DNA of 64,000 nt from Salpingoeca rosetta (taxonomy: Eukaryota; Protista; Choanoflagellata): the NCBI GenBank assembly GCA_033442325.1, contig JAWQFM010000003.1, forward strand, positions 1,961,490 to 2,025,489. Reading direction: 5' to 3'. Within the stretch, counting starts at the first letter, position 1, and every line of letters starts with the position of its first letter. The position numbers were made by a program, and so were the translations under genes. Shown here piece after piece: positions 1 to 64,000 of this stretch. The notes under the pieces were generated by a model. The model did not search any database. It saw only the letters and a program-made list of their open reading frames with translations, and had not been told where the DNA came from.

Positions 1-336
1 CTCTGCGGTGGCAGAGGACGCTGACGAGAGGGCGCGGGCAATCGAGCCAGGGTGCGTGTAACTGAGACGCACCTGCATCTTCCCAGTAGCATCCACAACA
101 ATGGAGGCATCGTAGTTACTGTCATCTTCCGTGGCAGTGATGCCTTTGTAGACTGCACCGGTGGAACCTGTCTCGCCCCGTCCCCTTCCCACCTCTTCCT
201 CCTCTTCCTCCTCCTCTTCTTCGCCAACCATGGAGATGGCTGGGTTGAAGCGCTGCCGCTGCTGTGGAGCGCGCAATGTCACCGCAGGTGCACGCTCCTG
301 CACAGCTGCATTCGTCGGTGCACTGGGGCGAGCAGG

Positions 337-411
<75 letters not shown>

Positions 412-1100
412 GTGTGGCGCACCACTGCGTCCCGACGGAACTGCCGCGTTAAGCCATGCCACATCTTACATCCCTTGTCCTATGCTTTCTATTCTGGACA
501 CGATGCACGGAACGCATCCCGCATATCTGGTGATATCAAAGAAACACTGCTGCAAGCGTAAGCCCGCAGCAAGACCGGAAGTGGACGAAGGTCCGGCTTT
601 GGTGAGGGATTAGGCAATAGCTACTGATTTGGACTTTGAGCGATGGCGTGGTGGAACCCCTACAAACCGGAGATAACAGGAGCAACGGGTACCTATTTAA
701 CGTATTGCTTGGCCACGTAGGCTTCAAACACAGGAGGAAGGTTATCTGGAGAACCAGTGCGGGGCGAGGGGGGCNNNNNNNNNNNNNNNNNNNNNNNNNN
801 NNNNNNNNNNNNNNNNNNNNNNNNNNNNNNNNNNNNNNNNNNNNNNNNNNNNNNNNNNNNNNNNNNNNNNNNNNGTGGCGGTGGTGGTGATGTGGAAGAG
901 GTGGTGGAGGGGCCTGCACCATCGTTGCAATCCTCACTGGCTGCCTGTGCGCATGAAGGCTTCAGCTTGGGCTTGCTCGACGGCGGAGGCGGCCGCGGCG
1001 GTGGTCGTGGCGGCGGCATTGTAGCTGCTGCTGCTTGTTTGTTGGTGTTTGTTGTTGGTGTTGGCTCGAACCAACTTTCATGCAATTTATGCTGTTGCAT
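1..1100 (-). CDS. Partial uncharacterised protein (Pro-rich N-terminal part, acidic exon); continues beyond the left edge
   Basis: After a (CA)n-cacag acceptor, the minus strand is open from 336 to the window edge (PARPSAPTNAAVQERAPAV...MVGEEEEEEEEEEVGRGRG...DDSNYDASIVVDATGKMQ). The Pro-rich ORF 693-1100 upstream is broken by an N-gap, so its linkage is uncertain. Confidence 0.4.
775..874. other. Assembly gap (100 N)
   Basis: Run of n. Confidence 0.99.
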
Positions 1101-1749
1101 GGAAGTTTTGTTTCCTTTGTTGGCTGCTGGCTGGCTTTGTTTGGCGGTCCTTTTACTTGCGAAGAGCAGAGCAACATGCCTCTATGCCTCGCGTACTTTC
1201 GTTTTCAACGCACACAGACACACAGACACACAGACACAAGACCAACACCGAGATACCGTCTCGCTGTCGCGTAAGGTCGAAACATCACATACACATCACA
1301 CAACATCACAAACACATCACATCACACAACACACATGCGTGCATTTCAGTACAATCAAGCAAGCAACAACTGAAGAATCAATAGAGAAACAAGGGGCGAC
1401 ACACAGCAGCCACGACGCGTGTTGACGCCTGACACGCGCATCTAAAAGGAAACATCACTCTCGCTCTGTTTTCACCGACTCTCTTCCCCCCCCCCCCCCA
1501 AAGCCAGCTCTCAATCAGAAAATCACAATACGGCAGCAGTGTCGAACGCAAATGGTGAATGCAGATGGTGGTTTAGACTGTACGTCGTGCTGGGGGAAGA
1601 GGGGGAACATCAACCCATTCCACCCGATTGTCACACGGCACCGGATGTCACATGACAGCGTTGTGTGCGTGCGTGTGTGACAAATGCCCAATGTCGTACA
1701 ACGGCACAACACCAGCATCATCATCAGCAGCACTAACACTGTCACCCTC

Positions 1750-3877
1750 TCAGTTCTTTTCGCCAGCTGGGTTTCCGACCCAGGGGAACTTCTTTGGGCA
1801 CTCCTCTGCGCACGTCTCGAGCGTGATGGGGTTGCCCGTGACAGGGTCTTGGAACCTGTGGTGAATCGACGGATAGAAGCAGGGAGGGGCGGCAGTGAGG
1901 GTGTGCACGGTTGAGGTCTCAAGTTGCACGCGATGGCAAGGAGAGGGAGGGACGGTATGTCGTGATTTGATGCATTCAACACACACACACACACACACAC
2001 ACACACCAAACAATACACGCACTCCCTCCCTCCCTCTCTCATACACACACGCACATACATAAATACACATGCACACATAAGTGAATACACACTCTCACAC
2101 ACATACATAAATACACACACGCACTCCCCGCCTCATACACACTCTCACAATACCAATCAACTTACACGCATTTCTTTGCCTCTGCGGCTGTGCAGGGCGG
2201 GGGGCCTTCCACCTCTGTGTCGCACTGCCACGAGTCCAGCTTGAACACGCGGTCCAGCGAGACGGGCGTGTGCATCCAGTCGAGGGCCTGCGCCTGGGAC
2301 ACCATGTACACTTCGTCGTGTCGCAACAGCTCGTCGATAAACTCGTCCAGCGCCTCGAGCACGTGCGGGTAGTTGTCGAACCACGACGCGTGCATGTACA
2401 TGTTGAAAGGGGCGCGGTTCTCGTTGAAGTGGCGGTTGAAGTTGTGGCGGAAGTACTGCAGCGCAGCCTTCTTTGTGGGTGGCGCATACTCGTCAGCCAT
2501 CCTGCAATTTGAGATACAGAGACCGCGAGAGAGAGAGAGAGGTGGAAGGGGGAAGCGCGAGAGGGGCAGTTGTGCGTGGGTGTGCGTGGTGAGCGCGTAG
2601 AAGGAAAGGGTTTGTTGTGCTGGGCCATAGACGTACGTTACGTAGTAGAAGGGGGGCAAAACGGAGGGAATCGGGAACATGCACGTGTTCATGCACTCTT
2701 GCTCACTCGCAAACACATACACACACACACATACACACACACACAACACAGACTCACATACACACACACACACACAAAATACACAAAACACACAAAACAC
2801 ACATACACATCACTCACCCGTAGCGAACGGAGCCGTCGACGGACTCCCACTGCGTGACGGGAAATTCCCACAGGCCTTGGTACGAGTACTGGGCCGGGCA
2901 CGGCTCAACAACACACGTGGTGGACTTGACCCAGTCCAGCGTGTACGGGTACAGCGGCGGGTTGGTGAAGTCCTTCTCAATGAGGGTTGAGTCGCGGTTG
3001 AAGCCGTTGCGGGCGAGCGCAATGAACTGCTGGTCGCCACCGGGCTGCAGGAAGGGCGCGCGGAAGCCCGTCACCTGGTTGGAGGGAACAAAGGCAAAGT
3101 TGCGGATGATTTCGCGCTGCCCGAGAATCTCCTCCTCCCACGCGTCCGTGTGGGTGTGGCTGATGGTGTGGGACGCAATCTCGTGCCTGTCGTGGTAGAG
3201 GCTCTGCAGATGATGGGATGGGATGGGATGGGATGAAAAGTGGGGTGTGTGTGGGGGGGGGGACGTGAGCGTTGGGAAGGGTGTGGAGGAATGCAGTGGT
3301 AGGCAGGCAGATGTGGGTATGTCGACATAGCATGTGAGAAATGTGGGCATAGAGTCGAGACAGAGTGAACAAGCAAGCACACGAAAAAGCATGCAAACAC
3401 ATTTGCACACACATGCACAAACAAATGACGCACATGCGCGCGCACAGACATGCACACACGCGGAAGCACACAGGCACACACCTGGACGAGGCGGTAGTTT
3501 GTGAAGCGGTGGGAGACGAAGAAGGTGGACGTGATGGGGCAGTTGTTGGGGTTCTTGCGGTTGCGGAAGAGGCGCTCGTAGTACGGGTAGACCTCGTTGT
3601 TGATGGCGTCGTCGAAGGTGAGCATGACAATCTGCGGCACATCTGCCACGGGGAGGTCGCGCGGCGGTGTTGTCTGGCCGATGCACCCGCAGTCTGGCAG
3701 CTGCAGCACGCAATGAAGACGGGGCACAGAAGCAGTACCAGGGGCAGATAAGGTGGAGCACAGTGAGTGTGAGACTCGATGGGTGTTGGGAGAATTACAG
3801 GGCTCACACACGCACAAGTGCACACGCACACACACGCACACGCACACACACAGACACACAGACACACAGACACACAG

Positions 3878-3911
<34 letters not shown>

Positions 3912-3931
3912 ACACACACACACACACACAG

Positions 3932-3966
<35 letters not shown>

Positions 3967-4464
3967 ATTGTGTCAACTCACCACGCAAGCGTTGGGGGAG
4001 CACTCCGAGGTTTTCCTGGTTACAATGGGCAAGGGATCCGGTAGCACGTCGCGGAAGGCGTATGGGCTCTCCGTGGAACTGGAATCGGGGGCGTCGTCGT
4101 TGTCGGGCATGAAGGTGGTGAGGAAGGAGGTGGTGTAGATGCCGTTGCTGCCGCTGGATTGCGACTTCTTGGGGCCAAGGACGCCGTCGCCATACAGCCC
4201 GGCGAGCACGAGGCCGGCGATGAGGAGCAGGAACAGGAAGAACTTGAAGGGCGTGCACAGGCAGAGCTCGCTGTAGTCGTAGTTCTCCTCAAGCTCGTCA
4301 ATGGTGTATGGCCCGCCCTGCTGGCGGGAGACGATCATCTGCTTCTCCATGGCAAACTGCGGGTTTGGCATCTGCACGATGGAGGAGCCGCGATCGCCGT
4401 CGCTGCCGCCCATGCTGCTGGCTGCAGCCAGCTCTCGCCGCTTGGCCTTCGTTGTTGCGCGCAT
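1750..4464 (-). CDS. Polysaccharide/chitin deacetylase-like protein (CE4, arthropod CDA-like), predicted type II membrane protein, 5 exons
   Basis: Exons approx. 3981-4464, 3482-3706, 2818-3206, 2166-2502, 1750-1855, with GT/AG ends. Motifs: CQLPDCGC, PQIVMLTFDDAIN (CE4 motif 1), HEIASHTISH (metal-binding His), GFRAPFL, PPLYPYTLD, NRAPFNMYMH, and a C-terminal TCAEECPKKFPWVGNP. Hydrophobic anchor FFLFLLLIAGLVLAGLY. Start codon uncertain. Confidence 0.85.
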
Positions 4465-5813
4465 TGCAAATGGAAGGGAAGAAGAAAGGAAGGAAGGAAG
4501 CAGATATGTGGGTCGCGGGACAGGAACAAGGGGGGGGGAGGCAAGGAAGGGGAAGTGTGTGGGGGAGTAGGCGAGACGAATCAATGAGTAGCTGCTGGAA
4601 CACAGCCAGATGCACACGCGTGGAGGAGACTCTTGCGTCCACGAGCGAGCGCTTCACAGCAACGAGAGGTGGGAATGGGAGAGGATGGCGGAGAGGTGAG
4701 AAAGAGGGAGTGCAGAGAAGGGAAAAGAGGGAGGAGAAATGTCGTCGTCGACGCAGAAGAAGCAAGCAGAACAAGCAAGCAGAACAAGCAAGCAGACGAC
4801 GAAACAAAACCAGCTCCGGCAACCAAACAATGTGGGGGAGAATGTGTCGGGTGCGTGCTGTGCGTGTTGTGTGCTGTTTGCTGCTGCTGCTGTGTATGTG
4901 TGTGCACAAAAACTTGCTGCTATGCGAATGCCATGCCAGCGCTGCGTGTCCTCAGTGACGAGCCATGCTGCCAAGACACAGCCCAGACAACTGCCGCAGA
5001 TGCCAAGCGAGCTTTGCGATCCTCATTCGCCACCCTGTCCTTCAACATCGCATCGCGCAACGCGCTTCGCCACTTCGCTCCATGTAATTTACACGACACC
5101 ACAAAAGTGCTGAAACAAACGGAAATTTGACTTTCATGATGTCAAAATTGACTAATTGAAAAATATAAAAAAAAATTGGTGTATGCGTGCCAGCCTGAAA
5201 CGAACTCGCACCAGCCAGCCAAAAGCCAACAACCACCACACACATCCGTTTTCCACACACACACGCACACGCAGCTCCGCACCATCAACGGGCACGACGA
5301 CAAACCCCCCTCCTCCTCCTGTCAACAACAACAACAACAACAACAAAGCAACGACGATCTGAGTGAGAAGCAGACCACATTCGATTCTTTGCTGCATCAA
5401 GGCCCCAACGTACGTGTGCCCGTCACCCAATCAATCACATCAAATCAATCAAGCTGATCCGCAGACAAGCCAGGTGAGGAGGAGGAGGAGGTGTTTCGCA
5501 CTCTCTGATCATCTCATGTGATGTGACACCACCATGATTCTGATCTCGGAACGTGGTCGTGGTTCTTGGGGATGGGGAAGGGATGATGATGCCATCCATC
5601 ATATGTCTGTGTGTGTGTGTGTGCTTTTGGTGAACGCTTTGCTGTTGGGTACATGCGTGCGTGCGTTGGGCTCGATTCATTCACGCGTGACACATGTATG
5701 GGTCGTCCCTTTCTGCCCGCAACTCGTGTGCGTCGCTGACGACAGGGGTTGCTTCGCGACGTCCAGCACGACCACCACCGTCACCGTCACCACCCACACA
5801 AACACAACCAGCC

Positions 5814-9631
<3,818 letters not shown>

Positions 9632-10037
9632 ACACTTCACCAGGCTTTTTTTTTGCTCGTGTGCCACATCACCTGCTGTTTGGCTGCTGTTTCATGCCGT
9701 TGGTGCCGTTGTCGTCGTCATCTTGTGCAATACGACTGTCACTCTCCTCTTTGTTGGGTGGGGGACACGCACTGCACACTGCGCCACTGCATTCTTGCCT
9801 GTGCCCTTTCCTTTTTGCCTTGGTGCCTTGCGTGTTTTGTCATTGTCTTCATTCTGCCTACGCTCTCTGTGATGCTCGCTCGTTCTTCGCATGCGTGCGT
9901 GTCTCTTGTTCTGTCGCTCCGCATTGTTGCTTCTTTGCTTGGTCTTCCCTTTTTGCTGCTTAGCTGCTCCTTGCTCGCTTGCTTGTGCCTTGTCATTCAT
10001 ACAATACCGCCAGAGAACCCACGTACGTTGCATTGCA

Positions 10038-10114
<77 letters not shown>

Positions 10115-10145
10115 CACGCACGGCACTTTTACTTGCGCTGACACG

Positions 10146-11903
10146 ATGTTGAGGAACAACGGCTGCGGGTGTATTGTGGTTGTGCTTGCTTTGTTTGCAA
10201 GCAGCATCGCTCTTGGCGTGCCGCTCGCGGCGGATGGTGACGGCGCAGACCACGCATGTGTGGTGCATGCACGCATGCACCGCGTGCAGCGTCCCCAACA
10301 CCTCGCTGAAGCCCAGGTGTGCGAGCACTTTGTCTACGACGCATGGGAGCTGGACGGGCTTGCGGCGGTCTTGCGCGAGTGCTCCTTCAGCCCAACGGCC
10401 GTCCTTCAGTTTGCCGAGCAGCCAATCCGCGCCCCAGCGTCAAACAGCGAGCGCAGCCGTCTCGCCAACAACCGTGCTGACCACCCAATGATGCACACCG
10501 TCGACGTTGCACGACCACCACCGACGGCCGATGCGCGACGCGGCGATGGCGATGGCAACGACGACGTCCGCACGGGCGACGACAAGGGCGACCGCACGTA
10601 TCCAGACCTCGACCTGCCCATGCAAGGGGTGAAGCTCAGGCATGTCAAGTCCAAGAAAGAGTGGCCACGCGCTCTCGTGCGCTCTGCACGGCAGGGCAAA
10701 GCAAGCAGGCGCCCCAACAGCGCTAATCCCTCGAGGTCATCCATGACAACTGCAGGCACGGGCGTCCTCGTGCATGGCGCTTACGGTGCTGGGTGTCTTG
10801 TGTTTACGCCCCTGTTTCGCTCCACCGCGTTTGCATGGACATACGCCCTTGAAACAGCCAGCGTGAGCGCCTTGAAGCAGACACAGTCCCACAGCACGGC
10901 GCCTACAACCATCATAGCCCCTGTCCTGGTGATTGAGCACGAAACCCTCTTGCTTGCAGGCACCAGTAACGCTGCCTTGCGAGCACACACACCCTTGAAC
11001 ACACGGCCCTTGCGTGATGGTGCCCCACACCAGCGTGGCCACCAAGCACCATCGCCAGCCATCCCAGCCGCAACATCTGCGTCATCACCGCTCGCAAGAC
11101 GCGGCCAACGCGGTGGCCAGCCGTTGGCGTCGCACGTGCTGTGGTCCTGCGACCAGCGCCGCGCCGATGGGTTCTTCGCTGCCCACGGCACTGCCGTCGG
11201 TGAGCGGGAAGGGAACGCGCGCCTGCAGCACTTTCGCGACCTGTCGCTGGACCTGCTGCGATCAGTCAGCCGCGTGCTGGACACGCTGATGATCCCGTAT
11301 TGGATCGGCAGCGGCACGCTGCTCGGCTACTATCGGCAGTGCGACTTTATCGACTACTCGAACGACGTCGACATTGGCATGTTCATTGAGGACTACGACC
11401 CGGGCATGGTGGCAGCGTTTGAGGACGTTGGGCTGCGTCTCTCGCACCGCTTCGGCATCCCTAGCGACGGCTTTGAGCTTTCGTTCAGCAAGATGAGTCG
11501 CGATGGAGAGCAGCTGAAGGTGGACGTGTTCTTCTTCTACCACGAGCGTGACCAGCGCGATGGCGTGGAACGCGTGTGGAACGGCGGCACGCAGGCGCGC
11601 ACGGGCAACAAGTACAAGTACGTGTTCCCGCCGTTTGACCTGTGCTGGACGCGTTTCTTCGACCTTCTTGTGCGCATCCCGTGCAACGCCGAAGCGTACG
11701 TTCGCGCAAACTACGGCGATGACTGGATGACGCCTGTGACGCACTGGGACTGGAAGGCCAGCCCGCCCAACGTGCAGCGCAATGGGCAGTGGCCCCGGTC
11801 CCTGTGGCAGGTCGCCGTGCAGTGCGACGTGTGCCAGTTTCCCATCACGCGTGATGATGCCTTGACCGACGCCTGGGGCAATCCCTTGCTTACCATGTCT
11901 TAA
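10146..11903 (+). CDS. FKTN: Fukutin homologue (LicD-family ribitol-phosphate-transferase-like), single exon, N-terminal signal anchor
   Basis: The C-terminal domain tracks human fukutin as recalled: YWIGSGTLLGYYRQCDFIDYSNDVDIG (DxD motif), LKVDVFFFY, WNGGTQARTGNKYKYVFPPFDLCWT, IPCNAEAYVRANYG, WDWKASPPNVQRNGQWP. Hydrophobic N-terminus CIVVVLALFASSIALG. Confidence 0.88.
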   Translation: MLRNNGCGCIVVVLALFASSIALGVPLAADGDGADHACVVHARMHRVQRPQHLAEAQVCEHFVYDAWELDGLAAVLRECSFSPTAVLQFAEQPIRAPASNSERSRLANNRADHPMMHTVDVARPPPTADARRGDGDGNDDVRTGDDKGDRTYPDLDLPMQGVKLRHVKSKKEWPRALVRSARQGKASRRPNSANPSRSSMTTAGTGVLVHGAYGAGCLVFTPLFRSTAFAWTYALETASVSALKQTQSHSTAPTTIIAPVLVIEHETLLLAGTSNAALRAHTPLNTRPLRDGAPHQRGHQAPSPAIPAATSASSPLARRGQRGGQPLASHVLWSCDQRRADGFFAAHGTAVGEREGNARLQHFRDLSLDLLRSVSRVLDTLMIPYWIGSGTLLGYYRQCDFIDYSNDVDIGMFIEDYDPGMVAAFEDVGLRLSHRFGIPSDGFELSFSKMSRDGEQLKVDVFFFYHERDQRDGVERVWNGGTQARTGNKYKYVFPPFDLCWTRFFDLLVRIPCNAEAYVRANYGDDWMTPVTHWDWKASPPNVQRNGQWPRSLWQVAVQCDVCQFPITRDDALTDAWGNPLLTMS

Positions 11904-12479
11904 AACCTCACTCTATGCGTGACTGTGCGGCTGTGTGTGTGTGTGTGTGTGTGTGCGCGGGGGGGGGGGGGGTTATGTCTGTGCGTCTGCGTGTCTGCGT
12001 GTCAGTGTGTCTGTTGGTTGTGTGTGCGTGAGTTTGTTACGTTATGGTATGTCTCTTTGCGTCTCTTGGTTGTGCTGTGTGCATCTCTTCTTCTTCTTCT
12101 TCTTCTTCTTCTTCTTCTTCTTCTTCTTTTTCTTCTTCTTCTTCTTCTTCTTCGTCTTCTTGCCTTCCCGCATGCTGGCTGTCAAGCTCAGTGTGAGCCA
12201 CACTCTGCTTTCAGAGTTAACTTATTCAAGGCAGTACACCACCAACGAGTTCAAGAATCAACATCACACACGCGTGCGGTCCAAAACCAAACAAGCAAGA
12301 TGGAAAGCGGTGTGTGGTTCTGCAGCCAAGATGGTCTTGAAGACGCAGATCCTTGACACGCTCACCCACTCACCCACTCACACTCACCCACTCACACACA
12401 CACTCACACACACACTCACACACACACTCACACACTCACACACTCACACACTCGGTCACAAGCTCACCCACTCCTTGGA

Positions 12480-13862
12480 TTAGAGCTCCGAGACAATGTT
12501 CTCGGCGTAGTCGTAGTCGTTGTCGCCCAGACGAAATCTGGAGGTTTGCCTCTGCCGTGTCGGGGGCTGCGCCGAGCGTTGTTGCGAATGGTGTGGTGCC
12601 GGTGCTGGCGGCGGTCCATGCGTTGTTGTTGTTGTTGTGGTGGTGGGCGACGGATGGTGCTGTCGCCTCAGCTTGTGGGCGGCACCGCGAATCCAGGCCG
12701 GCACAAATGCCCTGGCAGGCCGTGGCGCAGCAACACGTTGATGCTGCGATTCTGCTGCTGCTGCTGCTGATGATGATGATGATGCTTCTGGTGCCGGCGT
12801 TGTTGTGCTTGCATGTGCAGTCATGTGGGTTGCATCAGTGGCGGCGCTTGCGGCGTACGTGGAGTATGCGTCTGAGTATGCACTGGAGTAGACGTCGGAG
12901 TATGGCATGCTGGAGGAGGCCAGGCTGGCGTTGTCCCAGGCCGCGTCGGAGTAGCCCATCTCGGAGTATGCCACCGAGTCTGTGTGGCCGTACTCGTCGT
13001 ATTCGGGGACGCCGGCCAGGGTTCCCACGCGCTGTCGATCACGCATGACGCTGGCGCGAGCAAGGCGGACAAACTCCTGCGATGGCTGGCGGCTGAAGCG
13101 ATGCATGGGTTCACTCATCTGGCTGTCGCTGCGCATTAGCGGGAGCGCAGATGCCCTGCGCACCACCTGTCGCCGGCGCTGGCTGCGCGCCACCAACTTC
13201 ATGCGCACGGCACCGTAGGTGGCCAGCGCCACAACCACGACGATGACCACGCAGAAGATGGCCACCGCGGTTGGGTTGTCGCCCAGGCGCCATGGGCCAG
13301 AGGTCTCGGGCGGCGGCTCCGTCGCGTTGCGGGCGCTCGGCAGCTCCGCTGTGGACACGGCAGAGGAGCTGTCATCCTTGGATTGGGACATGGCTGCCAC
13401 GCCCGGGGAGCAGAGGGTGACGCCACGGAACACGACGCAGATTGGGGTCCGCGCCGCCGCAATCGCCGCCACACACGCGCTCCCGCACTGCAGCTCCACC
13501 TCCACCAGCGGCTGCGCCGTAGTGCTCGGAGCACTGGAGGGAGGCGCGTCTGCGCCTGTGTGTGGCGGTACTGTCGACGAGAAGGTGGGTGCTGCGTGGC
13601 AGGAGACGGCAGAGAAGAGCTCGTACTTGAGGCCGAGCGTGTCGTGCATGTGCTCCAGCACTAGCGCGGTCATGAGCTTGCAGTTGGCCGAATCCTCCGT
13701 GTGCATGTACAGCGGGAAGCTTGCGTTGAACCGCAGATCGACCCAGCCTGACGAGGACGCAGCCATCGCTGTGCCCAGGCACTGCAGCAGCATCAGCGCC
13801 ACCACAGCCACCACCGGCAGCACACAAGGTGGGGGTGAACTGGACGTAGTTCGCACAGCCAT
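12480..13862 (-). CDS. Uncharacterised type I single-pass membrane protein with a Tyr-rich cytoplasmic tail, single exon (~460 aa)
   Basis: Signal peptide (VLPVVAVVALMLLQCLGTAMA), small Cys-containing ectodomain with S/T/P linkers, TM segment AVAIFCVVIVVVVALATYGAV followed by RMK..RRR, clustered Tyr motifs, C-terminus ...DYDYAENIVSEL. Confidence 0.75.
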   Translation of the reverse strand: MAVRTTSSSPPPCVLPVVAVVALMLLQCLGTAMAASSSGWVDLRFNASFPLYMHTEDSANCKLMTALVLEHMHDTLGLKYELFSAVSCHAAPTFSSTVPPHTGADAPPSSAPSTTAQPLVEVELQCGSACVAAIAAARTPICVVFRGVTLCSPGVAAMSQSKDDSSSAVSTAELPSARNATEPPPETSGPWRLGDNPTAVAIFCVVIVVVVALATYGAVRMKLVARSQRRRQVVRRASALPLMRSDSQMSEPMHRFSRQPSQEFVRLARASVMRDRQRVGTLAGVPEYDEYGHTDSVAYSEMGYSDAAWDNASLASSSMPYSDVYSSAYSDAYSTYAASAATDATHMTAHASTTTPAPEASSSSSAAAAAESQHQRVAAPRPARAFVPAWIRGAAHKLRRQHHPSPTTTTTTTTHGPPPAPAPHHSQQRSAQPPTRQRQTSRFRLGDNDYDYAENIVSEL

Positions 13863-14024
13863 ATTGGCAGTGGTTGCTTGGTGGGGAGAGGGTGATGGAA
13901 AGTGCGTGCGCTGCTTGTATGTGTGTGCTTGTGTGTGTGTATGCTTGTATGTGTGTGTGTGTGCTTGTGTGTGCTTGTGTGTGCTTGTGTGTGCTTGTGT
14001 GTGCTTGTGTGTGCTTGTGTGTGC

Positions 14025-14057
<33 letters not shown>

Positions 14058-14508
14058 CACGCTGCTTGTGCTCGCTCTCGCAGCTCAGTTTTTTTTGTTG
14101 TTCACGGTAACGGAGGTCGCATGCATCGCGAACATGCCATTCCTTGCAGGCATTCGAGCCATTTCGGTGCCTCGAAACGCAGCAACACAACTTTTTGGGC
14201 ATTTTGAAAAGTTGTGGACGTTTGTTCTTCTTTTTGTTCTTCTTTTGACATGACTACACCAAACGAATGAAGCATGTATTCGCATATGTGTGTGAACACC
14301 AACACACCAACACGTCAACACATCAACACATCAACACGTCCAGGGAACAAGCAGCACGACCGTGACTGTTGTGGTGCCGACAAACAGAAAAAGAGTCACA
14401 ACAGCAACGGCAAACAAAGACACACAAACCACGAGCAGGAACAGAAACGTCAACGGCAGACAGCAGCAACAGCGACGTGGCATGTCATGACACCCCCAAC
14501 GAGGCAGG

Positions 14509-15563
14509 CTAAGATGCTGGCGGGGCAGCGAGCGCGGTGTGCGTCTTGCGGCGCCACTTAATGGCAGCCACAGCCGTGTTGGCGGCGGCGGTGAACAGCT
14601 TGAGCGACGCGGCCTCACACGCGCGCACCGTCCGCTGCACCGTGTCCATCAGGTTCTGCAACGCAAACACAAACAAAACCAAGTTGGGTAAGGGTAAAAC
14701 CAACAAGATTGTTGTTGTTTAAGTTGTTGTTTAAGTTGTTGTTGTTTAAGTTGTTGTTGTTGTTGTTTAAATTGTTGTTGTTTGAGTTGTTGTTGTTGTT
14801 GTTGTTGTTTAAGTTGTTGTTGTTGTTGTTGTGGTTGTTGTTGTTGTTGTTGTTTAAGTTGTTGTTGTTGTTGTTGTTGTTGTCCACAGAAAGACGTGGG
14901 CGTGCAAGAGGGGGGGGGGCATGTGTGAGGCCTGCAAGAGGCGGCAAGCAGGCAAAACTGCACAGGCATGCACAGCATGTGGTAAAAGCGCACCTGAGCG
15001 TTCTTGATGAGCATGGCGTCTGCATCGCTGCTCTGCGAAGACGATGCGGCCTTCACAGACGCAATGATCCTGGACGGAATGGATGAATGCAGAGGAAGTG
15101 ACACGTGTGCGCGTGCGTGTGTGCGTGCGCGTGAATGGGAAGGGCGGGTGGTGATGGCAACAGCTTCACACCAGCAGAGAAGTATATCGACCACACACAC
15201 AAACAGACACACACAAACAGACACACACACAGACACACACACACACAAAATACACGCACAAAATATACACACACATAAACACACGTGTACGTGCCCACAA
15301 ACGCACTTGAGCTGGGTGGAGATGGTTGGAAGGCGGTCGCAGAGATACAGAAGATCGGCCTTGAGGCGCTTGTCTGAGCAGTTCTCAGCAACATCCATCG
15401 CCTGCAAGCGAATGCTCTTGGCCTGCTCCGCAATGCCCTGCAGGTAACAATTGGACAACACTCACACATCATCAGTTCAATCGGGATTGCATACACGACA
15501 GGCACGTCGAAGAGGGAAATCCGCGCACACACAAGCTCTGACACTTGCCTTGCATTGCACACA

Positions 15564-15658
<95 letters not shown>

Positions 15659-16840
15659 CACACCTTTGCTGTGCCGATCATATCGCCCTTGATTCCTGGT
15701 GACTGCACGGCTGGCGCATCCTCCTCGTGGCTGTGTAGCACGAAACAACAACCAAGCATCAGCTCAGCAACAACGTCGTACATGCGTGCGTGTGCGTGTG
15801 TGTTCTCAATTGTGGAGTATTCCATCCACGCAACGAGATCGAGATGAAATGGAGAACACAGGCAAAACGTGGACACCCCCTTCAACACACCTGGCAATCT
15901 TTGCCATCGAGGCCATCTGCTCGGCCATGCTCTTGGCGGTCGTCACAATCGGGTTCTTGCGCTCAGACCAGCGGTCCGTCTCCTTCTTCAGCGAGAACGC
16001 AGCAACCTGGACACGACAAGCAACATTCGATGCATTAGGCCACGAACGTTGTGCTCGCTCACGTGGAAGGCGACATGCACACATATGCACACATATGCAC
16101 ACATATGTACACATATGTACACCTTTGCACACATATGCGCACACACTTATGCACACACACACACACAATCAAACGAACTCAAACACACACACGTGAACGC
16201 ACAGCAATGGGTCCTGTAGGCGGGTTCTTCTGCTCAAAGACGGAGAGTCTTGGAGTGTGCGGCGTCTCAGGTGTCGCGGGCGGTTCCTGCTGGTCGCGCG
16301 CAGACGAGGACGAGGTGGCGGTCGCGGTGGCTGTTGGTGCCTGCGTGGGTACCGCCAAGGGTGCAGGTTTCTTGCGCTGAGCCGGCTTGCTCGCTTTCTC
16401 CAGCACCTCGCCATCACTCTCCTCGCCGTCAGACACGGAGAAGCCACCACGCTCGCGCGCAACCGCCTCTTGCCTGCAGGCACGAAAACGCGACAAACAA
16501 CCAACGACAAGCAAGAAAACGAAACCCTTGCGTGTGAACGCACGAGTGTGTGTTGGGCGCCCGTTGCGGTTACCAAGTGTACTTTGCAGCGCGACCAAAG
16601 GCAGAGGCGGTGATGGTGCAGCGGCGACATGACAGCAACAGCAGCAGAAATAGGAACATCGAGGGCAGGCGCACACGCACTGGAACTGGTCGACGGTTTC
16701 GGCAAGATCGGGTCCGGTGTCATCGTCGGGGGTGGCGGTGCTGTGATGATCAACACATTGATGCAATCGCACGCGCACACACATCAGAACAATCACGGTG
16801 TGTTTGTGTATTTGTACATGTTTGTGTGTGTGTGTGTGTG

Positions 16841-16893
<53 letters not shown>

Positions 16894-16905
16894 GTGTGTG
16901 TGTGT

Positions 16906-16974
<69 letters not shown>

Positions 16975-17909
16975 ATGTGTGTGTACATGTGTGTGCGTGT
17001 TTGTGCCCATGCACCCGCTTACATCGCATTTCCGACTCAGAACATCAACCCCGAGGCCTCACTGCGTGTTTGCGTTTGTTACCTCTCCTCTGGCACGGGT
17101 TCGCCCTTGACTGCGAGCTGGAGATTGCGAATGCCGCGTTTGAGGTCGGTGCTTGATTTCGTCGCCGCCACACGGCACTTGTCGTCTTTTGGTGCCGCCG
17201 CCCACGCACGCAGGTCCGCAGTCGCGCGCGGATGTACTGTCACGTGTACGTGCGTTGTGTGTGCGTGTGTGTTTACACGAGTGAGCTTCACATCACCCAT
17301 GATTGTGTGTGTGTGTGTGTGTCAGCAAAACCAGCAGTCAGAACAGCAATGTCATGCAGAAGAACAAAAGTACCTTGCTGCAGATGCTGGCTTGCTTTGT
17401 CGATTGGGGTGCGGAAATCAGGATCCTCAGAGTTCTCAACCTGTCGTCAAATCAGCAGACCAACACCAAAGAGAGTTGTGAGCAGTATCACAAGTAGGAC
17501 CAAAATCATACACAAACACGCACGCGCGCACATGCACGCACGCACATACACACACGCACATACGCACGCGCACGCACACGCACATACGCACACACACACA
17601 CACACACTGCGCACCTCCGAGTTGGCGACGTTGACGAGGAGGTGGACTTGCTTGTCAACGGCAGCCACCTCGTTCTCGACAGCCTCCGTGTTGCCTGCAG
17701 CAGCACCAGCGCTGCCCTGGTCAAGGTGCACCTGCGTGTTCTCGCCGGCAACAGCAACCATACGCGGCGCATCCACCATCGACGACACAGTCGCCTTCAG
17801 CAGGTCCGTCTACACGCGCGCACACACACACACACACGCACACACGTGCGGGTGAGAACCAAACAACCTCGGCTTCACACACCCACACCCACACCCACAC
17901 CCACACCCA

Positions 17910-18002
<93 letters not shown>

Positions 18003-20543
18003 ACACAGCGATTTGACAACGCAGTGGAACAAACCCTGTGCTCGAGCGTCTGCTTGATCAAGGCGAGATGCTGCTGGGCCGTCTCGTCCTGCGGGTTGGA
18101 GTGCACCACGCGTGCAGCAGCCTCCATCTACAGTGCACAAGATACCAGCCATCGCAATGCAATGTCAGCGTGAGTGTTTGGGCAGGTGGCAATGAGATGC
18201 ATCACATCGCCTTCTCACCAAGAGAACGTACGTATGCGCACTTACACACACACACGCTTACACACAAGCTCAAGCCAGCGACTGACCTGCTTGGCGTAGC
18301 TGTCGACTTGCTTGCTGGTCGTGTTGATGATGTTGACGCGACGGGTATCGTCAGAGACACTTGCCATGCGCTCAGAGGCCTAAACAGGGCGATATGGTTG
18401 CATGTGGACGTGTTACCGTGTATGCGTGCATGATGTAGGTTTGAGAGAATGAATGCAAACATTGGCAGAGTACCAAGGTGAACGTGTGAGCACTTGCTGG
18501 AAGCTGAGCAATGTGTGCGTATCACAGCCGCGGACATGCACACGTGATTGTGCGACAAACGACGCACCTTCAGCAGGTGCTGCGTGCGATCGTGGAAGCG
18601 CTTGACAGCAGCTGTGCATCAGCAAAACAAACGCAATTATGGCGCACGTGGACGTGTGAGGGATGTGAGTGCTCCTACAGTCTCGAGCTAGCCATCACTC
18701 ACAAACAACCAAGGACACACACGTGCAATTACAGCCACGGCACAGTTGAGGGGGTGGGGTTGATTGGTGTACCTTCAAAGTGCTCTGGTGGCTCATCAGC
18801 ACGCGTGGTGTTGGCCACAAGTTCAGTCGACGGTTCGTGATTCTCTTGTTCACTGCAAAATATGCAGAGAAGAGCGGCATGTGAGAGGGTAGTGGTACTC
18901 GTGGATGTGTTGTGTGATTTGTGCATGCTCGCGGTTACATCTGCACGTACACATGTGCTTGCACACATGCTTACACACCCACACCCACACACACACACAC
19001 ACACACGCACACACACTTTGTTTCTTTGAGTCCCTCACTTCACTCACATGACCACGTCGGCCACTTGCTCGGCGATGGCTGTGCGAATCACCTGGTCCAG
19101 GCCTTGCATGTGCTGTCACAGCAAACGCGAGAGCAGCAGTGGTGGCAATGCCAAAGAATGTGTGAAAAGACGAGAAATGTAGAGAAAAGAGCAAGTACAG
19201 AATGGCAAAACGCAATCGAAGGTGGCATACTGCGCGCGCACCACCACAGTTGCTCACCTCTCGAACTTGGGCAGCAAGATCTGGCTTCTCACTAGTGTAT
19301 ACATAACGCATATGGAGCAAAGACACGGGTGAAAACACGTGTGAACAACAACAACAACAATAGCAGCAGCAGCAACACCAACAACAACAAATGGCGCAAC
19401 AATAACAAATCCACGTGCCTCGCGGTGCCGTAGCTTCATGTAACCACCACCACCACCACCACCACCACCACCACCACCACTCCCATCGCCACGTGCACTC
19501 ACGCGGGGGCTGCGGCCGTGAACGCGTCCGCGCTCTTGCGAAGGGAGCCAAGCGCCGCACGAACAACCTCAGCACGGCGCGGGTTGCTGGTCGCCTCGGC
19601 CACGTCCTCACTGGTGATTGGTGTGTTTGTATTTCATGTGGAGAGAGAGAGAGAGGTGTGGGATCAGCGAGAGGCAGTAAACGTGATGCAATGAGCGAGA
19701 AGGGATGAGTACTGTGTGAATGCGTGAATGCGTGCAGGCAACCCAAAACGTTCCCGTTGTACAGGATGGATTTTATCAGCGGCCCACTCCCAGCTGCCGC
19801 CAATGACTCACGCATGTTGAAGGACATTCTCAATGTCGGTGTGCAGCTCCTGCGGATCCATGGGAGCAACGTTCACGGCATGCAACTAAACGCGTTTCAA
19901 ACATGGCAGATGTGATGCAATATAGATGTGACGGTGAGTGTGTTGCATGTGGATGTGCAGCTTGCCATCATGTGGAGAACCGTGAGAAGAAGGCATGAGT
20001 TGGGCAACAAGCAAGCCAAACACAACGAGGTGTGGGCGCACCCCTGCCATTGCTTCGTCGAAGGTCTGGCAGTATGTGTTGCTGGATGTTTCCTCCCTGC
20101 GTTCCCACAACACAGCAGCGGGCATGAGAGAAGCTCGTGAGAAGCACGTGACAATCACGTGACAATCACGTCAGAAGCATGTGAGAAGCATGGTATCTCG
20201 CACAAACGGTCAAAAGCGCAAGGATATTGCTGGACACACAGACACACACATATACACACATATACACACATACACATACACACACATAAACACACACATA
20301 CATACACACACACTCGACCTTGCTGCCTCGCCCTCGGTGTTGCTGACGCCCATGATGATGTCGTGCACAGCGCTGAGCGCTTCCTCAATCGCGTAATTGC
20401 GCGACGCCTTTGCCTGACGGACCACAACAGGCAGTGGCAACACGCAGGGGCACAAGGACATACACGCACACGCACACATGTGAGCAGTGGGGGGAAGCAC
20501 ACACACACGCACGCACACGCACGCACACGCACGCACACGCACG

Positions 20544-20584
<41 letters not shown>

Positions 20585-21377
20585 GCACACGGAGAAGCGC
20601 ATATGAGGAAGAGCATGGTGTTTGCGTGCTCACCTGCTCGTTGTCTTTGTTGCCGATGTACGTGCGCAGGGAGGTGACCAGCAGCGGGCTGCAGCGATGG
20701 GGAGGAGGACAATGGGACAGATGTGCAGATGAGGTGAGGAGGGCGAAGGAGTTGTTGACGCCGACGCAGAGGCCGTCACACACACACACACAGCAACAAA
20801 CACACAGAGAGAGAGAGAGAGAGAGCATACAGCACACACACACACACACATACACAGCACACCCACACAGCACACACATACAACAGCGCTGCACACCTTG
20901 TCTTTCGAAGCGCCTCGTTTGCGACGATGATTCTGTTGCGGACGCCCGCGTTGAGCAGCTCGCGCTGGCGGGTCTCCACATACTGCGTAAACTCAATCAG
21001 GTTCTCACTCANNNNNNNNNNNNNNNNNNNNNNNNNNNNNNNNNNNNNNNNNNNNNNNNNNNNNNNNNNNNNNNNNNNNNNNNNNNNNNNNNNNNNNNNN
21101 NNNNNNNNNNNATGTATTTGACGCATGAGACAATCAATAGTGGAGCAATGGCACGAGTGTTGAAGTGGCCGTGCGTTCACACATGTGCTTTTATGCGGAT
21201 GTGATAGCAATGTGCACTTCTGCAATATCACCCTCATCTCATCTCTCGTCTTGCGTGCGCGCGCGTACTTTGATGAGGACGACCAGCTCCTCCAGCGTTG
21301 ACACGGCCTGTATGATGTGGCGATGGCGTGACAACAGTTGCATCGCACGTCACGTTCTGGGCAAACATGTAAACACG

Positions 21378-21462
<85 letters not shown>

Positions 21463-22789
21463 GCACGCACGCACGCACGCACACACACGTGTATACACAC
21501 ATATGCACACACATGCACACACAGAAACACGAGCACAAAGGCTGGGCAGCGCACCTTGGCGGAGGCGAGCAGCTCGATGATCGTCTCTCCCAGCACAACA
21601 ATCTTGCGGACCTTCAACCATTACACGCACACACACACACACAATGTATTGATTGTGAGAAGAGAGAGAGAGAGAGAGAGAGAGAGCTCGGGGCAATAGT
21701 ACGCGCGCGCACATGCAGCCCACATCGGCGTGTTGCGTGCATGCAAAGAAGAACAAGGCGTTGCCACGTGCGACAGCGCAATGCGCTTCGTGGCGCGCAC
21801 CTCATACGCGTCGAATGTCATGAGGACGTTGGTGGTGCCATCCAGGAGACCCCGCGCAGCCTGCACGAGAAGCGAGCGGCTGGACGCAGCGAGTGGATCC
21901 AGCTTGAGCTCAATGGCCGCGTCCATAAACAGTTTCGCTGCAGCTTGGATCTGTGCACGTGGTGGGTTGTATGCGTATGCGTGCGTCGCACACGTGCACG
22001 TGTGTCGTGTGGGAAGTTGGTTGGTGGTGTTGTGGTGGTGATCGTATGACTGTGGTGAGCTGATAGACGCACCGTGATGGCCGTCCACGCAAGCAAGCGT
22101 GCAGCGAGCGGCAGCGAGTTGATGCGACAAGGCGGTAGTACAGTCACGATCTGCGTTCAACAAGGTGCTCCTGCCTCGAGGGATGCACGTGCTCATGGGC
22201 GCCATGTTCTGTGCGTACCTGCTCACAGGCGACCGGCATGCGGGACTTGAGGAGATCGTCACCCTGACCCATGGCTTGCTGGCCAACCTGGACCAGGTTC
22301 TGCACAGCTACGCCAACCGACTCTGCAGCTGCATTGACATCACAATGCATCATTGGGGTGGAAGAGAGATGGAGGTGAGAGGAAGAAGTAAATTGACAGC
22401 CAAACTTGCACGCAATACGCAGCTACACGCACATCATCTCGAGCTCGTTCAGGAGCTCTGGCAACGTTCATGCACACACACACACACACGCGCGCACATA
22501 CATGCACATACATGCACATGCACATGCACACATACAATCGTACATCTCACCACACACGTGCACATTTTCGCACACCTTGTGTCAGGTCTGGGATGCCTTT
22601 GCCTTCGTGGCGAGCCCTCTCGTCGAGGATCATGAGCTCGCCAACCTGATCAGCGATGGGCAGCAACACAGCCTCGATGCTCTTTGTGTGCACCCGCACG
22701 TCTGGGCGCGTCGCAGCAGTACCAGCATCCATGCCTGATTGCTGTTGCTGGTGCTGCTGTTGCTCTTCGACTGGAACACCCGAGTCCAT
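14509..22789 (-). CDS. Vinculin/alpha-catenin family protein (vinculin-like), >25 small exons
   Basis: N-terminus [80 protein letters not shown] matches vinculin D1 ([38 protein letters not shown]). Tail: [78 protein letters not shown]. Middle exon boundaries are approximate. Confidence 0.9.
14709..14882. repeat. Intronic (TTG)n microsatellite with periodic TTTAAG interruptions
   Basis: Direct inspection; lies in the last intron of the vinculin-like gene. Confidence 0.9.
21012..21111. other. Assembly gap (100 N)
   Basis: Run of n. Confidence 0.99.
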
Positions 22790-23015
22790 GTTGTCTGTAT
22801 GTGTCTGTCTGTGTGTCTGTGTGTCTGTGTGTGTGTGTCTGTGTGTGTGTGTGTACACAGATGCGAGTCTTTCCTTGGTTGTGTGTATCCTCTTCTCTTG
22901 CCGCTTTGTTTGTTGATCTGGGTGTCTTGTCTCTGCCCTGTCGTGTTCTGCGCTGCGCTGCTCGTTCAGCTCGTTGCATGCACCGCACCCACTTCGCACT
23001 CGCCGCAACTGTTGG

Positions 23016-23049
<34 letters not shown>

Positions 23050-23687
23050 CTGGAAACAAAGCCAAGCCCAAGCCCAGCCCAAGCTAGCGCTCGCCTGATG
23101 TCAGTTTTTCTTCGCCTTCGCTCCTCTCGTTTTGTTTGGTTTTCCGTTGTGCTGTCAAGTTTGACAGCTCGAGTTGCGTGTGGTCCTTCGGTGCTGCGAT
23201 GTGCCTCGACACGCCCAACAAGGGGGCAAGATGGCGAGCCAGCCCGCCAGCGCTTGCTTCTTGCTTGTTGTGTTCTTGTTGTTGTTGTTGTTGTCGTGGT
23301 GCGTCGCAGCAACCACTGATTGCTGTTGTGCGCAGCAGAACTGCGCGCGAGCACAAACAAACCAACCAACCAACCATCAACATTGCTGCACGAGCACAGT
23401 GCCACCTTCCCCCCCCCCACGAGCTTCCCAGCTCGTGTGCGTGTGCGTGCGACTGTTGAGCAAGAGGTGCGTGTTGTTGGTTGCTGCTGTTGTTGTTGTG
23501 CGTGTGTGCCTGTACGTGAATGCGTCGACGGTTGTGGGCTGCGTTCGTGTTCTCTACGACTTGCTCGTTTGTTGTCCTGTGTTTGTGTTGTTTGCGTTTG
23601 TGCCTTGCTCGATGGGTGCGTTGCATTTATGCATTCGTGTAAGCGTGCCTCGCCTCCCTTCCCCCCCCCCCACCACACACAGGGTCA

Positions 23688-30558
<6,871 letters not shown>

Positions 30559-31086
30559 CCCTCGTACGAAACGCAACACAACGCAACACACAATGGTGCA
30601 ACACGTCGGCTCAACATGCTTGATGATGCAGTGCTCACACGACTGCACCAATCGAACCAGCTCGCGCTGGCTTGTGTTTGACCTCCTCTTCTTTCGCTTC
30701 AAGTTGCCATTACACGGTCTCTCTCTTCTCTGTTTGCTCGCTATTCACGTGTCGTGCCTGTATATGGGCTATTTTCGTTGTAGTGCAATGTTGCGACTGT
30801 CGACAACCAATGCAAGCAACAGCTGCTGACTTGGATGCTACACCAAAACAAACAACACCACCTGTAGGCAAACCTTCATGGGCACACGACAAACACTGAC
30901 GAGGGAGGGAGGAATGGGAGGGAAGTTAAGCAACACGGAGAAAATCCACACGCACACACACGCACATCCACACGAAACGAGAAGTAGTGTGGCTGCACAT
31001 ACACATTCACATACACACACACAAACACACGTAGTCTCTGCACCATAACAACCAAGAGTGGGAGAGAAAGGACGAGTGGAAAGTGC

Positions 31087-34000
31087 CTAGTGGTGATGTG
31101 GGGTGCGCTGGCGAGGGGCGGACTTGAGAATGTTGTCCACACGCAGGATCATCTCGGCGGCCTCCTCCGCAGACACAACAACCTGCGACTTGACCTGGAA
31201 GCTCTCCGTGATGCCGAGCTGCTGCACGTCGGCAACAGTGCCCGTCTCCATGTCCAGGCCCATCATCTTCTTGCCCTCCGCGTGCGCCGCGCGGAGCTCA
31301 GCAACAAGCTGCGTGCTGTCAAAGCCGGCGTTGTCGGCAATGATGGTGGGCAGCTGCTGCAGAGCGGTAGCAAACGCCTGCACATGGAAACGATTGGGGT
31401 GTGTGTGTGGGGGGGGGAATGAGACACGAAAGGTGTTTGGTGTTGGGGTGAGGGATGACGGCAAGAGTTACGATATGAACACAGGCAGCGAGTGGTGGGA
31501 TGTGTGGGGATGTGTGGGGATGTGTGGGAGAAGGGACACGTCACGTGCACTCGTGGACGTGTGCCAGGTGTGTGTTTGTGCTCACAGCCAGCCATTGGCA
31601 ATCAAGAGCCATTGGCATTGAGAGCACAGCGGGCGCACCTCCATGGCAGTTGCCTCCTTGCCGGGGATGGTGAGCGCCTCCTTCTGAATGGCCGTCGCCA
31701 TCAGCATCTCGGCGCAGCCTGGAGTGACGGGAAGAGGAAGAGGCGACGAAGGGGAAAAGAGTGTCGACTTGTGTGAGCGCGGAGCTTGCGAGATGTGGAT
31801 CGCAGCAATATGGGGGAGGCAGGAGCACACAGCCACGCACACAGCCACGCACACAGCCACGCACACAGCCACGCACACAGCCACGCACACGCACACAGCC
31901 ACGCACACGCACCCAGACACACACGCTGTCATACACAGATACAGGCGCGCGCGCACACTGACATACGCAAAGACAAACAAACAAATACACAAACACGCCG
32001 CGGACCTCCGCCAAAGACGGTGCGGGTCTCCTTGACGGTGGAAGTGAGGACGCAGAGGGCGTCGTGGAGAGAGCGCTCGGCCTCGTCGAGAATCTGCTGC
32101 GTCGCACCGCGCAGGACAACCGTGCACGCCTCGCCAAGCGCAACGCCAGAGAACTTGATCAGCTGTGGCAACCGAGAGGTAAGAAGGACGACAGGATAAA
32201 TGGTGAGGACGCGGGAAAACGAGGGTTGCGGTGTTTGTGCACTTGTGTGGTGGTGGTGGTGTCCACACACACGGCTCAAACTGGCACTTCACCGAGTGCA
32301 ACGAATGGCTCCGAAATCAACGCTCCTCAACACAAAACACACACACACGCACATACACGCACGCACACACACGCACGCGTGTACCTTGTCCTCGCCAATC
32401 ATGACTTCCTCGATGAGATCGCAGTGGCCAATCTTGACCTTGTCGGGGGTATCAAAGGTGGACACAATCTCGCCGCCAAGCACAAGCGCAAGGCGCTCCA
32501 CGCCCTCAAAGTCGGCGTGCTCGATGCTCACAATGCCGGCATCCGTGAAGAGCTGATGTGCACGGCGAAAACACAAAGGGTAGGGAGCACAGTGAGGCTT
32601 GGAAAATAAGATCTGCCCACGAGCAGGTAAAACACGATGCAGGCAAATGCAAAACATGCACAAAGACATGCCATGCCATCTCTGCTGAACATTATTAACT
32701 CATATACCTCCCTCGCTCTCTCTTATTCCCACACAAACACACACGCACAAACACAGCAGTGCGCACCTGCTGCGGGTAATCGTAGATGAGCTGGCGGTTG
32801 ATGAAGACGTTGATGTCGTGCTTGAGGATGCGGTCAACCTTGTCCTTCATCTTCTTACGCTCCGCTGCCTCAATCTCAGACACCTGCTCAGAGGACTGCA
32901 CACGCACGCGAGCGCTGTGCACCTTGATCTTGTCCGTGTCCATCTGCGTGTTGGCAATGAGCACCTTTGCGTTCTCGATGCGCTTGGGCTGGTTGATGCC
33001 AATCTTCTTGTCAAGCAGAAAGCCCTGTGAACATGCGTGTGTGTGTGAGTATGAGTGAGTATTTGCGTGACCGAGTTGCACTTCAGCACAAGCGGTTGCG
33101 ACTAGAAGATAATGCCATCACAAACAGATTTGTCAAAGGCGTTGCACCACAAATGTCGTCCACATGCACACACACACACACACACACCTCATCGAGGTAA
33201 GAGTCGCGAAGACGGCCGCCAAGCTTCTTGATGACCTGAATGGCCTCCAGGCTGCCGAATTTCTGCACACACATGGAAACACAACATAGACGTGAGGTTT
33301 GGAGGTGGTGTGGGAGGAAATGAGTTCAAATACACAATACAACAGCAACTGTTTCAAACATCGGCAACGGTACAGTGCAGCATCGCATGACGTGTACAGT
33401 CAACATCGTCACCATCATCACGATAACCACCACCGGCCAGCCACCACAATCGCCACCGCCACCCAAAGCTCAACACCAACGTCACCGCTGTCACCACCGC
33501 TGTTGGGATGTGCACCTTGATGCGCAGGACGGCGTCAACGGCGAGCTCCGCAAAGTACTCTTTGCTGGAGGTGAGGATCTTGGAGGAGAGTGTGGTGCGG
33601 GCGATGTTGATGAGATCCTTGCGGAAGGCATCGGCATCGGCACCGTTGTCGATGGCTGCCTCCTCAAGGGCACGGCGGGCCGTGGCCGCAGCCCTTCGCC
33701 AGCCGGCAATGATCGTCTGGGGATGCATCTTCTGGTCAATCAGCTTCTCGGCCTGGCGAAGGAGCTCCGCCGTGAGCACTGCACGGCCACATCAAGCAAG
33801 AAACGGGCCGAGAACGCATGGTGGCGGAAGCAGAGGCAACGCAAACGTGAGAACCATGGATCAGAGCGGGGGATCAACAACGCCACAACGTCACAACACG
33901 AAACAGTGCAACCAAGCGGTTCAGACACGATGAATGAATAAGTTGTTGAACCCCCCCCCCAAAAAAAAACAAAAAAAAGTGGTGCAATGCTGCTGTGGTT

Positions 34001-35085
34001 GCAGTTGAGGCGAGCACGGACACACCTGTAACGCTGGTGGTACCGTCGCCGACCTCGGCGTCCTGGACACGAGACAGGTCGACGAGGACCTTGGCAGCGG
34101 GGTTGTCCACGCCAATGTTCTGCAGGATCGTCGCACCGTCGTTGGTCACCTGGACATTGTCGGGATTGCTCGCAGACACGAGGATTTTGTCCTGTGAATC
34201 AGCAACACATGCAAACGTGTCAATGCACACCGATGCATTCGTGTGAGTGAACGTGAATGAGAGTGTGTGGGGGGGGGGGTGTAGGATGGAAGAATGTGTT
34301 AAGATAAGGAGGAGACACACAAACGAGTCATGCAGAATCGACGCAATCTTCGTCAACATACCATGCCCTTTGGGCCAAGAGTGCTCTTGACGAGATCGCC
34401 AACGGCAATGGCACCAATGAAGGAAGACTGCAGAGAAAAACGGATGTGGGTGTGGGGGTGGGGAGGAAGCGGTCAAGATGTTAGTGAATGCAAAAAGTGC
34501 GAGCGGAGATGGTGCAGGAAGGTCACAGGCAAACCTGTTGTCAAGTGCTGTGACAACACACACAAACATGCACAAAACACACATGTATGCGTGTGTGCAC
34601 GTACATGTACCTCATCACACGTTCACACTTTCACATGCACACACACATGCATGCACACGTTTTCACATACATGCACATGTTTTCACACGCCCTCACGAAA
34701 GCATATCACTAAGACTTACGAGACGGGCGTTCTCGGCCTTCTCTTCCTCGGCGCCGTGCGCCATGACTTCACCAGGCATCAGTCCCTACGAGCAACACAA
34801 ACAGTAAGCCAACAGTGAGTGCCACGCCGCAACCAAACAGCAATGGACAGCACGCCAACCGTGCGTACACACACACACACACACGCTCGCATCTCAAAGC
34901 ACCACGCCACACATTAGAGAGGCATCAACACAAGATAAAACAAAACACACTCGCGTATCAGCACACACATAAAGCATCGCACACAAAGCATCCCACATAC
35001 TCCGCCCTTTTTCCCTCCCACACACACACACACACACACGACATGACTACATGGCAACATCCCATGTACTGCGTACCAAGCTCAT
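31087..35085 (-). CDS. CCT2: T-complex protein 1 subunit beta (CCT/TRiC group II chaperonin)
   Basis: [12 protein letters not shown]|[22 protein letters not shown]|[45 protein letters not shown]; [10 protein letters not shown]; [11 protein letters not shown]; [25 protein letters not shown]; [18 protein letters not shown]. The first coding exon is probably the 9 nt ATGAGCTTG (35077-35085). Confidence 0.96.
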
Positions 35086-35294
35086 GGTTGGTTGGTTGGT
35101 TGAAGAGGGAGGGTTGTTAGTTCAGCGGGCAGGGTGTGTGTGTTGTGCGTGCTGGGTTGTTGTGTGGATTGGCGATCGTTAACGAGGAAGAAAACCCAAA
35201 AAAAGGTTCAAGTGACGTTTGCCACAAATCTTCCACCAATAATCGTCGCACATGTGACAGGTTGCCTATTTCGTGCAATAATTTTCGCAAACGG

Positions 35295-35346
<52 letters not shown>

Positions 35347-36250
35347 TGTGTGTGGTCTCGCCCACTTTAGCTCTCCCCAGTTCACATCAGCACATCAAGG
35401 ACACACGCTTCGTGGTACACACGCATACACACACACGCACACACACACATACGCATACACACACACACACGCACGCACACACACTTGTGTCATTGCACCG
35501 TCTGTGCGCGGGGTTCAAGATGCAATGTTTATTGCTGTGCTTTCTCTGATTCGCTTTGAACAACAACGGCAAGACATAAAGAAGAAGAGACACGAAACAA
35601 ACAACCCACAACACAACTACGACAACATGTAACAGTAGGACGCAACACCACCGCGTTGGGGTGATGGATGCCCCACAACAACACGAAAGTCAAAGTCAAG
35701 TCAAGGAAGGTCAAGCAAGGAACAAAGGTCAAACAAGGGAACAAACAAGGCTTTCTGAACATGACACACACACAAGCAAACAGGCAAGCGAACAAACAAA
35801 CAAACAAACAAACGTGTCAACACACTGCCACAAGCAGAGCTCCACGCGTACATGCGCACACAAACACAAACACAAACACACTCGCACACGCACACACACA
35901 CACACATTTGATGATTCCGTTAGGGAAGCGCCGCAGAAAACCACATCCAAAAGAGAGCTAAGCGAAAGGAAACAAACAAAACAGAAGGAATGCAACACAG
36001 AGAGAGGGTTGGCAAAGAAGACCCCTCGCACAAACGGAGGTGGCTTGGGCAGCCAAACACAAAACAAGAAGACGAGGAGGACGAGGGGGAGGAGGAAGAA
36101 GAAGAAAACACGCAGCCAACAAGCGGTACAGCACGCAAGACAGGCCGCGCACGCTGCCGCTATGCTCCGCTATGCTTCGCTGTTCGTTCCATCTGCTCCC
36201 CATCCGTTTCCGTCTCTTGCATCTGGCAATCGCTGCCACTCACGTGTTCA

Positions 36251-38771
36251 TTACCTGCGGCTCCTGCTGTTGCTGCGGGCACGCGTGCGCTTCGACCGCT
36301 TCGCACTTGGCTCCTCGTCAGACACATCATCCTTGTTGGAGGTGTTCTTCTTGCCCTTTGAGCGCTGGCGCGTGGCGGGCGGAGAGAACATGTCGTGCTC
36401 AGCAGGTGCAGGCGTGGTCTCGCGATCGCCCTGCGTCTGTCCCTTGTTTGCGCGCCCACGGGTTGCCTTGGTGCGTGTCTCCTCTTCCTCTTGCTCTTCC
36501 CCCTCTTGTTCTTGCTCTTGCTCTTGCTCTTGCTCTTCCTCTTGCTCTTGCTCTTCCTCTTCATTGTCGCTGTTGTGGTCGACGATGGCCAGCAAGCGCT
36601 CCTGCAACTCCGCCTTGCGCCCGCGCACTTCTGCACCAACCTCGCTCAGCACGGCACGAAGCTCCGCCACCTTCATGGCCATGATCTGCTCGCGTGACAG
36701 CTCAAGGTCAACGTCCTCTTCTTCCTCTTCTTCCTCTTCCTCCTCTTCCTCCTTTTCCTCCTCATCATCATCACTGCCTTCTGCCTCGGCTTCATCTTCC
36801 TCAACAGCGTTGCCCTGTGAAGTCTCAGCGTCACTGGCCTCGTTTGCCGTTTCCTGGGCTCCAGCTGCATGTTCCTGCTCTTCCTCTGCCTCCTCCTCCT
36901 CCTCCTCTGCGTGCTGTTCGTTCTGATTTGCCTCAGCGCTCGCATCGTTCGCGGCAGAGGCGCGGATGGCATCGAGCAGGCGCTCCTGTAGCTGCTTCTT
37001 GCGGCCAGCAGCAGACACGCCAATCTCAGACAGCGCATGTCGCAGATCGTTCATCTTCATGCTCATCACGTCATCCTCTGTCAGCCCAAGCTTGGACGCC
37101 GCAGTGTCGTTGCCGCCCTCCTCCTCCTCCTCCTCCTCATTGTCTTCCTCCTCCTCTTCCGCATCAGCAGCAACAGCAGCAGCAGCATCGTCATGTCCTT
37201 CATCTGCTGATTCGTCCTCGTCCTCCTCCTCTTGCATGGCAGCGCCAGTATCCTTGTCCTCCTGCTCCTGTCCAACCTCCTGCTCCTCATCTTCCTCGTA
37301 TTCCTCATCTTCCTCCTCTTCCTCCTCTTCCTCGGTGCGCTCAGGGATGACAGAGAGCTTGCGCTTCTCAAAACTCAGCTTCGGGCCCCGCAACTCGTCC
37401 TCGTCGCGAGGGCTGGGCTCCAGGGCAATCGACAGCCGCGACTGCAGCTCCGCCTTGCGGCCGCTGGTGGACAGCCCGCGTGCCTCCAGCTCGGCCCGCA
37501 GCTCCTTGCACGTCATCGACTTGACGTCCAGGCGACTGGGCTCCGGGTGGCGCGGTGCGAGCTGCTTGCGCTCCATCTTCTTCTGGCTGGACCGCGTCAG
37601 ATACGCGCGCTGCGGTGGCGACGCCGGCTCAGGCGTCCGCATGCCATCCTCTGCTTCATCCTCAGCCTCATCATCACCCGCCTGTTCTGCGTTGGGCTGC
37701 GCCTTGACGGGCATGCTTGGGGCAGACTCCGTGCCTTCCTGTGCCTGTTCATCGTCGTCGTCAGCTTTCGCCTCATCCTGCATTGCTGCGGCCTTGGCAC
37801 CATGCTCGTCATCCTCTGCCTGCTCCCGCATTTGCTCGGCTTCGGCGGCAGTTGGCATGGTTTCCTCGGCGGTGGCTGTTGTCTCCTCGGATGTCTGGTC
37901 ATCGACCTCGGCAGAAGGTGCAGCAGCAGCATCCTGCTCTTGCCCCTCCTCAGCCGTTTCCTCTCCGACTGCGCCCTTGTCCTCGTCGTGCTCTTGTGCC
38001 ACTTGCGCATTGGGCTCTTCCTCAGCAACACCATCACCACCTTCCTCTTCCTCAAGGACTTCTTCCTCTTCCTCCTCATCCTCATCCTCATCCATCTCTT
38101 CATCTTCTTGCTCCTCAGCCTCGTCCTCCTCCATCTCCTCCTCAGCGTCTTCCTCGACTTCCTCGACTTCCTCGACAACCTCCACCACCATTTCATCCTT
38201 ATCCTGCACAGCCTCCTGCTCCTTCTCCTCCTCATCTTCTTGCTTCTCTTGCTCCTCTTCCTTAACCTCTTCCACAACCTTCTCCACAACCTCTTCTTCC
38301 TCGTCGGCAGCTGCTGCCACGGGCTTCAGTGCAACGCCGCGGCGAACAGCCTCCCGTGTGGGCGTGTTCAGGCTCTTCTTGTACAGAGTCTTGAGCGCAA
38401 TCCCTTGCTGCACCTCCCGCCGCACCGGTGACGGCAGCACGTGCTGTGCCTCGTTGGCGTCTTCGCGTGCCTGTGCGACAATCTCCTCCTGCAGGTGTGC
38501 GGGGAGAGCGCGGGCGCGGCTGAGGCGGTAGCGGCGCTCGCGGCGCTTCAGCAGCCGCTGCGCAGCGTTGACGGAGATGGTCACCATCTTTGGGCACTGG
38601 TTCAGGGCCCGGCGGATCGGGTGGCACAGCGAGGGGGCATATGGCACAAAGCGAAGCCCGCGGGGGCGAGAGCGCTTGCGCTTCACATTCGCAGCAGCAG
38701 CCTTTGCAATGGCCAGTGCCATGGCCTGCTGGTCTTCCTCGTCCTCCTCGTCTTGCTCTGCTTCGTCATCC

Positions 38772-38808
<37 letters not shown>

Positions 38809-40104
38809 CTGCCGCCACATTGGCGCTGTTGTCTTCCCCCATGGGCATCGAAACGTCTTCCTGCTCAGCCTCAGCGGCACTCGCATCGCTGCCTTCCTCC
38901 TCGTCCGCAGAATCGTCTTTTCCCTCTTCCTCTTCTTCCTCCACATCTTCGTCATCGTGCATCACAACAGCAACCTCCTCGACTTGTACGGCCTCGGTCA
39001 CTTCCTCATCTTCGTCGTGTTCATCCGCAGGTGTAGCCTTCACCTTCTTCAGAGTCACGCCCTCCTTGATCTGCTCGCGCACAGGCGTGTTGAGTGCCTT
39101 CTTGTACACCTTGTTCAGCTCCTTGCCTTCCTTCAGCTGCTGACGCACGGGTGTCGCAAGGCCCTTTTTGTACACCTTGTTCAGCTCCTTGCCCGCTTTG
39201 ATCTGAGCACGCACGGGTGTTGCCAGGCCTTTCTTGTACACCTTGTTGAGGTTGGCGCCGCCTTGGATTTGCTGGCGGAGAGGGGTCGCGAGTGCCTTCT
39301 TCTTGGCCTGCGTAGTCTCTGTGTCTTGGGTAACAGTCTTCTTCAGAGTCACGCCCTCCTTGATCTGTTCACGCACAGGCGTGTTGAGTGCCTTCTTGTA
39401 CACCTTGTTCAGCTCCTTGCCTTCCTTCAGCTGCTGACGCACGGGTGTCGCAAGGCCCTTCTTGTACACCTTGTGCAGCTCCTTGCCCGCTTTGATCTGG
39501 GCACGGAGAGGCGTCGCGAGTGCCTTCTTCTTGGCCTGCTTGTCCGTGTCTTGGGTAACAGTCTTCTTCAGAGCCACGCCCACCTTGATCTGCTCGCGCA
39601 CAGGCGTGTTGAGTGCCTTCTTGTACACCTTGTTCAGCTCCTTGCCTTCCTTCAGCTGCTGACGCACGGGTGTCGCAAGGCCCTTTTTGTACACCTTGTT
39701 CAGCTCCTTGCCCGCTTTGATCTCCTTGCGAAGCGGCGTCGACGCTGCCTTCTTGTACACCTTGTTAAGGTTGGCGCCGCCTTGGATTTGCTGGCGGAGA
39801 GGAGTGGCAAGCGCCTTCTTCTTGGCCTGCTTGTTCTCCTGCTGCGTGGCTGCAGGCTTTGGGCTGTTGAGGTCAATCAAGTCCTGGTCAGACTCTGTGG
39901 AGGCGTCAAGGTTCAGCTTTGGCGGTGTCTGCTGCATCTTCTTGGGCGTGGTCGCCCTGGACTTCTTCTTGCGCTGCGATGTTGGGCGCGAGCCAACCGT
40001 CTCACCCGCCTCATCCGACTCTGGAATCCTCTACACACCACAACCACGGACCAACATGCATGTAAGTACCGGGTGCATGCACACATGTGGGCGTGTGTGT
40101 GTGT

Positions 40105-40147
<43 letters not shown>

Positions 40148-41823
40148 TGTGTGTGTGTGTGTGTTTGTGTTTGTGTGTGTGTGTGTGTTTGTGTTTGTGT
40201 GTGTGTGTGTGTTTGTGTTTGTGTGTGTGTGTGTGTTTGTTTGTGCGCCGTGTGCGCGAGCAGAGGTGTGCCACCGTCTCAACGTGACACTTCCACGGAC
40301 ACACAAGCAATTGGGGGCAAGCGACGACACCTTGAGGATGGGCACGAGGGCGCTCCTGCGCTTGACAGAGACGGGCCGCGGTGATGCACCACGCTTCAGC
40401 GGCGTGCTGGGCGGCAAGTCCTTGTCGAAGATCTCTGGAGACAGCGGGTCGGAGAACCCCACGCTACGACGACGTGGTGCGAGCGCAGGGGAGGCGCCCG
40501 TGCTGCCCCGCTTGCTGTCATTGGCGGTCGCAGCAGCCGTTGCTGCCTTGTTCTTCTTCTTGAGGGAGCTCTTTGGTAGCTTTGTGGCAGCAGGGGATAC
40601 CGTGTTGCTGGGTGTCTTTGAGCGGGGGCCGCCGGCACCAGCGTTGCGGTCCTGCAGTGGAGTGGAACGGCGTGAGCTCTTCTTGCTTGCAGACGCGGGG
40701 TTGGACTGTTCATGTGGGATGTTGTGCGGTTATGTGTGTGTATGTGTGTGTGTAGGTGGGTGTGTGTGGGCGTGCGCGCAGGGGTGTTGGTGCATTTGGG
40801 CATGTGAACAACGGCAACAAGGGAAATATGAACAACAGCCAGAAGCAAGCATGGTGTGGGTGCTGTGCGTATGTGTGCGCACACATCCCAAAAAAAAAAA
40901 ACACTGCTACAGACAGTGGCACCACGCAAAGCCACAGCTCCAAGCAAGTAACCCAAACGCACACAAACACACGCACACAACACACGCACAGATGCACATA
41001 AACAGACGCACATGCACACACGCGCACACACGCACACACGCACACAAACACATGCAGACACGCGCCGTCACACACGTCAACGCACCTTCTTTGGGGTGGA
41101 GAGGATACGCTCGTTGGGAAAGTGGAAGCGAAAGCGGCGCTCGGCAATGGTGATGACATCGCCGTCCTTGAGCTCCCGTGACTTGTCAACAACAGCGCCG
41201 TTCACCAGCGTCGCATTGTAGCCAGAGTCTGCTGCGATGACAAGCTACAGCAGCAATGAAGGAAACAGTTTGCCACAGGGGGTCCACATGTGAGTTTGGG
41301 TGCGAGAAATGAGGCTGAGGACAGCAAAGGTAGTGGTGGTGGTGCAACAATGTCACGAAGCAGGAACGTGCATGCTGGAGTCAAAGCATGACACTGCGGT
41401 GCCTTGAGCACGGGCGGAGCAAGCGAGCGTACCTTGCCGCTGTCTCCCTTGCGGATGCTGGCGTGGTGCTGTGAGACTTTTGGGTTTTGAATGCGAATGT
41501 CACATTGCAAGTCCCTGCATAACAGTACACGTGTGTGCGTGTGTGTGTGCGTGTGTGTGCGTGTGTGTGTGTGTGCGTGTGTGTGAGTCGACATGCAACG
41601 GAGGAACAATAAGGAACAAGGCACAACTCCTGCACAAGCTATCTGCACGTCGAGCCAGTGTGTGTGTTTTTTTTTGTGTGTGTGTGTGTGAGCACCCTCA
41701 GGCCGCTTAGCAAGTGACAGACCTGCCAAAGGAGCAGGAGTCTTTGGTGATGTTGTAGATGGAGCCATCCTTTCCCGTCTTCTTCTTGATCACCACAAGG
41801 TGACCAACGACGTTGGAAGCCAT
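36251..41823 (-). CDS. Ki-67-like protein (~1498 aa): FHA + PP1-docking motif + tandem 22-aa repeats + acidic region + 3 SAP domains
   Basis: Exons 41723-41823, 41433-41514, 41086-41244, 40331-40705 and 36251-40030 join in frame at GT/AG. FHA: HLVVIKKKTGKDGSIYNITKDSCSFGRDLQCDIRIQNPKVSQHH..NATLVNGAVVDKSRELKDGDVITIAERRFRF. PP1 motif: RRRSVGFSDPLSPEIFDKDLPPSTPLKRGASP. SAP pattern: MxxxELRxxL...G....GRKAELQxRL, three times. Confidence 0.85.
39040..39817 (-). repeat. Coding tandem repeat: 11 units of 66 bp (22 aa), KxLxTP(L/V)RxQIKxGxxL(N/K)KV
   Basis: Read directly from the translation. Two units are extended by a TVTQD..QAKK spacer. Confidence 0.95.
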
Positions 41824-42037
41824 ATCGGGCAACAGCCTGCGTGTCTTTGTGTGGTGTGTGTCTGCCTTGTGTGTGTCTGTGGATGCCTTGTGGATGCGTG
41901 TGTGTATGCGTGTGTGTCTCTGTGTCTTCCGTGTCTGCCTTGTGTATGCGTGTGTATGTGTGTGTATGCGTGTGTGTGTGCGTGATGAATGGCTTTGTGC
42001 GTGTCTTTCATCTGCTCCGCCACGGAAACCGCCAGCA

Positions 42038-42059
42038 GCGAAATTTCAAATTTCGCGCC
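42038..42059 (-). promoter_or_regulatory. Candidate E2F/CDE-CHR cell-cycle element (GGCGC-GAAA-TTTGAA) within a perfect 9-bp inverted repeat
   Basis: The minus strand reads GGCGCGAAATTTGAAATTTCGC, about 220 bp upstream of the Ki-67-like ATG, in the region shared head-to-head with HSP60. Confidence 0.55.
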
Positions 42060-42370
42060 CGAGAAATCAATAAAGATATGAGGGAAAAGCCGCTTAATGA
42101 ATAACTTCAACAACTTTTCTCTACTGTTGCACGGCGTTGCACGCAACAGCACAAGTTGCGTGCTGGCACCTTCCAAACGCTTCCTTCCTGTGCTTTCGCC
42201 CGCCTTGCTTGTTCTGGCCGCAAGAAGCAACAAGGACACGTGTGCTTGTGCACCCCCGCATCACCATTTTTCCAGTCTTTCTTGTCGGGCTTGTCGTGCT
42301 TGCTGTATCGTTCAGGTACGACAAACGTGCAGACGTGCAGCTCCTTGAGGGCTGGGCTGGGCTTGGCGTA

Positions 42371-42433
<63 letters not shown>

Positions 42434-42518
42434 GCGTGTGCGTGTGTGTGTGTGGTGATGGCTACACGCTCTGCGTCGTGCTGTTTACTGACAAGGAGAC
42501 CAACACACTGTCACGTAG

Positions 42519-46283
<3,765 letters not shown>

Positions 46284-46997
46284 AGCACCACCTGGCATCC
46301 GTTGACTCCTCTCCCCTCCCCCCTCCCCCCCCCCCCCCAACACATGCCCTCTGGGCTCAATTGCCACACAACCCCCCGCCCCCTTCCACAAGCACATACA
46401 GACACAATCATCTCATGCACACAGCACAGCCCTGTCCATCCAGCAGCGAGCACGTGGTCTTGCTTTTTGGTGTCGTTTGTGATGTCCCTGCCCTGCCCAT
46501 GCTGAATTGGGGCGTGCCCTGTCCTGGTGAATGGAATTCGGAGTGCACGAGTGCTATTGTCCGGAACCCCTTTTTCTCCTCCTTAGGACTGTCGTCGTCT
46601 TTGATTTGTTCCTGTGTTCACACACTTGCCTGCTGCCCCAATGCGGCCTCCATCCTTACTCTTCTTTGTTCTTGAATGTTTTCTCGGTTGGTGTGCGACT
46701 TTGTACTCACATCAGCTCGCGGAAACAAACGAAATGAATAACAGCAAATGTCACACTCCCCTTCGAGTACGACGAACCAACCACAACATCAGTGTGTGTG
46801 TGTGTGTGTGTGTGTTGCGGCGTTTGAATGGCGAATCAAGCAGGGATTGCTTTTTTATCAAGGTGTGCGCACACAACAACGGAAGGGGGTATCAAGAGTG
46901 TTGTAAGAGAGGGCCAGCAAGCAAGCAAAAGATGAGAGTCGGAGGAAACGTTGCACAGCGATGAAAATGATGGCAACAAGACAGTAAGTTTCACAGG

Positions 46998-47657
46998 TTA
47001 TTGGTTGGCTTTGCCAGACGCAATCGTGCACACGCGGTGGCGGGAAAAATAATCGCTCGCCTTGTCAACAGCAGCAGCGTGCACCACCTCCTGGTTCACG
47101 TGCTCGCCACGCTGCTTTGCATCACGGAAACGACTTCGCAGCTCGCTCCGGAACCGCTTGAAGAGCGCCTTGTAATCGGCCTTGTCGCCAAAGCCGTGCG
47201 GCCAGTGCTTGCTGAGCAGCGCCTTCTTAATGGCAGCATTGAGGTAGTCCTCAAGCACCTTGTGGTCGAGGGCAGACGGCTCGCGGCTCCCCGGTTTTCG
47301 CTCCTGCTGCTCTTGCTGTCGCGGCGGCTGCTGCTGCCGTGCCGGTGGTGGCGGTGGTGGTGGCGGTGGCGGTACGCTGTCATCAACAACATACCCACGG
47401 TGCTCGGGCTCGCGCGCGTGTGCTGCAGGGTGAGGCGGTGGTGGCGGCGGTGGCGGTGAGCGCCTTCTTGCCGCATACGCGTAGTCTCGGCCGCGCACCG
47501 CATCTGCTGGCGGTGGAGCCATGCGAGGAGACGCGCGGCGACCCCCGTGCGGCAGCGGGGAACGCGACCGTGAGCGGCCACGGCGGCGTGGAGGAGAGTT
47601 GGGACGGCGGCCATACCGGTCTGCCTCAACATACCCACGACGACGATCATAGTCCTG

Positions 47658-47691
<34 letters not shown>

Positions 47692-49706
47692 GGTGGCGGC
47701 GGCGGTGGCGGCGACGCACGGCCAGGCGCCACATCACGACGGGCAATGTCGTCGGCGCGATCCCTCATGGGCCGGTCCCTGCTGCGGGCGCGCCTGTCAC
47801 GGTCTCGCCTACCGCGGCCGGAGCGAGTGCGGCCACCGCGGGAGCCACGTCGCCAATCATCCCCAGCCGGCAGTGGGGAGCGGGAACGGCGACCGCGAGA
47901 CCGGTCGCTGCTGCGGCGGCGCTGCTGTTCATCTGCATCACCACCACGGCGACCTGTGGATGCTGACACCGCTGGGCGCTGTTGGGCGAGGCTGGACGCG
48001 AGCACAATCAGCTTCACACCTGCGCTGCGGTCGTCCTGAGCCTCGTCGTTGTCGTCGTCCTTGTCGTCGTCGCTGCCCTCTTGGTCGATTTTCAAGGCTG
48101 CGTTGTTGCAGCCGGAAACAAGTTTCGCGCGGGCGCGCTCAGCGGGCGTCTCCTTCACGTCAGCCCACGTCTCCTCGTCGACATCTTTCTCTTGCCTCTG
48201 TTGCTCCTTCTGCTGAGCACTGTGGTACGCCCTCAAGCTCGAACGGCGCCCGCCCTCATCCTCGTCATCATCCTCATCGTCGTCCTCGTCGTCGTCGTCA
48301 TCGTCATAGGTGTTGTTGTCACCACCACCATTGTTGGCCTCAGCTGAGCCGCCGTTCTCGTCGGCCTCGTTCGCCTTGGCGTCGCTCTCAGCTGCTTTCG
48401 CTGCTGGTGGCAGCAGGAGCACCGTGTCCTCGCTTGGCGGTGGAAAGCTGCACAGCACCGCGTCGCAGATGTAGCCCACCAGCAAGTCCAGCTCGGCCGG
48501 GTTCAGGTGCGATCCGTCAAACACGTGCGGCCGGTTGGTATCGAGGACGGTGCCAAACTGGCCGGCGCGCAGTGCGTCGGCGAATGCGGTGCGGCTGAAG
48601 ATGCGCTGTTGGTCGTTGGTCGCTGTCGAGCACGCCAGAATGAGGCGGCGCGTGAGCTCTGGCGAGAGGGCCATGCCCCCGGCCTTGGCCTCCGACCACA
48701 CGTCCTTGGCAAGCGAGAGGTCGGCCCTGCTCTTGATGCTGGCGTCAACGACGCGCTCCAGCGTTGCGCTGTCCAGCACAACATCAAGCTCCTTGCACTT
48801 GCGGAAGCAGGTTCGCACGCGCCCAATGTCGCCAATCTCAAGCGCGACCTGAAGGTGGAAAAAAGGGAAGATGGGAGATCAAAGGTGGGACAGTCGAGGG
48901 GCGTGACAACACGAGGAACGGACGTGTGAGGGCAACGGAGACGCGCTGATGCTTCAAAAAGGGCCTTGTATGGCGCAATACGGAAGGAGTGTCGGTCTTC
49001 GGCAGCAGACAAGACTGGCAGATATGCCTCTTGCAACTGAGACAAGAGAAAGCACATGCACAACCAATTCAAGCGTATTTCACACGAGCACCCAAAGTAC
49101 ATTGAAATACAAATCAAAGCACACACTTCATAGCGCGTGCACACCCACGCATTTTGTCTCACCTCGAGGGCTGCCTTGGCTGCGTCTGGGGAGATGCGCT
49201 GCGTCAACAGGGTGTTGGCGACGCTGTGCAGCTTTGGGTGGCGCAAGCACAGCGAAAGAACCCCAGCTTGGTTGTACTGAAACGCCCCGTTCAGTCTGGA
49301 TCGCGGCTGCGGTTTTGCACACGATACACGTGACAAACGGGCATGGTGTGTGAGAGGATGAGAGAACATGGGTGAGTAGAGTGGGTGGGTTGGTGCATGG
49401 GTGAGAGGCGCATGCGTGAGTGGGTTAGGGTTAGTGAGTGGGTGAGTGGAGGTTGCCTTGACGGTCGGCAGTGCAACGGCAAGGACATCATCTCCATCGA
49501 TGTGCATGTGTGTGTGAGGAACGCACCCGCAGATCAATCCAGGACAGAAGGGTGATAGCCGTGTCTTGTTCGCCTTGCTCAAGCATCTCCCCGGCAAATC
49601 GCAACGTCGCTTCGATCCCAAGCTGGTGCAGGCAAGAAAAGTGTCACCAGCACGCCATGCAAGAGGGTGTGTGTGTGTGCGTGTGTGTGTGTGTGTGTGT
49701 ATGCGT

Positions 49707-49741
<35 letters not shown>

Positions 49742-52700
49742 AGTGAGTGAGTGAGTGTGTGTGTGAGTGAGGCACAATGAGTGGCGGATTTCAGGTCACG
49801 TGGTGTGCTGAAGTCCCACATTGCGGGTAGGGCGCCAAAAAGGCACGCAACGCAGGCGAACGTCATGACATCACGGCCACGGCGCCTGGGGCCGCCACTC
49901 ACCATGGTTTGCCTGGCTTTGGTGTACCACAGCTGAAACGGTTGTGCTTGCGTCAGAGTGATGAGCGCTTTCTTGAGTAGATCCGGCCGGTTGGAGTCCT
50001 GCGTCAGGTTCAAGACCTTCATAATGTCTCTGTGATAAGGCCGGAAAGGATAAGAACAAGACACATTGTGTGCAGGCGTGCATGCAAGTGTGTGGGCGTA
50101 TGTGAGAAGACAGAGAGAGGAGGGGGTCAATACTTTCGACACGAAACCAATGACAAGCAAGATGAAATTGGGTTCGCGCGCGCATGGTTGATCTTCGACT
50201 TACACGGGCATTTGAGGAAACCCAAGCCTGACGCTGTCTTCAAACAGCTCCACAACCTTCTCCACGTCTTTGGACGCAAAGGCCGCCTGTTCAACAGGGA
50301 CACGATTGCATACAACAGCAGCACACACAATGAGTGGTTTCGCGACACAGGGCACATGATGACAACCCCGAAAGCGCAGCGCAAGCAAGACGCGCACTCC
50401 CACAGCGCTTAATGATGGTCATGTCACGAACCTTAAAGAGCCAGTGCCAGAGGTCCATGTTCTTGATATCGTCCATGTCGGTCGTTCGCCGGCGCGCCCT
50501 GCAACCAATGCATGCAAGCAACGATAGCACAATCGCGCGTGAAGGGAGTGAGCGAAGCAGTCAGCAGCAGCAAGAAAGCGCAGGCGTGTGTGTGAAGGTG
50601 TGTAAAGGTGTGTGTGAGCCTGTGTCTGTATCTGTGTCTGTGCGTCTGTCTGTCAACGTGTGTGCATGCTCTTCGTACGTCTCGCGACGCTCAAGAAAGT
50701 TGTCCACAGCGCCGCGGCAGAGATCCCGCAGCTCCGTCTTCATGTTCTGTGAGCCGAGCAAGCAACACGACAGCCGTGAGCAACACAGGAGATGGAACGT
50801 CCAGGCATGAGCACACATGTACCGACACTCATTAACGATTCACACACACACACACACATACAAGCACACACACATACAAGCACACGTGAACGCAAGCACA
50901 TTACCAAACACCAAAGAACACAGTATCATGCACACACACACACGCAAAAACACACAGAGTGCATTGCTCACCTGTTTGATGTACGCGAAGCACGTCCACA
51001 TGGTGTCGTAGGCGCCATTCTGGCAGAGGGTCCTCAGCACGTGCACCAAGTTGTCAATGCTGGGAGTAAGGAGAGGGAAATCACCAGCGAGCAGCTTGGA
51101 TACCATCTCCTCCGAGGTGAACGCGGTCGTGTTGCGCAGCAGACGGTGCGTAAAGTCCGTGGGCAGCGGCAGCTTGTTATCGGCGACAATGGACAGGACG
51201 GAGGCCAGGGACTCCGGAGAGTTGCGGGCAACAGCGAGCGCCACATCCCTGCACACGCGCGCGCACACATGGACAACAGCAGCAGCACCCGCGAATCCGT
51301 CAGCTCCAAGTGAGCACCCAATGCACGTGGTGAGCGGAGGGTGGTGGGGTGGTGGGGTGTGGAAATGGTGCTAACAATGACCACAACACGCGGTGCCAAG
51401 CCCTGCGTGACGAGGTGCGCGTGCCCTCGAGCCACGAGCCACGAGCCACGAGCCAGCGCCACCACGGTGATGAATGCCTCCCCCTTTCCCCTGTCGTCAT
51501 CCCAGACGGTGATCCTGACACATGTGGGCGCACCCCCAGCGACGCCAGCAACTCCAACAACGCCGGTGACCGCGCACAAACGCACAAACGCACAGGTGCA
51601 CGGGTGCCTCTGCTCTGATTGAGCCAAAGCACGAGCAGGGAAGAGCGATTGCTTGCACTTGTGGGCTGCTGGTGACGAACGGTCACGACCACACGTCATC
51701 CCTTAAGACGCCGAGGCGTTCGAGTTACCCACACTCAATGCGGGCACACACACGCACACACACACACACACGCACACGCATATATGCGCACACGCACGCA
51801 CGACGAAAGCACATCCTCGTCTCTGGCGCGTCGCCGACGCCTGGGGCGCATCTGCCGAGTCGGCAGCATGCACGCAATGTCCGGCTGCATTCACCCGACT
51901 ACACGACGCCCAGCATCATCGAAACAGGCTGGGAAGGGAGGGGGAGGGGAGACCACGCGGGCGCGGGCGTGGTGGTGGCGCTGGCTTTGGCGAGGGCACC
52001 ACATCTCGCAGGCACCGTGCTTGCACAAATGGCGGCGGTGGTGCGGATGCGGTGACGCTGTGGTGATGGTGGTGGGTGATTGGGGTGGTGGAAGGCGAGG
52101 ATGTCGTACCCGATGAAGGTGGTGGTGACGGTCGACGTTGTGCGCAGTTTCTCCTCAAAGAGCTTGGTGCCCATATCCTGCCAGCGGCCGCTGCTCAGCG
52201 CCTCAAACAGGCCCAGCTCCGCCTTCTCAAACTGCTTGGTCACGTCCAGCGGGCACATGGGCTGGTTCACCTTTTCACGTACGCGCTCGTACATGTCGAC
52301 GGCTGTGTCGGTGTCGCCGGTGTTGACGGCCTCTGTGAACAGCAGCGCCCACGCCTTTGCATCAAGCAGATCCTCCGCACGGCCCTCCAGCTGGAAGCAC
52401 AAGCACGCACACATGCACGTGCACAAGTACACGTAGATAGGCATCGGCACACATGCGCGCGCGGGCGCAGAAACGCCACATGGAAGGTGAGGGGACGTGC
52501 AATTGCAACGGCAGACGTGGGGTCATCTGCGGCCGTGAGGATGGCACACGGTTGAACGCACACGCACGCGCACAATAGGGCACACGCACACGCACACGCA
52601 CACGCACACGCACACGCACACGCACACGCACGCGCACAATAGGGCACACGCACACGCACACGCACACGCACACACACACGCACACGCACACGCACACGCA

Positions 52701-54243
52701 CACGCACACGCACAATAGGGCACACGAAACAAGAGTGCAACAGCACACGGCCGTATGCTCGGTGGTGTCGGAAACAGGACTGTCCAGCGCGCTGCGCACC
52801 TTTTCGCGAATGTGCTGGAGCGGGCGGGGCTCCTCCTTAGAGGCGGAGGCAGCGGCGGCGTCCATGTATGCCGAGAGCTGCGCGGCCGTCAGCGTGGGCG
52901 GGTCGGCCTCGAGTTCGCGCATCACTCGTTGCCGGACTTGCACGACTAGGCCTTTGCACTGCACGCAGCACGGGGGTGAAGGCGTGGGGTGGCGTGTCAT
53001 GTGAGTGAGAAGGGCAGGAAAGGTGGAAGATGTGGGGGAGGGGATTGTTGTCCTTGCTTGTTGAGCTGGCTGTTTGGAATGGTTGCTGCCTGCTGTGACG
53101 TGAAGCAGAGAATCAACGAACCAAATAATGCGGTGGGAGCATGCGAACATTGCTCGAAGCAACGCACCTCTGGTAGGATGGACAGTAGGCGCTGGAAGAT
53201 GGCGTCGGGCATTCCCTCCATGGTCGAGGGCTGTTGTATGTACAGCTTCTCCATGATTGCGCCAAATGCACGCGCAGAGTACTCTGAGAGGCACGCACAC
53301 AGGCAGACAGGCAGATAAAGGGGCAGAGAGAGGGGGGGAGGAAGGGGGGATGAGGGGGGAAGGAGCGACATGTGCGCGCACCAGAGCATCGCGCTCATGT
53401 GAGCATTAAAGGCCCACGGGGAGAGGCACACACGCGGCTGGACAAGGAGGCGGGCATGTTGGCATTTGCAATGTGGGAATGGATGTGTCTTCAAACAACA
53501 CTGACTTTGAAGAAAGCGCTCTGTCTCCTCTGTCCAGATGGAAATACCGCGCGATGCAGCCTCCACCAGCAACTGCAGCACACAAACACACACACAACCA
53601 CGCATACATGCACAACGAACATGCACAAGTATCCGTGCAGAAGGCATTGGCAACAAGATGAGGTGAGCGTGCGTATGGCATGGAAGCGCGTGTGTAGAGG
53701 GGGCGGGGTTGGGGAAACAAACAACGCAGACGAGAGCAAAGAACTGCACCACCACCACCACAATCATCACCACCACCACAACTACCACCTTCGCGATGGT
53801 GACGCTGGGAATGTCCGGGGCAGAAAGCGCCTGGGACAGGGCAGTCTGCAGGCGTTCGTCGGAGAAGAGGTCTGTCTCGCGCACAATCATCTGCGTTGGT
53901 ATTACGCAAGACGGGGATAGTGGGGTTCACGTGAGCTGATGTCCTTGAACAACGGCAGAAAACAAGCAAGGCAGACACTGTGCTGCGCCACGTCCAAGCA
54001 GAAGCATCGAGTGATGGGCAATTGGGGTGGTTGCTGGCCAGTGGAGTGGTGCATTTGCAAGTGGTGCATTGTCACCTTTGTGAGGAGATCTGCGGGCACG
54101 CTCTTCGCCTTCTCCAACGCCGCATCCAGCAGCGCCCTGGCAATATCCCGGTCTGGTGGTGGTGGTGGTGGTGGTGATGGGTTGCAAGGGATGGAGAGGA
54201 TGTGGTGAGGTACAGCCATCGACAAAGATCCAGAGAACGCACG

Positions 54244-54329
<86 letters not shown>

Positions 54330-57300
54330 AACAAACACACACAGGCGGTTGCCTGCACACACATATGCACAAATTAACACATAGCTCAATACAAAAGGCA
54401 CGACACGAACACGAGCACGAAGAAGCCAGCAACATGAGTGTGTCTGTATAAAGAATGCTTTCACCTGTGAGGAGACTGCGGGCGCTGAGATAGACAAAGA
54501 GGTCAACGAGCGGAGCGTCTGACTGTGGCATCAGCCCATCAACCAACTGCTTTGTATCAGCATCCTCCACCGTGTGCTGTACATGCAGGATGTCGTATGT
54601 GTCCCACTTGAGCTGCAGGCATGGGATGTATGTGGTTGCGTGTCCATGAGAGAGTGCAAGCATTCATGTCTAGGCATGCATAAGCGTGCTATAGTGTGGT
54701 GTGCGGGCGTGCACGTGTACGATATGGACTGAAAGGGCCATGGTCCATCTGTAACCGCTCATGCCAATAAAACCCACAAAACCACGTCAACCACACGATG
54801 TAAACGCTAACCCCCTTCCCCTATTAACTTGTGCAAGCAAGTGTGGGAGTGTGGCAGTTGAGACGCACCGGCCACACGCTGGCGATGGCCGATGTCCGCG
54901 GGAAGTCGGTGTTAAGGAACTTGCGCAGGCCTTGTGGTGGCAGCGTCACCTGTCGCATGAGAAGGCAAGGACAGAGGTCAACAGGGCGAGAAATTGTGCA
55001 CGTATGTGCGTGCGTGCATGTGCGTGGGTTTGTATGGATGTGTTGTGCGTGCGTGCGTACATGTGTTGTGCATGTGTGTATGTGCATGTGTGTATGTGTT
55101 GTGTTCATGGCTGTTTACCACAACACGGCCCTTGCCGTGCCATGCCATGCCTGACCAACCTACGCCACAACACACCTGGAATTTGCGGGCGGTCTCGAGC
55201 AAGCGGCGCATGGCAAAGGTGTCGCGCGAGGCCGCGATGAGATCCATGCAGTCGAGCATGAGCCCGACAGGCGGTGACACGTGGCGCCGCGCATCGTCAG
55301 TGATGGTGTTGATCATCCGGTTCTGAACACCACGAAACAAAATGGAAAGGAAACAAATCAAACCCCGCGCGCATATGACCAGCGTGTTGTTGTTGTGTAA
55401 CAATCGGATGGACACATGTGAGATCCCACTGAACATGGCAGCCGCTGCCACCACCGCCAGGCATCACACACAACACACACAACACACACACACAACACAC
55501 TCACAACACACACAACACACAACACACAACACACACACTGCCGCCATCATTCATCCAACGACTTGCAAAAACTCGAACCACCAACAACCACCAACAGCAC
55601 CACCATCAGCAACACCATCAGCAACATTCCACTCAACGCACCACATGCTGCATGTCGAGCTTGCGGCGGCGAGAGGGCGGGGATGGAGAGCGCCTGCGTG
55701 CGCCATTGCGATCGCCACGTCGCTCGCGTGACCGCCGGCCACCACGCCGCTCTCGCGTCAGCGACGGTGACGGCGGTGGTGACGGTGAACCGCTGCCGCC
55801 ACGGCCACCACTCCGACGACCACCACCACCAGCACCGCGACGGTCACGGTCACGGTCATGGCTGCGGCTGGGACTGCGGCTGCGGCTGGGGTTGCGGCGA
55901 GAGGACCCGCGGTCTGGAGATGGCGACGGTGACGATGGCACGGCGCCATCATCGTCATCATCATGGCCACCGGCATCGGCTGCATGCTCGCGGCGACGCT
56001 GCTGGCCTGCCCGTGATGACGACGACGACGACCTGCGTGGTGGCGACTGTGCTGGTGGCGACCGTGGTGGTGAGGCCTTGGCGCGCTTTGGCGGGTGCGC
56101 CTCCTCTGCCTCCTCTGCGGCGTTGTCCTCTTCGGCCGAGTAGAGCTCCTCAATGCGGGAGGGCCCGGGTGGCGGGCTCTCAATCTGCAGATCCGGGTCG
56201 TCAAAGTCGGCGATCACGGCAAAGTCGCGGTCGGGCTCAATCAGATCAGCCAGATCTGTCCAGAACCAGAGAATGGGGGGGAGGGGGATGCGAAGAGAGA
56301 AGGGGTGGCGTGCACGAGAAGCACGCGCCCGCGCGCATATGCACAAGCAGGTGTGAATGGATGGTGGAGTCATGATTGGTCCGTGGTCATGGTGCCCGCA
56401 GGTGAGACGTGCTGGACAAATAGGGGGGGGGGAGAGAAAAAGGGAGGAGGGTGACAGAGGGAGGGAAGAAGGAGGAGGGTAGCGAGCCATCTGTGCTCCT
56501 CGCCCAGACTTGGTTGCAAGGCAAGGCACAAGGTGCCGCTCGCTTGCCCCGCCGCTCGTCAGGATACACACAGCGCCTCCAGCAAGAGGTAATGCCGTTG
56601 TCCCGGCCCCTCATCGCCCTCACCCGTCCCCATGCCTCCTTGGCCCTTTGACTCCGGTGCTCGAGCGCGCGCGTGCACAGCCACACAGCACCGAGAGAGG
56701 GAGAAAGAGAGCGGATGACACAAGCGCTTGGGGAACTATCAGCTCCACCGCGCGAAAGTGGCAGCAGCAGCACACAATTGTTTGCCAGCAGTGATTCAAC
56801 GTGAGTACCAACCGTCGTTCAGAACGACGTCGCCGGCTTGCACTGGGGACGCCTTTGCGCGCTTGGGCACAGGTGGGTTGGCGGAAGGGGAAGCTGAGAG
56901 CGCCGCGGGCTCTGGCTTCTTCTCTGGGTTGCCGGCCGCGTCTGCGGCGTTGACGCTGGCCTCCCCAGCACGGATGGCGTCGCTGGCGCTGTCTGCAGGT
57001 GCCTGTACCGCCTGGCCTGCGTCCTCCTGCGTGGGCGATCCGGGGTCTGCTTTGCGCTTGCTGGACTCTGCGCGCATTTCCGACAGGCTCTTGATCTGGA
57101 TGTCGTTTATGGACACTGGGCGCGCCTCTGCGCCCTGCTTACCGCTGCCGCCGTCCTTGCCGCGCCGGCCTGCACCTGCTGACTTTGCCGGTGGCAGCAC
57201 CACTTCGCGTGCGGGCACGCGGAGGGCCTCCTTATCGCTTGCAGCCTGCCGCTGCTCCCGCCTGGCGGCCGCGGAAGCTGCCGCTGCCGGGGACTTGGCG

Positions 57301-57449
57301 CCACGACGCTCGCCTCTGTCTCGGCCTGCGTCTTCTCGCGCCCTGTCCCTGCTGTCTCTGTCTCTGCCGCCAGCATCTCGGCGGGAAGCGCGTGAGCCTC
57401 CACGACGCGCGCGCGGGCGACCCGACCTGTTTCTTCGAGCCCCCTGCAT
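46998..57449 (-). CDS. Large multi-exon protein: RS/Pro-rich ends, central alpha-helical (PPR-like) repeats, small C-terminal helical (SRI-like) domain
   Basis: Long coding exons 56796-57449, 55633-56257 and 46998-48850 with RSRS/RRRSPSP tracts. About 15 small helical exons, e.g. LLDAKAWALLFTEAVNTGDTDTAVDMYERVRE, LVHVLRTLCQNGAYDTMWTCFAYIKQ, AAFASKDVEKVVELFEDSVRLG. Start codon and single-gene status are uncertain. Confidence 0.6.
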
Positions 57450-58006
57450 GCGTGGTTGTACGTGTGTGTATGTGTGTGTGTGTGTGTGTCTCGTGTGTAT
57501 GTGTCTTGTGAATGTGTCTTGTATTGTCTTGTGTGTGTATGGATGTGGTTGTTTGGTTGCGGGTCTTGTGTGTCTTGCGGGTCTTGCGTGTGGTGTTCGT
57601 TCTCACATCAGGCAACAACCGACGCAGAGCAGTTAGACGCAGACGAAATTTGACGGAAATCTTTCGTTGATTGGTAATATCATTCACAACTTTCCGCACC
57701 GCCCACCAAACGACAAGCAAAGCAAAGAAACAAGGAACAAGTTGGCTGCTGCTGCCGCTGCTCTTGTGGGCGTGTGCTTGTGTTGTTTTGATGCGAGGCC
57801 CTTGACTGACCGTCCAGCAACGTGCCCATCCTTCTGTCCTCCTGAACTCCTGAACTCTGGTCTAGCTAGCGGTGTGGTGCTGACCCGCTTCCACTTACTC
57901 TTCATCGACTCGTTTGCCGTCGCCACGGAGAAGCAACACCTACCAGCTGCTGCAGCTGCTCGATTGACACAAACTTCCTTCTGCACCACCAGAGAAGAGA
58001 GAAATA

Positions 58007-59226
58007 ATGGACTCTCCGCAAGACATCTCGGTGTGGTCGCCGAGCGACTTGTCGATTCTTGTTGCTGGCGGGATCGTCGGCGCGTACCTCGTGTTCTTCC
58101 TCGTTGCCGGCTTCATCATCTTCAAGATTCGTCGATGCGTCCGCACAAGGCAGAAGAGAAACAGAAGAGCGCAGGCAGCACAAGGCACATTGGATCAGCG
58201 ATTCGGTGAGCTATGACCATGTGATCGTGGGCAATGCCACTACTGTTGATCTCGTTTGTGTCCCCTGGTATCGTTTTGGTGGCTGTGTCGGGTGCTCGTT
58301 GCTGCTGTTGTTTGTTTGTTTGTTGTTGTTGCTGTTGTTGCTGTTGTTGTTGTTTGTTTGCTGTTGTTGCTGTTGTTGTTGTTGTTGTTGCTGTTGTTGC
58401 TGTTGTTGTTGTTGCTTCGTTTCCCTCGTCCACTTTCCGTGGATCCGCGGTGGAGCCTTTCTTTGACTGTACATACCGTCCTTGCTGCTTTTCCATTCAT
58501 GTGTGTATTCTTGCTCGCCCTACCGTTGACACGCCTTCTCCCTCCAACAACGCGCTGTGGTGTACTGTGCTGTGGGCTGTTGATTGTCTTGTGTTTTCGG
58601 TTCTGTGTGCTTTCTGTTGTAGGTTGAGCAACATCCTTTTGTCATAGACGATCCCACCCATGTTCCTTGCTGTCTTTTCATATCGCTGTTGGTGTGTGGC
58701 GTGTGCGCGTGTTCCCATGTCCACTGTGCTTTTTCTCATCGCGCTTGTTGTGCCCTGATTGCTTCTCCCCTTTGTCTGAGCGAGAATCCCTTCTTCACGT
58801 GCTCATCTGTGTTGCCCTTGCCATTGTGTTTGCACGCGTGGCTATGCGATGACTCGCCTTGCCGCCCCGCCCCCCCCCCCTCTTTCCCCTCCTCCCATTA
58901 CGCGTCTTGCTCGTTGTGCTTTTGAACACCTACTGCCCACACTTCCCTGCCATGATGGTGGTGGTGGGGTGGTGGGGTTGGCCGTGACTGCCTGCGCTTG
59001 CCGCCTCCGGCCCTGTCGATGACTACCCGTGATGGCGGTGATACCACTCATGCCTTCTCGTTTGACTGTTGTCTTCCTTCCTTCCTCCCACCCTCGTTCT
59101 CCGCCTTGCTTCCACATCTCGCCCCCTTGCACACCTGCGTCTTCCGTCCACAAAGGTCGGATTGGGAACAACAAGGTCCACGTGTATGGTGCTGAGGCCG
59201 GGCCACGCACCGAGTCTGCAACCTGA
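58007..59226 (+). CDS. Small single-pass membrane protein (~90 aa, probably 2 exons)
   Basis: Exon 58007-58205 (TM ILVAGGIVGAYLVFFLVAGFIIF followed by KIRR..RQKRNRR). The G|gtgag donor joins in phase to the caaag|gtcgg acceptor at 59156, giving GRIGNNKVHVYGAEAGPRTESAT*. Confidence 0.5.
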
Positions 59227-59635
59227 TGTGGTGTTGCTGCTGTGTATCTGCCGCGCCTTCCCCTCATTGCTTCCGCATTGCTGCGTAATGTGTTGTGTTA
59301 CATGCTCCTCCTTCTGTCCCTTTGCATTTCCACGCGGCCCTGCCGCCCACTGCTGTACATAACACCACACTCCCCCCCCCCCCCACCACGCTGTCTTTCA
59401 TTATAAACGGAGACGACACGCAGTGCGAACGGAACAACACTGAGAGCGGGCGCATGTGTGTGCGTAAATGTGTTGGGGGCGGGGTGTTGTGCATGCGCCC
59501 CCAAAGCCACAGCCACAGTGCCATCCAACAACGCAAGACCACGCAACAACAACAACCCAGAACGCTTTCGCTTCGCTTCTTGCTTCTTTGCTGTTGATTG
59601 TGTGTTGTTTGTGTGTATTTTTGCTGCAGCGTGCG

Positions 59636-59977
59636 ATGACGATGATGATGATGATGATGTGGAGCAGGAGGCGGTGCTCGCTGGCTGTGTGCTTGCTGGC
59701 CGCGCTTGTTGTGGCCTTGAGCCAGGGCGCGCTTGCGAGCCCTGTGCATAGACAACACGAGCAAGCTAACGCCTCAGCTGCACAGCGACGGAACCTGCTG
59801 TGGCTGCGTGACCCATTGGAAGTGGCCAACGATGATCACATGCTGCGCAACGCACGTGTTCTGGTGGGTTGTGTTGTGCTGTCTGTCTGTCTGTCTGTCT
59901 GTCTGTCGTGTCTGTGTGTGTGCCTGTGTGTGTGTGTGTGTGCTATGTGTGTATATGTGTGTGCTATGTGTGTGTGC

Positions 59978-60019
<42 letters not shown>

Positions 60020-60522
60020 GTGTGTGTGTGTCTGTGTGTGTCTGTGTGTGTCTGTGTGTCTGTGTGTGCGTGCGCGCGTGTTTGCGTGTTCTTGTCCCGC
60101 CTCTTGCCCCCACCCCGCTTCCATTGTGTTGCGTACATTCACAACTCTAACCCACCCCCCACCCCCACCCCCATTTGCTTCTCACAGGTCACGGGCGGTG
60201 TGGGCTTCATCGGCTTCCACCTGGCTGCAACGCTGGTGCAGCTGGGCAACGACGTGGTCGTGCTTGACAACTTCAACAGCTACTACGACGTGCGTCTGAA
60301 GGAGGCGCGTGCGCACAAGCTCTTTGGCCACGGCGTGCGTGTCGTCAACGGTGACATCTGTGACTTCCGGCTCCTGGAGAAGCTCTTTGAGCAACACGGC
60401 TTTACACATGTGGCCCACTTGGCCGCCCAGGCCGGCGTGCGCTACTCTGTCAACCACCCGCACGACTACATCCGCAGCAACGGTATGTCCGTATTTATGT
60501 GTGTGTGTGTGTGTGTGTGTGC

Positions 60523-60569
<47 letters not shown>

Positions 60570-61865
60570 AGGTTTGCTTTCTACCTATCTGCCCGCTTGC
60601 CGATCTATCTCTGTCTGTCTGTCTCTCTCTCTGTCTTTCTGTCTGTCTCTCTGTTTGTCCGTTTTGCCTTTCCACATGTCTGCCTGCATGCCTGCCTGTC
60701 TGCACAACATTCTCTCACTGCTTCCCCTTCCACTCCTTCTTTGCCTGACAGTGGACTGCTTTGTCAACATCCTGGAGGAGCTGCGCACGAAGCCTGAGGT
60801 GAAGCTCGTGTATGCGTCGTCGTCGTCCGTATACGGCAAGGACGCCACCATCCCTTTTACAGAAAAGGAGTGCTCTGACAAGCCAACCAATGTGTAAGCG
60901 CACGGTTGTGCATTGTGTGTGTGCGTGTGCACGTGTGCGTTTGCGTGTAATTGTGTACATGTGTGTGTGTGGGTGTTTCTGTATGTTGCAGTCTATGCGT
61001 GCGTGTGTGTGTGTTTGTTTTTGTATGTTGCTGTCTGTGTGTGTGTGTGTGTGTGTGTGTACATGTGCGTACATGTGTGTGTGTGTGTTTCTGTGTGTTG
61101 CAGTCTATGTGTGTGTGTGTGTGCATCTATGCGCCTGTGTCTGTGTCTGTGTGTTTGAACATGCAATGTGCGCCTTCAACCCTTTCGCTCAATCCCCCTG
61201 CAACGCATTCACGCCTTTATCCCCTGCTGCTGCATCACCAGGTATGGCGCCACCAAGCGCATGAATGAGCTGCTGGCGCACTCGTACCACCACCTGTACA
61301 ACATCTCCGCCACAGGCCTTCGCTTCTTCACCGTCTTTGGGCCCTGGGGTCGCCCAGATATGGCCCCGTTTATCTTCACAGGTGTGTGTGTCTGTGTGTG
61401 TGTCTGTGTCTGTCTGTCTGTGTGTCTGTGTGTCTGTGTGTGTGTGTGTCTGTCTGTGTGTGTGTCTGTCTGTTTGTGTCTCTGCCTCCCCCTCTCTGTC
61501 TCCCCCTCTCTGTCTCCCCCTTCCTGTCTCCCCTCTCTGTCTCTCCTTCTTTGTCTCTGCCTGCCTGCTTGTCTGTCTCAATCCCTGACTGTGCCTGTGT
61601 GTCACGGCACCTCGACCCTAATCCAACACCCCCCCCCCTCGTCCTTCAAACGCAGAGCGTGTGATGCGCGGAGACACGATTGACGTGTACCACACGGCGG
61701 ACGGCGAGGAGATGCGACGCGACTTTACATATGTGGACGACATTGTGGACGGCATTGTGCGCAGTCTGCACCACGGCGCTGGGTATGACGTCTTCAACCT
61801 CGGCCGCGGCCACCCAAGTATGTTCATCGACACGACGTGGGGACTGGGAGCTGGGGATGTCGTGC

Positions 61866-61903
<38 letters not shown>

Positions 61904-61973
61904 TTTTGTGTGCATGTGTATGTCTGGGTCTGGGTCTGGGTCTATCTGCGTTCGCAACACTTCCTCATTATGC

Positions 61974-62019
<46 letters not shown>

Positions 62020-62416
62020 CCACATTCACACACACACACACACATCCGCATCCACATCAACACACTCTTTCTCGCCATTCATCCACCCATTCACGCTCAC
62101 ACCAACCCAAACCACGACAGCTTCTGTGCCGCAGTTTATTGAGATGATTGAGAGCGCGACGGGCAAGCCTGCGCGCCGCAACGATATGGAGGCGCACGCG
62201 GCCGAGCTGCCGGAGACATATGCCGACGTGAGCCACGCCGCAGACGTGCTGGACTACAGCCCCAAGATGGCCACGGACGAGGGCGTGAATGCGTTTGTCG
62301 GCTGGTACAAGTGGTACTCTGAGCAAGGCATGTTCCGCCCCTTCCCGCGCGCAGACTACTACTTCCCTGGCGGCCCCGCTGATGAGGCCTTCAAGCAGCG
62401 CCAGCAGCAGTTGTAG
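59636..62416 (+). CDS. UDP-glucuronate 4-epimerase-like (extended SDR) with N-terminal signal/anchor, ~6 exons
   Basis: [55 protein letters not shown] (YxxxK), [41 protein letters not shown]. Hydrophobic N-terminus [17 protein letters not shown]. Confidence 0.9.
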
Positions 62417-62691
62417 GCGGGCGCGTGCCGTGAATGTTGTTGTGTGCTGGCGTGCGTCTGTGTCTGTGTCTTCTGTCTGTGTGCGTCTGTGTTTGTCTGT
62501 ATGTCTGTGTGTCTGTGTCTGTGTCTGTGTGTACGCCCGTCTATGTACATCCCCCCCCCCTTGTGCTTGCATGTCTCTCTCGTCCATTCTCTCCAAGTCC
62601 ATTGCCTACGTGACGATCATTTCGAGTGAACACAACGCGAAGACCGTTTCAAAGCAGACAACCAACCTCTCCACACACCAAACAAACCCGA

Positions 62692-63608
62692 ATGATGATG
62701 CTGCGACTTGGTGCCGTTGCGTGCCTGGTGCTGGTGGCGCTGCTGGGTGCTGCTGCCCCGGCACACGGCGATGCACAGGCTGTGTAAGTCGAGTTGGCAC
62801 TGGCGAGTGTGGCAGGGTGTGTTCTGTCATTGATGCGAGACTGGGTTCTCATTGCTCTGCCTCTGCTTGTTCCACCTGCGGCCCTGCACCTGTGATACTG
62901 TCCTTCCCACACCAACCAGGCGACAGCTGACGCGAGAGGACCTGTCGCACAAGCGCGTGAGCGAGCTCAGGCGGTTTCTCGAGGAGCGCGGTGCAGACTG
63001 TCTTGGCTGCGTGGAGAAGACGCACTTTGTGGATCGGGCACTGGAGGTGCAGAGCTGGCCCCTGAAACCCTCAACGCCCAAGCCCAAGCCCTCGGTGTGT
63101 GTGTCTGTGTGTGTGTCTGTGTGTGTGTCCGTGTGTGTATCTGCATGTGTCTGTGTGTGTGTGTGTGTATCTGCATGTGTCTGCTCTGTGTCTATGTGTC
63201 TCTGTCTTTGTGTCTGCCTGTCTGTCTGCCCCTCTGCCCCTCCCCCTCCCCCTTCCCCTCCCCCTCTGCCTCTGTCCACGCCATGCCACGCCACGCCAAC
63301 GTAATCCCCTGCCCTTCCACTGCCCCCTCCCTTGTTGCCACGCCATCACATCACCACAGAAGCAGGGCGACCCCGACATTGACGAGATGCTCAAGGCGTT
63401 CCAGCAGGACCAGGAGCGCAAGAAGAAGATGCACGACATGCTGCGCAAGCAAGGCATCAACCTGGGTGACCAAGATGACGCCCAGGCGAAGATCCTGGAG
63501 TCACTGCAGAAGATGCGCAAGCGACCCGCCAAGCAGGACGACAGCGACAGCGCCGACCGTGACCGTGGCAGCGAGGACCACGAGCAGCACAAGCACGAAG
63601 AGTTGTAG
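62692..63608 (+). CDS. ER-lumenal protein with MANF/CDNF C-terminal-like (SAP-like, CxxC) domain and HEEL retention signal, 3 exons
   Basis: Signal peptide MMMLRLGAVACLVLVALLGAAAPAHG. Domain DLSHKRVSELRRFLEERGADCLGCVEKTHFVDRALE (compare MANF LRVKELKKIL..GETCKGCAEKSDY). Helical tail ends ...HKHEEL*. Confidence 0.78.
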
Positions 63609-64000
63609 TGGATGACGGGCCTTCGATGGCAGTGTGTGTGTGTGTGTGTGTGTTCGCTTGTGCATGGATGTGTGCATGTATGCGTGTGTGCTGAGCGCAA
63701 ACGCATAGAGCAAGGGCGAAGAGTGTTGTGCTTGCTCTCTTCTTGTCACTGATACGAACGCGCTTGTATGACCCACCAGTGCAACACCACACACACGCGC
63801 GCGCGCACACACACACGCACACACCAACTATGTTCCCTGATGCGACAATAGAAGACGTACGTAACACACCATTTATCGTTAGAGAGACAAGCCGCAATCA
63901 CGCCGGCAATAGGTGGAAGGGGCGGGCACTACAGCAACGTAACACGCATTCAGCGCAGCGCGCTAGGGTTAAGAGGAAAGATAGCAAGAGAGAGAGAGAC

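What the first reader, a model, noticed from the sequence alone, without database searches (positions are those of the whole stretch)
36251..41823. A Ki-67-like protein in an apparently unicellular, non-animal eukaryote, with a rewired C-terminal half
Seen: five exons splice in frame to ~1498 aa with the order FHA, PP1-docking motif, TP-bearing tandem repeats, chromatin-binding C-terminus. Known: vertebrate Ki-67 (MKI67) has the same order (FHA, PP1-binding, Ki-67 repeats, LR domain) and is usually described as vertebrate-restricted. The FHA here follows the recalled human sequence closely (CSFGRDLQCDIRIQNPKVSQHH vs CLFGRGIECDIRIQLPVVSKQH; TLVNG..LKDGDVITIAERRFRF vs TQVNG..LKHGDVITIIDRSFRY). 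Inference: this is a pre-animal Ki-67/RepoMan orthologue in which unrelated 22-aa repeats and three SAP domains fill the positions of the Ki-67 repeats and LR domain. Caveat: Ki-67-type FHA domains may already be annotated in some non-vertebrates, so the novelty lies in the whole architecture.
Basis: partly seen in the sequence, partly recalled or inferred. Interest (0 to 1): 0.92.

Follow-up and report, generated by a model that had tools for sequence, protein, structure and literature searches.

The report
Choanoflagellate Ki-67-family gene with SAP domains
This is a real, expressed, single-copy choanoflagellate relative of the cell-proliferation protein Ki-67; such relatives outside vertebrates were reported in a June 2026 preprint, but this one carries DNA-binding SAP domains, long acidic stretches and old actin-binding-like repeats that the papers I could search do not mention.

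Summary
Five GT..AG exons on the minus strand (41823..36251) give a 1498-aa protein, and spliced RNA contigs from two studies join all five exons. The order is Ki-67-type FHA, PP1 dock (RVxF plus KiR-SLiM), 11+2 repeats of 22 aa each with a TPxR CDK site, then three SAP domains.

Ki-67-family orthology is well supported:
- Human Ki-67 is the best solved-structure match for both the FHA and the PP1 motif.
- A vertebrate Ki-67 FHA finds only this gene in the 55-Mb genome.
- It is the genome's only PP1_bind locus.
- Both FHA introns sit at the same position and phase in jellyfish and carp Ki-67 genes.

A June 2026 preprint and RefSeq names already place Ki-67-like proteins outside vertebrates, including in Monosiga and Capsaspora. 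The 22-aa repeats are not a rewiring: sponge, cnidarian and one fungal family member share them, while vertebrate Ki-67 shows none.

What looks new:
- SAP domains occur only in the choanoflagellate-type members.
- The net charge is acidic (pI 4.7), against pI 9.4-11 in the ten relatives computed, apart from its closest one (5.8).
- The repeats resemble WH2 motifs, and a model docks one in actin's WH2 cleft.

The look-ups returned no note from other DNA.

The parts
36251..41823 (-). Whole coding region: 5 exons, 1498 aa, stop at 36253-36251
   Evidence: Splicing and translation. Spliced RNA contigs join all exons.
41723..41823 (-). Exon 1: FHA part 1 (aa 1-33 plus 2 nt). The following intron is phase 2, inside the Arg codon of FGR.
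   Evidence: The same intron position and phase occur in jellyfish (L002) and carp mki67 (L001).
41433..41514 (-). Exon 2: FHA part 2 (DLQCDIRIQNPKVSQHHASIRKGDSGK). The following intron is phase 0.
   Evidence: Pfam FHA E=6e-5. Best PDB match is human Ki-67 FHA. The intron is shared with jellyfish and carp.
41086..41244 (-). Exon 3: FHA part 3 and the start of the linker
   Evidence: PDB best hit is human Ki-67 FHA 2AFF/1R21, E=3.5e-6. A gecko Ki-67 FHA hits it in the whole-genome search.
40331..40705 (-). Exon 4: basic S/T-P-rich linker carrying the PP1 dock
40367..40471 (-). PP1-binding motif: RVxF-type RSVGF followed by a KiR-SLiM-like SDPLSPEIFDKDLPPSTPLKRG
   Evidence: Pfam PP1_bind E=3.7e-11. 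PDB: Ki-67:PP1 peptide 5J28 E=1.2e-7, RepoMan 5IOH/5INB about 4e-6. It is the only PP1_bind locus in the genome.
39026..39820 (-). Eleven 22-aa repeats (KKxLxTP[LV]RxQIxxGxxLNKVY) in three super-repeats of 4, 3 and 4 units. Each carries a full CDK consensus TPxR. The units are WH2-like.
38303..38446 (-). Two degenerate copies of the same repeat, at the end of the basic middle segment
38723..39025 (-). First of five D/E-rich acidic tracts. The others are about aa 813-1040, 1136-1215, 1266-1345 and 1393-1424.
   Evidence: Charge analysis
37340..37627 (-). Extended SAP1 module (SAP at 37412-37531), 59-66% identical in other choanoflagellates
   Evidence: Pfam SAP, local SAP HMM, BLASTP against P0002 and P0005
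36956..37075 (-). SAP2
36572..36691 (-). SAP3
36254..36475 (-). Basic C-terminal tail (pI 11.5)
42045..42058 (-). GCGCGAAATTTGAA: an E2F/CDE-like site plus a CHR-like TTTGAA, in sense orientation about 220-235 nt upstream of the ATG. Candidate cell-cycle promoter element, not tested for function.
   Evidence: Only match in the window, 0.53 expected by chance. Sibling note s1-435383.

Best explanation
The locus is the single Ki-67/RepoMan-family gene of a craspedid choanoflagellate. The closest named protein relative is from Barroeca monosierra, and the genome is 55.4 Mb. It is transcribed as one five-exon mRNA encoding 1498 aa.

Shown: an N-terminal Ki-67-type FHA domain with the Gly-Arg, Ser-x-x-His and Asn phosphothreonine-binding residues; an RVxF plus KiR-SLiM PP1 dock; 13 copies of a 22-aa basic repeat, each with a TPxR CDK site; three SAP domains separated by long acidic tracts; and a short basic tail.

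Inferred mechanism, by analogy with Ki-67 and RepoMan: the protein is a chromatin-tethered scaffold. The SAP domains and the basic tail would hold it on DNA. The dock would recruit the PP1 catalytic subunit. The FHA would bind a phosphothreonine partner such as an NIFK-like protein. CDK phosphorylation of the repeats would switch their charge and their binding in mitosis.

Evolutionary reading: FHA, PP1 dock and the 22-aa repeats are ancestral, being shared with sponge and cnidarian Ki-67-like proteins. The SAP domains are a choanoflagellate addition. The acidic tracts are recent, seen only in this species and, more weakly, in Barroeca.
For: - Gene model and single transcript.
- Domains.
- PP1 motif: best PDB match is the Ki-67 peptide bound to PP1 (5J28, 1.2e-7), then RepoMan.
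- FHA: the Barroeca orthologue's FHA, 69% identical to the window's, hits human Ki-67 FHA at 6e-18, while the next FHA of any kind scores 3e-5. Window exons 3 and 2 on their own also have Ki-67 FHA as best hit.
- Reciprocal search: a gecko Ki-67 FHA against the whole genome hits only exons 3 and 1 of this gene.
- Only one PP1_bind locus in the genome.
- Intron 1 (phase 2 in the Arg of FGR) and intron 2 (phase 0) are at identical positions in Rhopilema Ki-67-like and carp mki67.
- Chain of homology: window to sponge and cnidarian 'Ki-67-like' proteins, and cnidarian to vertebrate Ki-67 at E 1e-31 to 1e-39.
- Repeat HMM: 10-35 copies in the sponge and cnidarian members fetched, 3 in a fungus, none in the named vertebrate Ki-67 proteins.
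- SAP in only 5 of 281 family and related proteins fetched. The named ones are choanoflagellates.
- Charge.
Against: - No K167R repeat (PF08065) and no detectable LR-domain similarity.
- The protein is strongly acidic overall (pI 4.66, net -137), whereas Ki-67 proteins are described as highly basic and the other relatives computed have pI 9.4-11. A positively charged brush or surfactant mechanism cannot simply be transferred.
- Localisation, PP1 binding, DNA binding, CDK phosphorylation and cell-cycle expression were not measured.
- No formal FHA tree with curated outgroups was built. The FHA assignment rests on E-value gaps, the reciprocal search and intron positions.
- The whole FHA could not be submitted as one sequence because it is split over three exons.
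Confidence: 0.82

Rival explanations
1. The 22-aa repeats are working WH2-type G-actin-binding motifs gated by CDK phosphorylation. On this reading the protein, and the ancestral Ki-67-like protein, links or regulates actin at chromatin, and the repeats are more than a charged disordered spacer. This can coexist with the best explanation.
For: - The repeat profile searched against all PDB sequences returns mostly WH2-actin co-crystal chains at the top: N-WASP 3M3N E=9.9e-5, 2VCP, Spire 3MN7, WASP 2A3Z, MIM 2D1K and VopL 3M1F. That is 6 of 9 hits.
- Pfam WH2 gives sub-threshold hits in three lineages: window 18.6 bits, jellyfish 17.9, P0137 18.1.
- hhalign against bona fide WH2 motifs of the same genome gives P=1.2e-4 and probability 55%.
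- Complex model with an actin of the same genome scores 0.83 against a best control of 0.13. That mark was reached by 51 of 78 solved complexes and 2 of 108 mismatched pairs. Partner pLDDT is at least 66 and the runs agree in at least 78% of contacts.
- The interface is actin's cleft between subdomains 1 and 3 (residues 144-149, 167-170, 342-353) plus residues 24-29. Ile16 and Leu12 of the repeat sit in the cleft and Leu22 of LNKV lies on residues 24-25, which I recognise as the WH2 pose.
- The hydrophobic positions and the Leu of LNKV/LRKT are conserved across the family.
Against: - Every Pfam WH2 score is below the 23.1-bit cut-off. Hydra and the sponges give no WH2 hit.
- In the genome-wide scan this gene ranks 10th of 12 (E=0.39).
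- The second Leu of the WH2 'LLxxI' is an invariant Arg here, and an invariant Pro shortens the helix.
- The model's pass may come from memorised WH2-actin structures, and the test is not calibrated for peptides or disordered chains.
- WH2 is a short, easily convergent motif.
- A role for actin binding in a presumably chromosomal protein is speculative.
Confidence: 0.2
2. The architecture is convergent. On this reading an unrelated FHA protein acquired a PP1-binding motif and repeats independently, and the gene is not orthologous to Ki-67.
For: FHA domains and RVxF motifs are widespread. The disordered remainder has no detectable similarity to vertebrate Ki-67.
Against: - There is a 13-order E-value gap between Ki-67 FHA and every other solved FHA.
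- The extended KiR-SLiM, not only the RVxF, is conserved.
- Two intron positions and phases are shared with cnidarian and vertebrate genes.
- The reciprocal whole-genome search hits only this gene.
- There is a continuous chain of homologues through sponges and cnidarians.
Confidence: 0.04
3. The model is a gene-prediction artefact: two neighbouring genes, a small FHA/PP1 gene and a large repeat/SAP gene, wrongly joined.
For: The large exon has its own ATG-initiated ORF of 1228 aa. Raw 3'-biased reads barely cover exons 1-4.
Against: Spliced contigs from two studies bridge exon 5 to exons 4, 3, 2 and 1 at exact GT..AG junctions. Orthologues in Barroeca, Mylnosiga and P0137 carry the same parts in a single protein.
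Confidence: 0.02

Closest known systems
Vertebrate Ki-67 (MKI67)
   Same: N-terminal FHA of the same subtype, PP1 dock (RVxF plus KiR-SLiM) downstream of it, a long mostly low-complexity remainder with tandem repeats carrying CDK sites, and a C-terminal end with predicted DNA-binding capacity. Two FHA intron positions and phases are shared with carp mki67.
   Different: No K167R repeats and no recognisable LR domain. It has three SAP domains, 22-aa repeats in place of the long K167R repeats (122 aa in human), a net charge of -137 (pI 4.66) where Ki-67 is strongly basic, and about half the length.
Non-vertebrate 'Ki-67-like' proteins: RefSeq names in Corticium, Oscarella, Rhopilema and Montipora, and the homologues listed in bioRxiv 10.64898/2026.06.18.733134
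   Same: FHA plus PP1_bind plus the same 21-22-aa KKxLxTPLRxxIxxGxxL repeat family. The preprint already lists putative homologues in the choanoflagellate Monosiga and in Capsaspora.
   Different: The animal members have no SAP domains and are basic (pI 9.7-11). The preprint does not mention SAP domains, the shared repeat consensus or actin.
RepoMan (CDCA2)
   Same: The same PP1_bind/KiR-SLiM dock (PDB 5IOH and 5INB, E about 4e-6). The genome has a single family member, which fits a state before the Ki-67/RepoMan duplication that PMC8354752 calls probable.
   Different: RepoMan has no FHA domain, which is my own knowledge of the family and was not tested here. This protein has one.
Tandem WH2 proteins (N-WASP, Spire, Cobl, VopL)
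   Same: Tandem short motifs with an amphipathic helix followed six residues later by an L-[KRN]-K-[VT] element. One unit is modelled in actin's WH2 cleft.
   Different: Below the Pfam WH2 cut-off. The units have Arg in place of the second Leu, an invariant TP CDK site at the helix start, 13 or more copies, and sit in a presumably nuclear FHA/PP1/SAP protein.

Membership tests
Ki-67 (MKI67) family | N-terminal FHA domain of the Ki-67 subtype | tested here: met
   Best PDB hits are human Ki-67 FHA for exon 3 (3.5e-6), exon 2 (0.07, top hit) and the Barroeca orthologue (6e-18, against 3e-5 for the next FHA). The reciprocal genome search hits only this gene. Two introns are shared with jellyfish and carp genes.
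Ki-67 (MKI67) family | PP1-binding RVxF plus KiR-SLiM (Pfam PP1_bind) downstream of the FHA | tested here: met
   PF15276 E=3.7e-11, 43.5 bits against a cut-off of 27. Best PDB hit is the 5J28 Ki-67 peptide.
Ki-67 (MKI67) family | K167R (Ki-67) repeats, PF08065 | tested here: not met
   No PF08065 hit at E<=1 on the large exon. The 22-aa repeat HMM finds nothing in the named vertebrate Ki-67 proteins (E>0.3).
Ki-67 (MKI67) family | C-terminal LR chromatin-binding domain | tested here: inconclusive
   There is no Pfam model for it. A TRS/LRS motif count gave no consistent signal, even among vertebrates. The window has SAP x3 plus a basic tail at this position.
Ki-67 (MKI67) family | Strongly basic, largely disordered protein with many S/T-P sites | tested here: not met
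   pI 4.66 and net charge -137. Only the N-terminal 572 aa are basic (+79). There are 30 S/T-P sites, 17 of them full CDK consensus. Eight of the ten relatives computed have pI 9.4-11. Disorder was not computed.
Ki-67 (MKI67) family | Perichromosomal or nucleolar localisation and proliferation-linked expression | not testable with these tools
   There is only a CDE/CHR-like promoter motif at 42045-42058.
RepoMan (CDCA2) | PP1_bind without an FHA domain | tested here: not met
   An FHA is present.
SAP domain (PF02037) | Match to the SAP helix-extended-helix motif above Pfam's cut-off | tested here: met
   Three stretches, E=1.4e-30, 104.7 bits against a cut-off of 23.9.
WH2 motif (PF02205) | Pfam WH2 score above the cut-off of 23.1 bits | tested here: not met
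   18.6 bits for the whole large exon. Three of 28 single units hit, best E=0.0012. The genome scan gives 17.1 bits, rank 10 of 12.
WH2 motif (PF02205) | Binds the actin cleft between subdomains 1 and 3 | tested here: inconclusive
   The model supports this: score 0.83 against a best control of 0.13, a mark reached by 51 of 78 solved complexes and 2 of 108 mismatched pairs. Partner pLDDT is at least 66 and contact agreement at least 78%. It may reflect memorised WH2-actin structures. No measurement exists.

The most novel reading that the evidence does not exclude
The ancestral repeat of the Ki-67 family is conserved from choanoflagellates through sponges and cnidarians and is not detectable in the vertebrate and two crustacean members fetched. 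It would be a CDK-gated WH2-type G-actin-binding motif. Early Ki-67-like proteins would then have coupled chromatin (here through SAP domains) and PP1 to actin in a cell-cycle-dependent way. The vertebrate K167R 'brush' would be a later replacement.
Probability: 0.18. Interest if true: 0.85.

Novelty: new variant of a known kind. Interest (0 to 1): 0.52.

Why it matters
Ki-67 is among the most widely used markers in pathology, yet its function and origin are still debated. Its apparent restriction to vertebrates was called puzzling until a June 2026 preprint.

This gene adds several things to that picture. It is a well-supported, single-copy, intron-conserved orthologue in a choanoflagellate. 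If the species is Salpingoeca rosetta, as the genome size and the nearest relative suggest, it belongs to a lineage with laboratory genetics (my own knowledge). The sequence also points to experiments:
- A repeat family is shared by choanoflagellate, sponge and cnidarian members, so the disordered part is not sequence-free 'biophysics only'.
- A variant tethers through SAP domains.
- The net charge is inverted, which tests how far the electrostatic surfactant model generalises.
- The repeats may be linked to actin.

The basic claim, a Ki-67 outside animals, is no longer new.

Tried and rejected
- LR-domain likeness: counts of TRS/LRS-type motifs in C-termini gave no consistent signal, even among vertebrates. 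Dropped.
- K167R relation of the repeats: no Pfam hit and no repeat-HMM hit in vertebrate Ki-67. No relation can be claimed.
- Locus look-ups for sponge (P0001) and coral (P0014, P0016) genes found no record. Intron comparison was therefore limited to jellyfish and carp.
- The third intron is not conserved: window phase 0 at aa 114, jellyfish phase 1 at aa 113, carp phase 2 in SFR.
- The apparent read 'joints' 37231->38067, 36500->38926 and similar have sides of only 19-22 nt and lie in GAG/GAA acidic-tract repeats. Their loose ends continue into other sequence. I take them for cross-mapping from other acidic genes, not splicing.
- The weak Pfam hits TGS, ThiS, DUF4948, HeH and COMP, and the exon-3 PDB hits to actin chains (E about 0.007-0.06), are chance or low-complexity matches. 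They are unrelated to the WH2 idea.
- The first homologue search was swamped by acidic words: only 8 hits among 8000 candidates. It was repeated on the repeat region alone.
- The window's own protein was not returned by the protein database, so the spliced full-length sequence could not be sent to the structure or representative searches. Exons and the Barroeca orthologue were used in its place.
- A formal FHA tree with named outgroups was not built.

Full report
GENE MODEL. On the minus strand, five exons splice in frame through four GT..AG introns: 41823-41723, 41514-41433, 41244-41086, 40705-40331 and 40030-36251. The product is 1498 aa. ATG 41823 is the first in-frame ATG after a stop. The N-terminus aligns from residue 1 with the Barroeca orthologue.

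A 1130-nt contig of run X7 and contigs of run X8, from different studies, cross 40030|40331, 40705|41086, 41244|41433 and 41514|41723. They run on into at least 127 nt of 5' UTR. Raw reads are 3'-biased and lie as expected for a minus-strand RNA. Other 'joints' inside the large exon have 19-22-nt sides in GAG/GAA tracts, and I read them as cross-mapping.

DOMAINS. Pfam finds the following:
- FHA: exon 2 alone E=6e-5, above the cut-off; exon 3 E=1.2e-3.
- PP1_bind PF15276: E=3.7e-11.
- Three SAP stretches: E=1.4e-30.

The PP1 segment RRSVGFSDPLSPEIFDKDLPPSTPLKRG has as its best solved relatives the Ki-67 peptide bound to PP1 (5J28, 1.2e-7) and the RepoMan peptides (5IOH and 5INB, about 4e-6). 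The FHA keeps Gly-Arg, Ser-x-x-His and Asn. These are the canonical phosphothreonine-binding residues, which I state from established knowledge of FHA domains.

ORTHOLOGY. Six lines of evidence agree:
1. Human Ki-67 FHA (2AFF, 1R21) is the top solved match for window exon 3 (3.5e-6) and exon 2 (0.07). For the FHA of the Barroeca orthologue, which is 69% identical to the window's over 109 aa, it scores 6e-18, and the next FHA of any family scores 3e-5.
2. A gecko Ki-67 FHA searched against the whole 55.4-Mb genome hits only exon 3 and exon 1 of this gene.
3. The genome holds one PP1_bind locus, and it is this one.
4. Homologues form a chain. The large exon finds the sponge Corticium 'Ki-67-like' protein, jellyfish and coral proteins, and choanoflagellate proteins. 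The jellyfish N-terminus in turn finds vertebrate Ki-67 at 1e-31 to 1e-39.
5. A profile of the N-termini read against 1.84 billion proteins gives 188 hits below 1e-30. All ten drawn from the lower part of the best-150 list and looked up were family members: eight vertebrates, of which seven are annotated as Ki-67, and two crustaceans.
6. Intron 1 (phase 2, in the Arg of FGR) and intron 2 (phase 0, after the GK/KE that aligns with GDSGK) are at the same positions in the Rhopilema gene (L002) and in carp mki67 (L001). The third intron differs in all three.

No tree with curated outgroups was built.

ORGANISM. The nearest named protein is from the choanoflagellate Barroeca monosierra, then Mylnosiga fluctuans. 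The genome is 55.4 Mb in 68 contigs. A craspedid choanoflagellate is the obvious reading. Salpingoeca rosetta is my guess from the genome size and that kinship, and it was not shown.

REPEATS. Eleven regular 22-aa units (39026-39820) and two degenerate ones (38303-38446) share KKxLxTP[LV]RxQIxxGxxL[NK]KV. Each has a full CDK consensus TPxR. An HMM of the unit gave these results:
- 10-35 copies in proteins that were not used to build it: Montipora, Acropora, Rhopilema, Hydra and the sponge Oscarella.
- 3 copies in the fungus Jimgerdemannia.
- None in the named vertebrate Ki-67 proteins (E>0.3).
- None in two crustacean members.

Of the 26 database proteins found with the repeat region, 24 carry PP1_bind and one more carries FHA; only the Aurelia model has no domain on record. 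The repeats are thus a family-specific, ancient element and not a local rewiring. They show no detectable relation to K167R.

WH2 LIKENESS.
- The repeat profile against all PDB sequences puts WH2-actin co-crystal chains in 6 of its 9 hits. The best is N-WASP 3M3N at 9.9e-5.
- Pfam WH2 gives sub-threshold hits in the window, a jellyfish and P0137, but none in Hydra or the sponges.
- Genome-wide, this gene ranks 10th of 12 WH2-like places.
- hhalign against six bona fide WH2 motifs of the same genome gives P=1.2e-4 and probability 55%.
- A complex model of one unit with an intronless actin of the same genome scored 0.83, against a best control of 0.13. That mark was reached by 51 of 78 solved complexes and 2 of 108 mismatched pairs. 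Partner pLDDT was at least 66 and contact agreement at least 78%.
- The unit lies in the cleft between subdomains 1 and 3, with its LNKV on residues 24-25.

The tool warns that such a pass can come from memory of solved WH2-actin complexes and that peptides are outside its calibration. I rate real actin binding at about one in five.

SAP DOMAINS AND CHARGE. A local SAP HMM finds SAP domains in only 5 of 281 fetched family and related proteins: the window, Barroeca, Mylnosiga and two unnamed environmental proteins. The extended SAP1 module is 59-66% identical among choanoflagellates. The protein has pI 4.66 and net charge -137. Residues 1-572 are basic (+79), and five D/E tracts sit between the later modules. 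Barroeca has pI 5.8, and the other nine relatives computed have pI 9.4-11. The acidic tracts are therefore recent.

LITERATURE. bioRxiv 10.64898/2026.06.18.733134 describes Ki-67-like proteins across non-vertebrates. It lists putative homologues in Monosiga brevicollis and Capsaspora, and notes the N-terminal FHA, a PP1 motif, repeats, basic pI and CDK sites. It contains no mention of SAP domains, actin or a shared repeat consensus. No paper in the library joins Ki-67 with 'SAP domain', and none links it meaningfully with 'WH2 motif'. PMC8354752 states that RepoMan probably arose by duplication of Ki-67. That fits the single family member found here.

MECHANISM. Shown: the parts and their order, and the single transcript. 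Inferred:
- SAP domains and the basic tail tether the protein to DNA.
- The dock recruits PP1.
- The FHA binds a phosphothreonine partner.
- CDK sites switch the repeats in mitosis.

The inverted net charge means that the surfactant model should not be assumed to apply.

VERDICT. This is a sound observation of a Ki-67-family orthologue. The headline novelty has been overtaken by the preprint and by RefSeq names. What remains of value is the SAP-bearing acidic variant, the deep conservation of the repeat, and its possible link to actin.

Noticed in passing
window 42045-42058 (-), with TTTCGCGC at 42051-42058 (+): GCGCGAAATTTGAA, an E2F/CDE-like site followed by a CHR-like TTTGAA, lies in sense orientation about 220-235 nt upstream of the ATG. 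It is the only such composite in the 64-kb window (0.53 expected by chance). The E2F octamer alone is at chance level (6 found, 5.2 expected). From my own memory, human MKI67 is regulated through CHR/CDE elements; this was not checked.
   Followed up: partly
window 40080-40240, 40720-40790, 40950-41080, 41530-41580, 41840-41990: Long (TG)n/(CA)n-type microsatellites fill the introns and the 5' flank of the gene.
   Followed up: no
window 36493, 36538, 36661 and 40973: Base differences between the assembly and the RNA reads or contigs: G>C, C>G, G>A and G>A. Those at 36493 and 36538 lie in the (CTCTTG)n tract that encodes the EQ repeats near the C-terminus, so they may be repeat-register variants or strain differences.
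   Followed up: no
window 37231-38093: Hundreds of reads end at 37212/37231 and 38067/38089 with 19-22-nt matches and then continue into other sequence. The acidic GAG/GAA tracts attract reads from other acidic-tract genes, which inflates depth in bins 37076-37270 and 38051-38245.
   Followed up: partly
L004 (G000:C2:2719584-2720714), L005, L006: Three conventional actin genes with near-identical Pfam scores are each covered by one open frame. In L004 the whole 376-aa coding sequence is one intronless ORF, unlike the intron-rich gene studied here.
   Followed up: partly
P0281 (Hydra vulgaris), P0278 (Macrobrachium nipponense), P0147 (Geodia barretti): Family members carry misleading or empty public names ('kinesin-like protein KIF20B', 'proteoglycan 4-like', 'hypothetical protein'). 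Several environmental gene models of 800-1000 aa have PP1_bind and the repeats but lack the FHA, probably because the small 5' exons were missed.
   Followed up: no
window 40378-40398 (RRRSVGF): Choanoflagellate members, the sponge Corticium and two unnamed proteins (P0141, P0143) use RRSVxF. The cnidarian and vertebrate members examined use K[RK][VI][ST]F. The serine thus sits before the Val, not inside the RVxF.
   Followed up: no

What the first reader, a model, noticed from the sequence alone, without database searches (positions are those of the whole stretch)
39040..39817. Array of 11 WH2-like (actin-binding) repeats, each with a CDK consensus site
Seen: every 22-aa unit reads TP(L/V)RxQIKxGxxL(K/N)K(V/T), e.g. 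TPVREQIKEGVTLKKTVTQD. Known: WH2 motifs are a short helix (LLxxIxxG) followed by LKK(T/V); WIP has LKKTVTND and thymosin-beta has LKKTETQ. Tandem WH2s nucleate or sequester actin (Spire, Cobl, VopL). T-P-x-R is the full CDK1 consensus and sits at the N-cap of every helix. Inference: a nuclear/chromosomal scaffold whose actin binding is switched by CDK1 and reversed by the PP1 it recruits itself, which would be an undescribed link between Ki-67-type proteins and actin. Caveat: the second Leu of LLxxI is Arg here and most units have LNKV, so these could instead be basic DNA/RNA-binding repeats.
Basis: partly seen in the sequence, partly recalled or inferred. Interest (0 to 1): 0.88.

Follow-up and report, generated by a model that had tools for sequence, protein, structure and literature searches.

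The report
WH2-like repeat array in choanoflagellate Ki-67
A Ki-67-like chromosome protein of a choanoflagellate carries 11 (plus 2 diverged) short repeats that look like actin-binding WH2 motifs, each starting with a cell-cycle kinase site; the same repeats occur in sponge and jellyfish relatives, and a structure model docks one in actin's usual WH2 pocket, but nothing has been shown at the bench.

Summary
On the minus strand, 39041-39817 encodes 11 tandem 22-aa units reading K-x-L-x-T-P-[LV]-R-x-Q-[IL]-x-x-G-x-x-L-[NK]-K-[VT]. Two diverged units lie at 38300-38443. They sit in an expressed five-exon gene of 1498 aa: FHA, Ki-67/RepoMan PP1-docking motif, repeats, acidic tracts, three SAP domains.

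The repeat is an old family feature. About 50 protein clusters carry it, up to 36 units each, including Ki-67-like proteins of sponges, cnidarians and choanoflagellates. T, P, I and L are nearly invariant.

The WH2 reading is partly supported, in silico only.
- A profile of 129 units searched against all PDB sequences returns WH2 peptides solved with actin as its top 7 hits (N-WASP E 1.3e-4).
- hhalign against this genome's own WH2 motifs gives E 3.5e-5.
- One LKKTVTQD-type unit docks in the barbed-end cleft of the organism's own actin: score 0.85, best control 0.02. The test's mark was reached by 51 of 78 solved complexes and 2 of 108 mismatched pairs. This may reflect the model's memory of solved WH2-actin complexes.

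Against it: Pfam WH2 stays below its cut-off (18.9 vs 23.1 bits), the second WH2 leucine is always Arg/Lys, the LNKV-type unit tested alone does not hit WH2, and the period is short.

Other notes of this scan flagged the same gene. A 2026 preprint describes non-vertebrate Ki-67 homologues but never mentions actin.

The parts
36251..41823 (-). Ki-67-like gene, CDS in 5 exons: 41722-41823, 41433-41513, 41086-41244, 40331-40705, 36251-40030. Protein of 1498 aa.
   Evidence: Spliced RNA contigs and reads give joints 40030/40331, 40705/41086, 41244/41433 and 41513/41722, with CT..AC ends on + (GT..AG on -). The assembled CDS is in frame with a single terminal stop.
41086..41823 (-). FHA domain, split over exons 1-3
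   Evidence: PF00498 matches exon 2 (23.8 bits) and exon 3 (19.7 bits). Residues 1-382 are 48% identical to the Barroeca monosierra orthologue P0009, which carries FHA.
40388..40471 (-). Ki-67/RepoMan-type PP1-docking motif (RRSVGFSDPLSPEIFDKDLPPSTPLKRG)
   Evidence: PF15276 PP1_bind 3.7e-11, 43.5 bits, above the 27-bit cut-off.
39040..39817 (-). Array of 11 tandem 22-aa WH2-like units, each starting with T-P-x-R, arranged as three super-repeats of 4, 3 and 4 units
   Evidence: Each unit scores 30-39 bits against the family unit profile A1.
39302..39412 (-). Peptide (ORF residues 176-212, the LKKTVTQD-type unit 7 with flanks) used for the actin complex model
   Evidence: score 0.85 in 3 of 3 runs, best control 0.02. 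Contacts involve V188, R189, I192 and L198. This unit alone hits only the N-WASP WH2 in PDB (E 4.8e-5).
38738..39022 (-). Acidic tract directly after the basic array (54 D/E in 95 residues)
   Evidence: array pI 10.4, tract pI 4.05.
38300..38443 (-). Two diverged distal units (SPVRREVQQGIALKTLYKK, TPTREAVRRGVALKPV)
   Evidence: The A1 profile scores them 27.4 and 24.2 bits. They are conserved in the Barroeca orthologue.
37433..37528 (-). SAP domain 1
   Evidence: PF02037 1.4e-30 with 3 stretches; best stretch is ORF residues 804-835.
36962..37066 (-). SAP domain 2
   Evidence: PF02037 second stretch; core located by pattern search.
36596..36697 (-). SAP domain 3
   Evidence: PF02037 third stretch; HeH and SAP_RNF34 matches at ORF residues 1081-1113.

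Best explanation
The array is a set of bipartite short linear motifs of the WH2 type, built into a choanoflagellate Ki-67-like protein (FHA, PP1 dock, repeats, SAP domains). Each unit would fold on its partner in two parts. A three-turn amphipathic helix (T-P-[LV]-R-x-x-I-x-x) is capped by Thr-Pro. It ends at Gly or Pro and is followed by an extended basic L-[KRN]-K-[TV] strand. The best candidate partner is monomeric actin, or another actin-fold protein. The [LV] and Ile would sit in the barbed-end hydrophobic cleft and the LKK[TV] strand would run over subdomain 1, as in solved WH2-actin complexes. The Thr at the helix cap belongs to a full CDK site ([LM]-x-T-P-x-[RK]). The Arg that replaces the second WH2 leucine is the +3 basic residue of that site, so one peptide encodes both a kinase site and a binding helix. 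The inferred mechanism is that CDK phosphorylation of many units in mitosis changes partner binding, and that PP1 recruited by the protein's own docking motif reverses it at mitotic exit. Shown here: the repeat, its conservation and selection, its expression, the sequence-profile likeness to WH2, and the in-silico docking. Inferred: real actin binding, the direction of the phospho-switch, and any cellular role.
For: (1) Profile A1 (129 units from about 50 proteins) searched against 177,635 PDB sequences gave 9 hits. The top 7 are all WH2 peptides crystallised with actin: N-WASP 3m3n_W E 1.3e-4, Spire 3mn7/3ue5, VopL 3m1f, MIM 2d1k, N-WASP 2vcp, WASP 2a3z. (2) hhalign of A1 against the six WH2 motifs of this same genome: probability 71.6%, E 3.5e-5, 15 columns, lR~eI~~g~~Lr~tk over LLaaI~~g~~LrK. 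(3) Complex model of the genome's own actin with ORF residues 176-212: score 0.85 in three runs, best of 3 controls 0.02. The runs agree in at least 72% of contacts and the partner pLDDT is at least 66. The test's mark was reached by 51 of 78 solved complexes and 2 of 108 mismatched pairs. The interface covers actin residues 21-31, 144-149, 167-170 and 338-356, which I read, from my own knowledge of actin structures, as the cleft between subdomains 1 and 3 where WH2 helices bind. I192, V188, R189 and L198 make the tightest contacts. (4) The nearly invariant family positions (L/V/I, I 95%, G 65%, L 100%, K/R, T 91% or V 8%) coincide with the WH2 actin-contact positions. Pro is frequent between I and L (27%), which fits a helix followed by an extended strand rather than one long helix. 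(5) The array cross-hits an unrelated ankyrin protein, P0049 (E 2e-4 in 1.8 billion proteins; BLASTP 3e-12). Its five YRTPLQKEIQAGKQLKPV units pass Pfam WH2 at 40.8 bits. (6) Codon counts show purifying selection on T, P, R and L inside the array. (7) The WH2 definition (helix in the barbed-end cleft plus LKKT, with LNKT in WASP) is taken from PMC11589041. Only phospho-Thr docks Cks1, and S/T-P-x-K/R is the optimal CDK site, per PMC4230602. This fits 98% Thr versus 1% Ser at that position.
Against: The Pfam WH2 model is below its cut-off in the window protein (18.9 vs 23.1 bits, profile positions 11-25 only). In the genome-wide scan the best unit scores 17.1 bits, E 0.39, far below this organism's real WH2 motifs at 26-47 bits. 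Of the 7 orthologues scanned one by one, none reaches the cut-off. The second of the three leucines called crucial for WH2 (PMC11589041) is Arg/Lys/Gln here and never Leu. The conserved Arg upstream of the WH2 helix is also absent. Three of 11 units carry LKK[TV]; the one LNKV-type unit tested alone finds no WH2 in PDB. The unit profile finds none of the genome's own WH2 motifs. The period is 21-22 aa, against 28 and 39 aa in solved tandem WH2 constructs, so neighbouring units may not bind actin at the same time. The docking pass may be recall of solved WH2-actin complexes; only one unit was tested, and it was the most WH2-like one. The FHA, PP1-dock and SAP context points to a nuclear or chromosomal protein, and the literature searched contains no Ki-67-actin link.
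Confidence: 0.4

Rival explanations
1. The units are CDK-switched basic repeats that act on chromatin or RNA, or through charge patterning as proposed for vertebrate Ki-67 repeats (brush, surfactant or phase-separation behaviour). On this reading the WH2 resemblance is convergent and actin is not a partner.
For: The array is strongly basic (pI 10.4, 68 K/R in 267 aa). It is followed directly by an acidic block (54 D/E in 95 aa), giving alternating charge blocks. Thirteen of the protein's 17 full CDK sites lie in the units. The gene is Ki-67-like with SAP DNA-binding domains. The preprint 10.64898/2026.06.18.733134 argues that Ki-67 homologues conserve biophysical features rather than sequence. 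Pfam WH2 is below its cut-off.
Against: A function based only on composition does not explain invariant Ile and Leu at fixed spacing, the Gly/Pro break and the T/V end, kept from choanoflagellates to sponges and cnidarians. It also does not explain why the profile's top 7 PDB hits are all WH2 peptides, or the specific docking with clean controls.
Confidence: 0.33
2. The units are docking sites for another reader. They could be phospho-Thr ligands for FHA domains (the protein's own, giving CDK-dependent self-assembly) or for Cks1-driven processive phosphorylation. Or the helix could bind a nuclear actin-related protein rather than actin itself.
For: The phospho-acceptor is Thr in 98% of units and Ser in 1%. 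FHA domains read only pThr (textbook knowledge), and only pThr docks Cks1 (PMC4230602). Position -2 is always Leu or Met, which from memory fits the Cks1 pocket preference. An FHA domain sits in the same protein.
Against: This does not explain conservation of the I-x-x-G-x-x-L-K-x-T part 6-15 residues downstream of the Thr. The +3 residue is Arg/Lys, which is not a typical FHA preference (my knowledge).
Confidence: 0.15
3. The units are APC/C destruction-box-like degrons (R-x-x-[LI]-x-x-x-x-[NE]).
For: By eye, RQQIQGGAN and RQQLKEGKE fit R-x-x-[LI]-x(4)-[NE].
Against: Most family units have Ile rather than Leu, and the ninth position is not conserved. Eleven to 36 degrons in a row have no precedent that I know of. 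No test was run.
Confidence: 0.03

Closest known systems
WH2 motif (PF02205) of WASP/N-WASP, WIP, MIM, Spire, VopL
   Same: The core L-x-x-x-I-x-x-G-x-x-L-[KRN]-K-[TV] has identical spacing. The units are the best PDB matches of the profile and align to the genome's own WH2 motifs. One unit is modelled in the same actin cleft.
   Different: Below the Pfam cut-off. The second helix Leu is Arg/Lys. The upstream conserved Arg is replaced by [LM]-x-T-P. Every unit carries a CDK site. The host protein is nuclear-type.
Tandem-WH2 actin nucleators and sequesterers (Spire, Cordon-bleu, VopL/VopF)
   Same: Many WH2-like units lie head to tail in a disordered region.
   Different: The period is 21-22 aa, against 28-39 aa in the solved tandem constructs. 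There are 11-36 units rather than 3-4. No dimerisation or KIND-type module is present. Nucleation is untested.
Ki-67 / RepoMan family and the non-vertebrate Ki-67 homologues of preprint 10.64898/2026.06.18.733134
   Same: N-terminal FHA, PP1_bind motif, CDK-rich repeats in a disordered region. NCBI names the sponge proteins that share these very repeats 'Ki-67-like'.
   Different: No match to the vertebrate Ki-67 repeat model (no K167R hit at E<=10). The whole protein is acidic (pI 4.66). The C-terminus has three SAP domains. The preprint does not describe this unit or mention actin.
Phactr and MRTF RPEL proteins (G-actin-sensing PP1 cofactor; G-actin-sensing SAP-domain cofactor)
   Same: By analogy only: repeated G-actin-binding peptides combined with a PP1-binding motif (Phactr1, PMC7599070) or with a SAP domain (MRTF, from my knowledge).
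   Different: No RPEL motif is present. The PP1 dock is of the Ki-67/RepoMan type. There is no evidence here that actin and PP1 compete.

Membership tests
WH2 motif (Pfam PF02205) | Score over the curated Pfam cut-off (23.1 bits) | tested here: not met
   Window ORF 18.9 bits, E 0.0012. The best unit scores 17.1 bits in the genome scan, against 26-47 bits for the genome's real WH2 motifs. The 7 orthologues scanned individually reach at most 17.9 bits.
WH2 motif (Pfam PF02205) | N-terminal amphipathic helix with the hydrophobic set L-L-x-x-I | tested here: inconclusive
   The first L (L/V/I) and the I (95%) are present at the right spacing. The second L is R 71%, K 19% or Q 8%. In the model R189 lies against actin 149, 168 and 169.
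WH2 motif (Pfam PF02205) | LKK[TV]-type strand about 6 residues after the Ile | tested here: met
   L is 100%, K/R 87% and T/V 99% across the family. In the window the endings are LKKT x2, LKKV x1, LNKV x7 and LHKV x1. LNKT occurs in WASP (PMC11589041).
WH2 motif (Pfam PF02205) | Binds the barbed-end cleft of G-actin | not testable with these tools
   Only a model exists: score 0.85 vs best control 0.02, with the interface on actin residues 21-31, 144-149, 167-170 and 338-356. Real binding needs a bench assay.
Ki-67-like proteins | N-terminal FHA domain | tested here: met
   PF00498 in exon 2 (23.8 bits) and exon 3 (19.7 bits). 48% identity to the FHA-bearing orthologue P0009.
Ki-67-like proteins | Ki-67/RepoMan PP1-binding motif (PF15276) | tested here: met
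   43.5 bits against a 27-bit cut-off.
Ki-67-like proteins | Vertebrate Ki-67 repeat (K167R model) and basic overall charge | tested here: not met
   No K167R hit at E<=10. Whole-protein pI is 4.66; only the N-terminal part and the array are basic.
RPEL actin sensors (Phactr/MRTF) | RPEL motif | tested here: not met
   No RPEL family among the Pfam hits at E<=10. The resemblance is functional analogy only.

The most novel reading that the evidence does not exclude
Ancestral Ki-67-type proteins of choanoflagellates, sponges and cnidarians are cell-cycle-gated actin binders or nucleators on chromosomes. Arrays of 11-36 WH2-like units would be switched by CDK1 phosphorylation of the helix-capping Thr in mitosis. 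PP1 docked on the same protein would re-arm them at mitotic exit, coupling chromosome-surface biology to nuclear or perichromosomal actin. Vertebrates would later have replaced this module by the classical Ki-67 repeats.
Probability: 0.2. Interest if true: 0.9.

Novelty: new variant of a known kind. Interest (0 to 1): 0.66.

Why it matters
The function of Ki-67's repeat region is still unknown, and Ki-67 was long thought to be restricted to vertebrates. Here the repeat region of early-branching Ki-67-like proteins turns out to be a sharply conserved 21-22-aa motif rather than a sequence-free disordered region. That motif overlays a full CDK site on a WH2-like actin-binding pattern.

If the units bind actin, this would give the first direct molecular link between the Ki-67/PP1 mitotic-exit machinery and actin. 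It would also be a new phospho-gated subtype of WH2. The idea is testable in peptides and, if this is a transfectable choanoflagellate, in cells.

If the units do not bind actin, they still define a conserved Ki-67-family motif whose partner is worth finding.

Tried and rejected
- Pfam WH2 on the window ORF and on 7 orthologues was below the cut-off. Formal WH2 membership is therefore not claimed.
- The vertebrate Ki-67 repeat model gave no hit.
- The ESM Atlas feature search of the array gave no usable hit.
- The unit profile A1 on the whole genome finds only this gene's 13 units and none of the true WH2 genes.
- A single QGGANLNKV-type unit against PDB returned only a spurious de novo protein at E 1.4.
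- By eye, the units do not fit the PP1 MyPhoNE motif (RxxQ[VIL][KR]x[YW]) or the PP2A-B56 motif LxxIxE, because the spacing is wrong. The D-box reading is kept only as a 3% rival.
- Read joints at 37231/38067, 36500/38926 and similar have 20-nt sides inside GAG/GAA-rich acidic tracts and carry extra letters. I take them as cross-mapping from other acidic-tract transcripts, not as introns.
- Pfam on eight other long ORFs of the window did not help identify the organism. Taxonomy instead rests on the closest named orthologue, Barroeca monosierra, and on Mylnosiga fluctuans, both choanoflagellates. The genome size of 55.4 Mb would fit Salpingoeca rosetta; that is a guess from memory and was not tested.
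- Literature searches for Ki-67 with WH2 returned no relevant paper.

Full report
**What is there**

The ORF 36251-39937 (1228 aa) contains 11 head-to-tail 22-aa units at ORF residues 41-299, which is window 39041-39817. Every unit has T-P-[LV]-R, an Ile or Leu four residues after the [LV], an invariant Gly three residues later, and L-[NKH]-K-[VT].

The units form three super-repeats of 4, 3 and 4 units. Each super-repeat ends in an LKK[TV] unit. The first two read LKKTVTQD and are followed by a short QAKKK linker. Tandem Repeats Finder sees a 66-bp period (73-78% matches) and a 225-bp higher-order period (87%).

Two more diverged units lie 200 residues downstream, at window 38300-38443. The Barroeca orthologue also has them.

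Among the 55 pairs of units, the codons for Thr, Pro, Arg and the LKK-leucine differ only synonymously (39, 34, 30 and 19 pairs, none non-synonymous). These residues are therefore held by selection, not merely copied recently.

**The gene**

RNA contigs and raw RNA-seq reads of the same organism give four introns with GT..AG ends on the minus strand: 40031-40330, 40706-41085, 41245-41432 and 41514-41721. Reads are strand-biased, and they cover the repeat array.

The assembled CDS encodes 1498 aa. Its parts are:
- an FHA domain split over exons 1-3 (PF00498 in exons 2 and 3);
- a Ki-67/RepoMan PP1-docking motif (PF15276, 43.5 bits);
- the basic repeat array (pI 10.4);
- an acidic block (54 D/E in 95 residues);
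- a basic middle part containing the two distal units;
- a long acidic C-terminal half with three SAP domains (PF02037, 1.4e-30).

The whole protein is acidic (pI 4.66), unlike vertebrate Ki-67. Thirteen of its 17 full CDK sites lie in the units.

The genome is 55.4 Mb in 68 contigs and has intron-less conventional actin genes. The closest named orthologue is from the choanoflagellate Barroeca monosierra (48% identity over the first 382 residues). Another is from Mylnosiga fluctuans. The organism is therefore a choanoflagellate.

**The repeat is a conserved family feature**

A search of the array against 1.84 billion representative proteins found 50 hits, 16 of them below 1e-30. Named hits are:
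- NCBI 'proliferation marker protein Ki-67-like' of the sponges Corticium candelabrum (E 1.7e-144) and Oscarella lobularis;
- a protein of the sponge Ephydatia muelleri;
- proteins of the cnidarians Hydra vulgaris and Sanderia malayensis, and a further EukProt protein (P0003) whose name carries no species;
- the two choanoflagellates above;
- a JGI FHA protein.

Of 35 members scanned, 25 carry PP1_bind, 10 FHA and 4 SAP. An iterated unit HMM finds 2 to 36 units per protein, usually with a 21-aa period.

Over 448 distinct units the consensus is [LM]-x-T-P-[LVI]-[RK]-x-[EQA]-I-x-x-G-x-x-L-[RK]-x-T. The frequencies are T 98%, P 99%, I 95%, L 100%, final T 91% or V 8%, and K/R 90% at the position after [LVI]. 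Pro is frequent (27%) between the Ile and the Leu.

Fixed hydrophobic residues at fixed spacing with a Gly/Pro break point to a motif that folds on a partner. They do not look like a merely compositional disordered region.

**Is it WH2-like?**

Against:
- The Pfam WH2 model is below its cut-off. The window ORF scores 18.9 bits against 23.1, matching only profile positions 11-25.
- In a whole-genome scan the best unit scores 17.1 bits (E 0.39), while the organism's real WH2 motifs score 26-47 bits.
- None of the 7 orthologues scanned individually passes.
- The unit profile does not find the genome's real WH2 motifs.

For:
- A profile of 129 units (A1) searched against all 177,635 distinct PDB sequences gave nine hits. 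The top seven are all WH2 peptides solved in complex with actin: N-WASP 3m3n (E 1.3e-4), Spire 3mn7 and 3ue5, VopL 3m1f, MIM 2d1k, N-WASP 2vcp and WASP 2a3z.
- Profile-profile comparison with the six WH2 motifs of this same genome (A4) gives probability 71.6% and E 3.5e-5 over 15 columns.
- The LKKTVTQD unit alone finds N-WASP as its only PDB hit (E 4.8e-5). A QGGANLNKV unit alone finds no WH2.
- The array also hits an unrelated ankyrin-repeat protein, P0049 (E 2e-4; BLASTP 3e-12). Its five YRTPLQKEIQAGKQLKPV units pass Pfam WH2 at 40.8 bits in total.

The conserved positions of the Ki-67-type unit (L, I, G, L, K/R, T/V) are those that define WH2. PMC11589041 describes WH2 as a helix in the barbed-end cleft plus an LKKT strand, calls three leucines crucial, and notes the Asn variant (LNKT) in WASP.

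The differences are systematic. The second leucine is Arg/Lys and never Leu. The upstream WH2 Arg is replaced by [LM]-x-T-P. The Arg is exactly the +3 basic residue of the CDK consensus, which explains why it is kept.

**Docking**

The one available complex job paired the organism's own actin (L001:1492-2619) with ORF residues 176-212.
- The score was 0.85 in all three runs, and the best of three controls scored 0.02.
- The runs agree in at least 72% of contacts, and the partner pLDDT is at least 66.
- The test's mark was reached by 51 of 78 solved complexes and 2 of 108 mismatched pairs.
- The interface covers actin residues 21-31, 144-149, 167-170 and 338-356. From my own knowledge of actin structures, this is the cleft between subdomains 1 and 3 plus the subdomain-1 surface used by WH2.
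- I192 is at the centre, V188 and R189 are beside it, and L198 lies against residues 24 and 26.

The tool warns that a pass for something resembling solved complexes may be memory: it shows likeness, not binding. I tested only the most WH2-like unit.

**The CDK site**

T-P-x-[RK] is the optimal CDK consensus, and only phospho-threonine docks Cks1 (PMC4230602). The near-exclusive use of Thr (98%, against 1% Ser) and the invariant Leu/Met at -2 argue that the Thr is read as a phospho-site and is not only a helix cap.

The PP1 dock in the same protein makes self-reversal plausible. The direction of any effect on binding is unknown. T186 itself is not among the confident contacts in the model.

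**Weighing**

I put 0.40 on the WH2-type reading: units bind actin or an actin-fold protein and are gated by CDK and PP1.

I put 0.33 on CDK-switched basic repeats that act on chromatin or RNA, or through charge blocks, with the WH2 likeness convergent. This fits the Ki-67 context and the preprint's view. It does not explain the fixed I/L/G/T pattern or the WH2-only PDB hits.

I put 0.15 on another reader, such as the protein's own FHA domain, Cks1 or an actin-related protein. I put 0.03 on D-box-like degrons.

The short 21-22-aa period, against 28 and 39 aa in solved tandem WH2 constructs, is a real problem for simultaneous occupancy and for nucleation. A fully stretched unit would barely span one actin; that estimate is my own and was not computed with a tool.

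**Novelty**

Non-vertebrate Ki-67 homologues, including one from a choanoflagellate, were described in June 2026 (10.64898/2026.06.18.733134). That text mentions repeats only generically and contains no occurrence of 'actin'. A search for Ki-67 together with WH2 found nothing relevant.

The gene is therefore a new member of a recently described kind. The repeat unit, a CDK-capped WH2-like motif conserved from choanoflagellates to cnidarians, appears undescribed. I rate the finding as a new variant of a known kind, with interest 0.66. Everything about actin rests on sequence likeness and one model.

Other first-stage notes of this scan flagged the same gene and its PP1 motif. My tests agree with those two notes.

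Noticed in passing
L017:5697-8693 (protein P0049): A 998-aa protein with a signal-peptide-like start, ankyrin repeats and five tandem YRTPLQKEIQAGKQLKPV units. The units resemble the Ki-67-type unit and pass Pfam WH2 (40.8 bits). The gene sits in a tight, co-directional, intron-free row of six ankyrin-repeat genes on an 89-kb metagenome contig. This looks like a bacterial symbiont or pathogen effector. Either it is an actin-targeting WH2 array or it mimics the host Ki-67-type repeat.
   Followed up: partly
window 42570-43766 (minus strand): The gene directly upstream, on the same strand, reads by eye like an intron-split chaperonin Cpn60/HSP60 (...[20 protein letters not shown]..., ...[14 protein letters not shown]...). 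I did not test this with a tool.
   Followed up: no
window 37283: RNA contigs of one study carry an in-frame 18-nt insertion (TCCTCATCTTCCTCGTAT on +) in the acidic tract. This suggests a length polymorphism of the Glu/Asp run between strains or cultures.
   Followed up: no
window 36493, 36538, 36661, 40973: Single-base differences appear in RNA reads relative to the assembly (G>C, C>G, G>A, G>A). The first two occur at mixed frequency within runs. They could be alleles or strain differences. The first two also lie in a low-complexity acidic tract where cross-mapping is possible.
   Followed up: no
window 40093-40245, 41531-41585, 42374-42454: Long (GT)n/(CA)n microsatellites fill the introns and the upstream region of the gene. 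The intron 40031-40330 consists largely of such repeats.
   Followed up: no
G000:C6:982030-982194 (L011/L012) and C13:958180-958257 (L007): These are the genome's real WH2 motifs. One is WIP/verprolin-like (GRGALLSAIHKGAKLKKAVTNDRSAP, 47 bits). A tandem pair with longer linkers sits in a 1052-aa open frame. They are useful positive controls for any actin-binding assay in this organism.
   Followed up: partly

What the first reader, a model, noticed from the sequence alone, without database searches (positions are those of the whole stretch)
40378..40474. Intact Ki-67/RepoMan PP1-docking motif (RVxF plus KiR-SLiM)
Seen: RRRSVGFSDPLSPEIFDKDLPPSTPLKRGASP. Known (recalled): Ki-67 RRVSFGGHLRPELFDENLPPNTPLKRGEAP and RepoMan/CDCA2 RVTFGEDLSPEVFDESLPANTPLRKGGTP. 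This extended motif is considered diagnostic of those two PP1 regulators. One difference: the Aurora-B-targeted S/T inside RV[S/T]F is Gly here, with a Ser just before the Val (RRRS), while the CDK SP/TP sites are retained. Inference: PP1 targeting at mitotic exit by this module predates animals.
Basis: partly seen in the sequence, partly recalled or inferred. Interest (0 to 1): 0.8.

Follow-up and report, generated by a model that had tools for sequence, protein, structure and literature searches.

The report
Choanoflagellate Ki-67 PP1-docking motif
This stretch encodes the phosphatase-docking peptide of a choanoflagellate version of the cell-proliferation protein Ki-67; it is real, expressed and strongly conserved, but the same module is already catalogued in other choanoflagellates and in early-diverging fungi, so it is an expected family member, not a discovery.

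Summary
The 32-residue peptide is on the minus strand (40474..40379), inside exon 4 of a five-exon, 1,498-codon gene (36251-41823). It passes Pfam PP1_bind (42.9 bits, cutoff 27). Its only matches in the PDB are the PP1-bound peptides of human Ki-67 (5J28) and RepoMan (5INB/5IOH). A spliced contig from a public run joins exons 2 to 5 at exactly the predicted GT-AG borders, so the exon is transcribed in this frame. The host protein is Ki-67-like: a Ki-67-type FHA domain, then PP1_bind, then lysine-rich repeats, then an acidic tail with three SAP domains. Its nearest relative is from the choanoflagellate Barroeca monosierra.

"Predates animals" is correct but too cautious. FHA + PP1_bind proteins also occur in Basidiobolus, Mortierella and three chytrids, so the module is at least as old as opisthokonts.

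It is not new. A June 2026 preprint lists a Monosiga Ki-67 homologue with RSVTF, Pfam already tags these proteins, and NCBI names three of the fungal ones Ki-67.

Gly at the RVxF x position is unique among 161 family motifs. Ser before Val is common (33 of 161). All three RepoMan-type CDK sites are kept.

PP1 binding and a mitotic-exit role remain inferred. The scan noted this stretch and gene before, on this same DNA only.

The parts
40378..40474 (-). The flagged stretch: residues 192-223 of the gene model, RRRSVGF...KRGASP (codons occupy 40379-40474)
   Evidence: Pfam PP1_bind; PDB matches to Ki-67 and RepoMan.
40454..40468 (-). RVxF-type motif R194-S195-V196-G197-F198. It fits [RK]-x(0,1)-[VI]-{P}-[FW]. 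Gly is at the x position and Ser195 directly precedes Val.
   Evidence: Regex hit (consensus as quoted). Aligns without gaps to Ki-67 R-V-S-F. Gly at x occurs in 1 of 161 motifs and Ser before Val in 33 of 161.
40430..40435 (-). PhiPhi motif equivalent, E205-I206 (Ki-67 E515-L516, RepoMan E402-V403)
   Evidence: Alignment; motif definition.
40379..40429 (-). KiR-SLiM equivalent, F207-P223 (FDKDLPPSTPLKRGASP). It keeps the two hydrophobic anchors F207 (=F517 of Ki-67) and P213 (=P523).
   Evidence: It differs from the published general pattern at one position (N to S), where the family is split S57/N56.
40382..40441 (-). Span holding three S/T-P sites inside the motif: S203 (40439-40441), T215 (40403-40405) and S222 (40382-40384). 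They are the positional equivalents of RepoMan CDK1 sites S400, T412 and T419.
   Evidence: Positions; RepoMan sites from Kumar 2016 mapped through the alignment. All three are present in 102 of 161 family motifs.
40331..40705 (-). Exon 4 (125 codons), which carries the whole PP1_bind region
   Evidence: Gene model. Both borders are confirmed by a spliced contig: joints 40030|40331 and 40705|41086.
36251..41823 (-). Whole CDS of the Ki-67-like gene, 1,498 codons plus stop. Exons: 41823-41723, 41514-41433, 41244-41086, 40705-40331, 40030-36251. All introns are GT-AG.
   Evidence: no internal stop. Junctions of exons 2-5 are confirmed. Exon 1 and the ATG are inferred from colinearity with the Barroeca N-terminus.
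41086..41823 (-). Ki-67-type FHA domain, residues 1 to about 107, split over exons 1-3
   Evidence: Exon 3 alone hits the PDB Ki-67 FHA 2AFF/1R21 at 3.5e-6, and the next matches are noise. The Barroeca orthologue, 69% identical over this domain, hits Ki-67 FHA at 7e-18, with the next FHA at 3e-5.
39038..39847 (-). About 11 lysine-rich tandem repeats of roughly 24 residues, each with a TP site (context only)
   Evidence: Translation. The same kind of repeat aligns at 35-39% identity to sponge and jellyfish Ki-67-like proteins. Pfam WH2 scores only 18.6 bits, below its 23.1 cutoff.
36584..37528 (-). Region with three SAP domains (about 37433-37528, 36962-37075 and 36584-36697) in the acidic C-terminal half (context only)
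   Evidence: Pfam SAP at 104.7 bits in three stretches. The same layout occurs in the Barroeca and Mylnosiga orthologues.

Best explanation
The stretch encodes the PP1-docking module (RVxF, then PhiPhi, then KiR-SLiM; Pfam PP1_bind) of the choanoflagellate orthologue of Ki-67. By homology with the solved human Ki-67:PP1 and RepoMan:PP1 complexes, I infer the following. Val196 and Phe198 insert into the RVxF pocket of the PP1 catalytic subunit. Glu205-Ile206 occupy the PhiPhi pocket. Phe207 to Pro223 fold back as a hairpin over the KiR surface, anchored by Phe207 and Pro213. This would tether PP1 to a chromatin-associated scaffold made of an FHA domain, a basic repeat region and three SAP domains. 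Docking is probably switched off in early mitosis by phosphorylation inside the motif and restored at mitotic exit. The candidate sites are the three S/T-P positions S203, T215 and S222, equivalent to the CDK1 sites of RepoMan, and possibly Ser195, which lies in an RRRS-V context. What is shown: the sequence, its family membership, its expression and splicing, its strong conservation, and its phylogenetic spread. What is inferred: PP1 binding, the kinase control and the mitotic timing.
For: Family membership: Pfam PP1_bind at 42.9 bits against a cutoff of 27. The only PDB matches are the PP1-bound peptides of Ki-67 and RepoMan, aligned without gaps across RVxF, PhiPhi and KiR-SLiM (motif definitions).
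Expression: one 836-nt contig in run X8 joins 40030|40331, 40705|41086 and 41244|41433. Each skipped stretch runs CT..AC on the plus strand (GT..AG on the minus strand), and the contig has no mismatches. One raw RNA-seq read in X22 shows the first of these joints.
Host protein: a Ki-67-type FHA domain, with PP1_bind about 90 residues downstream and 30 S/T-P sites.
Conservation: the 32 residues are 81% (Barroeca), 72% (Mylnosiga), 59% (sponge) and 59% (jellyfish) identical without gaps. The preceding linker is 14-29% identical and, in three of the four comparisons, gapped. In every comparison the motif is better conserved than the folded FHA domain.
All near-invariant family positions are kept: V, F, L-S-P-E, F-D, L-P-P, T-P, K-R-G, S-P.
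Orthologues with the same module occur in choanoflagellates, sponges, cnidarians, vertebrates and five fungi.
Against: There is no biochemical or cell-biological evidence for this protein. Gly at the RVxF x position is unique among 161 distinct family motifs, and its effect on affinity is unknown. The residue before Val is Ser rather than the usual Arg, although 33 of 161 motifs share this. I could not examine this organism's PP1, so its Arg20, Arg74, Tyr78 and Gln294 equivalents are unchecked. The two raw RNA-seq runs cover the 5' exons only thinly, and exon 1 is not covered by the spliced contig. The protein as a whole is acidic (pI 4.66) and ends in SAP domains. It lacks the vertebrate Ki-67 repeats, and I saw no counterpart of the LR domain, so its cellular role may differ from that of human Ki-67.
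Confidence: 0.8

Rival explanations
1. The motif is an inherited sequence that no longer docks PP1 efficiently in this species. Gly replaces the usual Ser/Thr/Arg/His at the RVxF x position and Ser replaces the basic residue before Val, so the RVxF anchor is weakened and the region serves another partner or none.
For: Gly at x is found in 1 of 161 motifs. Kumar et al. show that changes at the x position can lower affinity 25-30 fold, although they tested a phosphomimetic Asp.
Against: The motif still fits the [RK]-x(0,1)-[VI]-{P}-[FW] consensus. Every other conserved position is intact. The block is 72-81% identical to other choanoflagellates while its flanks are 14-35% identical, which argues for ongoing selection. 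The x position is variable in the family (S, T, R, H, C, A, Q, Y, I).
Confidence: 0.1
2. The gene is the counterpart of RepoMan/CDCA2 rather than of Ki-67.
For: All three RepoMan CDK1 sites (S400, T412, T419) have equivalents here. The human Ki-67 peptide has Arg at the first and Ala at the third.
Against: The protein starts with an FHA domain whose best PDB match is Ki-67. The representatives that resemble the named fish CDCA2 (P0048), and P0052, whose motif matches the human RepoMan chain, have no FHA domain. The three CDK sites are the majority state of the whole family (102 of 161), so they are probably ancestral rather than specific to RepoMan.
Confidence: 0.04
3. The resemblance is a chance or low-complexity match in a Pro/Ser/Lys-rich disordered region.
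For: The surrounding protein is compositionally biased and repetitive.
Against: E-values of 5.7e-11 (Pfam) and 1.2e-7 (PDB). The alignment is ungapped over 33-44 residues. The motif sits in the same place downstream of the same FHA type in orthologues. It is an island of conservation.
Confidence: 0.01

Closest known systems
Human Ki-67 PP1-interaction domain (residues 496-536; PDB 5J28; Kumar et al. 2016, PMC5005033)
   Same: Colinear, ungapped RVxF, PhiPhi and KiR-SLiM. It keeps V, F, E-Phi, F-D, L-P-P, T-P-L-K-R-G and the final S/T-P context. It lies downstream of a Ki-67-type FHA domain.
   Different: RSVGF replaces RRVSF, so there is no Aurora-B-type Ser at x and a Ser sits before Val. It has LSPE where Ki-67 has LRPE and ASP where Ki-67 has EAP, which adds two more S/T-P sites. 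The position of the published N is Ser. The host protein has no Ki-67 repeats (PF08065), is acidic overall, and ends in three SAP domains.
Human RepoMan/CDCA2 PP1-interaction domain (residues 383-423; PDB 5INB, 5IOH)
   Same: The same module. All three CDK1-regulated sites (S400, T412, T419) have equivalents here: S203, T215 and S222.
   Different: RepoMan's RVxF is RVTF, with Thr at the x position where this protein has Gly. The RepoMan-type family representatives have no FHA domain, whereas this protein starts with one. P213 here corresponds to A410 in RepoMan.
Monosiga brevicollis Ki-67 homologue (bioRxiv 10.64898/2026.06.18.733134, Table 1)
   Same: A choanoflagellate protein of 1,274 aa with an N-terminal FHA domain, repeats, and a PP1 motif RSVTF at 174-178, which has the same Ser-before-Val form.
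   Different: Thr rather than Gly at x. The preprint scores only the short RVxF regex and never mentions the KiR-SLiM or SAP domains. Its reported pI is 9.83, against 4.66 here.
Barroeca monosierra EP01147_P008160 (P0002) and Mylnosiga fluctuans EP00047_P024096 (P0005), unannotated EukProt proteins
   Same: The same layout of FHA, PP1_bind, repeats and SAP domains. P0002 is 48% identical over the first 382 residues. The motif is 81% and 72% identical. Both have Ser before Val.
   Different: Ala rather than Gly at x. Mylnosiga has Ile in place of the RVxF Phe.
Fungal 'Ki-67' proteins: Basidiobolus ranarum KAK9764643.1 (P0013), Podochytrium, Chytriomyces, Cladochytrium, Mortierella
   Same: FHA plus PP1_bind above Pfam's cutoff in all five. 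The FHA domains of the two tested (Basidiobolus, Chytriomyces) have human Ki-67 as best PDB match.
   Different: They have the canonical [RK][RK]V[ST]F form. Basidiobolus carries two tandem copies, and the second reads RRVRF. In three of the five the KiR part is degenerate: the 'D' and the 'LPP' are altered in Podochytrium, Chytriomyces and Mortierella. Pfam found no SAP domain in any of them.

Membership tests
Pfam PP1_bind (PF15276): the Ki-67/RepoMan PP1-interaction domain | Score above the curated gathering threshold of the family HMM | tested here: met
   42.9 bits against a cutoff of 27, E=5.7e-11, profile positions 2-33.
Pfam PP1_bind (PF15276): the Ki-67/RepoMan PP1-interaction domain | An RVxF-type anchor, [RK]-x(0,1)-[VI]-{P}-[FW] | tested here: met
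   RSVGF at residues 194-198 is the only such match in the 1,498-aa protein (consensus as quoted).
Pfam PP1_bind (PF15276): the Ki-67/RepoMan PP1-interaction domain | A PhiPhi motif and the two KiR hydrophobic anchors (F517 and P523 of Ki-67) in register | tested here: met
   E205-I206, F207 and P213 align without gaps to E515-L516, F517 and P523.
Pfam PP1_bind (PF15276): the Ki-67/RepoMan PP1-interaction domain | Literal match to the 2016 'general' KiR-SLiM pattern FDxxLP(P/A)N(T/S)PL(R/K)(R/K)Gx(T/S)P. I do not treat this as defining, because only 24 of 161 family motifs match it. | tested here: not met
   There is one mismatch, N to S at residue 214. At that column the family has S in 57 motifs and N in 56. 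With that column free, the pattern matches.
Pfam PP1_bind (PF15276): the Ki-67/RepoMan PP1-interaction domain | Physical 1:1 binding to the PP1 catalytic subunit | not testable with these tools
   This needs ITC, a pull-down or a co-structure. No multimer prediction tool was available.
Pfam PP1_bind (PF15276): the Ki-67/RepoMan PP1-interaction domain | An Aurora-B-phosphorylatable Ser/Thr at the RVxF x position (a regulatory feature, not a defining one) | tested here: not met
   Gly197 is at x, the only Gly among 161 motifs; 47 of 161 motifs lack Ser/Thr there. Ser195, in an RRRS-V context, is a possible substitute. That is my inference.
Ki-67 orthologue group | An N-terminal FHA domain of the Ki-67 subtype | tested here: met
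   The window's exon 3 hits 2AFF/1R21 at 3.5e-6. The Barroeca orthologue hits them at 7e-18, with the next FHA at 3e-5. Window residues 3-105 are 44% identical to the sponge protein that NCBI names Ki-67-like.
Ki-67 orthologue group | [quoted passage not shown] | tested here: met
   The motif is at 192-223 of 1,498 aa. There are about 11 repeats, 30 S/T-P sites and 17 full [ST]Px[KR] sites. The criteria are those listed in the preprint.
Ki-67 orthologue group | Ki-67 repeats (Pfam PF08065) | tested here: not met
   There is no PF08065 hit. Among the relatives found, PF08065 appears only in vertebrate proteins, so it does not define the wider group.
Ki-67 orthologue group | A highly basic protein with a C-terminal chromatin-binding (LR) region | tested here: inconclusive
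   The overall pI is 4.66, but the N-terminal 570 residues have pI 10.46. The C-terminal half has three SAP domains instead. The preprint also accepts acidic homologues, such as Daphnia at pI 4.7.
Ki-67 orthologue group | Coats mitotic chromosomes and recruits PP1 at anaphase | not testable with these tools
   This needs live imaging of a tagged protein.
RepoMan / CDCA2 | PP1_bind in a protein without an FHA domain | tested here: not met
   An FHA domain is present. The representatives that resemble a named fish CDCA2 lack one.

The most novel reading that the evidence does not exclude
The full RVxF-PhiPhi-KiR docking module, with its three CDK sites, was already present on a Ki-67-like FHA protein in the opisthokont ancestor, and RepoMan is a later FHA-less offshoot. 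In the choanoflagellate and sponge lineages the kinase-sensitive serine of the RVxF moved from the x position to the residue before Val, giving [RK][RK]-S-V, which is an Aurora/PKA-type context. This species has Gly at x and so keeps only that shifted site. That would make it a natural separation-of-function variant for asking how PP1 release is timed in a genetically tractable relative of animals.
Probability: 0.3. Interest if true: 0.45.

Novelty: new member of a known kind. Interest (0 to 1): 0.3.

Why it matters
Until recently Ki-67 was regarded as vertebrate-specific, and the KiR-SLiM was described as a PP1 surface used by just two human regulators. This locus shows an intact, expressed copy of the whole docking module in a choanoflagellate. 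Following it outward shows the FHA + PP1_bind pair in three phyla of early-diverging fungi. That puts the Ki-67:PP1 pairing at or before the opisthokont ancestor, which also argues against it being an adaptation specific to animal cell division. The practical value is modest. It points to a choanoflagellate model, probably Salpingoeca rosetta, in which the RVxF, KiR and CDK-site contributions could be tested genetically. It also shows that the 2016 consensus pattern is too narrow, matching only 24 of 161 motifs. The central evolutionary point is already implied by Pfam and NCBI annotation and by a 2026 preprint, so this refines the picture without changing it.

Tried and rejected
1. Plus-strand reading of the coordinates gives nothing related.

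2. My first exon 3 acceptor (41231) broke the reading frame. The acceptor at 41244 restores it, and the spliced contig later confirmed that border.

3. Pfam on the three FHA exons separately was nearly blind: exon 3 scored 19.7 bits, just under the FHA cutoff, and exons 1-2 scored nothing. I used PDB searches and the Barroeca orthologue instead.

4. The word-index search restricted to the 66-residue motif region of P0002 returned only the query. The index is too coarse for a short linear motif, so I used the exhaustive profile search.

5. The ESM Atlas look-up of the motif exon scored below the useful range (0.77-0.79). The look-up with the FHA + PP1_bind half returned Ki-67 clusters but no useful taxa.

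6. I considered amphibian-host contamination for the Basidiobolus protein and rejected it. Its 15-kb contig carries six compact genes, the protein is Ser/Thr/Asn-rich with two tandem motifs, and four other fungi have the same domain pair.

7. The high-depth 'joints' inside exon 5, such as 37231 to 38067, carry inserted letters and fall in acidic low-complexity repeats. I treat them as cross-mapping from other genes, not as introns.

8. Neither protein search returned the window's own product, so I cannot say how, or whether, this gene is annotated publicly.

9. I could not name the organisms of several metagenome-only or run-only family members (P0006, P0040, P0082, P0113 and others).

Full report
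**Observation**

Reverse-complement translation of 40378-40474 gives RRRSVGFSDPLSPEIFDKDLPPSTPLKRGASP, and the plus strand gives nothing related. The match is not chance:
- The exon containing it scores 42.9 bits (E=5.7e-11) on Pfam PP1_bind, PF15276, whose curated cutoff is 27.
- A search of every distinct PDB sequence returns three matches only: the Ki-67 peptide of 5J28 (E=1.2e-7) and the RepoMan/CDCA2 peptides of 5IOH and 5INB (about 4e-6). All align without a gap.
- A version of the published KiR-SLiM pattern relaxed at one position occurs once in the six-frame translation of the 64-kb window, at this site.

**Gene and expression**

The peptide lies in exon 4 of a five-exon minus-strand gene. 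The exons are 41823-41723, 41514-41433, 41244-41086, 40705-40331 and 40030-36251. All introns are GT-AG, there is no internal stop, and the product is 1,498 residues. My first guess at the exon 3 acceptor broke the frame.

I laid four public runs on the gene. One 836-nt contig in run X8 matched without any mismatch and joined 40030|40331, 40705|41086 and 41244|41433. Each skipped stretch runs CT..AC on the plus strand, which is GT..AG on the minus strand. One raw RNA-seq read in X22 shows the first of these joints. These are exactly the model's borders for exons 2 to 5.

Several runs hold about 0.77 of the sampled words. That is close to the exonic share of the stretch (0.80), as expected for mRNA contigs. 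Exon 1 and the start codon are not covered by the contig. They rest on colinearity with the Barroeca protein. Depth over the 5' exons in the two raw RNA runs is low.

**What the protein is**

- Residues 1 to about 107 form an FHA domain of the Ki-67 subtype. Exon 3 alone finds the human Ki-67 FHA structures 2AFF and 1R21 at 3.5e-6, and everything else is noise.
- The Barroeca orthologue, 69% identical over this domain, finds the same structures at 7e-18. The next FHA protein scores 3e-5.
- PP1_bind follows at residues 192-223.
- Next come about 11 lysine-rich repeats of roughly 24 residues, each with a TP site.
- The tail is a long acidic region with three SAP domains (Pfam SAP, 104.7 bits).
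- The N-terminal 570 residues are basic (pI 10.46), the remainder is acidic (pI 4.09), and the whole protein has pI 4.66. There are 30 S/T-P sites.

This is the Ki-67 layout as the recent preprint defines it: N-terminal FHA, a PP1 motif downstream, disorder, repeats and CDK sites. It lacks the vertebrate Ki-67 repeats and has SAP domains where vertebrates have the LR region.

**Organism**

- The closest relative found is a Barroeca monosierra protein, P0002. It is 48% identical over the first 382 residues and has the same FHA, PP1_bind and triple-SAP layout.
- A Mylnosiga fluctuans protein, P0005, comes next. Both species are choanoflagellates.
- Among the proteins I examined, only these two and one unnamed run-derived protein (P0006) combine PP1_bind with SAP.
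- Other follow-up agents on this genome call it Salpingoeca rosetta. I did not verify the species.
- My own evidence supports "choanoflagellate". All 23 runs listed for the stretch, from seven studies between 2011 and 2026, carry a single organism label, as expected for a cultured model organism.

**Residue-by-residue reading**

Using the ungapped alignment and the structural description in Kumar et al. 2016:
- R194-S195-V196-G197-F198 corresponds to R-R-V-S-F of Ki-67.
- E205-I206 corresponds to the PhiPhi pair E515-L516.
- F207 and P213 correspond to the two hydrophobic anchors F517 and P523.
- T215-P-L-K-R-G and S222-P close the KiR-SLiM.
- The only departure from the published "general" pattern is Ser214 in place of Asn.

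To see what is typical, I ran a profile of eight motif regions (A1) against 1.84 billion cluster representatives. It found 645 proteins at E<=0.001 and 182 at E<=1e-10.
- The "N" column is S in 57 motifs and N in 56, and only 24 of 161 motifs match the 2016 pattern literally. The pattern is too narrow; this motif is not aberrant.
- The residue before Val is R in 100, S in 33 and K in 16. Ser there is the rule in the choanoflagellates and sponges sampled. Table 1 of the preprint also gives RSVTF for Monosiga.
- The x position is S in 92, T in 22, R in 21 and H in 12. Gly occurs once, in this window only.
- All three positional equivalents of the RepoMan CDK1 sites S400, T412 and T419 are present here as S203, T215 and S222, and in 102 of 161 motifs. 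The human Ki-67 peptide has only the middle one.

Half of it is a lineage trait (Ser before Val) and half is specific to this species (Gly at x).

**Conservation**

The motif is an island of conservation, as expected of a functional short linear motif.

| Compared with | Motif 192-223 (ungapped) | Preceding linker 108-191 | FHA domain 1-107 |
|---|---|---|---|
| Barroeca | 81% | 25% | 69% |
| Mylnosiga | 72% | 14% | 41% |
| Corticium (sponge) | 59% | 25% | 46% |
| Sanderia (jellyfish) | 59% | 29% | 42% |

The linker is also gapped in three of the four comparisons. In every comparison the motif is better conserved than the folded FHA domain.

**How old the module is**

The second-best hit of the exhaustive search, P0013, is deposited as "antigen identified by monoclonal antibody Ki-67" of the fungus Basidiobolus ranarum.
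- It has an N-terminal FHA domain and two tandem PP1_bind motifs, scoring 87.2 bits.
- Basidiobolus lives in amphibian guts, so I checked for host contamination. Its 15-kb contig carries six compact genes, and the 4.3-kb CDS occupies 4.4 kb. That is fungal, not vertebrate, gene density.
- Searching outward from it found FHA + PP1_bind proteins in Podochytrium, Chytriomyces and Cladochytrium (Chytridiomycota) and in Mortierella (Mucoromycota).
- All four pass Pfam's PP1_bind cutoff, at 34.1, 35.6, 36.6 and 29.6 bits.
- The FHA domains of the two fungi I tested, Chytriomyces and Basidiobolus, match human Ki-67 FHA 8-9 orders of magnitude better than any other solved FHA.
- The fungal motifs have the canonical [RK][RK]V[ST]F form. 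Their KiR parts range from complete (Basidiobolus, Cladochytrium) to partly degenerate.

Barring horizontal transfer, the FHA + PP1_bind pair therefore goes back at least to the opisthokont ancestor. "Predates animals" is right but conservative. Family members I could name beyond these are all animals: sponges, cnidarians, flukes, a snail and vertebrates, including a fish CDCA2.

**What was already known**

- Kumar et al. 2016 defined the KiR-SLiM and reported that only Ki-67 and RepoMan carry it in Swiss-Prot.
- A June 2026 preprint (10.64898/2026.06.18.733134) argues against the view that Ki-67 is vertebrate-specific. It lists homologues from Monosiga, Capsaspora, several fungi and others. 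It scores PP1 binding with the short RVxF regex or, for some species, "Pfam". It never mentions the KiR-SLiM or SAP domains.
- Precomputed Pfam annotations already tag the Barroeca, Mylnosiga and fungal proteins with PF15276, and NCBI names three of the fungal proteins Ki-67.
- I found no paper connecting Ki-67 specifically with Salpingoeca, and only five papers mention the KiR-SLiM at all.

So this is a further member of a known family in a lineage where the family has already been reported. Two points are, as far as I could search, not stated in print: the extended motif, not just RVxF, is conserved as far out as fungi, and the Ser-before-Val form is typical of choanoflagellates and sponges.

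**Mechanism**

Shown: family membership, expression, conservation and phylogenetic spread.

Inferred from the human co-structures: Val196 and Phe198 fill the RVxF pocket, Glu205-Ile206 fill the PhiPhi pocket, and residues 207-223 form the return strand of the hairpin on the KiR surface. This would tether PP1 to a scaffold whose SAP domains and basic repeats plausibly bind chromatin.

Inferred from the RepoMan work: phosphorylation of S203, T215 and S222 by CDK1 would block docking until mitotic exit.

My own inference, resting on general knowledge of Aurora consensus sites ([RK]-x-[ST]-hydrophobic): Ser195, in the context RRRS-V, could take over the role of the x-position Ser/Thr that Aurora B phosphorylates in Ki-67 and RepoMan. 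I could not examine this organism's PP1, so the Arg20-dependent selectivity described for human PP1 gamma remains untested here.

**Verdict**

Function is untested. The novelty is low, a new member of a known kind, and interest is about 0.3.

Noticed in passing
window 39038-39847 (minus strand): About 11 lysine-rich repeats of roughly 24 residues, of the form ATPxRxQIKxGxxLNKVYKK. The same repeat type aligns at 35-39% identity with sponge (P0001) and jellyfish (P0003) Ki-67-like proteins, and an Aurelia-style EukProt entry (P0004) begins with it. It looks like a conserved repeat of non-bilaterian Ki-67 proteins rather than an actin-binding array.
   Followed up: partly
window 36584-37528 (minus strand): Three SAP domains embedded in a very acidic C-terminal half (pI 4.09). 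The pairing of SAP with FHA and PP1_bind was seen only in the choanoflagellate proteins P0002 and P0005. P0006, an unnamed protein from a sequencing run that lacks a complete FHA domain, also pairs SAP with PP1_bind. The 2026 Ki-67 preprint does not mention this pairing.
   Followed up: partly
window 42600-46000 (plus strand): A multi-exon gene that looks like mitochondrial HSP60/chaperonin, judged by eye from the ORF translations. It is transcribed divergently from the Ki-67-like gene, and the two start codons are roughly 0.8 kb apart, so they may share a bidirectional promoter region.
   Followed up: no
window 40090-40250, 40730-41080, 41540-41700, 42380-42460: Long (GT)n/(CA)n microsatellites fill the introns and the upstream region of this gene. 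They create many spurious long ORFs on both strands.
   Followed up: no
window 37212-38093 (minus-strand exon 5): Very deep apparent 'joints' and loose ends in the RNA runs, for example 37231 to 38067 with four inserted letters. They fall in Glu/Asp-rich low-complexity coding sequence and most likely come from cross-mapping of other acidic-repeat transcripts, not from splicing.
   Followed up: partly
The PDB chain therefore carries Met at the Thr-Pro position equivalent to RepoMan T412. I do not know why.
   Followed up: no
P0013 (Basidiobolus ranarum), residues 371-407 and 432-465; locus L001 654-5082: The fungal Ki-67-like protein carries two tandem, nearly identical full PP1_bind motifs about 60 residues apart. 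The Anolis Ki-67 (P0019) also has a second, degenerate copy at 166-207 (25.7 bits on my profile).
   Followed up: partly
P0005 (Mylnosiga fluctuans) residue ~160; P0040 residue ~12: Two family members have Ile instead of Phe at the final RVxF position (KSVAI, KSVQI), outside the usual [FW] consensus, while the rest of the motif is intact.
   Followed up: no
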